In this document: positions 1-39,072 of the stretch, piece by piece
Layout: every line of letters starts with the position of its first letter
How positions within the stretch are numbered: position 1 is the first letter of the stretch
NCBI GenBank assembly: GCA_034408725.1
Contig: JAWXCN010000144.1
Coordinates: 1 to 39,072 of the forward strand
Source of the DNA: Candidatus Hydrogenedentota bacterium
GTDB lineage: Bacteria; Hydrogenedentota; Hydrogenedentia; Hydrogenedentales; SLHB01
Direction: 5' to 3'
DNA length: 39,072 bases
Notes under the pieces: model-generated
What the model saw: only the letters and a program-made list of their open reading frames with translations
Databases searched by the model: none
Told to the model about the DNA's origin: nothing
Position numbers and translations under genes: made by a program

Positions 1-34
1 CCGCCGGTGTGGCCGCCGCCCCGGAGGTCAAATC

Positions 35-1324
35 ATGCTGTTAATCGGTGAAGGACACGCCGACATCACCCCGCCGATTGGCGCCGTGCTTGCCGGGTTT
101 CATTACACGCCGGGCAATGAACGGGTTGTCAAAGGCATCCGCCAAACTCCCCAGGCGCGCGCACTTGCTATTCGCGCCGGCGATGTAACCGCTATTGTCG
201 TCTCGCTCGAACTTATCGCCGTATCCCGGGACTTTGTCCGCGGCCTTCAAAAACGCATTGCGGACGCCACAAGCGTTCCAACGGAAAACATTCGCGTGTG
301 CGCGACCCATACCCACAGCATGCCTTCGCTGCGCGAATTTCTGCAATGGGGCGCGGTTTCGGAGACCTACTCGAAATTCGTCGCGGACCGTGCTGAACAG
401 GCGGCCCGATTGGCCATCGCAGATCTCGCCGAAGCGGACTGCTATCTGGGAAGCGAACGCGTGAAGGGCGGAAACTTTAACCGCACGACTCCCGCATGGA
501 AAACCGATGACCAATTCACCGGGGAATCAACGGATGCGGACCGTTGGCTCGACACGATGCTGCACGCCCTCTACTTCCAGCGCGCCGACGCCCGAAAACC
601 GTTGCTGTGGTATCACTTCTCCGCGCATCCCGTCGTATTCGGTGATGACCAGGCGGGACCCGACTGGCCCGGCATGGTCGCCGATCGCATTCGCGGAGCC
701 GACGGCGCGGAACCGGGCTATTTGCAGGGCCACATCGGCGACGTGAATCCCGGCGACGGCACACCGTGGATTGGCGATCCCGAAGAAACCGTTTCCGCCA
801 TCGCGCCCGCGCTGCACTTCGCCACGGGCCACGGTGATATTGTCGAGATCGACGCCCTGCGTATCGTCACCGGCACGGTCGAACTGCCGTTCGACATGGC
901 ACGCTTCAAGCAACAGCGCGACACCTACGCCGCCACGCCGGAAAAATGTATCGACGGAGAATGGGTTGACGCGGGATTCGCGAAAGCGTGGTTCGACGAA
1001 GCATCAAAATGGGATGAAAACACCACAACGTATTCCGTGCCGATTAGCGCGATGCGCCTGGGCCGCGTTTTGCTGTTGTTCCATCCGTCGGAGTTATACA
1101 GCTTCTACGGATTGAAACTGCGAACCACTGGACCCGTGCCGACTGTGCTTGCCGTAGGGTATTGCGATGATTTTATCGGATACCTCACGGACCCCACGGC
1201 CTATGAAAATGCCGAGTACGCGGCCGTCGTCGTTCCGAAAATTCTCGGGCTTCCACCATTTACGCCCGATGCCGCGCGCATATTCACGGCGCAATGCCAG
1301 GCGCTCATGAACAAACTGGCCTAA
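35..1324 (+). CDS. Neutral/alkaline ceramidase-like metal-dependent amidohydrolase
   Basis: 429-aa ORF with GGAGG RBS at 24-28. Family motifs: DITPP, ARAL, CATHTHS, FSAHP, DWPG, QGHIGDVNP, PSELYS, GYCDDFIGY. No signal peptide. Confidence 0.75.
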   Translation: MLLIGEGHADITPPIGAVLAGFHYTPGNERVVKGIRQTPQARALAIRAGDVTAIVVSLELIAVSRDFVRGLQKRIADATSVPTENIRVCATHTHSMPSLREFLQWGAVSETYSKFVADRAEQAARLAIADLAEADCYLGSERVKGGNFNRTTPAWKTDDQFTGESTDADRWLDTMLHALYFQRADARKPLLWYHFSAHPVVFGDDQAGPDWPGMVADRIRGADGAEPGYLQGHIGDVNPGDGTPWIGDPEETVSAIAPALHFATGHGDIVEIDALRIVTGTVELPFDMARFKQQRDTYAATPEKCIDGEWVDAGFAKAWFDEASKWDENTTTYSVPISAMRLGRVLLLFHPSELYSFYGLKLRTTGPVPTVLAVGYCDDFIGYLTDPTAYENAEYAAVVVPKILGLPPFTPDAARIFTAQCQALMNKLA

Positions 1325-1338
1325 AAACATGCGAGGGT

Positions 1339-2841
1339 TCACTCCGCGTTCGCGCGCTTCATCCGCTCATCCCAAAACCGTTCCGCAATCCCGTAGTCCC
1401 GGATCAGTTCGGCCTTCTTCGCAGCATCGTCATGCTGAACACGCGCAATGCGTTCCCGCACCCAGTCGCGAAAAAATTCCGCCGATTGCCTGCTAATTCG
1501 CGTCTTACTCCGGCCTACTTCCACGTAATATGGTGCGGTCGAAGCGAACCGGAAAGTCTTTGCATTGTCCGTCACCGCGCGCACGAGAAACCAGCCGCTT
1601 TCATCAAATGAAACGATCCCCAGTGATCCCGTCCGCCTCCAGTCTTCAAACGGCACCCTTCGTACAATCTCGCCATTCTTGATGATCTCGATATACGGTA
1701 TCGCGTCTGCGCTCAGTATCTCTGCCTCCAAGGCGATTACTATTCCATTCTTCGCGTGAAACACATGCCCTGGTAATTCGCCATTGGCCTTGACCATCAG
1801 CATCGGCCCGTTCGTCACGAAAGTCCTGCCCGCGCGAAGTCCGCCCCACCAGGCTTCCCACGTCAACGGACCTTCTACCTGCACATACACGCGGTTATAT
1901 CCGACGGGGTTCGGCAACACGCCAGACGCGCTGCCCGCCGATGGTGGAATGCGCAACCCGCAATTCAGCAGCTCGTAATAAATCTCTTGCGACCAGTATC
2001 CGTTGCCGCGCGGAGACGGCAATCGTCTCGAATCGCGCGCGCGGCCCCAAGCTTCGCTTTCATACATCCCGCTCCGGCACATGTGATTATTCGCGAGGCC
2101 GATCGAATCACCTCGGCCGAACGCAATCGCCGCGGGCACGTCCCACCAGAAAGGCTTCTCAATATCTGTCCATGTTGCCGCGTTGTTCTTTGCGAACGTG
2201 TCGCCGGCAAATGGAAAGGGGTACTCTTTGTCATATCCGCGAAAATCCATCGGGGCGTTGCGATGAAAATACAGATACGCGCCGCCATTCCGTTCGTCTT
2301 CGCCCGCCATCACTTCATAGAAGCGGTTAGAATCAAACTTCACAACGGTTTCGCGCGGAATAGCGCGCTCCGTCCAATAGTTTTTTGCGTTCCACCATGT
2401 AATCACCGGCGCGATGTGCAACGCCTCGGCGCGCATTAACACCTCGATATCCTCGACAGGCCGGTGCACGTGCAAATCGCCAGGCCACCATCCGCGCGCC
2501 GGCATATCGATCAGGCGCAAAATCTGCTCAATTACCTCGGCATTTTCCCCCGCGTGAATGGACACAACTCCGTTCGCGCTATCAAACTCCGGGCCGCGCT
2601 CGATTGTGTATCGGTAGTACCCTGTTGGCAACGCGATTGTTGACGCGCCATCCACTGCGTAGTGGTCATGCCAATAAGGATGCTCACTCACCTTCACCAC
2701 CTTGCCATCCCAATCCCGCAAATGCACGCGCACAGCAACTGGCGCTCGCGTTGCCCCATCTCGCACGGTGAGCGTGAACGACCCCATATCCGGTGCAGCC
2801 GCCATCGCCGCCCAAAGTATTAGTGCAAGGCGCCCCATCAT
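1339..2841 (-). CDS. CehA/McbA-family PHP-like metallohydrolase, probably exported
   Basis: Short signal-like N-terminus and N-terminal beta domain (ERGPEF). Motifs GDLHVHR, YYELLNCG, GYNRVY, GRTFVTNGP, GWFLVR. Confidence 0.75.
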   Translation of the reverse strand: MMGRLALILWAAMAAAPDMGSFTLTVRDGATRAPVAVRVHLRDWDGKVVKVSEHPYWHDHYAVDGASTIALPTGYYRYTIERGPEFDSANGVVSIHAGENAEVIEQILRLIDMPARGWWPGDLHVHRPVEDIEVLMRAEALHIAPVITWWNAKNYWTERAIPRETVVKFDSNRFYEVMAGEDERNGGAYLYFHRNAPMDFRGYDKEYPFPFAGDTFAKNNAATWTDIEKPFWWDVPAAIAFGRGDSIGLANNHMCRSGMYESEAWGRARDSRRLPSPRGNGYWSQEIYYELLNCGLRIPPSAGSASGVLPNPVGYNRVYVQVEGPLTWEAWWGGLRAGRTFVTNGPMLMVKANGELPGHVFHAKNGIVIALEAEILSADAIPYIEIIKNGEIVRRVPFEDWRRTGSLGIVSFDESGWFLVRAVTDNAKTFRFASTAPYYVEVGRSKTRISRQSAEFFRDWVRERIARVQHDDAAKKAELIRDYGIAERFWDERMKRANAE

Positions 2842-2852
2842 CTCTCCCCCCT

Positions 2853-2895
2853 AAATAATAAAACGAGGGGCAAACCCGTACGGGTCTGCCCCTCG
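2853..2895 (-). terminator. Intrinsic terminator of the fasciclin gene
   Basis: Minus strand reads CGAGGGGCAGACCCG-TA-CGGGTTTGCCCCTCG followed by TTTTATTATTT, about 20 nt after the stop at 2917. Confidence 0.85.
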
Positions 2896-2916
2896 CAAAG
2901 ATTCCCTCAACCGCAT

Positions 2917-3792
2917 TTACTCTGCGGCGGCTACCTGGACTGCATCCGCATCGGCGGATTTCGCAAGCTGCATGTCCGCGGGCACCAACACGGTGTCAAT
3001 TACATGGACGACGCCGTTGCTGGCTACAAGCGCTTCACCAACGACTTTCGCGCCGTTGACGCTCACCGTACCGGACTGCGGGCAAGCGCTGATCGCGAGA
3101 TCACAACCGCCGGACGCCTTCGCGCTCTTCGCTTCCTTAATCTGGCACGCCTGGATTGCATTCTCGGTAACGATGTGGTTCGCGAGCACCGCTTTCAACT
3201 TCGCGTCATCCTGAAGCAGAATGGCCCATTGCTCGGCAGGAATTTTTTGGAACGCTTCGTTCGTCGGCGCAAATACCGTCTTTTGGTTCGGGCATGCAAA
3301 CGCCGCCGTCATACCCGCGGCCTTCGCGGCAAGCGCAAGCGTCGTGAACCGGCTGTCTGTCATGACCAGCTTCGCGATGTCATTGGTCTTTCCATCGCAT
3401 TCGCCTTCCGCGCATTCACCCTTCGCGACTTTCGCGGCGGCAGCTGCGGCGAGCGGGCATTCGCCCTTCGCTTCGGCAGTCTTCAACGCGGCCGCGGCTG
3501 CAAGCGGGCATTCGCCCTTTGCGTCCGCCGCAAGGCTGAGCTCGGCTTTGTCGCCGCTCTTCGCGACAGCAGGCTTTGCGCCGTCTTCGCAGCACTCGCC
3601 AGACTTCTCATCTTTCGCGAGACTGGCTGTCTTGGCCTTCGCATCGCATGCAGCGCCATCAGCCTTCGCGGCTTTTGCCGCCAACGGACATGCATCGCCT
3701 TCGGCACTTGTCGGCAGCGCACCCCACGATAGGATCGCGGCAAGCGCAACGCACAGCGCCACTCCGAACACTTTGAATCCAGCAATCTTCAT
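2917..3792 (-). CDS. Secreted fasciclin (FAS1) domain protein with a Cys/Ala/Lys-rich repetitive N-terminal region
   Basis: Signal peptide. FAS1 H1 motif TVFAPTNEAF and H2 motif ASNGVVHVIDTVL. GECPLAAAAA-type repeats. GGAGG RBS near 3800-3804. Confidence 0.85.
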   Translation of the reverse strand: MKIAGFKVFGVALCVALAAILSWGALPTSAEGDACPLAAKAAKADGAACDAKAKTASLAKDEKSGECCEDGAKPAVAKSGDKAELSLAADAKGECPLAAAAALKTAEAKGECPLAAAAAAKVAKGECAEGECDGKTNDIAKLVMTDSRFTTLALAAKAAGMTAAFACPNQKTVFAPTNEAFQKIPAEQWAILLQDDAKLKAVLANHIVTENAIQACQIKEAKSAKASGGCDLAISACPQSGTVSVNGAKVVGEALVASNGVVHVIDTVLVPADMQLAKSADADAVQVAAAE

Positions 3793-3904
3793 CTCGAATC
3801 CTCCACAGTTACAAACAACACCATAAACATCAGTGCATCAAACAAAATGGATGGCAACCGCATTCGGCTCCACTTGACGCCATCAGAGTACCACAACTCG
3901 CGAT

Positions 3905-4099
3905 TTAGAAGAAGGGGGAAATCACCCAGGCGAACGCGATTCCGAGAAAGTTGGCTAACAAGTCCGCGGGATCGGCCATGCCCCCACGTAGTACGTCAAG
4001 GGTTTCCTTGCCAAACCCAGCAAGTACCGATAAACCTGGCGCGAAAAACGCAATCCCGAAGCTCGCCCAAAAATGCTGTAATTTGTCGGGCTCAAACAT
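3905..4099 (-). CDS. Small (64 aa) membrane protein, YfiM/DUF2279- or VanZ-like
   Basis: MFEPDKLQHF...GFGKETLD...DLLANFLG carries the DKxxHF, GKExxD and DLxANxxG pattern. GGAGA RBS about 11 nt upstream of the ATG at 4099. Confidence 0.65.
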   Translation of the reverse strand: MFEPDKLQHFWASFGIAFFAPGLSVLAGFGKETLDVLRGGMADPADLLANFLGIAFAWVISPFF

Positions 4100-4118
4100 C
4101 TTACGCCAAATCTCCAGC

Positions 4119-4147
4119 TTGCCGTTTCGTCGAACAAGCAGTATGAT
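4119..4147 (+). promoter_or_regulatory. Sigma70-type promoter, probably leaderless transcript
   Basis: TTGCCG (4119-4124), 17-nt spacer, TATGAT (4142-4147), then 7 nt to an in-frame ATG at 4155. Confidence 0.6.
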
Positions 4148-4154
4148 GGAACCA

Positions 4155-5393
4155 ATGGGCGCAAAACAACCCAACTCTCCGATGACCCGCTCCCCGGCAA
4201 GGATCGCAACCTATCTTATCGCATCACTTTTTGCCGCGGGCCTTCTACTCTATATCTCGACCGTCCTCTCCGAGCGTATGGCCGTCCCCGTGATGTTCGA
4301 GCCTCTGTCTCACGGTTTCTACCGCGTCGGCTATTTCATTCGATTGCCGATGATCGTGTTTCTGTCGCCCTGGTTGCCCATGGAAGGACACCATCACGTA
4401 CACCTCGCCCTTTCAGAACTGCTCACGTCGTTTACCGCGCCGTTCTTCTGGTGCGCCGTCGCAGCGCCAATTGTCATAACGCGCTCCCTCACGCGCAGAG
4501 TTGTTCGCTCTGCATCCTTGCAACAAGCCAACATCACCATCCCGCGCCGCGTATTTCTCATTGGCGCAGCCGGCGTCATCGGCGGACCTGGCCTCCTGGG
4601 CGGATACGCCGTCCTCGTCGAGCCCCAACGCCTTCGCATCGAGCGCTACCGCATGGCCGTGCGCGATTTACCCGCCGCATTGGAAGGGTTCCGCATTGTC
4701 CACGTATCCGATACGCACTACGGACCTTTCATTTCGCTTCGATATATAAACGGCGTCGTCGATCAAGCTAACGCACTCGAAGGTGATCTGATCGTCCTCA
4801 CCGGCGACTATGTCCACCGCTCGCCCCTGGCCATAGGCCCCGGTGTCCACGCCCTCAAACGGCTCAATGCGCGCCTGGGCGTTCTCGCAACGCTCGGCAA
4901 CCACGACCACTGGGAAGGCGCCGATGACGTCCGTGCCGCCTGTGCCGAGATCAACCTTCCCCTTATCGACAACGCACGCCGCTTCGTTTCGACGAACGCA
5001 ATTACCTCCGAACCCGTCATTGGAGAAAGTATTTGTGTCGGCGGTCTCGGCGATCTCTGGGAGGATGACACTGATTTTGATCGCGCACTCGCGGACGCGC
5101 CCGCGTCCATGCCGCGTATCCTCCTCGCCCACAATCCAGACACCGCCGAACACGTTGATTCCAATACTCGCGTCGATTTTATGTGCAGCGGCCATACCCA
5201 CGGCGGGCAAGTCTGGGTCCCTGGCCTCGGCACCCCGGTTGTCCCCAGCGCCTACGGCCAAAAATACGCCGGCGGATTCTGCCACGGCCCACACTGTCCC
5301 GTCATAGTTTCCCGTGGGGTCGGCATGGCGATCCTACCAGTGCGGTTCGGAGTACCTCCGGAGATCGGTGAGATCACGCTCGTGCGAGCATAG
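4155..5393 (+). CDS. Membrane-anchored metallophosphoesterase, YkuE/YaeI family
   Basis: Calcineurin-like motifs DTHYG, TGDY, GNHD, LAHNPD, SGHTHGGQ, VSRGVG. N-terminal TM helices. The ORF-track start at 3951 overlaps a divergent gene, so the start is re-assigned to 4155 (4182 is possible). Confidence 0.9.
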   Translation: MGAKQPNSPMTRSPARIATYLIASLFAAGLLLYISTVLSERMAVPVMFEPLSHGFYRVGYFIRLPMIVFLSPWLPMEGHHHVHLALSELLTSFTAPFFWCAVAAPIVITRSLTRRVVRSASLQQANITIPRRVFLIGAAGVIGGPGLLGGYAVLVEPQRLRIERYRMAVRDLPAALEGFRIVHVSDTHYGPFISLRYINGVVDQANALEGDLIVLTGDYVHRSPLAIGPGVHALKRLNARLGVLATLGNHDHWEGADDVRAACAEINLPLIDNARRFVSTNAITSEPVIGESICVGGLGDLWEDDTDFDRALADAPASMPRILLAHNPDTAEHVDSNTRVDFMCSGHTHGGQVWVPGLGTPVVPSAYGQKYAGGFCHGPHCPVIVSRGVGMAILPVRFGVPPEIGEITLVRA

Positions 5394-5512
5394 GACCGAA
5401 TCTTGCCTCGGAAATTTTCATGGGTTTAATCATGGCGCACTGCCGTCCATTGATGGGTGACGTTCGGGAAGGAAGTCGGGAGTTCGGAACAACTGTTGGA
5501 TACATAGAGCCT

Positions 5513-5932
5513 TTAGCCCCGATGATTAATGTCGAGCAGGGGAGCGTCAGCGGCGTAGAGTTGAATCGCCTGATCTTTCGTTAGCACTACCAGCGTAAAA
5601 ACGCCAAGAATGGTTCCGAAAGGCATCATCATGCATTCCAGCGCCGCAATTACAATGCAGTACATCCGCGACGTTCGGGATTTGAGTTTTCTGCCCGCGA
5701 TGATAATGGCGACCGCAAGGGCCCAACCGCAAAGTACAATGAACCCGCCGATTATGGCAAAAAAGCCGCCGATTACTTCCGAAGGTGCGCCATCAACGTC
5801 GACAGCTCCGAAAATCATCGCCAATCCCATCGCTACGTGGATCAAAGGAAAACAAGCAAAGAACGCCATGACACCACCAAATATGTAGTGAAAGATTGCG
5901 AGCAAATCCAAATGCCGTTCGGTCTCGGTCAT
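5513..5932 (-). CDS. Hypothetical membrane protein (about 3 TM helices)
   Basis: 139-aa hydrophobic ORF (HLDLLAIFHYIFGG...PFGTILGVFTLVVL) with AAGGCGGGGG upstream. Confidence 0.7.
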   Translation of the reverse strand: MTETERHLDLLAIFHYIFGGVMAFFACFPLIHVAMGLAMIFGAVDVDGAPSEVIGGFFAIIGGFIVLCGWALAVAIIIAGRKLKSRTSRMYCIVIAALECMMMPFGTILGVFTLVVLTKDQAIQLYAADAPLLDINHRG

Positions 5933-5985
5933 TGCCCCCGCCTTTTAGCCGATTCGTGTGGTGCTTGTCCGGCCCATTCCGTCGA

Positions 5986-6486
5986 TTACTCCGACGCTAT
6001 CGCATCTTCAGCGGAGCCCGCTGTCGAGGCTACTGTCGGCAATGCGCGCATCACTCCGGACATCAAAACAATAATTACGGCAAGCGCTATCAGCACGCTC
6101 AGCCACAGGCGCGCGTTTGCGCGAAGCTTTGCAGACCAGGGCTTGAGCGATGTCAGCGCGATGGCGAGCGCGAACACCACGATCGCGAGCAGGAACTTCA
6201 CGCCGAACAGCGCGTGATACAGCGGTTGATCGTCGTGAATGAAGCGCGTGATGGCCAGATAGTTGTAAAACCCGCTGATGAGAAACAGCAGGATGCAGGT
6301 GTGGACGAACATCATCCACCGCTTTGTGATGGCAGTGCGCAGTTTCGCGTGGGTTTCTTCATCGAGAGTTTCTTTCGCGCTGGGGAGCAGCACGAACCGC
6401 AAAAAGATTACGCCGCCGAGCGCGATGATTGCCGCGAAAATATGTGCCCACCGCATGATGAGTGGCAGAATTTGATCGGATGTCAT
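5986..6486 (-). CDS. Four-TM membrane protein, CopD/DUF4149-like
   Basis: RWAHIFAAIIALGGVIF, ISGFYN and YHALFGVKFLLA match a CopD-like pattern. AAGGAGA RBS precedes the ATG at 6486. The longer ORF-track start overlaps the divergent gene. Confidence 0.65.
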   Translation of the reverse strand: MTSDQILPLIMRWAHIFAAIIALGGVIFLRFVLLPSAKETLDEETHAKLRTAITKRWMMFVHTCILLFLISGFYNYLAITRFIHDDQPLYHALFGVKFLLAIVVFALAIALTSLKPWSAKLRANARLWLSVLIALAVIIVLMSGVMRALPTVASTAGSAEDAIASE

Positions 6487-6573
6487 GGTCGAATCTCCTT
6501 GCTTGTCCCAAGCCCTTCCACCCATACTATGGGCCATGCCCGCAGACAATAACAACCGGCGCAGCAGGTTCTG

Positions 6574-8382
6574 ATGTCGCCCCTGCCTGTCGAATTCGTG
6601 CGTCAACTGGCGGGAATTGTCCCCGGATATACGAGCGACATTTTCTATCCCGGACCGCACGCCATACATTTCGCGAAGGCGTTGAGCGATCGCCCGCATG
6701 TGCGCGTGCACGCGCTTTCGCCGGATGCGCCAGTGACGATGGTAGATTGCCACGTGGTGATCACCGGCAATCAAGATGAGCCCCTCGCGGAAGACGTGTT
6801 TGCGTCGTTGGGCGAAACTTTGAATGCCGCCGGGTGCCTACTCATCGTCGGTCTACCAGGCGCGGGCACCCTTTCGTTGAACGCGCTGGCCGATCAACTT
6901 GGACACGCGGGTCTGGCGTTGTACCGGCATTGCGCGGTGAGCGCGGGCGACGCGGAGCATGCCGAGCCCGGTTATGTCGCATTCGCGGTGCATGCCGGAT
7001 ACAACCCGCTAGCGCACGCGCGCGAGTTGTTGCAGAACGGAAATGCGGGCTGGGCCTATGAAGTGCTCCAGCAAATTCCTGAACCTTTGTTGCAGGACCC
7101 CGCAACCCGCGCGCACGTCGCCGCGGAAAAACAGGTGTGCCTGCTTGCTTGGGACCGCGCCGCGAATGAAACAGGCCGGCTGGAACGTTTTTTTCGCAGT
7201 CAGATCGCGTTTTACGACGCCATCGCGCACGCGCCACTCGCGCACGAGGTGTATCTTTGCCAGGGCGAATTCTGGCGGCGGCTGGGAGATGAATCGATGC
7301 GGCAACGGCTGCTTCGGTCGGTTCTGCACGTCGCGCCCGAGCCGCGCATTGCCTCAATGATCGGTGAACCCGCGGCGCCATATGTCCCTGCAAAGGATTT
7401 GATTCCGCCTGCGTGGAACCCACCGGCGAAGTTGCCGCGCGTGTTGTTCATTATGCATCCGCGTCCCCACTACGGACAGGACGTGCTGTACGACGGGTTG
7501 TGTACGGTGCTGGGTGATGAAAACGTGGTGGAGTTTCCCTACAAGCCAACGTTGCACGGGGAGAAACCGGCGGAGCTCGCGCATTATCCATGCATGTTTA
7601 ATCGTCGCGGCACGGCGTATTCGCCGGCCCAGTTGCTCGCGCAACTGGGCGAAGGCGCGTTCGATCTGATCATCTACGGCGAACTGGAACAATACGTCGA
7701 TCAGGCGACTGCGCGCGCGATAGCGCATACGCGCGGCAATGCGGCAATGGTACTGTTCGATGCGCAGGATGATCCACTCGATCATTGGGCGGAGATGTGC
7801 GAGTTCGCGGCATTTCAGTTTCCGCTGTACTTCAAGCGCGAGATGCTCGCGTGCTGGAACTACGGCGAGCATACGGCGCCGTTACCGTTCGCATACCCGG
7901 ACCACCGGATACCGGATACCGTGGAAGGGGAGCGGACCGACGACGTGTTTTGGGCCGGACACCGCCAATTCGGGTTACGGCTTCTTTATCTCGAGCATTT
8001 GGAGAAGCGGTTCGGCTTCAACCTTGCCAAGACTTATTCGCAAGAGGAATACACTCAAGCGCTTTCGCGCGCAAGGCTCGGCCTGAACATTTTCGGGTTT
8101 GGATTTGATACGGTCCGGTACTGGGAGGTTCCCGCGCACGGCGCGATACTGTTATCCGAACGGTTGCCCATTCGCGTGCCTTACAATTTTGTGGATGGCG
8201 AATCCGCCGTATTTTTCGACGACCTGCCAGAGTTGGCAGACAAACTCGCGCACTGGATCGCGCGGCCCGATGAAGCACGCGCAATCGCGGCGCAAGGCCA
8301 CGCGCTGCTAAAGCGGCGCCATTCGGGTTCGGCGCGGGCAAAGCAACTTCTGGCTTGGGTACAGGCGCGCCTGAAACGCTGA
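6574..8382 (+). CDS. Multidomain glycosyltransferase (C-terminal CgeB/Glyco_trans_1_2-like GT-B; N-terminal degenerate Rossmann-like and helical regions)
   Basis: C-terminal LYFKRE, EEYTQALSRARLGLNIFGFGFDTVRYWEVPAHGAILLS and EARAIAAQGH...RHSGSARA are typical of this GT group. Confidence 0.75.
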   Translation: MSPLPVEFVRQLAGIVPGYTSDIFYPGPHAIHFAKALSDRPHVRVHALSPDAPVTMVDCHVVITGNQDEPLAEDVFASLGETLNAAGCLLIVGLPGAGTLSLNALADQLGHAGLALYRHCAVSAGDAEHAEPGYVAFAVHAGYNPLAHARELLQNGNAGWAYEVLQQIPEPLLQDPATRAHVAAEKQVCLLAWDRAANETGRLERFFRSQIAFYDAIAHAPLAHEVYLCQGEFWRRLGDESMRQRLLRSVLHVAPEPRIASMIGEPAAPYVPAKDLIPPAWNPPAKLPRVLFIMHPRPHYGQDVLYDGLCTVLGDENVVEFPYKPTLHGEKPAELAHYPCMFNRRGTAYSPAQLLAQLGEGAFDLIIYGELEQYVDQATARAIAHTRGNAAMVLFDAQDDPLDHWAEMCEFAAFQFPLYFKREMLACWNYGEHTAPLPFAYPDHRIPDTVEGERTDDVFWAGHRQFGLRLLYLEHLEKRFGFNLAKTYSQEEYTQALSRARLGLNIFGFGFDTVRYWEVPAHGAILLSERLPIRVPYNFVDGESAVFFDDLPELADKLAHWIARPDEARAIAAQGHALLKRRHSGSARAKQLLAWVQARLKR

Positions 8383-8484
8383 CCGCTCTCTACTGCCTGA
8401 TGTGTTATCTTGTTTCGCCGCAATCCTTCACGCCGTCCGTGTTTGTCCGTGACCGTCCGTGTTCGTCCACAAGGAGAAGTCATT

Positions 8485-10524
8485 CTGAACACACGCCATT
8501 TGCGCGCCCCCGGCCTGCAACCCGTCGCGATCTTTTTGGTCGCGCTATCGCTTTCCATCGGCTGGGGCATTCGCGGAAACTTCGGACACAACGAAGGCGC
8601 GATGATCCCCGGGGCGTTGGCGGGTATCGCGGCGTGCCTTGTATCGGGCCGGGAAGACTGGTGGCGGCGCGTTGCGTACTTCGGAATGTTCGGCGCAATC
8701 GGCTGGTGGTTCGGCGGCTCGATCTCGTACATGCAGGTAGTTTCGTACACGCACAGCGGGCACGCGCCATCGCAACTCTACGGTTTCGCGGCCTTGTGGT
8801 TAGTTGGTTTTCTGTGGGCGGGATTTGGCGGAGCATTCACGGCGATGCCCGCCGTTGCGGATCGAAAGTGGCTCACCGATCTGTTCATTCCGATTACCAT
8901 CATTTTGGGGTTGTGGACAATTTGGGTGTACTCCGAAGTGCCCGCGATCACTGCATACCGGGAATACATTTGGCTCGAAGACCCGAAGGCGTTCAACAAA
9001 ACCGGGCACCGGCAGGAAAACCCATTTTACTGGTTCGATACCGATTGGATTCTTGCGGTGCTCGTGCTGATTGGCATGTGCGCCTACGATCTCTGGGACC
9101 GCCGCGGCAAGGCGCTTACGCACCTGCTCATTCCCCCGCTCGCCGCATCGGGCGCGGCACTCGGCTTTCTGGTGCAGACGGTCCTCACCCGGAACGGCTC
9201 GATCAATGACCTAACGTCGCGGCTGGTTGCATATCAGGGCGATCTCACAAGTTTCAATAAAGACGACTTGCTTACAAACTGGCCGCAGTTCCTCTCGGAC
9301 TTTCCGCAGCACGTGGGTTGGGCACTTGGACTCATTGCCGGGCTTGCGGTGTATTTCGCAATTTTTGGAAAATTCCGGTCCGGCACATCGCTGTTTGTAC
9401 ACATGGCCTGCGGCTGGCTCATTGCATTTATCCTTGGCCCGGTATTGCTGACGACGGTGCTGATGGACGTTGGCGGCTTCCGATTGACTCCTCCCCGCAG
9501 TGACGATTGGGCGGGAATGGCCGGCGCGTTTCTGGGTCTGCTCGTGTACACATTGCGTAACAGGTTACACGCCGTTGCATTCGCGTCGGTCGTCAGCGGT
9601 GTGATCGGAGGCATCGGATTCGCCGGCATGGTATGTCTCAAACTTATATTTGTATGGCCGGGCAACCGCGAACGGTTGAACCCCGAACATCTCGATCCAA
9701 GTCCAACCGCCGCCATCGAAGCTGTCTGGGCGCATTGGCAGGTCGCGAACTGGCACAGCGTGCTCGAACAAACATACGGATTCGTGAATGGCATCGGTAT
9801 TGCCATCGCGCTCGGCTTGTTGGCAACGCGCGTGCCGCGCATCAACACAACGGAGCATGTCGCAAAATTTCGCGCGTGGACTTCGGTATACGCAGTGTCT
9901 TTTGTGCTGCTGTTCGTGATGTATCTGAATCTGTATAAGAACGTGCCCCACTGGGTAGGATACAAACTGGCGCCGGCGGTCATGAAGGCGCCATTGTTCG
10001 GGAGCATTGAGTTCGCGGCCGCGACCTGGTTCAATTTAACTTTCGCGATTTTTGGCGTCGCAATGGTGTACCTGATGCTTGCGCATCAAAAGCGTTCGAT
10101 TTCTCTTGTCCCAGCGACCGCGACGGGCAAGGGCCAACTATTCTTTCTGGTGCTGCTTTGGATGATAGTCATCGGAAACTTCGAACGTGCCCTGCCGGGA
10201 TTCAGCGAACAGCGCCTGATCACCGAATGGGTAATCATTGTGAACGCCGTAATTGCTACAGTGATGATCCTAACCTTGCCGCGCGAGGAGGACGCGTGCG
10301 ACATTAGACCAACGACGAAGTTTTTATCGTTGCTCGGGTTCGCCGCTATGGGAGGTCTCGTCGCATCATGCCTCGTCGTAGCCGCGAGCTTTGGAATCGT
10401 GCGCGGCTTGTACGGCGGTGCATTCGCGGGCCACGCTGGATTCGAAGGGAAACCGCAAACCCGGTTCGGCGATACCCCTGAATGGAGCGTGCGGCCAAAC
10501 CTGCGAAAGGGCGAGCATTCGTAG
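8485..10524 (+). CDS. Large polytopic membrane protein of unknown function
   Basis: Many Gly-rich TM helices and the conserved-looking motifs IGWGIRGNFGHNEGAMIPGAL, FGGSISYMQ, NWHSVLEQTYGF. The start is uncertain: AAGGAG at 8471-8476 fits CTG 8485; alternatives are 8410 and TTG 8500. Confidence 0.8.
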   Translation: MNTRHLRAPGLQPVAIFLVALSLSIGWGIRGNFGHNEGAMIPGALAGIAACLVSGREDWWRRVAYFGMFGAIGWWFGGSISYMQVVSYTHSGHAPSQLYGFAALWLVGFLWAGFGGAFTAMPAVADRKWLTDLFIPITIILGLWTIWVYSEVPAITAYREYIWLEDPKAFNKTGHRQENPFYWFDTDWILAVLVLIGMCAYDLWDRRGKALTHLLIPPLAASGAALGFLVQTVLTRNGSINDLTSRLVAYQGDLTSFNKDDLLTNWPQFLSDFPQHVGWALGLIAGLAVYFAIFGKFRSGTSLFVHMACGWLIAFILGPVLLTTVLMDVGGFRLTPPRSDDWAGMAGAFLGLLVYTLRNRLHAVAFASVVSGVIGGIGFAGMVCLKLIFVWPGNRERLNPEHLDPSPTAAIEAVWAHWQVANWHSVLEQTYGFVNGIGIAIALGLLATRVPRINTTEHVAKFRAWTSVYAVSFVLLFVMYLNLYKNVPHWVGYKLAPAVMKAPLFGSIEFAAATWFNLTFAIFGVAMVYLMLAHQKRSISLVPATATGKGQLFFLVLLWMIVIGNFERALPGFSEQRLITEWVIIVNAVIATVMILTLPREEDACDIRPTTKFLSLLGFAAMGGLVASCLVVAASFGIVRGLYGGAFAGHAGFEGKPQTRFGDTPEWSVRPNLRKGEHS

Positions 10525-10540
10525 CCGAGCGTCTTCAAGG

Positions 10541-10569
10541 TTGCCTCGCTGCTTCACCGCAAGTACAAT
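10541..10569 (+). promoter_or_regulatory. Sigma70-type promoter of the liv operon
   Basis: TTGCCT (10541-10546), 17 nt, TACAAT (10564-10569), about 50 nt upstream of the livK ATG. Confidence 0.55.
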
Positions 10570-10617
10570 CGTCCGTGAGTGTCTTGGGTTGGTCTCGACA
10601 GAACGGCGGGTGGAAAA

Positions 10618-11853
10618 ATGCGGACAGGGTTCATCGTAGGATTGTTAGGTCTCGCAATGCTCTCGGGATGCGATTCCGGCGGTCCCTCACAACCGGGCAA
10701 CGAAAACGCGCCGTCAGATTCGGGAAACCGAAACGTCATCAAAATTGTTTCCAGCCTGCCGCATACGGGCAGCGCCAACGCGCAAATCACAACCATCGTC
10801 AACGGAATTAAGCTCGCCATCGACGAGGCCGGCGGCAAAGTCGGCGATTTCACAATCGAGTTTGAAGCGTGGGATGACGCATCGCCGGAGCGCGGACAAT
10901 GGGACCCGGCAGTCGAACTTGCGAACGCGCAGAAAGCGGTCGCCGATCCCGACGTCATGGCGTATATCGGCACGTTCAATTCCGGTGCGGCGAAAAATTC
11001 GATGCCCATCCTGAACAAGGCGGGCCTGCTCATGGTGAGTCCCGCGAACACCTGGCCGGGTCTGACCAAGCCGGGCGTGGGCGAAGCGAACGAACCGATG
11101 ATCTACCGGCCATCGGGAAAGATAACCTACTACCGCGTTGTCCCCGCTGACGATATTCAAGGGCTAGTCGCCGCGCAATGGGCGAAAGAACTGGGTTGCA
11201 CACGGGTATACGTGTTGCATGATCGCGAGTTGTACGGCAAAGGCATCGCGACGATGTTCCAGGAATCGAGCGGGCCGCTGGGCCTCGAAATCGTTGGGGT
11301 AGACGGTATCGATCCGAAAGCATCGAATTACCGTTCGCTCGTGACCAAGATTAAACAAACGAATCCCGAACTGGTGTATTTCGGCGGCACCACGCAAACC
11401 AATGCCGGACAGATCGCCAAGGACCTGCGTGCTGGCGGTCTGGACGTGAAGTTCATGGTGCCAGACGGATGCTTCGAAGACGCGTTCATCGAATCGGCTG
11501 GCGCGGCGAACCTGGAGGGCAACACGTTCATCACGTTCGGCGGTTTGCCCGCCGACAAGTTGACCGGCAAGGGCGCTGAGTATTACGAGAACTACAAAAA
11601 GAAATACAACAACGAACCCCAGGCATACTCCGCCTACGGCTATGAAAGCGCGCGCGCGGTGCTCGAAGCAATCCGCATCGCGGGCAAAAAAGATCGCGAT
11701 GCCATCTCGGCGGCCTGCGGCCAGATTAAGGATTTCGACGGTTTGCTGGGCAAGTGGTCGTTTGACGAGAATGGCGACATCACCACAAAAACGCTGAGTG
11801 GAAACACCGTCAAAAACGGTAAGTTCGAGTTTGTGAAAATTCTGGGCCAGTAA
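10618..11853 (+). CDS. livK: Branched-chain amino acid ABC transporter substrate-binding lipoprotein (LivK/LivJ family)
   Basis: Lipobox LSGC after the ATG at 10618. Motifs IGTFNSG, SPANT.P.LT, RVVPADDIQG, YGKG, YGYE. First gene of the operon. Confidence 0.9.
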   Translation: MRTGFIVGLLGLAMLSGCDSGGPSQPGNENAPSDSGNRNVIKIVSSLPHTGSANAQITTIVNGIKLAIDEAGGKVGDFTIEFEAWDDASPERGQWDPAVELANAQKAVADPDVMAYIGTFNSGAAKNSMPILNKAGLLMVSPANTWPGLTKPGVGEANEPMIYRPSGKITYYRVVPADDIQGLVAAQWAKELGCTRVYVLHDRELYGKGIATMFQESSGPLGLEIVGVDGIDPKASNYRSLVTKIKQTNPELVYFGGTTQTNAGQIAKDLRAGGLDVKFMVPDGCFEDAFIESAGAANLEGNTFITFGGLPADKLTGKGAEYYENYKKKYNNEPQAYSAYGYESARAVLEAIRIAGKKDRDAISAACGQIKDFDGLLGKWSFDENGDITTKTLSGNTVKNGKFEFVKILGQ

Positions 11854-11875
11854 TGGGGAACGGGCCCGCGAAACG

Positions 11876-12838
11876 ATGACCAATACCGAGGTACTTCTTC
11901 AACAACTGATCATCGGCCTGTCAAACGGGATGATCATCGCGCTGATCGCCCTTGGATACACGATGGTGTACGGCATCGTCGAGCTCATTAATTTTGCGCA
12001 CGGCGACCTGTTCATGCTGGGCTCGTTCCTCGCCCTCACCATCGTCGGCATGCTCGGCCTCGACCAGGTGCCTGAACCCGCGCTCATTTCCTGGGGCTTC
12101 GTTCCACTTCTCATCGCGGTTCCACTGTTTTGCGGAATATTGAATTGGGGTGTCGACCGTCTGGCGTATCGGCCATTGCGGAACGCGCCACGGCTTGCGC
12201 CCCTTGTGTCAGCGATAGGCGTGTCATTCGTATTCGTGAACATCGGCCTGTTCTGGGGCGGACTTCGGATGGACGTGTTCAACGATGGCGTCGCCGCGGC
12301 GTCCCCGAAAGATTTCCCGTGGATTGTCGCCAGCGGGAATCTACTCGGCGAAGCGAGTAACATCATTGTCACCTGGAACGAAGTCTTCGTTTTCGGCATT
12401 ACGCTGCCGCTGATGATCGCATTGACGCTGGCGGTAAAATTCACGCGTATCGGCAAGGCCATGCGCGCCGTCGCGCAAAATCCTACCGCGGCGCAATTAA
12501 TGGGAATCGATGTGGACCGAGTAATCGGCGCGACATTTTTGATCGGAGGCGCGCTTGCGGGCGCTGCCAGCGTTGTCTATTCCTCGTACAACCACACGAT
12601 CTATTTTCAGATGGGGTTCCGCGTAGGCATGGATGCATTCACCGCCGCCGTGCTCGGCGGCATTGGCAGTTTACCGGGCGCTCTGCTTGGCGGGCTTGTC
12701 ATCGGGATCATTCGCGCGATGAGCGATCAGTATATCGCCACGGAATGGACGAACGTCGTCGTGTTCGCCATCCTCATTATCGTGCTCACGTTCCGGCCTT
12801 CGGGACTTCTCGGTGCGCCCGCGCGCGAAAAGGTCTAG
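11876..12838 (+). CDS. livH: Branched-chain amino acid ABC transporter permease
   Basis: ALIALGYTMVYGIVELINFAHG, GKAMRAVAQN, AFTAAVLGGIGS, FRPSGLLG. Confidence 0.95.
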   Translation: MTNTEVLLQQLIIGLSNGMIIALIALGYTMVYGIVELINFAHGDLFMLGSFLALTIVGMLGLDQVPEPALISWGFVPLLIAVPLFCGILNWGVDRLAYRPLRNAPRLAPLVSAIGVSFVFVNIGLFWGGLRMDVFNDGVAAASPKDFPWIVASGNLLGEASNIIVTWNEVFVFGITLPLMIALTLAVKFTRIGKAMRAVAQNPTAAQLMGIDVDRVIGATFLIGGALAGAASVVYSSYNHTIYFQMGFRVGMDAFTAAVLGGIGSLPGALLGGLVIGIIRAMSDQYIATEWTNVVVFAILIIVLTFRPSGLLGAPAREKV

Positions 12839-12844
12839 CCCGCG

Positions 12845-13927
12845 ATGCTCGACGTCATTCGGCGCGTTCTTGTGCTGCGGGCCGGTTGGTTTCTGCTGGC
12901 TATTGCTTTGGTGCTCCCGTTGGTCGATGGATTTCTGCCGCGCGAATACCAATTCGCGGGATTGATGCGTCCGATCTTCATTCTGGCGATTCTCGGACTG
13001 GGATTGAACGTCGTGACGGGGTACACCGGCCTGCTGAACCTGGGTCTCGCCGCGTTTATGGCCATCGGCGCATACAGCTATGGCATTCTCACCTGCGACA
13101 TTTATCCCTTTCAGCTTGGGTTCTGGACCGCGCTCACATTAACCATCGGCATAGGCGCGCTCGCCGGCATCGTGCTCGGCTTGCCCACCATTCGGCTGCG
13201 CGGAGATTATCTTGCGATTGTGACACTGGGCTTCGGCGAGATGATGCAGGACTCGTTGAAGAATCTCGAAAGCATCACGCAAGGAACCCAGGGCATTAAC
13301 CCGCTTCCCTCCCCCACACTGTTCGGCTACCAATTCTCGACTGAGATCTGGGTTCCCTGGTATTACCTCTTGCTCGCCCTGCTCGCGGCCGTCGTATTGT
13401 TCTCGCGCAATCTCGAACATTCGCGCGTGGGCCGCTCGTGGATCGCGATCCGCGAAGACGAAATCGCCGCGACCTGCATGGGCGTGAATCCTGTAAAAGT
13501 AAAGCTGCTCGCGTTTTCCGTCGGCGCTGCGCTTGCCGCTATGTCCGGTGCGCTGTGGGCCTCCTATCTCGGCTCAACCGGCGAACCCAGCAACTACGAC
13601 TTTCAGATTTCGATCATCGCGCTTTGCATGGTCATTATCGGCGGCATGGGCAATATCAGCGGCGTGTTGCTTGGCGCCGTCGTGATGATCGGCTTCAACT
13701 CGATCATACTCGTAAAGCTCACAACGATACTCGCGCAGAAGGGTCTCATCGACACGCAAAATGTGCTGACCGTGCCAAGCAATTGGAAGTATATGATCTT
13801 CGGGTTCGCGCTCATTCTCACAATGCGCTTCAAGCCAGAAGGCCTGTTGCCGTCGCGCCAGGTGCAGGCGGAACTTCATGAAATGCAGGAAGACGCGCGC
13901 GCGCGCAAAAAGAATTGCGCCAAATGA
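12845..13927 (+). CDS. livM: Branched-chain amino acid ABC transporter permease
   Basis: GLNVVTGYTGLLNLG, RLRGDYLAIVTLGFGE, GRSWIAIREDE, KPEGL. Confidence 0.95.
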   Translation: MLDVIRRVLVLRAGWFLLAIALVLPLVDGFLPREYQFAGLMRPIFILAILGLGLNVVTGYTGLLNLGLAAFMAIGAYSYGILTCDIYPFQLGFWTALTLTIGIGALAGIVLGLPTIRLRGDYLAIVTLGFGEMMQDSLKNLESITQGTQGINPLPSPTLFGYQFSTEIWVPWYYLLLALLAAVVLFSRNLEHSRVGRSWIAIREDEIAATCMGVNPVKVKLLAFSVGAALAAMSGALWASYLGSTGEPSNYDFQISIIALCMVIIGGMGNISGVLLGAVVMIGFNSIILVKLTTILAQKGLIDTQNVLTVPSNWKYMIFGFALILTMRFKPEGLLPSRQVQAELHEMQEDARARKKNCAK

Positions 13928-14952
13928 GCATCCTCCACGTTCAAAATCTAACGCTGCGCTTCGGCGGTCTGACCGCGGTGAACAAAGTCAACTTTGAAGT
14001 CGAGCGTGGCCAGATTTTTTCGGTGATTGGCCCCAACGGCGCGGGTAAGACGACGGTGTTTAACGCGATCACCGGCATCTACGAACCAACCGAGGGCGCG
14101 GTGTTGATCAATGGTCGGCCCGGTATGCGGCCCGTTACGGCGCCAACCATCATCGGAATCCTTGCTATTGGCTTGTTAACGGCAATCGGTTTCACGATAG
14201 CCGTCAACGCCGAAACTCTATGGGACGCGTCAATCACCGCGAACTATATTTATCAACAGTCCTTCCCGTGGGGAAAGGCGGCGGGTGACGCCTTGGCATT
14301 TCTTCGAGCGCTTCCGCGGAACTGGAGCGTGCTCCCCGCGATAGGGGGATTGTTCGTCGGCTTGGCCGGGGCCACCTCGGTGTGGCGCCGCGCGCGGCGC
14401 ACGCCGGACGTTGTCGCGCGCCAAGGAGTCGGGCGCACGTTTCAGAATCCGCGTCTGTTTCATCAGATGACCGTGATGGAAAATGTGCTTGTGGGCATGG
14501 ACACGAAGCTGCGCTCGCGATTTTGGCACGCCGCAAGCCGCCTGGGATTTCGCAAGGAGCACAACAAGGCCGTCGAAAAGGCCATGGCGCTCCTTGAATT
14601 CGTCGAACTGGATGATGACGCAAGCGCCGCGGCATCATGCTTGTCCTATGGCCACCAGAGGCGGCTCGAGATTGCGCGCGCGTTGGCGAGCGAACCGGCG
14701 TTGCTATTGCTCGACGAGCCCGCCGCGGGCATGAACCCGGCCGAGTCCGTCGAGTTGATGGAATTGATTCGCAAGATTCGCGATCGCGGTGTCGCGGTTG
14801 TATTGATTGAACATCATATGAACCTCGTCATGGGTGTTTCCGACCGTATCGCCGTGCTCGATTACGGAAACAAGATCGCCGAAGGCACGCCCGACGAAAT
14901 CCAGGCCAACCCGGAAGTGCGCAAGGCTTATCTCGGAACGGAAGACGTCTGA
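13924..14952 (+). CDS. livG: Branched-chain amino acid ABC ATPase with an internal two-TM insertion
   Basis: Walker [11 protein letters not shown]-loop RTFQN, signature [15 protein letters not shown], Walker [11 protein letters not shown]-loop IEH, C-terminal AYLG. ATGA overlap with the livM stop. Confidence 0.92.
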
Positions 14953-15674
14953 TGGCTTCACCGTTATTGTCGATAAAAGGTTTGTTCGCGGGCTACGGTC
15001 CAATCGAAGCGCTGAAAGGTGTCTCGCTCGACGTGAACCCCAGCGAAATCGTGACGCTCATTGGCGCGAACGGCGCGGGCAAATCATCCACGCTCATGTG
15101 CATTTCCGGCATCCAGCGTTCGCGCAAAGGCAGCATTCATTTCGACGGTGAGGATGTCACCAACGAAAAATCACACAGGCTCGTCGCGCGCGGGTTGGTC
15201 CAGGTGCCTGAAGGCCGGAAAATTTTCCCGAAACTGACCGTACTCGAGAACCTCGAACTGGGTGCGTACCTTCGGCGTGATCCAAACGGTGTCAAAGCCG
15301 ACATGGACAAGGTCTATGCCCTGTTTCCCATCCTGGGCGAACGCCGCAAACAATACGGCGGAACGCTTTCAGGCGGCGAGCAACAAATGCTCGCCATCGG
15401 CCGGGCGATTATGAGCAAACCAAAACTCCTGCTCATGGACGAGCCCTCGATGGGCGTCGCGCCGATCCTCACGGCTAAAATTTTCGAGACCATTCGCGAA
15501 CTCAACCGCGAAGGCATGACGATCCTCCTTGTAGAACAGAACGCTCACCTCGCCCTCAAGATCGCCCACCGTGGGTACGTCATCGAAACCGGCGAAATCG
15601 TGCTGGAAGACAAGGCCGCCGCGCTCCTCACCGATCCCCGGGTGAAGGAAGCCTACCTCGGCGATGAGGATTAG
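14952..15674 (+). CDS. livF: Branched-chain amino acid ABC ATPase
   Basis: GANGAGKS, VPEGRKIF, LSGGEQQMLAIGRA, DEPSMG, VEQN. TGATG overlap with livG. Confidence 0.95.
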   Translation: MASPLLSIKGLFAGYGPIEALKGVSLDVNPSEIVTLIGANGAGKSSTLMCISGIQRSRKGSIHFDGEDVTNEKSHRLVARGLVQVPEGRKIFPKLTVLENLELGAYLRRDPNGVKADMDKVYALFPILGERRKQYGGTLSGGEQQMLAIGRAIMSKPKLLLMDEPSMGVAPILTAKIFETIRELNREGMTILLVEQNAHLALKIAHRGYVIETGEIVLEDKAAALLTDPRVKEAYLGDED

Positions 15675-15817
15675 GACGCGTCATTCTCCATTCCCCTCAA
15701 TGGCGGAATTCAGGACAGCGTAAAAGAGATAGGCAGGTTCCGGTTGGAATACTATGCCCGACGACGGTTGTTGTTTAAGCGATTCATTCATTTCACCAAG
15801 TCTTGAGGTGTGACTCC

Positions 15818-16492
15818 ATGCAGCTTGGAATCGCTGCGGATGCCCATTCTGCCCGGCCTATTCAATCAATGGGTCCAACGCCAGAGCACTCCGACGCAAC
15901 CCTTGTGCTGGTTCATGGTCGAGGGGCAACGGCCGAGAATATCCTGTCGCTGTACGAGGAATTTGGATTGCCAACACTGGCCGCACTTGCTCCACAGGCG
16001 GCTGACTTTACATGGTATCCCCAATCCTTCCTCGCGCCGCTTGAGTTGAATCAACCTTTTCTCGACTCAGCGCTGAACCGGCTGGAGTCAATCGTTGCCG
16101 GCCTGATCGCCCGCGCAATTCCGGGCAGCCGGATCGCGCTTCTCGGATTTTCGCAAGGCGCATGCCTCACCTTGGAGTTTGCCGCCCGGCATCCCCGGCA
16201 CTATGGCGCGATCATTGGATTGACCGGAGGGCTCATCGGTCCGCCAGGCACACCGCGCGATTACGCGGGATCGTTGAAAAGAACACCAGTGTTTTTGGGA
16301 ACCAGCGACATTGATCCTCATGTTCCCCTCTCGCGCGTGCAGGAAACCGAAACGATTCTTGCGCGTATGGGAGCGGAGGTGGAGTTGCGCGTGTATCCGG
16401 GAATGGAGCACACCATTAACGAGGACGAGATGGACGCCTGCCGCGCAATACTGCAGACGCTCGTCTCCCAGGAGCGTGAAGCGCGTCCATGA
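15818..16492 (+). CDS. Phospholipase/carboxylesterase alpha/beta hydrolase, MhqD-like
   Basis: HGRG oxyanion motif, GFSQG nucleophile elbow, DPHVP, GMEH. GAGGTG RBS at 15805-15810. Confidence 0.88.
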   Translation: MQLGIAADAHSARPIQSMGPTPEHSDATLVLVHGRGATAENILSLYEEFGLPTLAALAPQAADFTWYPQSFLAPLELNQPFLDSALNRLESIVAGLIARAIPGSRIALLGFSQGACLTLEFAARHPRHYGAIIGLTGGLIGPPGTPRDYAGSLKRTPVFLGTSDIDPHVPLSRVQETETILARMGAEVELRVYPGMEHTINEDEMDACRAILQTLVSQEREARP

Positions 16493-16839
16493 AGATTACG
16501 CGCGTCTACGCCGACGAATTGGGCGAGAGTCATTTCGACGATGCCGAAATCAAATTGGAAGACGCAGGGACGATTGGCAGACTTTCCAAGCCAATTCCCG
16601 CGACAGCAGTCATCTTCCGGGAGAATGAACCCGGCTACGATTACGACTGGCATGTCGCGCCCCGGCGGCAATTTATCGTGCTGCTGGACGGAACCATCGA
16701 AATAGAGGCGTCCGACGGCGCGCGGCGAATATTTCGTGGCGGCGAGATTTTGCTGATGGAAGATGTCACCGGACGAGGCCATCGCACACGAAACGTCGAG
16801 CAGCGCGAGCGACGTTCCCTGTTCATTGCCATCGATTGA
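16489..16839 (+). CDS. Cupin-domain protein
   Basis: WHVAPRRQFIVLLDG and LMEDVTGRGHRT cupin motifs. ATGA overlap with the upstream gene. Confidence 0.8.
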   Translation: MKITRVYADELGESHFDDAEIKLEDAGTIGRLSKPIPATAVIFRENEPGYDYDWHVAPRRQFIVLLDGTIEIEASDGARRIFRGGEILLMEDVTGRGHRTRNVEQRERRSLFIAID

Positions 16840-16860
16840 CAAGCGAAATACGGAGCGCTC

Positions 16861-17811
16861 ATGAACGCAACGCTTTCAGGTATCCATCACGTCACCGCGA
16901 TCACCTCGGACGTGCAACAGAACATCGATTTCTACTGTGGCGTTCTCGGGCTGCGACTGGTCAAGCTCACAGTCAACTTCGATGACCCGAGCAGCTACCA
17001 CCTCTACTACGGCGATGAACTGGGACGTCCTGGAACTGTCATGACGTTTTTCGCGTGGGCCGGTGCGCGCCGCGGCGCCATTGGTCCCCCGCAGGTAACG
17101 ACTACGGCATTCGCAGTGCCTGTCGATGCAATCAATTATTGGTCATCGCGTTTGAAGCAATTCGGCGTTAGTAACGACGCACCGATAGAGCGCTTTTCCG
17201 AACCCGTTCTCCACATCACCGATCCGGATGGCTTGGGACTCGATATAGTTGGCGTCGAGAAACCAGGCGGACAACCGTGGACGGCGGGACCTGTACCGGT
17301 CGAACATGCGATTCAAGGTTTCCATGGCGTCACCATCTCCGAGGAAGGCTACGAAAGCACGGCGAATGTCCTAACAAAGTTAATGAACTTCACCGCGGAC
17401 GGCAACGATGGAAACCGCTTTCGTTACCGCGCCCAAGGCGATGGTTTCGCGGAGATTGTCGATTTTCTTTGCGTGCCGGACGGACGCGGAGGCGGCATGG
17501 GCGCCGGCGTAGTTCATCACGTGGCGTTTCGAACACCGGACCGGCCACAACAGGATGCGTGGCACAGTAACATCGTCCAGGCCGGACTAAACGTATCGCC
17601 AGTGATGGATCGAAACTATTTTCAATCGATCTACTTCCGCGAGCCAGGCGGTGTGTTGTTCGAGATCGCCACTGACGGTCCAGGATTTACCACTGACGAA
17701 CCTGCCGAACAACTCGGCGCAAAACTCATGCTGCCGAAAACACTCGAGCAACATAGAGCCAAAATCGAGAGCATTTTGCCAGCGGTACGGTTGCCCCTCA
17801 GTGAAAAATAA
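16861..17811 (+). CDS. Ring-cleaving dioxygenase, VOC family (MhqA/MhqE/MhqO/PcpA-like)
   Basis: GIHHVTAI, VKLTVNFDDP..YHLYYGD, VHHVAF, DRNYFQSIYFREPGGVLFEIATDGPGF. Confidence 0.92.
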   Translation: MNATLSGIHHVTAITSDVQQNIDFYCGVLGLRLVKLTVNFDDPSSYHLYYGDELGRPGTVMTFFAWAGARRGAIGPPQVTTTAFAVPVDAINYWSSRLKQFGVSNDAPIERFSEPVLHITDPDGLGLDIVGVEKPGGQPWTAGPVPVEHAIQGFHGVTISEEGYESTANVLTKLMNFTADGNDGNRFRYRAQGDGFAEIVDFLCVPDGRGGGMGAGVVHHVAFRTPDRPQQDAWHSNIVQAGLNVSPVMDRNYFQSIYFREPGGVLFEIATDGPGFTTDEPAEQLGAKLMLPKTLEQHRAKIESILPAVRLPLSEK

Positions 17812-17853
17812 AACGACCTTTCGTCGAAATAAGTAAACCCAAGGAGAAATGTT

Positions 17854-18657
17854 ATGAGGTCGCAGATCACAGATCGCATTATCGCTGGAACGGTAGTCGC
17901 ATTAGCTATTCTCATCGGTTTGATTTTTATTACCTACGACGGGCCTGCACGAGCGCAACAGCAAGACTCGGCATCCACCGCCGAGATACCAGGGCTATCA
18001 CGGCAACCCAGTGCTGCTGCCCGCGAAGTCCTTTTCGACGCGAATGACACGGCAGTGTTACTGCTCGATCATCAGACCGGCCTGTTCCAAACTGTGAAGG
18101 ATGTCCCGCTCCGCGATCTGCGGGTGAACACTGTGGTACTCGCCAAGATAGCCGAACTTGCCAAAGCGCCGATCATCTACACTGCATCGGAACCCAACGG
18201 CAGCAACGGACCAATTATGTCGGAGCTGGCCGCAGCCGCGCCGAACGCGCAGTACGTCGCGCGCAAAGGCGAGGTCAGCGCATGGGACAACGCCGACGTC
18301 GTCAAAGCCGTTGAAGCGACGGGCAAAAAAACACTGGTCATGGCAGGCGTATGGACGAGCGTCTGCGTCGCATTCCCTGCGCTCCAGGCCAAGGCGGACG
18401 GTTATAAGGTATACGCCGTCATGGACGCCTCAGGCGATATGAGCGAGATGGCTTCTCAAACCACCCTCGCCCGTATGACGCAGGCCGGCATTATTCCGGT
18501 GACGACTAATGTTGTGCTCTGTGAGTTTCAGCGGACGTGGAACCGTCCCGATGCAGCCCAGTGGGGCGAACTCTATGGAGAACTTGTGCCGCACTACCGC
18601 GCCGTCGCGGAGAGTTATAACAAAGCACAGGAAGTCGCGAAGAAGTCCCAGAAGTGA
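17854..18657 (+). CDS. YcaC-like isochorismatase-family cysteine hydrolase with an N-terminal signal or TM segment
   Basis: LLDHQTGL, RKGEVSAWDN, AGVWTSVCVAFPAL, VMDASG, QRTW. AAGGAG RBS. Hydrophobic N-terminus ending in ARA-Q. Confidence 0.88.
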   Translation: MRSQITDRIIAGTVVALAILIGLIFITYDGPARAQQQDSASTAEIPGLSRQPSAAAREVLFDANDTAVLLLDHQTGLFQTVKDVPLRDLRVNTVVLAKIAELAKAPIIYTASEPNGSNGPIMSELAAAAPNAQYVARKGEVSAWDNADVVKAVEATGKKTLVMAGVWTSVCVAFPALQAKADGYKVYAVMDASGDMSEMASQTTLARMTQAGIIPVTTNVVLCEFQRTWNRPDAAQWGELYGELVPHYRAVAESYNKAQEVAKKSQK

Positions 18658-18776
18658 ACATCACGGATTACTGTAAACCAAAGTGACCTCGCGGAATAAC
18701 ACTTATTGACGGAGCAAGTCGCCGGTGCGGCCATTGTGGCCGGCGCCGGTGGCTTGTACTCGAATTCGGGAGAGCA

Positions 18777-20597
18777 ATGATGCGTCCATCGCGGTTTAAT
18801 ACAGGCTCGGCCGTTTTCCTCCTCATCGCTGCCGTACTGCAATCTGCGACCATGGCGGTCGATGCCGAGGAGCCCGCCGACCTTATCGTCACCAACGCCA
18901 AGGTTCACACGGTGGATGCAGCGCATCCGCAAGCAACGGCATTTGCAGTGAAGGATGGAAAGTTCACCGCCGTGAGCGATGACGAAGAGATGGCAGCCCT
19001 TCGCGGCGAGAAAACGCGAATGATCGACGCCGGCGGTCTCACAATCATCCCGGGCCTAAACGACTCGCATGCGCACGCCGTGCGTGGCGGACGATTCTAC
19101 AATTTGGAGTTACGCTGGGACGGCGTTGATTCGCTGGAGCGCGGGTTGGAAATGATTCGCGAGCAGGCCCAACGAACGCCCGCCGGACAGTGGGTGCGCA
19201 TCATCGGCGGCTGGTCTCCGTTCCAATTCAAAGAGAAACGGATGCCGACAATCAAAGAGTTGAATGATGCCGCGCCAAACACACCTACCTTCGTATTGTT
19301 TCTTTACAGTCAGGGCATGATTAATCGAGCTGCCGTGCAGGCGCTCGGCCTCACCGAAGAAACGAAGGCCCCTTCGGGAGGACGCTACGAGTTCGTCGAT
19401 GGTGGCGCGATTCTTCATGCCGAGCCGAACCCATTGATCCTCTATCAAATGATTGCCGAGCCGCCGCAACTCTCTCCGGAGGATCAGGTCAATTCCACGC
19501 TTCACTTCTATCGCGAAATGAACCGGCTGGGAATGACCAGCGCGGTGGATGCCGGGGGCGGCGGGCACACATTTCCCAAAGACTATGCGGGCAGTGAAAC
19601 GGTTGCGAAACAAGGCGACATGTCGGTGCGCATAACCTACTATCTCTTCGCGCAAACGCCGGGCAAGGAAGCCGAGGATTTTCTTAAATGGACCACGGAA
19701 AACGAAGTGGGCCAAAACCTTGCCAAAGACCTCGACCACGGTTTTGAACTCGACGGAGCCGGTGAGTTTTTGGCCCATAGCGCTGGTGATTGGGAAAACT
19801 TCATGGCGCCGCGTCCAGACCTCGCCGAACGAAAGGCGGCGGGGATGGAACCGATGGGTGATCTGCATGAGGTGGCGACCATCCTCGTCAAAAAGAAGTG
19901 GCCGCTACGCCAACATGCCACCTATGGCGAAAGCATTCGCGTTATCATGAACGTGTTTGAACAAGTCAAGCAAGAGCAGGGAGCTTTCGCGCCGCGTTGG
20001 GCCATCGACCACGCGGAAACCGTTCGCGACGGGGAACTGCGCCGGATCAAGGCGATGGACGGTGGCATTGCCATCCAGAACCGCATGGCATTTGCCGGCG
20101 AGTATTTCGTTGAACGCTACGGGAAAGAAGCTGTCGCCTACGCGCCACCGATCCGCAAGATGCTTGAAATGGGAATTCCCGTCGGGGCTGGCACTGACGG
20201 CACGCGCGTCAGCAGCTTCAACCCGTGGCCCTCCTTATATTGGCTCGTATCCGGCAAGACTGTCGGCGGGACCCAGCTCTTTGCCGAGAACAACAAACTT
20301 ACGCGCGAAGAAGCGCTGCAGCTTTTCACCGTGGGCAGCGCGTGGTTCAGCCAGGAAGAAAAAGTAAAAGGCCGCATCGCGCCGGGGCTCTACGCGGACT
20401 TCGCCGTGCTGAGCGACGATTACTTCTCTGTCGACGAAGAGCAGATTAAAGACATCCATTCTATGTTGACAGTCGTGGGCGGCAGGGTGGTCTATGCGGA
20501 AGAGCCGTTTGAGGCTTTGGCGCCGCCTGCCCTACCGCCCGTTAGCCCCAAGTGGTCACCCGTGGCGTTTTTCGGAGGTTACCAACATCCGAGTTAG
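18777..20597 (+). CDS. Amidohydrolase_3 family protein (YtcJ/NfdA-like) with signal peptide
   Basis: IPGLNDSHAH, QHATY, DHAE, GAGTDG, KGRIAPGLYADFAVL, LTVVGGRVVY. Signal peptide ending in TMA-V. Confidence 0.88.
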   Translation: MMRPSRFNTGSAVFLLIAAVLQSATMAVDAEEPADLIVTNAKVHTVDAAHPQATAFAVKDGKFTAVSDDEEMAALRGEKTRMIDAGGLTIIPGLNDSHAHAVRGGRFYNLELRWDGVDSLERGLEMIREQAQRTPAGQWVRIIGGWSPFQFKEKRMPTIKELNDAAPNTPTFVLFLYSQGMINRAAVQALGLTEETKAPSGGRYEFVDGGAILHAEPNPLILYQMIAEPPQLSPEDQVNSTLHFYREMNRLGMTSAVDAGGGGHTFPKDYAGSETVAKQGDMSVRITYYLFAQTPGKEAEDFLKWTTENEVGQNLAKDLDHGFELDGAGEFLAHSAGDWENFMAPRPDLAERKAAGMEPMGDLHEVATILVKKKWPLRQHATYGESIRVIMNVFEQVKQEQGAFAPRWAIDHAETVRDGELRRIKAMDGGIAIQNRMAFAGEYFVERYGKEAVAYAPPIRKMLEMGIPVGAGTDGTRVSSFNPWPSLYWLVSGKTVGGTQLFAENNKLTREEALQLFTVGSAWFSQEEKVKGRIAPGLYADFAVLSDDYFSVDEEQIKDIHSMLTVVGGRVVYAEEPFEALAPPALPPVSPKWSPVAFFGGYQHPS

Positions 20598-20628
20598 TTC
20601 AACAGCGCTCGATTAGCTTTTTCGCGTC

Positions 20629-20665
20629 AAAAAAAGACGCCCCCCGACGGTATGTCGGGGGCGTC
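20629..20665 (-). terminator. Intrinsic terminator between convergent genes
   Basis: GACGCCCCCCGAC-GGTAT-GTCGGGGGCGTC hairpin preceded by A7 on the + strand, which gives U7 after the stem on the - strand. Confidence 0.85.
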
Positions 20666-20693
20666 CATGTAGAATTCGTAATGTCTGAGCCGC

Positions 20694-21182
20694 TTACTCG
20701 GTCCATTCCTCTTCGATAACTTCTTCGACGACAACGGCGTCTTCGTCGGCTTCTCCTCCGACGACATCAATTTCTACGCCGATATCCTCTTCGACGACAA
20801 CGGCGTCTTCGCCAACGACAACTTCGCCGACCGGCACTACGGCCGGTTCGTCATCAAGGACTTCGTCCTCGTCGGTATCGGTGTCGTCAAAGTTACTTTC
20901 CGTCTGATGAAATTCCGCGGCAGTCTCCAGATCGTCGACCCCGGAAATGACTGGCTCGTCCCCGTAGCCCGCGGGCATCGCCACCACAAGTTTGCGGGCG
21001 CCCTTCTTCAGACTCGGACGCCGCGAAGGCCGGTCTTCGGACGGGCCAACGCGCACCAGTTCCACATCGTTGGCGTGTTCCTTCGGGCGCCACTGATCGT
21101 CGGGGCATTTAAAGCCATATTTTTCCGCGCCCCACTCGGTGAACCGGCGGTTACACTTTGGGCACATATATTTATTCGCCAT
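20694..21182 (-). CDS. Zn-ribbon-like protein with a long acidic tail (FYDLN_acid/TIGR02300-like, divergent)
   Basis: KYMCPKCNRRF...FKCP followed by a D/E/V-rich tail with EDAVVVEE twice. AGGAG RBS at 21194-21198. Confidence 0.6.
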   Translation of the reverse strand: MANKYMCPKCNRRFTEWGAEKYGFKCPDDQWRPKEHANDVELVRVGPSEDRPSRRPSLKKGARKLVVAMPAGYGDEPVISGVDDLETAAEFHQTESNFDDTDTDEDEVLDDEPAVVPVGEVVVGEDAVVVEEDIGVEIDVVGGEADEDAVVVEEVIEEEWTE

Positions 21183-21211
21183 GGTCGAACATACTCCTAG
21201 GTTGGGCGGGG

Positions 21212-21220
21212 ATTATAGCA
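21212..21220 (-). promoter_or_regulatory. Extended -10 promoter (TGcTATAAT) for the acidic Zn-ribbon gene
   Basis: Perfect TGnTATAAT on the minus strand about 30 nt upstream of the ATG at 21182. Confidence 0.65.
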
Positions 21221-21294
21221 GAAGGGCAGCCAAATCCAAATGGCTCGATGTCGTTGATTGCGAGCCCGCTCTAGCTGGATATTCGCGGGCTACG

Positions 21295-21696
21295 TCAGTG
21301 TTGCCGCAACGCGCCGCGCCGGAGCATGGGCGCTACCATCCACACAACGGCCGCGAATGCGAGCACGCCGGCTCCCGATGCGACGGCAACCGCGATCTGG
21401 CCCCAGGACTGCAAGAAGAAAACGGTGAGGTAGTCAAAATATCCCATCGCGCCGGGAAGAGCACGCACGTTCCAGCCTTGGAAAAACGCCAGCGCGGGCA
21501 CGAGCACAAGTGTGAATCCAACCATCGCGAAGAGCGCGGCGCTCGCCCATAACCGGGTTTGAAACCCGCGGCGTTCCTGGCTCGCAAAAGCCGCCACGCG
21601 CACTCGCTCCTCGATGCGGCGGTGCAATCCCGTGGGCACGGCGCGCAACGGCTCCGATTTAAGGGCGTCCACAATGATTTGGTCCAGGTCACTCAT
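21295..21696 (-). CDS. Putative membrane anti-sigma factor (2 TM)
   Basis: Overlaps the ECF sigma stop (ATGAGTGA). Short cytoplasmic N-terminus LKSEPLRAVPTGLHRRIEERV followed by two TM helices. Confidence 0.65.
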   Translation of the reverse strand: MSDLDQIIVDALKSEPLRAVPTGLHRRIEERVRVAAFASQERRGFQTRLWASAALFAMVGFTLVLVPALAFFQGWNVRALPGAMGYFDYLTVFFLQSWGQIAVAVASGAGVLAFAAVVWMVAPMLRRGALRQH

Positions 21697-22294
21697 GTTG
21701 GGGTCCATTGGTCTTCATCTCCTTCTCGACGATTTTCCGCAATTGCAGGCGAGCACGGTGCATCCACGTCTTTAAAGTTCCCATGGGAATCCGCATCGCT
21801 TCCGCGATCTCCTCATAGGGAACTTCCTGGAGGTAGTACATGGACACTATCGTGGCGTAACGCTCCGGCAGCTTGGTCACGCACCGCCGGATAAGTTCTG
21901 GCATGTCGCTAGATTCGTTTGGCTCGTCCGCGGCGCCATCGGCATGGGACGGCGTAAGCTCGACCTCTCCGCGGCGCTTGCGGCGGTTCAATTCGGTGAG
22001 GCAAACGCTGCACGTCACGCGGTACAGCCAGGTGGCAAAGCTGCAATCGCCCCGAAATCCGTGGAGCAATCGATAAGCCTTCAGGAATGCCTCCTGCGCC
22101 ATGTCTTCGGCCAAAGCGTTGTCGCGCATAAAACGGAATGCAAGGTTGAACACGATGCGTTCGTGACGGCGAACCAACACGGAAAATGCCTCGACTTCGC
22201 CGGCGCGCGTGCGTTGCACCAGCGCAAGGTCGGAATCCTCGGTCATTCGCGCCCTTTCCGCTTCAGGCCACATAGTCGCGCGCAAGGAAGCCAT
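21689..22294 (-). CDS. ECF RNA polymerase sigma-70 factor
   Basis: Region 2 AEDMAQEAFLKAY...FATWLYRV and region 4 YEEIAEAMRIPMGTLKTWMHRAR. TAATG overlap with the upstream gene; alternative start at 22246. Confidence 0.95.
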   Translation of the reverse strand: MASLRATMWPEAERARMTEDSDLALVQRTRAGEVEAFSVLVRRHERIVFNLAFRFMRDNALAEDMAQEAFLKAYRLLHGFRGDCSFATWLYRVTCSVCLTELNRRKRRGEVELTPSHADGAADEPNESSDMPELIRRCVTKLPERYATIVSMYYLQEVPYEEIAEAMRIPMGTLKTWMHRARLQLRKIVEKEMKTNGPQHE

Positions 22295-23208
22295 TAGTCG
22301 CTCCTCGCAATGGAGATACTACCATTGAGCGTGTCAAGATTGATCTCGGAATAGCCGTCTCCGACAATCCCCTTGATGTACCGCCGCTGGTTTGTACCGT
22401 TCTGTGTGTCAATGGGCACCTGGCTAATTACCGACCCGCGCGACGCGTGCGCGGTAATCGACGCGGAAACATCCGAGGCCATGAGCAAGGAGACCCCGCC
22501 ATTCTGGCTGCTAAGCTGGGCGTGCTCAACATTCGGCCCAAGCACTTGCGCCCAAATGACACCGTTGAAAGTCTCGACGTCAAGCGATCCCCCCTGCACC
22601 TGTGCATATACGTCGCCGTTCACGGTCCGCAAAGTGCCTCCAGCCGGCGATTCGGCAAGATGGATGCGCCCGTTTATGCTTTCTATATGAACACTCCCAG
22701 AAGGACCGGCAACATCAATGTCGCTGTTCCTGCCCATCACGCGAACGTCACCGCAACCGGGACGAATCCAGACGTTTCCGTTGTTGCTGGTAACGGCAAC
22801 ATTGGTGCCCTCCGGAATTTGAAGATCGTATTCCACGAAGAGGTCATAATCCGCAAGGCGTTGTGTCGGTTCCGTAGACACGACGAGCGTACTGGCCTCT
22901 TCATTCACCGCAACAAGTGAGGTGATATGGTTTTTCAGTTCGTCGATAGTCGTGTCACCGCGGCGGTACGCGCGAATTTTTGCTTTGCCGGTAATTGTTT
23001 GCCCCGGATGCGTGGTGATGCGCACCAGGCCATCGGTATTTTCCAGCCGGAGCGCGCCGGGGCTCGCATGGGCAAAGGAACGTACCTCCTGCACGTCGGC
23101 CTTCCCAACCATGGGGGGAAGTTTAGGAGCGAGCACGCGCACGCAGAACATAATGACCAACACTGCTATGGTCAACGCAGTGATCAGACTTTTCACATTA
23201 GGGTTCAT
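22294..23208 (-). CDS. Membrane-anchored DUF4097 (adhesin-like beta-strand repeat) protein
   Basis: N-terminal TM, then repeated xxNGxV/I units (SNNGNV, SINGRI, TVNGDV, TFNGVI, SQNGGV, TLNGSI). Start re-assigned to ATG 23208. Confidence 0.8.
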   Translation of the reverse strand: MNPNVKSLITALTIAVLVIMFCVRVLAPKLPPMVGKADVQEVRSFAHASPGALRLENTDGLVRITTHPGQTITGKAKIRAYRRGDTTIDELKNHITSLVAVNEEASTLVVSTEPTQRLADYDLFVEYDLQIPEGTNVAVTSNNGNVWIRPGCGDVRVMGRNSDIDVAGPSGSVHIESINGRIHLAESPAGGTLRTVNGDVYAQVQGGSLDVETFNGVIWAQVLGPNVEHAQLSSQNGGVSLLMASDVSASITAHASRGSVISQVPIDTQNGTNQRRYIKGIVGDGYSEINLDTLNGSISIARSD

Positions 23209-23215
23209 CGTGCCT

Positions 23216-23245
23216 TTGGACTTTCGTCCATGCCCCCCGGTTTCA
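23216..23245 (-). promoter_or_regulatory. ECF-type promoter of the DUF4097-sigma-antisigma operon
   Basis: Minus strand TGAAAC-N17-AGTCCAA, ending 7 nt before the ATG at 23208. Confidence 0.65.
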
Positions 23246-23290
23246 CTAAATGGGCGCTGTGACAGGGGATAGTGGGTGCCGAGGATGGGG

Positions 23291-23320
23291 TGAAACCCGG
23301 ATAGCTGGCATATAGTCCAA
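23291..23320 (+). promoter_or_regulatory. ECF-type promoter facing the DUF6249-like gene
   Basis: TGAAAC (23291-23296), 17 nt, AGTCCAA (23314-23320): same boxes and spacing as the divergent copy. Confidence 0.6.
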
Positions 23321-23548
23321 CAAATAGGGCGTCCGGAACGCCGGATACCCGCGAATTTACAGTAGAATCGGTTGCGGTCGGGCTGAACCAAGTGTGGCCC
23401 AGACGCGGTGCAAATACATCGTGTTCGTGCTACCCGGCGGGACGTGCTCGTAGGGCCAGATCCAGCGTAAGTCCAAAGAAAACCTCCTTTTCTTGAACTC
23501 TCGCGAGGCGTCCCGCCGGACCCCAATTCCAGGAGAACCATCCGGCAA

Positions 23549-23971
23549 ATGGCAACTTTGTTTCTCTTAGTACCACTCTTTCTGGTGCTCGTTACCGTCA
23601 TGGCAGGAATCGTCCAGGTGCTCAGCAAATCTTGGCTGGACTACCGATTTCGCATCGCCTTCCTCGATAAACTGGAGAAAAACCCTTCACTCCTAGGCGG
23701 TGCTACAGACCTCGCAGCCGTCGTGAACGGTCTGTCCGCCGGTGCGGGCGGTATCCAACGGCAGAACTATCGCCTGACCGGTCTGATACTCGCCGTCTTG
23801 GGAGTGGCCTGCGCCGTTGGCGGGCGGCTGATGCGTTCCGGCGAAGTCGCCGTCGGCGTGTACCTGGGAGGGGTCTTCTGTCTCGTCATCGGGCTCGTGA
23901 TCGCATTACTAGGTTTCATGATTCACGTGATGACCCGCCCAGCAAAAGTAACCGCGACGCCTGCCAACTAA
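23549..23971 (+). CDS. Three-TM membrane protein, DUF6249-like
   Basis: TM, then R...LEK cytoplasmic segment, then two TMs (GLILAVLGVA, LVIGLVIALLG). AGGAGA RBS at 23531-23536. Adjacent to an ECF locus. Confidence 0.65.
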   Translation: MATLFLLVPLFLVLVTVMAGIVQVLSKSWLDYRFRIAFLDKLEKNPSLLGGATDLAAVVNGLSAGAGGIQRQNYRLTGLILAVLGVACAVGGRLMRSGEVAVGVYLGGVFCLVIGLVIALLGFMIHVMTRPAKVTATPAN

Positions 23972-23990
23972 CCCAAAATTCGATGCACCG

Positions 23991-24070
23991 GGAGGGCGGT
24001 CGTCCCCGACCGCATTCTGCAATTGTCCCCGACCGCATTCAGCGATCATCCCGGACCGCATTTGATTCTA
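23991..24070. repeat. GGAG-type REP-like hairpin with three 23-bp tandem partial copies
   Basis: GGAGG-GCGGTCG-TCCC-CGACCGC hairpin. TCCC(C/G)GACCGCATT recurs at 24003, 24026 and 24049. Confidence 0.7.
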
Positions 24071-24079
24071 CGCATCGCC

Positions 24080-25231
24080 CTACTTCTTCTCTTGCTGTTG
24101 CTCTTTCATTCGCTCAGACAATGTCTTCTCCGGTTCGATTTTCAAACCCGGTGGCGGCGGCAAACCCAGTGCAATATTCGCAAGCAACGTGCAGACCTCC
24201 CCTAACCCGGACTCGCCATTGGTATTGGAGATCACCGCGACTGCTACGCCCTTGTCCAGGCACGAAAGCAAGTGCGTCGAGGTACCCGCCTGGCCACCGG
24301 AATGAAAAATAATGCGCCCGATGACGTCCCACTCGTCTACGTTCCAGCCCAGCGCGTACATGGATTTTTTCCCGTCAGCCAATTCTATAGGCTGAAGCAT
24401 CCGGGCAAACGTTTCTTGCTTTAACAACGTGCCATTCTGTACCGCGCCGGCAAACCGCACCAAATCGCCCACCGTCGAAATCATGCCGCCGCCGGCATAT
24501 CGAACACTGTTATCCGTGTAAACGGCGTTCAAGCGCTCCCCTTTCGGGTTTAGGTCATACCCTCGCGATCGCCGGGGCACAATCACGCCACGCAGTTCCA
24601 GATATGTGGACTTCATGCCCGCCGGCTCCCATACATGGGCCTGCAGGTAGTCGCCAAGTTTTTCGCCGGAAGCTTCTTCCAAGGCAGTGGCCACGACCGT
24701 ATATCCGTAGGTGGAGTAGTGAAATTTCGACCCAGGCGCGAATCCGATTGGGTCGTCCTTGAACTTTCCCATTGCCGACAATGAATTCGTGAAATGCTCC
24801 ATTGCATTCGCCTCCGCGCCGCCTCGATAGTGGCGGACGCCGGCGGTATGGGACAGCAGATGCCAAACCAGTACTTCACCCTGTTCCTTTTTGGGGAAAG
24901 TAGGCACATATGTCTGAATTGGCGCGTCAAGGTCCAGTTTTCCCTGTTCAACCAATTGCATGACCGCGGTGGCAGTGATTGGTTTGGAAATCGACGCTAT
25001 CCGATGGACCATGTCCGGACGCGCGGGTACCTCGTTCTCGAGGTCGGCAAAGCCAACGGCGCCCTCCCAAGCCACCGCGCCGTCTTTCCAGATCGCCGCG
25101 GATAGACCAGCAGCCTTTTTTAACTTGGCGGCTTCTGCAAGCAAATCTTGTGCGGATGCGGCGAAAGGCGCATCCGCCAGAACGTGGCAGCAGAAGAACA
25201 GGGAAATCAATGCGAATGCGGTGCGTTTCAT
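24080..25231 (-). CDS. Exported serine hydrolase, beta-lactamase class C/AmpC-like family
   Basis: Signal peptide. SxxK (SISK), LLSHTAG, YST, GGGMIST, HSG motifs. Confidence 0.9.
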   Translation of the reverse strand: MKRTAFALISLFFCCHVLADAPFAASAQDLLAEAAKLKKAAGLSAAIWKDGAVAWEGAVGFADLENEVPARPDMVHRIASISKPITATAVMQLVEQGKLDLDAPIQTYVPTFPKKEQGEVLVWHLLSHTAGVRHYRGGAEANAMEHFTNSLSAMGKFKDDPIGFAPGSKFHYSTYGYTVVATALEEASGEKLGDYLQAHVWEPAGMKSTYLELRGVIVPRRSRGYDLNPKGERLNAVYTDNSVRYAGGGMISTVGDLVRFAGAVQNGTLLKQETFARMLQPIELADGKKSMYALGWNVDEWDVIGRIIFHSGGQAGTSTHLLSCLDKGVAVAVISNTNGESGLGEVCTLLANIALGLPPPPGLKIEPEKTLSERMKEQQQEKK

Positions 25232-25305
25232 AGTGGCTTCCCCAGGTTGAAAGGTTGGATGTTTTTCCGAGGCAGTTGGTTTATTGGGTTCGCAATAATG
25301 TACGA

Positions 25306-25475
25306 GTTGTGGGCCGGTAAATATGTGTTGTGGCCCGGAAATATGTGAAGTGGCCCGAGAAAAATGCGTTGTGGCCGGTAATTATGGGTTGTGGCCGGTC
25401 TCTCGACCGCGCCACCGCAAAAATACGTTGTGGCCGGTCTCCCGACCGCGCCACCGCACCGACCGACAGGTCTCC
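25306..25475. repeat. Tandem array of REP-like elements: four 20-21-bp truncated units and two full hairpin units
   Basis: GTTGTGGCC-like heads at 25306, 25327, 25347, 25368, 25388 and 25427. The last two are GTGGC-CGGTC-TC(T/C)C-GACCG-C-GCCAC hairpins. Confidence 0.8.
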
Positions 25476-25696
25476 AAAACTCCCAATCGTAACTCGCCAT
25501 CGGTTCTGCCGAGACAGGACGTTACGAAAATCGATCACCCATGCTCGAGCACGAATGGGATTCGTTTGCCAATATCAATTGTCCGTTGTCAATTATTCCG
25601 ACCGGTACAAAAGTTGCTAACTCAAACATTGACTGCGCACTCGTTAGCACGTAATCTGGTGCGTTTCGTGTCACATTGAGGGGAGGAGTCCGCGGC

Positions 25697-26359
25697 GTGG
25701 TGATTTTGGAAAAGGTCCGGCGAAAGCTCGGACCGGGCGTGGAATTCATTTGCGATGAGTTCCACGCACCGGAGGGCGCGCAGGTTGCCCTTTGGGGTCC
25801 AAGCGGGTGCGGTAAAAGCACGATGCTTAACCTCATAAGCGGCCTACTTCGCCCCAATTCAGGCGTAATTCGCGTCGATGGACTCGAGACCCAGCGCATG
25901 AGCAACGGGCAGCTTGATCGCCTTCGCGGCGAGCGGTTCGGGTTCATCTTCCAGACTTTCAACCTTCTGGCGCCATTCACCGCGTTGCAGAATGTGATGC
26001 TCGGCATGCGGTTCAGCGATACACGGCCCTCGAAGGAATGGCGCGCGCACGCTATCCATTTGCTGGAACGTGTGGGCCTTGCGCATCGCCTAAATTCTAA
26101 ACCCGGCACGATGAGTGTAGGCGAACGGCAACGAGTGGCCATTGCGCGCGCGCTCGCAAACCGCCAAAGAATTGTTGTGGCCGACGAGCCGACGGGAAGT
26201 CTCGATCCCAAAACCGCGGCGTCGGTCATGGATTTACTACTAGAGCTGTGCCGGGAAAATAAAGTTACGCTGCTTCTGGTCACGCATGATCAATCCATTG
26301 CAAACCAGTTGCCCGAACGGTTCGATTGCACCGGGCTCGCGCGGGAGACCGCCCAATGA
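25697..26359 (+). CDS. ABC transporter ATP-binding protein, LolD/ZrgB-like
   Basis: GPSGCGKST, FIFQTFNL, MSVGERQRVAIARAL, ADEPTGSLD, VTHD. GGAGG RBS precedes the GTG. Confidence 0.9.
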   Translation: MVILEKVRRKLGPGVEFICDEFHAPEGAQVALWGPSGCGKSTMLNLISGLLRPNSGVIRVDGLETQRMSNGQLDRLRGERFGFIFQTFNLLAPFTALQNVMLGMRFSDTRPSKEWRAHAIHLLERVGLAHRLNSKPGTMSVGERQRVAIARALANRQRIVVADEPTGSLDPKTAASVMDLLLELCRENKVTLLLVTHDQSIANQLPERFDCTGLARETAQ

Positions 26360-27711
26360 CGCTGTGGCACATCGCCTGGAACTATCTGTGGAACCGGAAG
26401 CTCACGACATTCTTGACGATTGTATCCGTCGCGCTCGGCGTTGCGCTGATTACCTCCGTGCTGCTTCTCCACTACGAAACGGAAAAACGCTTTGTAGAAG
26501 AAGGACAATCTTTTGATGTGGCAGTCGGCGCAAAGGGCAGCACGCAACAACTCGTATTGAGCACCGTGTACTTCATCGGACAGCCCACCGGCACTATTCA
26601 GTACAGTGATTTCGAGCGGCTGCAAAAAGAAGAGGAAGTGCTCGCCGCCTTTCCGATCAACATGGGCGATTCCTACCAGGGATTCCGGATCGTCGGAACG
26701 ACGCGGGAAATGCTCGAGTTCAACTGGGTGAATCGGGTTACGGAGGAACGCCGCGGGACATTCGATATCGACCAGGGCGATTACTTCGCAAAACCCCTCG
26801 AAGCCGTGATTGGCGCCGCGGTCGCCATCGAGTCGCAGTTGCGGATTGGCGACGAGTTCGCGAGCATGCATGGTTTCGCGGACATGGGATTCTCCGAGCA
26901 CCATGACGCGAAACCTTACAAAGTGGTTGGCATCCTCAAAGCCTCGGCTACGCCCAACGATCGCGCAATTTTTGTCGACTACAATTCCATTTATGAAGTG
27001 CATGACGATGAGTACGGCACACCGAGCCTCAGCGGTGCGGAATCCGCTCCCGGCGCGAACTACAAATCCGGCGAAGAACACTCCGAAGTGGGCGAACACG
27101 CCGAAGAAGCAGATCATGCCGCCGGCGAAGGTCACGCGGACGAAGAGCATGGACATGCGCACAAGCAACTGACGGCCGCTTTGCTCGTCCTTGAGTCTCC
27201 CGCGCAACGCTTCGAGTTCAAACAGCGAATCATCAACGACTATCCCAACGCGGTCGCCGCGGTGCCTATCGACGAAATTCAACAGTTGTATAATCAGCTG
27301 CTCGGCACGGCGCGGCAGGTCATGGTCTACATCGGATTCCTTGTCATGGTGATAAGCTCGATATCCATCTTGATCGGTCTTTATTTGTCGATCATTCAGC
27401 GAAAGAGAGACCTCGCCATCATGCGCGCGCTCGGCGCGACCTCCGGCGAAATCGTGGGCTCAGTGTTGATCGAAGCCTTTTGGGTTACGCTGCTCGGGAT
27501 ACTCGCGGGCTATGCCTCTGGCCTCGCTTTGACCTGGGGAATTGGATCGTTTCTCGCCAGCAAAATCGGCTTTGAAGTGTCCGTGTTCCGGCCAACAGCC
27601 GACATGATCTCCGCGTATTCCGCGATTTTGATTATGGGCATGATCGCCGGGATTCTGCCGGCATGGCAGGCCTACCGGACCGATATCGCCCGCGATCTGG
27701 CCGAATTGTGA
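26356..27711 (+). CDS. MacB/FtsX-type ABC permease with a His/Glu-rich periplasmic insert (ZrgC-like)
   Basis: VGAKGS..QLVLSTVY, MGDSYQGFRIVGT, RDLAIMRALGA, ILPAWQAYRTD. ATGA overlap with the ATPase. Confidence 0.88.
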   Translation: MTLWHIAWNYLWNRKLTTFLTIVSVALGVALITSVLLLHYETEKRFVEEGQSFDVAVGAKGSTQQLVLSTVYFIGQPTGTIQYSDFERLQKEEEVLAAFPINMGDSYQGFRIVGTTREMLEFNWVNRVTEERRGTFDIDQGDYFAKPLEAVIGAAVAIESQLRIGDEFASMHGFADMGFSEHHDAKPYKVVGILKASATPNDRAIFVDYNSIYEVHDDEYGTPSLSGAESAPGANYKSGEEHSEVGEHAEEADHAAGEGHADEEHGHAHKQLTAALLVLESPAQRFEFKQRIINDYPNAVAAVPIDEIQQLYNQLLGTARQVMVYIGFLVMVISSISILIGLYLSIIQRKRDLAIMRALGATSGEIVGSVLIEAFWVTLLGILAGYASGLALTWGIGSFLASKIGFEVSVFRPTADMISAYSAILIMGMIAGILPAWQAYRTDIARDLAEL

Positions 27712-27750
27712 TATACTATTGACCGTTTTCGGGGCAAAGGAGTCTGTACC

Positions 27751-28461
27751 GTGAGAACGCGTGTTGTTCGTGACCTGGGCACCATTGCCGGTATCGTTGT
27801 GATCCTCGCCGGTATTGTCGGCCTGAACATGTACTACCGGCTCGACGGCCTCAAGCAGCGATATGACCGAATCCGGCGCGTCGCCGAGGCCGAACGCGTC
27901 AAAAGTGGCATGGACATCCTCAATTGGGACCTGTTGCGTGAAACCAAGGGGAACCTGCGCAGTGGGGCGCAATTCAGTGATGGCTTGGTCACGCGCGCTA
28001 AGGAAGGCCGCACCATAAACCTCATGGGGTTCATGACGCCCATCGATCAATTCAAGGACGTTGCGCATTTCATGCTCCTGCCCCTCCCCATCGAATGTTA
28101 TTTCTGCCGTATGCCTCCCATGCGCGACGTGATACTCGTGCGCATGAACGAAGGCGAAATCACGGATATCGTCACCGAGCCGGTGCTCGTGAGCGGCGAG
28201 TTACAGTTGCACGAAGGTCCGAAACAAAAATTCTTCTATAGCGTGCAAAATGCAACGTTGCAGTCGGGCAAGAGCGGCGCAAAACTTACCAAAAGGACAT
28301 TTAGCCAGCGGCACCGCGAAGAATCGCGTACTCTCGGCGGCGATTTGCTTGACGACGCGCATGGCGAATCCAACGTACCGCAAGAAGAGATGATGCCACC
28401 GGTGCAATCTGCGCCAGCGCCTACGCCCCCGCCTGGACCGCAGGCAAGCGCCTCGCCATAG
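27751..28461 (+). CDS. DUF3299 (ZrgD-like) membrane-anchored protein
   Basis: N-terminal TM, WDLL, GFMTP, FMLLP, ECYFCRMPP, VLVSGEL. AAGGAG RBS. Confidence 0.75.
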   Translation: MRTRVVRDLGTIAGIVVILAGIVGLNMYYRLDGLKQRYDRIRRVAEAERVKSGMDILNWDLLRETKGNLRSGAQFSDGLVTRAKEGRTINLMGFMTPIDQFKDVAHFMLLPLPIECYFCRMPPMRDVILVRMNEGEITDIVTEPVLVSGELQLHEGPKQKFFYSVQNATLQSGKSGAKLTKRTFSQRHREESRTLGGDLLDDAHGESNVPQEEMMPPVQSAPAPTPPPGPQASASP

Positions 28462-28536
28462 CCCCGTGTAAAGCGTTGCCGACTTTCTAACCAGGGCAAT
28501 CACGCTTAATTGCGAAGCGACTTCCCCCAGGAAATG

Positions 28537-28643
28537 GAAAGCGGCAGCTATCCGCTGCCGCAGTCCAAGGCGCTCCGCGCGGTTTTTAGACGTCTTTTGG
28601 CCGCGCGTAGCGCCTTGGACTGCGGCGTGTCAGCGCCGCTTTC
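28537..28643. repeat. Inverted pair of REP-like elements (TTGGACTGCGGC-N-GCCGCTTT family)
   Basis: 28537-28582 is a near-perfect reverse complement of 28601-28643 except in the loop. Each arm has its own GCGGC..GCCGC hairpin. Confidence 0.8.
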
Positions 28644-28867
28644 ACTTCGGGCTACTCGAAATCCTCCAATAAAAGTTAAGGGGTTCAGGATCAAGCGAAT
28701 CGAAGCAAAGTAATCGCGCTGAATTGCAAAGCAGCCTCGTCCATATACGAAAGCACAACCACGCAATTCTTGGCGTCACGCCAGTTACCTGCAATTTAGG
28801 CACAATTTCCCAAACTTTGTGACCCCAATGGGGTTTACGGCCTCGCGCGCGTGATACTATTTCGCGC

Positions 28868-29578
28868 ATGCCACATGTTCACCGGTTTTACATTTCCGCC
28901 GATGGCATACACAACAACACGCGCGCAACGCTCTCGGATCAGGAAGCACATCACGCGCTCCACGTCGTGCGGTTGCGGGTGGGAGATAGTGCCGCGCTGT
29001 TCGATGGCGCTGGGCGCGAATGGCAGGCTGTCGTCGAGAGCGCGGCGCGGCACACAGTCGAACTGCGAATCACAGAAGCACGTGAAATCTCACAACCCAC
29101 GGCGTGCGTGACGTTATACCAGGCTTCCCTGCACCGTGAAAAAGCGGTCGAAGAATTGGTCCGCCACGCTGCCGAACTGGGCGTGGCGCGCGTCGTCTTT
29201 TTTCGCTCCGAACATTCCGGGCGCGCGCCAAAACTGTCGGATAAGTGGCGGCGCATCGCAATCGAAGCGTGCAAACAAAGCGGCCGGCTGTGGCTCCCCC
29301 ACTTCGATGTCGCCGCGTCGCTCGACGAGGCCATTGCGATGGCCGGCGGCGTCCGGCTTGTCGCCACGCGCGATATACCGCCGGTTCCATTGCGCACAGC
29401 GCTGACGGCGCGCGAAGTTTCTGTATTTATCGGACCCGAAGGCGATTTCAGCGCAACGGAACTTGAACAGTTGCTCGCAGCGAACGCGATCCCAATCTCG
29501 CTAGGCGAAGCGACCTACCGCGCCGAAGTCGCCGCGACCCTCGCCGTAGCGTTTATAGGCTATGAACTCGAAATGTAG
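28868..29578 (+). CDS. rsmE: 16S rRNA m3U1498 methyltransferase
   Basis: HHALHVVRLRVGD, ELGV, EACKQSGR, FIGPEGDFS, SLGEATYRAEVA. Confidence 0.92.
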   Translation: MPHVHRFYISADGIHNNTRATLSDQEAHHALHVVRLRVGDSAALFDGAGREWQAVVESAARHTVELRITEAREISQPTACVTLYQASLHREKAVEELVRHAAELGVARVVFFRSEHSGRAPKLSDKWRRIAIEACKQSGRLWLPHFDVAASLDEAIAMAGGVRLVATRDIPPVPLRTALTAREVSVFIGPEGDFSATELEQLLAANAIPISLGEATYRAEVAATLAVAFIGYELEM

Positions 29579-29677
29579 CGTTGAGTTCCGATTCGGCACG
29601 TCCCTTAATGGGCGGCGCGTTGCGTTTTACATCCCGCCTGCGGTACGCTCGGTTTTCGTTGGCCAGGAATCACCACA

Positions 29678-30019
29678 ATGTCTGCTGACTGCCTTTTCTG
29701 CAAGATCGCGAATGGCGAGATACCTTCTACACAGGTCTACAACGACTCCGAATTCTACGCGTTTCGTGATATCAACCCTGGCGCGCCAGCGCATATCCTG
29801 ATCATTCCACGAAAACACATTGCGAAGATCACAGATGCCGGCGCCGAAGATACCAGCCTTCTCGGAAAACTGCTGCTCACCGCCAACCGCGTCGCGCAGC
29901 AGGAAGGCATCACCGATTTCCGGTACGTCATGAACTGCGGACCGCGCGCCGGGCAGAGCGTGTTTCATATTCATCTGCACCTGCTGGCGGGCCGTGAATT
30001 TCATTGGCCGCCGGGTTAG
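29678..30019 (+). CDS. hinT: Histidine triad nucleotide-binding protein
   Basis: DCLFCKI, AFRDINP.AP.HILIIP, AGQSVFHIHLHLLAGR, WPPG. Confidence 0.93.
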   Translation: MSADCLFCKIANGEIPSTQVYNDSEFYAFRDINPGAPAHILIIPRKHIAKITDAGAEDTSLLGKLLLTANRVAQQEGITDFRYVMNCGPRAGQSVFHIHLHLLAGREFHWPPG

Positions 30020-30102
30020 TTCAGTTGTCCTTTGACCGTGGACAAGGGAGTGTATTCATTCTTGCACTTCTGCCCAAAACTTGGTGCTTGGAATGTGCGC
30101 TC

Positions 30103-30242
30103 TTTGGACTGGGGTGGCGGAGCGGGCAGCGCAGACACCGCTTTGGCTGTTTATAGGCGACGGCTTCGTGCGCGCATGGTAAGGGGTAAGCCAACTGTGA
30201 TAAACAGCCAAAGCGGCGCCTTCTGGGCCGCCGCAGTCCAAA
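30103..30242. repeat. Second inverted pair of the TTGGACTG...CCGCTTT REP-like family
   Basis: TTTGGACTG (30103) pairs with CAGTCCAAA (to 30242). Perfect 17-bp inverted repeat CCGCTTTGGCTGTTTAT (30138-30154) and ATAAACAGCCAAAGCGG (30200-30216). Confidence 0.75.
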
Positions 30243-30311
30243 TAGGCTTCTGGTTAAAATTTAGTTTTGGGTGGAAACGATTTGGATGTAACCCTTTTTA
30301 ATACAGGAACC

Positions 30312-31157
30312 ATGCTGCCCATCGACACCAATACCCGGTTATGCGCCGTCATCGGCAATCCCGTAGCGCATTCGTTCTCACCGCGCATGCACAATGCCGC
30401 GTACCGCGCTGCCGCGCTGAACTATGTCTACCTCGCGTTCCACGTCGAAGACGTCGCCGGGTTTCTCGCCGGCGTGCGCGCAATGTCCAGCTTCCGCGGC
30501 GTGAGCGTAACCATCCCCCACAAGCGCGAAGTCATGTCGCACCTCGACGAAATAGAAGACCTCGCGCGACATGTCGGCAGCGTCAACACCATTACAAACG
30601 AAAAGGGCCGCCTCGTTGGCTCGACGACCGACGGCCCCGGCGCGTTGCGCGCATTAACCGAAGCCGGCGTGAACACTGCCGGCAAGCGCGTGCTGCTTCT
30701 GGGAGCTGGCGGCGCGGTGCGCGCCGTGTCATTCGCAATCGCCGAAACCACCAGGGCATCACATATCACGATCCTCGGACGCACACTCGCGAAAGTGGAC
30801 GAGCTCGTGCGCGATCTGCGCCAGGCGGACATCGATCACGTTTCCGGCGCAACACTTGACGCCGGCCTCGCCGATGCAATGGCCTCGCACGATATTGTGA
30901 TCCACGGCACGTCCGTTGGGATGGAACCCGATGAGAACTCCGCCTGCGTTCCGAAAGAAATGTTTCGCGCGGACCAGATCGTTTTTGACATGGTCTACCG
31001 TCCCCACGAGACACGTCTGCTGCGCGAGGCCCGTGACGCAGGGTGTCAGATTGTCCATGGCATCGAAATGTTGATCAATCAAGCCGCGCTCCAGTTCGAG
31101 CGATGGACGGAGACTCCCTGTCCCATCGCGGCAATGCGGGAATCGGTGTCGCAATGA
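30312..31157 (+). CDS. aroE: Shikimate dehydrogenase
   Basis: GNPVAHSFSPRMHN, SVTIPHK, SVNT, TDGPG, GAGGA, DMVY.P..T, GIEMLINQA. Confidence 0.95.
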   Translation: MLPIDTNTRLCAVIGNPVAHSFSPRMHNAAYRAAALNYVYLAFHVEDVAGFLAGVRAMSSFRGVSVTIPHKREVMSHLDEIEDLARHVGSVNTITNEKGRLVGSTTDGPGALRALTEAGVNTAGKRVLLLGAGGAVRAVSFAIAETTRASHITILGRTLAKVDELVRDLRQADIDHVSGATLDAGLADAMASHDIVIHGTSVGMEPDENSACVPKEMFRADQIVFDMVYRPHETRLLREARDAGCQIVHGIEMLINQAALQFERWTETPCPIAAMRESVSQ

Positions 31158-31687
31158 ACCTGATTCTAGTCGGCGCGCGCGGCAGCGGGAAATCAGCCGT
31201 CGCGCGCGAGCTCACGCGAATGTTGGAGCGGGAAGCAATTTCCACCGACGTGGAAATTGAACGGCGTGCAAATGCATCCATCAAGGATTACGTTGGCGCG
31301 AACGGATGGAAAGCATTCCGTATACTCGAATCCGAAGTCGTGCGCGACCTCGCCGTGCAAGAAAACATCGTGTTGGATACCGGAGGCGGCGTAGTAGCGC
31401 GCGCGGAAAATATAGCGATGTTGCGCGCTAACGGGATCGTGTTCTGGCTCAAGGCATCCGTCGAAACACTCGCGGCGCGAATCAAACCCGACACCAACCG
31501 CCCTTCGCTCACGGGCGAAAAGAACTTCATTGATGAGATCGCCGGAATCCTTGTAGAACGCGAACCGCTTTACACCAGCGCCGCGCACTATGCCGTCGTG
31601 ACCGAAAACCGAACGGTCCCGGACATCGCACGGGAAATCGCAGGGATTTTCGCCGCGGCACTTCCTACGGACCAGCCAAAATCATAG
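31154..31687 (+). CDS. aroK: Shikimate kinase
   Basis: GARGSGKS, D..IE, FRILE, TGGG, RPSL, REPLY. ATGA overlap with aroE. Confidence 0.93.
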   Translation: MNLILVGARGSGKSAVARELTRMLEREAISTDVEIERRANASIKDYVGANGWKAFRILESEVVRDLAVQENIVLDTGGGVVARAENIAMLRANGIVFWLKASVETLAARIKPDTNRPSLTGEKNFIDEIAGILVEREPLYTSAAHYAVVTENRTVPDIAREIAGIFAAALPTDQPKS

Positions 31688-31755
31688 ATTGTGGAAATGT
31701 GCCCGAGGTAGAATCGGCGTTGCGGGGATTTGTTAGCGGAGAGAGGAAAACCGAC

Positions 31756-31941
31756 ATGCGTGTGCAGACCTTTATGGGGCGCGTTTCGATGGAATCGTTG
31801 CAACAGTTGGATAACCACGTGAATGAGTGGCTGGCGGAACACAATGTCGAACCAAAGCACATTCAGCAGTCGTGTGGATACGAGCATGCGAGAGACGGCA
31901 ACCACCCCGAGCCGGTGGTAATCGTCACCGTTTGGTACTGA
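31756..31941 (+). CDS. Small (61 aa) conserved-looking hypothetical protein
   Basis: GAGAGG RBS. MRVQTF...LDNHVNEWL...V.VWY resembles a beta-alpha-beta-beta Cse60-like small protein. Confidence 0.65.
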   Translation: MRVQTFMGRVSMESLQQLDNHVNEWLAEHNVEPKHIQQSCGYEHARDGNHPEPVVIVTVWY

Positions 31942-31993
31942 TGTAACGTCGAATTCCGATGCGACGTGTCTTGGAAACGCCCAATAATTGCCA

Positions 31994-32674
31994 TCAGTTT
32001 TGCGCCATCACCCACACAGCCTCCGGCTCGCCGCTTTTCGACGTCGCCGTAGTCACTGTAAACGTCACGTCCTTTTGCGCGGACTGGCCCGCAGCGCTGA
32101 CCGTTTGCGCGACGATATACTGCCCCGCCGGCGCTTGCGCGGGCAGCGCGAACTCGATTGGGCTCTGCCACGTGCCGTCCGTGCGCGTGGTCGTGCTGTC
32201 ATACAATTCTTTGACGGGCTTTCCGTCCTTTTTCAAAATGAACTGTTCGCGGACAGGCAATCCATTGGCCCCCGTACCCAGCGCGGCGTATTCGAGCACG
32301 GAGGTCGCGCTTGCGCCCGGTTTCACATTAAGGGGTGTGACCTTTGATCCGTCCGTTAGCGCCAGTTTGAATCCTGACGCGGGATCGTACTGATGCTGTT
32401 GCGCTGTTTCCTCCGCGGTACGTGTCCGCCGCGCCTTGACCTTATGAATGCCCCATCCCGCAAGTCCGCCAATCGCCGCTCCGATCAGTGCGCCTTCAGT
32501 CGCGTTGCCCGACTGGTTACCAATGATGGCGCCCGCGCCCGCTCCAACGGCCGCGCCAAGCCCCGCCGATCTTCCGGCGGTTTCACATCCCACCAAGGCT
32601 ACGCACGTGCCCAGCGCAATCGCGGACACCAATTGCTTCCTGGAGCGCGCTGAAAAGAAAGTTTCGATGGTCAT
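31994..32674 (-). CDS. Glycine-zipper lipoprotein with a C-terminal Ig-like beta domain
   Basis: Lipobox LVGC and GAAVGAGAGAIIG...GALIGAAIGGLAG. GGAGG RBS. Confidence 0.8.
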   Translation of the reverse strand: MTIETFFSARSRKQLVSAIALGTCVALVGCETAGRSAGLGAAVGAGAGAIIGNQSGNATEGALIGAAIGGLAGWGIHKVKARRTRTAEETAQQHQYDPASGFKLALTDGSKVTPLNVKPGASATSVLEYAALGTGANGLPVREQFILKKDGKPVKELYDSTTTRTDGTWQSPIEFALPAQAPAGQYIVAQTVSAAGQSAQKDVTFTVTTATSKSGEPEAVWVMAQN

Positions 32675-32712
32675 GTCGGGTCCTCCAAAGGGATGTGGCT
32701 GAATTTCGCGTA

Positions 32713-34434
32713 TCAGTTAACGCGCGTCGAGGGCAATTTATTTACGCGCATGTCCTTAAACATGTCCGCAGCTCGTTCGGAAGAACTCTGGGGCGCGGCA
32801 TAGTGGGGCGGATACGCCGGCGGGACGGGTGTCTGCATCCGCGGAACGGGTGTTTGCTCCTGCGCTGGCGGCGCGGTATACGCCGGGACCGGGGTCTGCC
32901 GCGGTACCGGAGTACGGCGCGTTTCGGAATCGGGTGCGACGTCGCCCGTTTCGTCTTCCGGCGACACCAGGTCCTGGTCTTTCTTTGCTGGCGCTTCTTT
33001 TTTTACCACAGTGGTCTTCGATTTCGGCGAGGATTTGGGCTGAAGCGCCACGGGTGCAGGTTGTTCTGGAACCGGTGCCGCGGGCGTCGGTGCGGGCGAG
33101 ATGACGACCGGAATCGAATCGGCCGCGGAAACTGGCGCAGGAGCAGGCGAAAGCGGTACCGACTCCGGAAGCATTGAAACCGGAGCTGGCGTGTCGGGCT
33201 GGGTGGGCGCCGGCATCGCAAGAACTGGCGAAGCACTCAGTCCGGTTCCAACGACCGAGTTCGGTGTCGGCGACACGGCATCCGGTGTCGAAGTCTTAGA
33301 AAAATACAGATTCGCGACTGCGGCGCTCGCGAGAGCCAAGAGGACGACAGCAACCACTGCAACCGTCCGTTTCGCGCTCTTCGCGCCTACCTCACGGCGT
33401 TGCATCGGGCCAGCGCCCGGAGACGTGTCCTGCGATTTTGGCATGGGAGTAAGCGGAACTGTCGCACCGGCATTCACCTCGCTCGCGGTCGATGGCACCG
33501 GACCGGCGAGGGCCAGCGACGTGATCGGACCGCGTGACTTCACCACGACGCGCAGCCAGTATCGGAATTCCGTGGCCGACGTGAACCGTTCCACGGGATG
33601 CTTTGCCATCGCCTTATGGACGATTTCCGTCACTACGCGCGGATACGAGGTGTCCGAAATTCCATCCACCGGCGGCGGCGGTGTGTTCAGATGCCCGTGG
33701 AAGATGTCCGTAATTGTCCCTTGAAACGGCGGGTGCCCCGTCAACATTTGATACAGCATCACGCCCATCGCGTAAATATCCGTCGCGGGAGACAAGGCGC
33801 CATATTGCTCGCCAGCGATCTGTTCCGGCGACATGTAGATCGGCGTGCCGGGCCCTGAGCCTCCCTGGCGTGTCAACATTGTTGCGCCATCCACCGGATT
33901 CAACAACCGCGCGATGCCGAAGTCCATCAGTTTCGCGACATAATTTCCAGTCTCGTTCTGCACCAGCATGACGTTCGCGGGCTTTACATCGCGATGGACC
34001 ACTCCAAGCGCGTGGATGCGCGAAAGCGCTTCCAACACTTGGCATGCGATCGAAGCGCTCTCGCGCCAGGTCAGATACAATTCCCCAAGCCGCGCGCGAT
34101 CAATCAGGTCCTTCAGCGTGGTCCCATCAACAAATTCCATGACAAGATGGATGCGCCCGTCTTCTTCAACACGATCATAGAGTGGAATGATGTTCGGGTG
34201 CGCGCCCATCTGCGCGTGCATGACGCATTCGCGCTCAATTCGCTTGCGGACGTCTTCCATTTTGCAGAATTCGCGCTTGATCGATTTCACGGCCACGAGC
34301 CTGCCTAGGCGAAGGTCCTCGGCAAGATGCACGTCTCCCATCCCGCCGGAACCGAGAGACCGCGTTATACGGTATCGGCCCTGAAGCAAGTGTTCATGGT
34401 CTGCCGGAGACGCCGCGCTAAACGAACTAGTCAT
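32713..34434 (-). CDS. Membrane Hanks-type Ser/Thr protein kinase with a Pro-rich extracytoplasmic tail
   Basis: LGSGGMGDV, VAVK, HRDVKPAN, DFGIA, GTPIYMSPEQ, DIYAMG. TM VAVVAVVLLALASAAVANLYF. Confidence 0.93.
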   Translation of the reverse strand: MTSSFSAASPADHEHLLQGRYRITRSLGSGGMGDVHLAEDLRLGRLVAVKSIKREFCKMEDVRKRIERECVMHAQMGAHPNIIPLYDRVEEDGRIHLVMEFVDGTTLKDLIDRARLGELYLTWRESASIACQVLEALSRIHALGVVHRDVKPANVMLVQNETGNYVAKLMDFGIARLLNPVDGATMLTRQGGSGPGTPIYMSPEQIAGEQYGALSPATDIYAMGVMLYQMLTGHPPFQGTITDIFHGHLNTPPPPVDGISDTSYPRVVTEIVHKAMAKHPVERFTSATEFRYWLRVVVKSRGPITSLALAGPVPSTASEVNAGATVPLTPMPKSQDTSPGAGPMQRREVGAKSAKRTVAVVAVVLLALASAAVANLYFSKTSTPDAVSPTPNSVVGTGLSASPVLAMPAPTQPDTPAPVSMLPESVPLSPAPAPVSAADSIPVVISPAPTPAAPVPEQPAPVALQPKSSPKSKTTVVKKEAPAKKDQDLVSPEDETGDVAPDSETRRTPVPRQTPVPAYTAPPAQEQTPVPRMQTPVPPAYPPHYAAPQSSSERAADMFKDMRVNKLPSTRVN

Positions 34435-34730
34435 ATCACCCTGCTTAATACGCTCTCACTTACGACCGTTCCCGCAAGTATCCATGTTTCAAAAATTATG
34501 GACGCCTGCCGCACACCGGGATCGGTTTTCAGATTCCTCTACTTCTTTATACTATCCCCCAATACCCCGCTGTGTCACGCACTTCCGGCATGTCCGAGCA
34601 TTACTGGCATCGATCATCTGGCGGGCTACTGGTAAAACCTGCTACACTATTGTTGACGGTTGGCGTGGGGCCCTTATTCACATTGGGAGGCCAATCGGAA
34701 AAGCGCGGTAGGGAGAAGGAGGTCCGCTTC

Positions 34731-35897
34731 TTGTCGTTACACCTGCTGGACGACCTTCGCGAACGCCCTGTCCGCTATGTCGTTGGGCTAATGTCGGGTA
34801 CCTCGTGCGACGGCGTCGATGCCGCACTGGTCCGCCTTAAACGTCATGGCCCCAAAACCCGCATCAAGCTGTTGGCCTGCAAAACCTTACAGTATTCTGG
34901 CGCGCTCAAGGTCCGGCTATTGTCAAAGAAGAAGGACGCCAAGGAAATCAGCTCGCTGTCGTTTGCGCTCGGCGAAGTCTTCGCCCAAGCCGCCGTGTCA
35001 ATGCAGGAGGAGGCCGCAAATAACGATTGCAGCGTCGATTTTGTCGCCTCCCACGGTCATACCATCGCCCATCTCCCACCCCGGAATGGTCAATCCGAGC
35101 ACGGGACCCTGCAAATTGCCGATCCCGCCCTCATCGCGGACCGCACGGGCTTGCCCGTAGTGTCGGATTTCCGGCCGAGGGACATGGCGGCAGGCGGCCA
35201 AGGCGCGCCGTTGGTTCCCTATGCGGACTGGGTGTTGTTCCATCGCGTCGATGAAAACGTCGGATGTCTGAATATCGGCGGCATTGCCAACATTACCGTC
35301 GTCACACCAAAATTGAAAGATGTTTTTGCGTTCGACACCGGACCCGGCAATATGCCCATAGATGGCGCCATGCGATTGCTTACGCGCGGCCAGCAACACA
35401 TGGACTGGGATGGCGCGAATGCCGCAAAGGGCAAGGTCATTCAAGACCTGTTCGATCAACTCATGGACCACGATTACTTCAATCGGATGCCTCCAAAATC
35501 AACCGGCCGCGAAGAATTCGGCGAAGACGTGTTTCTTCCACCCGACATCGTCGAGCGCGCACAGTATGCCCCGGAGGACATCATGGCCACCATCACTTCG
35601 GTTGTCGCCCGGTCCATCGCGCTCGCCCATCAAAAATTCATCGCTCCACTTACCCCGCTCAGCCAGATCGTCGTCAGTGGAGGCGGCGCCCGCAACCGGA
35701 CATTGATGAAAGCCCTTCGCGCCGAATTCGCACCCATAGACGTCCGGCTAAGCGACGACCTCGGATTTCCGGGCGATGCCCGCGAAGCCGTCGCATTCGC
35801 AATCCTTGGTAACGAGACCATCTGCCAGACGGCATCCAATATCCCTAACGCCACCGGCGCCTCTCACGCCGCCATTCTCGGGAAAATAACCCTATAA
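34731..35897 (+). CDS. anmK: Anhydro-N-acetylmuramic acid kinase
   Basis: GLMSGTSCDGVD, SHGHT, DFRPRDMAAGGQGAPLVP, NIGGIAN, FDTGPGN, PKSTGRE.F, GGGARN, EAVAFA. AAGGAGG RBS precedes TTG 34731. Confidence 0.95.
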   Translation: MSLHLLDDLRERPVRYVVGLMSGTSCDGVDAALVRLKRHGPKTRIKLLACKTLQYSGALKVRLLSKKKDAKEISSLSFALGEVFAQAAVSMQEEAANNDCSVDFVASHGHTIAHLPPRNGQSEHGTLQIADPALIADRTGLPVVSDFRPRDMAAGGQGAPLVPYADWVLFHRVDENVGCLNIGGIANITVVTPKLKDVFAFDTGPGNMPIDGAMRLLTRGQQHMDWDGANAAKGKVIQDLFDQLMDHDYFNRMPPKSTGREEFGEDVFLPPDIVERAQYAPEDIMATITSVVARSIALAHQKFIAPLTPLSQIVVSGGGARNRTLMKALRAEFAPIDVRLSDDLGFPGDAREAVAFAILGNETICQTASNIPNATGASHAAILGKITL

Positions 35898-35996
35898 ATC
35901 GCAGGGGACTGTCCACCAGGCCGCAGCATCACGCAGCTTGGCGGGGCTGTTTCTAAAGCTATCTGTTAATTATAAATTCCATCACTTCGCCAATAT

Positions 35997-36025
35997 TTCG
36001 CATTCTGAACAAAATGCGCTATAAT
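35997..36025 (+). promoter_or_regulatory. Sigma70-type promoter with an overlapping operator-like inverted repeat
   Basis: TTCGCA, 17 nt, TATAAT. CGCATT-N8-AATGCG (35999-36018) spans the -35 box and spacer. Confidence 0.6.
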
Positions 36026-36060
36026 TAATGTAGTTCTCTATCGGGGAGAACAGGAGATGT

Positions 36061-36258
36061 ATGGGTTTCGTCAACACAAGTTACATCCTCGCACCAGGTT
36101 ATGTCAAAACGACTTCGAGGCTTCAAATGTGGTGGCTAACGAATCTGCGCGGTTACTCCATCGAGAAAATTATGCGCTTTCCACGCCATTTCCGAATGGG
36201 TCACCTGGTGTACGGCTCGTCATGGATTCTAAGACCGCCACACGGAAAGTCGATTTAA
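36061..36258 (+). CDS. Orphan small basic protein (65 aa); alternative frame 36057-36281
   Basis: Promoter and AGGAG/GGGGAG RBS directly upstream. No recognisable domain. The reading frame is ambiguous. Confidence 0.35.
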   Translation: MGFVNTSYILAPGYVKTTSRLQMWWLTNLRGYSIEKIMRFPRHFRMGHLVYGSSWILRPPHGKSI

Positions 36259-36433
36259 TGGCGCTAATAAGACAGTGTTGAAACGCCATAATCGCTTACG
36301 AACCGCGGCAAAAGTTTGTTAAGCAGCGCAATTTAATTGCGCGTAGCCGGGGTTTGTCTGTTCTCGAAAATAAATTATCGAAAGATGTTATTTATAAATA
36401 TTGGTGACAAGCCCAGCATTTGAATACCCGCGC

Positions 36434-36874
36434 CTATTTCGGAAGCACTGCAAGCGTAAAGATGCCTTTCGCAATCAGTTTCCTCGCGCTACCAGTTACT
36501 CCGTAGACTGACGACTCCGCGACAATGATTCGCTTGCCATTCCGTATCACTTCCGCGCGGGAAAATAGCGACTCACCGAGACCAGGGCGGAGCAAGTTTA
36601 TTTTGTACTCGACGGTGAGGACCGTGGCGTTCGCGCTAAGCAACGATCCGGCGGCGGCGCCGGCGGTATGGTCGGCAATCGTTGCCACGAGTCCCGCATG
36701 CGCAAAACCATCCTGTTGCAGGTGGCGGGGCTCCAGGGTGAGTTCACTCTCGCACCAACCGGGGCCAACCGCGGAAAGCTCGATCCCCAGCATTTGAATG
36801 AACCCGGCCCGTCCAAAGATGTTCTCGACTGCCGCGCGATAATCAGGATTCGATGGTTCAAACGTTTCGTCCAT
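36434..36874 (-). CDS. PaaI-family hotdog thioesterase
   Basis: HLQQDGFAHAGLVATIADHTAGAA, LTVEYKINLLRPG. GGAG RBS. Confidence 0.9.
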   Translation of the reverse strand: MDETFEPSNPDYRAAVENIFGRAGFIQMLGIELSAVGPGWCESELTLEPRHLQQDGFAHAGLVATIADHTAGAAAGSLLSANATVLTVEYKINLLRPGLGESLFSRAEVIRNGKRIIVAESSVYGVTGSARKLIAKGIFTLAVLPK

Positions 36875-36925
36875 GTAATTCTCCGGACCACGGGTAAGCC
36901 AACCCGCGGATTAAATTACTCAAAA

Positions 36926-37033
36926 TGGAGGGCGGGTTTTCCAACCCGCCATTGATTGTCTTTTCCAGAAAATGGCGGGTATGGAAACCCGCCCTCCCGA
37001 AATTGAATGGCGGGTACGAAAACCCGCCCTCCA
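36926..37033. repeat. Cluster of three GGAG-type REP palindromes (BIME-like)
   Basis: GGAGGGCGGGTTT-N-ACCCGCCATT at 36926-36953 (+), 36971-36997 (-) and 37006-37033 (-). Confidence 0.85.
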
Positions 37034-38737
37034 CTATTTCGATTTTGGGTCATTGGAATCGGTGAACTTGTCCCACTCCGCCTCATCGGTCAAGCCGTCC
37101 TTATCGGAGTCCAACTCGGGCATACGGATCGGAATGTAGAGTGCGCTAGGGCGTTGCGCGCTGGTGTGGACCGCATTAACTGCGGTCCGAAGTTCTGTAT
37201 GGGGAAAATCTTCACCCGTGTTGGGGTTGACCTCGAAATGCGGATAGTTGCTGCTTGATATCAGCAGCGCCATGCGATGCCCACGGTTAAAGACCCAACT
37301 AATATGGCCGAGATCAATTTCGATGGGCACGACTGCATCGCGCGTAAGCGGCGGCGCCACCTTGTCAAACCCTTCGCGCAACTTCACGCGCTGGATCGAT
37401 TCGAGCACGAGGATATGCCGTTCGTCACCGTTCGGGTACACGTCCATCAACTTCGCCGTGAAATCGGTATCGGGCGCGTCGGACGATACGTGCAGCACCA
37501 CGCGGACACGACCGGTGGTTTCGACCGGTTCCGCCAGCACGGGCCCCGTGAACAGCAGAAGGTCTTTCCGCGTGAGCAGTTCACGTTGATCATACGGTCC
37601 AAAAGGAATGGTAAGATTCGTGCCGCCTACGGTAGGCATCCGGCTTGCCGGATCAAACACGAACTCGCGGCCCACGACCGTTTCCGGTAAAACCTCCGTC
37701 AATTCCTCGCCGTAGAGATACAGTGCTTTCTCGCGCGGAGGAAAGGGCGGCCACCGGTTCGCGGTGCGCCATTCCATTCCAGGCGCGCCGGAGTCTTGGT
37801 CGTCACCGATGACGTAATACGTAATCGGCGGCTCGTTATCAATGCCATTTTCCTCGCCCGTGAGCCAATGCGCGAGGAAACGCGCGCGCTCCCGCGATAT
37901 CTTTACATCAAAAATATTCTCGGGAAATTTGAAGGGAAGGTCGCTCTTATATTCCCCGTGGCCGCCGGGTTTGATGATCATGCGCTGGTTTCCCTTCGCG
38001 CCCGCGCCGCCGTTGTACTGCCGTGCCGTAAACGCGCGAATGGTCCCTTCCTTGAAAATGTCAAACCAGCCGCCAACGTGCATTCCCGGTGCGGTAATCT
38101 TCGATGCCTGCGCATCCGCGTTCAGGTTCGCCCAGAACGCATCATAGGTTGGATGACTGCGCAAAGTTTGCCGGGCAGACTCTCCCTTTTCACCGAACAT
38201 GGCAAACCACTTGTCCGTCTGTTCGGGTCGCCACACGCCGCCTGGAAACGCTACGTCGAGATAAAAATTGTGCGCGCCAACTTCGAGATACTGGCACGAT
38301 AGTTTGTCCGTCGCGGGGGCCATTAGCGCCTGCGTATTCGCGCCCGCCGACGCTCCCGAACTACCGATTTTGCCGTTGCACCACGGTTGTTCCGCTATCC
38401 ATGTAACGGTATCCGCGCCATCGGTGTTGCCCGCCCAGCCATCGTCAAGGAAACCGGTAAACGTCCCCCCGCTCGCGCCCGTGCCGCGGACATCCTGTAC
38501 AACTGCCGCGACTCCATTTTCCGCGAATGAAATTGCCTCGGTCTTCATGGCCGTGCGCGGGTAGGGACTGCGGATGAACATCACGGGAAATGCCGGACCG
38601 CCGCTCGATGGCGTATAAACATCCGTCTTTAGCAGGACTCCGTCGCGCATGGGGACGTCAATGACGACTGCCGCGGGAGGTTCCGCCCAAGTAATGAACA
38701 CAGCCGCAAACACTAAAAAGTACACGATTCTGAACAT
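37034..38737 (-). CDS. Exported CocE/NonD-family (S15) hydrolase with a C-terminal TSP3-like Ca-binding motif
   Basis: VPMRDGVLLKTDVY, RSPY, QDVRG, QPWCNGKIG, GASAG nucleophile, GGWFD, PGGH, SSDAPDTDF, SSSNYP. Tail DSDKDGLTDEAE...TDSNDP. Confidence 0.9.
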   Translation of the reverse strand: MFRIVYFLVFAAVFITWAEPPAAVVIDVPMRDGVLLKTDVYTPSSGGPAFPVMFIRSPYPRTAMKTEAISFAENGVAAVVQDVRGTGASGGTFTGFLDDGWAGNTDGADTVTWIAEQPWCNGKIGSSGASAGANTQALMAPATDKLSCQYLEVGAHNFYLDVAFPGGVWRPEQTDKWFAMFGEKGESARQTLRSHPTYDAFWANLNADAQASKITAPGMHVGGWFDIFKEGTIRAFTARQYNGGAGAKGNQRMIIKPGGHGEYKSDLPFKFPENIFDVKISRERARFLAHWLTGEENGIDNEPPITYYVIGDDQDSGAPGMEWRTANRWPPFPPREKALYLYGEELTEVLPETVVGREFVFDPASRMPTVGGTNLTIPFGPYDQRELLTRKDLLLFTGPVLAEPVETTGRVRVVLHVSSDAPDTDFTAKLMDVYPNGDERHILVLESIQRVKLREGFDKVAPPLTRDAVVPIEIDLGHISWVFNRGHRMALLISSSNYPHFEVNPNTGEDFPHTELRTAVNAVHTSAQRPSALYIPIRMPELDSDKDGLTDEAEWDKFTDSNDPKSK

Positions 38738-38811
38738 GCGGCGCCTCCTGCATTACGGCGGGCGGCCGTTGACCGCTTGCGCTTGCGAAACGATGCGGGA
38801 ACAATAGAGCC

Positions 38812-39072
38812 ATGATCAAATTTGTGAGAGCCAGTGTGGGAATCGTTCTTGCCGCGATATTTGTAAACGCGGCTTGTTCACGCCCTCCAGAGGGCGCGCT
38901 TGTCATGAGCAAACCGTCCATCGATTTCGGCGCGAACATGCTCAACGACACACTCACGGTTGCATCTCCGTTCGCCGGCGCGAACGTGGCCGTGCGCGCG
39001 GAATGGAAATGCCCCTGGCTATCCGTCGCGCCTCAACAAGTGTTCACGACCGGCCCCGCCGGTCCCGCCACC
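38812..39072 (+). CDS. Lipoprotein with a BACON-like domain, truncated at the window end
   Basis: Open frame from ATG 38812 to the end: MIKFVRASVGIVLAAIFVNAAC (lipobox), SIDFG...TLTV...PWLSVAP. Absent from the ORF track because it has no stop codon in the window. Confidence 0.65.
   Translation, partial: MIKFVRASVGIVLAAIFVNAACSRPPEGALVMSKPSIDFGANMLNDTLTVASPFAGANVAVRAEWKCPWLSVAPQQVFTTGPAGPAT

Follow-up and report, generated by a model that had tools for sequence, protein, structure and literature searches.

Membrane attachment of ABC ATPases in described systems

By textbook accounts, the ATPase domains of ABC systems are soluble or peripheral, and their known membrane tethers are end-to-end fusions. 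MacB is organised in this way, with the ATPase first and then, end to end, four transmembrane (TM) helices. Together with LolCDE and FtsEX, MacB belongs to the type VII ABC systems, characterised by the succession of TM1, a periplasmic domain and TM2, and by long stalk helices. In LptB2FGC, LptC inserts its only TM helix between LptF and LptG, and this helix tunes the ATPase activity. A different situation is found in NBD1 of CFTR, whose regulatory insertion is a disordered, cytoplasmic and phosphorylation-related segment of about 30 residues, located at another place in the fold than the insert described below. This insertion is reported to lie within the ATPase domain and to modulate function (PMC3776845, PMC7350234).

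Here, a livG-type gene was analysed in a stretch of 39,072 nucleotides from a Candidatus Hydrogenedentota bacterium (assembly GCA_034408725.1, contig JAWXCN010000144.1, positions 1 to 39,072), hereafter designated as the window. Its product shares the ATPase core, the BCA_ABC_TP_C motif and the livKHMGF operon with canonical LivG, including MJ1267 (1G6H, 1GAJ) and E. coli LivG (NF008449). In canonical LivG, Walker A and the Q-loop are separated by 46 residues with no hydrophobic segment, whereas in the protein described here they are separated by 135 residues with two. As reported for CFTR NBD1, the insertion is inside an ABC ATPase domain. In LptB2FGC as in the present case, accessory TM helices would be added to an ABC core, possibly with a regulatory effect; however, the LptC helix is a separate protein, while the predicted helices are part of the ATPase. 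Natural LivM-LivG(-LivF) fusions of 622-945 aa occur among the best 150 representatives of the cluster search presented below, and in these the ATPase is part of the same polypeptide as membrane helices, as it would be here. In contrast to these fusions, in which domains follow each other end to end through linkers of 30-80 residues and the fold is uninterrupted, the helices of the present protein are found inside the fold. Short fusion linkers were also considered as a possible indication of a membrane position of the beta-subdomain; this argument was dropped, as the linkers have 30-80 residues and are of low complexity.

Structure comparisons identified relatives of the ATPase core. VIA-align gave Z scores of 31.5 to 1ji0_A (235 residues, rmsd 2.5) and 29.0 to 1g9x_A, the representative chain of MJ1267 (233 residues, rmsd 2.3), and Foldseek placed LptB among the closest solved ATPases (E-value 1.7e-20). 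In the best 50 rows each of Foldseek and of an exhaustive VIA search with the full model, only the core of about 235 residues was aligned, leaving about 100 residues of the insert uncovered. MacB (5nik_J) was aligned over the ATPase part only (218 residues, chain residues 2-226), and no Pfam FtsX or MacB family was detected in the window's LivG or in 18 relatives with a long insert; in these comparisons, no sequence relation of the hairpin to type VII systems was seen. Sequence searches detected no solved LivH/LivM-type permease, LivM being without a solved relative, and thus offer no template on which the packing of the hairpin could be judged. Full-text literature searches, which included passages of a Saier-lab survey of ABC uptake systems (PMC3654945) and had subscription journals and TCDB outside their scope, returned no description of TM segments in a LivG-type ATPase. 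Within the literature covered in this way and the structure libraries, the suggestion made in the original prediction that such a LivG has no characterised example is upheld.

Operon context of the livG-type gene

The livG-type gene belongs to a group of five genes on one strand (+), in the order livK-H-M-G-F:

10579-11853, + strand, livK-like, 424 aa, Peripla_BP_6 binding protein (Pfam, 1.2e-40)
11876-12838, + strand, livH-like permease, 320 aa, Pfam BPD_transp_2 (2.6e-46)
12845-13927, + strand, livM-like permease, 360 aa, Pfam BPD_transp_2 (1.3e-44)
13924-14952, + strand, livG-type ABC ATPase with the predicted internal hairpin (P0001), 342 aa, ABC_tran in two stretches and BCA_ABC_TP_C
14952-15674, + strand, livF, ordinary soluble-type ATPase, 240 aa, ABC_tran and LivF model in a single stretch

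The livG open reading frame extends over 13915/13924-14952 on the + strand, and its ATG at 13924 gives a product of 342 aa. This ATG overlaps the livM stop codon (ATGA), and the livG stop codon overlaps the livF ATG (TGATG). The livF product is matched over residues 3-237 by positions 3-236 of the 237 positions of the NCBIfam LivF model. Translational coupling of livG on both sides and a normal LivF, both proposed from the sequence in the original prediction, were thus borne out. The N-terminus of the livK product resembles by eye a lipoprotein signal, with the motif LSGC.

The identity of the ATPase was addressed by profile comparisons. The C-terminal branched-chain motif PF12399 was recognised at LivG residues 317-341 with 52.7 bits (cut-off 25.5), and the best NCBIfam match was the LivG model, with 289.1 bits in two stretches, below the equivalog cut-off of 362. 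The livK product reached 117 bits with the NCBIfam branched-chain amino acid binding-protein subfamily, for a cut-off of 477. As both proteins fall below their respective cut-offs, the ATPase is called LivG-like and no substrate is assigned; on the basis of these profile scores, it is filed as LivG-like and as no equivalog of E. coli LivG.

Position of the insert and catalytic motifs

The insert is located between Walker A and the Q-loop, and its elements can be listed as follows:

14029-14052, + strand, Walker A GPNGAGKT, LivG residues 36-43, read from the sequence
14116-14403, + strand, insert, LivG residues 65-160, without counterpart in canonical nucleotide-binding domains, from split profile matches
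14149-14205, + strand, predicted TM1, in to out, residues 76-94, Kyte-Doolittle 2.54
14206-14325, + strand, predicted loop in the periplasm or at the interface, residues 95-134, in which W100, Y108, F114 and W116 are conserved
14326-14382, + strand, predicted TM2, out to in, Gly-rich, residues 135-153, Kyte-Doolittle 1.64
14386-14400, + strand, RRARR, predicted positive cytoplasmic flank, residues 155-159
14434-14445, + strand, Q-loop motif RTFQ, residues 171-174

Both Pfam ABC_tran and the NCBIfam LivG model are split into two stretches on this protein. The best stretch of the NCBIfam model covers residues 160-339 (profile positions 73-254 of 255), and phmmer searches of the PDB matched residues 1-64 and 166-339 to residues 1-64 and 77-237 of LptB, and residues 160-338 to residues 75-256 of MJ1267 (1g6h). 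Counted from the Gly that opens Walker A up to R-T-F-Q, the spacing is 135 residues, as compared to 46 in 63 of 80 other LivG loci taken from among the matches listed in a profile search of contigs from GTDB species genomes. Among the remaining loci, 10 have a spacing of 35, 45, 50-58 or 76 and four a spacing of 70; in the same set, one locus (L026) has 222, and three were unreadable. The difference between 135 and 46 indicates an insert of about 89 residues.

The ATPase core is complete. PF00005 was matched with an E-value of 1.4e-31, and all motifs were found, namely GPNGAGKT (36-43), Q174, the signature LSYGHQ (240-245), LLLLDE with Walker B and the catalytic Glu (260-265), and H297 of the H-loop. 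In an alignment of 46 sequences, the invariant columns were Walker A 36-43, R171, T172, Q174, D264/E265 and H297. The gene therefore encodes the ABC ATPase of a livKHMGF operon with a real, in-frame insert. About 90 extra in-frame residues between the Walker A strand and the Q-loop, together with intact catalytic motifs, had been read from the DNA in the original prediction; the split matches and the spacing support the former, and the invariance of the motifs the latter.

Sequence signature and predicted topology of the insert

Hydrophobicity was calculated by the Kyte-Doolittle scale in windows of 19 residues, and peaked at 2.54 for residues 76-94 and at 1.64 for residues 135-153 and 136-154. 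These positions are close to those initially proposed for the two TM segments (14146-14205 and 14323-14385, or residues 75-94 and 134-154). Both 19-residue hydrophobic helices of the insert are devoid of charge, have Arg-rich flanks and are joined by a 40-residue aromatic loop.

For family statistics, 39-40 sequences with the insert were used, whose identity to the window's LivG is only 37-78%. The density of K+R per residue (39 sequences) was 0.018 in TM1 and 0.008 in TM2, 0.19 and 0.225 in the 13-residue flanks, and 0.071 in the 40-residue loop. Columns 156 and 158, in the RRARR region, have K/R in 68% and 75% of 40 sequences. The charge contrast between flanks and loop fits the positive-inside rule for a predicted N-in/C-in orientation. 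The aromatic residues W100, Y108, F114, W116 and W154 are conserved columns of the 40-sequence alignment, with W100 in 36, F114 in 35 and W116 in 35 of these sequences, and resemble the interfacial aromatic belt found at membranes. AlphaFold2 (AF2), run with 46 sequences, produced a model with a mean pLDDT of 94, in which the 10-residue blocks over residues 71-150 reach 95-98. The insert is modelled as helices at residues 73-94, 96-103, 116-129 and 132-157, and those of TM1 and TM2 have 22 and 26 residues, respectively. The two-TM hairpin with an aromatic loop and a positive RRARR thus displays, as a predicted topology, the sequence signatures of a membrane hairpin across 39 diverse relatives.

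Conservation of the insert among related genomes

With the insert alone as query, eight further proteins were identified in a collection of 5.8 billion proteins, two of which are named Hydrogenedentes/Hydrogenedentota by NCBI. The insert was found in 8 of 40 related genomes besides that of the window, including all four of the same genus. At the level of the phylum, it occurred in 14 of 135 genomes, the window's own genome being counted, and in 7 of 66 genera. Absence from close relatives had been considered as a possible sign of an artefact; the opposite was observed, with the insert in 13 other genomes of the phylum. In the seven relatives examined, the livK-H-M-G-F order was always kept and livH was always present. 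When the full protein served as query, a single LivG-type match at E <= 1e-40 was obtained in the genome that contains the window (92% complete), and this protein should therefore be the working ATPase. A canonical LivG was detected in only 2 of the 40 relatives, in another operon, where a neighbouring ORF is by eye phenylacetate-CoA ligase-like.

The insert evolves faster than the rest of the protein, as identity to the seven relatives is 39-65% for the insert and 67-88% for the core. Where dS could be computed, dN/dS was 0.14-0.52 for the insert and 0.06-0.29 for the core, values that are indicative only, since dS was saturated: in most comparisons it exceeded 1 or could not be computed. The whole operon is absent from most genomes of the same order and is therefore dispensable for the lineage. 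Both the faster evolution of the insert and this patchy occurrence were counted against the reading favoured below.

A larger subfamily of LivG-type ATPases

The best 150 matches of a profile search against 1.84 billion representatives of 50%-identity clusters were classified:

At least 65 representatives: single-domain proteins with a spacing of at least 118, mostly from Planctomycetota-labelled clusters
67 representatives: canonical spacing, LivG-LivF and LivM-LivG-LivF fusions included
2 representatives: intermediate spacing
12 representatives: fragments
4 representatives: proteins with two domains, for which the way of measuring produced an artificially long spacing

The original prediction called for a search for long LivG homologues and their taxonomy, and many were found, mainly in Planctomycetota-labelled clusters. 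This LivG is no singular oddity, in view of the long-insert proteins among the best 150 representatives and of ESM Atlas neighbours, which fall in clusters of 344, 451, 417 and 450 residues with Planctomycetota as the commonest phylum. A second query with the insert also found proteins of MAGs with the labels Dongiaceae and Candidatus Eisenbacteria, for which "ABC transporter ATP-binding protein" is the only name given. The window's livG is typical of the short-loop members of a large, uncharacterised LivG subfamily.

At a Kyte-Doolittle threshold of 1.5, 56 of 65 long-insert representatives have two or more hydrophobic segments, eight have one and one has none. About 33 are similar to the window's LivG, with a spacing of 118-137, and in about 21 the segment between both helices is enlarged. 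An alignment of 20 enlarged forms revealed a homologous, hydrophilic and repeat-like loop domain, for which Pfam searches on 18 long-insert relatives gave no family, apart from one sub-threshold EF-hand match in P0016. Across the subfamily, the interhelix loop ranges from 40 to about 275 residues, the expanded domains having 100-275 residues, and in 10 representatives a second hydrophobic helix pair occurs after the Q-loop. An enlarged loop is also found in L026, a livKHMGF operon of a Gemmataceae MAG with a LivG of 431 aa. This locus is the sole long insert among the 80 LivG loci listed, a scan based on generic ATPase motifs and dominated by canonical LivG that provides no frequency estimate. 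The AF2 model of L026 LivG (pLDDT 90) comprises TM1, two short helices, six strands and one helix, and a 47-residue helix leading into TM2. Expanded-loop relatives resemble in this respect type VII systems, with TM1, a folded alpha/beta domain and a 47-residue helix into TM2, all tied to an ATPase; this is an analogy only.

The same site has received other inserts. P0146, P0147, P0150, P0117 and P0126 have unlike hydrophobic inserts at this site, and some Firmicutes and Spirochaete MAGs have hydrophilic inserts of 24-30 residues; judging from these sequences, the site is evidently a hot spot for insertion. A FastTree phylogeny of 159 cores without insert, many branches of which are unsupported, required five changes for the hairpin state and placed apart P0146, P0147 and P0150, whose inserts are unlike. 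For the main hairpin group, a single origin is plausible from the core tree.

Possible roles of the hairpin

The explanation that probably best accounts for these observations is that the insert forms an N-in/C-in membrane hairpin, making LivG an integral subunit beside LivH and LivM, with its short aromatic loop at the periplasmic interface. The linker between the post-Walker-A beta-strand and the short helix preceding the Q-loop would be replaced by a membrane-spanning helical hairpin. From a cytoplasmic N-terminal ATPase part, TM1 (76-94) would run outward, the aromatic loop of 40 residues would be located at the interface with the periplasm, and TM2 (135-153) would return inward, RRARR and the remaining ATPase domain being cytoplasmic. 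LivG would then be placed permanently beside the LivH/LivM permeases, to which it would add two helices. The hairpin may also represent a platform for a periplasmic element, short in the window and a folded domain of 100-275 residues in relatives. In these sequences, a hydrophilic domain is flanked by two hydrophobic helices, an arrangement that a periplasmic loop would allow. As TM2 leads into the Q-loop over a distance of about 20 residues, a mechanical link is likely between movements of the hairpin and the Q-loop, which senses ATP. A complex prediction with LivH, LivM and LivG residues 58-170, run without controls, gave ipSAE values of 0.04 and 0.02 for a mark of 0.32 and bears neither way on a putative packing of the hairpin on the permeases.

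That the helices do not span the membrane at all is improbable. They could be anchored in the inner leaflet in a monotopic or re-entrant manner, or lie buried as a hydrophobic pair against the ATPase dimer or another protein, with the loop remaining cytoplasmic. Such an arrangement would agree with TM2 being only marginally hydrophobic (1.64) and Gly/Pro-containing, a property that, together with its Gly-rich composition and the eight long-insert representatives with one hydrophobic segment and the one with none, speaks against a spanning hairpin, and an aromatic, amphipathic loop would also suit an interfacial location. Yet, both segments have at least 19 uncharged residues across the family, their modelled helices are of 22 and 26 residues, and the density of K+R is threefold higher in the outer flanks than in the loop. 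The hydrophilic domain of 100-275 residues found between the helices of relatives would also fit poorly with a re-entrant loop, unless this domain is cytoplasmic. Farther down in probability, to the point of being negligible, is a mis-assembly, a frame error, a mobile fragment or a decaying gene with a non-functional product, in favour of which no observation was made. The reading frame is open with every catalytic motif present, the gene overlaps are intact on both sides, the AF2 confidence is high, and the same insert recurs in dozens of 50%-identity clusters as well as in the genomes of 13 other members of the phylum. For practical purposes, an assembly artefact is excluded by conservation in other genomes, in clusters and in the operons of relatives.

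A spanning hairpin could also be mainly a trans-membrane sensor or gate, as suggested in the original prediction, a possibility that we regard as rather unlikely. The loop would contact docked LivK or sense an external cue, and TM2 would set the Q-loop, thereby licensing ATP hydrolysis directly and not solely via the coupling helices of the permeases. The end of TM2 is only about 20 residues before Q174, the loop aromatics W100, F114 and W116 are strongly conserved, and it is precisely the interhelix loop that has grown in relatives to a folded domain borne by a long stalk helix. As TM2 is near the Q-loop glutamine and a periplasmic domain would be carried by the same hairpin in relatives, a mechanical or allosteric link between the periplasmic face and ATP hydrolysis would be a fair hypothesis. 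Nine operons with the hairpin also have extra segments in LivH (127-133) and LivM (295-306) as compared to 61-62 canonical operons, a lead only, since eight of the nine are close kin. However, an amphipathic, aromatic loop of 40 residues seems better suited to the membrane surface than to reaching a docked binding protein, and the range of loop lengths, 40 to about 275 residues, speaks against a single fixed contact. Compared with this signalling role, a membrane hairpin that primarily makes LivG an integral subunit remains the more probable explanation.

Significance for ABC importers

If the membrane hairpin is real, an importer can have a motor subunit that is integral to the membrane and exposes a face to the periplasm, an architecture inside the ATPase domain that would surprise ABC specialists. 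How a split ATPase domain could be folded and inserted co-translationally is a question raised by this organization. Many uncultured bacteria have this design: it is common in Planctomycetota-labelled clusters and present in Hydrogenedentota, and databases annotate it only as "ABC transporter ATP-binding protein". Because such proteins are annotated as plain ATPases, transporter censuses that count ATPases as soluble would mis-describe them. More speculatively, and with limited likelihood, these proteins might constitute a new architectural class of binding-protein-dependent ABC importers, with a membrane-crossing ATPase equipped with a periplasmic element. The state of the periplasmic face, for instance a docked binding protein or an external ligand, would be transmitted directly by TM2 to the Q-loop, in place of the coupling helices or in addition to them; relatives with an expanded loop or a double hairpin would then be elaborations of this design. 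If true, the hairpin would offer a testable route for the trans-membrane control of ATP hydrolysis.

Genomic context of the hairpin operon

The genes and segments around and within the window's livK-H-M-G-F operon that are considered here are the following.

8410-10524, + strand: 704-aa ORF with many hydrophobic stretches, directly upstream of livK
10579-10700: LivK N-terminus, with LSGC preceding the mature part (read by eye)
11876-12838: livH, with an extra segment at residues 127-133 of its product
12845-13927: livM, with an extra segment at residues 295-306 of its product
15803-20597: run of hydrolase-type genes, 3' of livF

The 704-aa ORF had no match in Pfam or NCBIfam and is kept 5' of livK in three same-genus relatives, with an identity of 53-70%. 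Inspected by eye, the LivK N-terminus with its LSGC resembles a lipoprotein signal, and this binding protein is therefore possibly lipid-anchored. The run 3' of livF comprises an Abhydrolase_2 protein, a two-domain glyoxalase/dioxygenase, an isochorismatase-family protein and an Amidohydro_3 protein, and is a possible clue to the kind of substrate that the transporter takes up.

The short extra segments of LivH and LivM occur in the nine operons with an insert-bearing LivG, most of them close kin, whereas 61-62 canonical LivH/LivM sequences lack them. The LivG hairpin (predicted TM1 and TM2) or its loop may touch the permeases at these segments. Among 40 relatives, the only canonical LivG genes were those of loci L017 and L018 (genomes G017 and G007), which have the normal short linker. 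They belong to another operon, in which livM-livG-livF precedes an ORF whose product, judged by eye, resembles a phenylacetate-CoA ligase.

Architectural diversity among LivG relatives

In several relatives, including L026 (4995-6290, a Gemmataceae MAG), the cluster representatives P0011-P0019 and P0022-P0026, and others, the segment between TM1 and TM2 has grown to 100-275 hydrophilic residues. This enlarged loop is made up of repeat-like beta-beta-alpha units and had no match among Pfam families; AF2 predicts six strands and a 47-residue stalk helix continuing into TM2.

Ten representatives of the 150 best matches (P0021, P0029, P0030, P0032, P0035, P0047, P0052, P0055, P0084 and P0102) carry a second pair of hydrophobic helices C-terminal to the Q-loop, in the helical subdomain, which would bring the membrane helices of their ATPase to four. 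Triple fusions LivM-LivG-LivF, 622-945 aa long, also occur naturally (P0043, P0044, P0053 and some 20 others); the linkers in them are of low complexity and span 30-80 residues.

Hydrophilic inserts occupy the same LivG position in five loci, with MAG labels Spirochaetales, Oscillospiraceae, Lawsonibacter, Limnocylindria and Magnetococcales. They measure 24 residues in L027, L035, L064 and L073 (70 residues from Walker A to Q-loop), which share an H/CP..(G/S)(K/R)MK motif, and 30 residues in L028 (spacing 76). Hydrophobic inserts of a different kind, tight hairpins without the LW...FPW loop, are found at this site in the LivG clades of P0146, P0147, P0150, P0117 and P0126. These five are placed apart in the core tree, and membrane helices may have been gained more than once at the LivG insert site.
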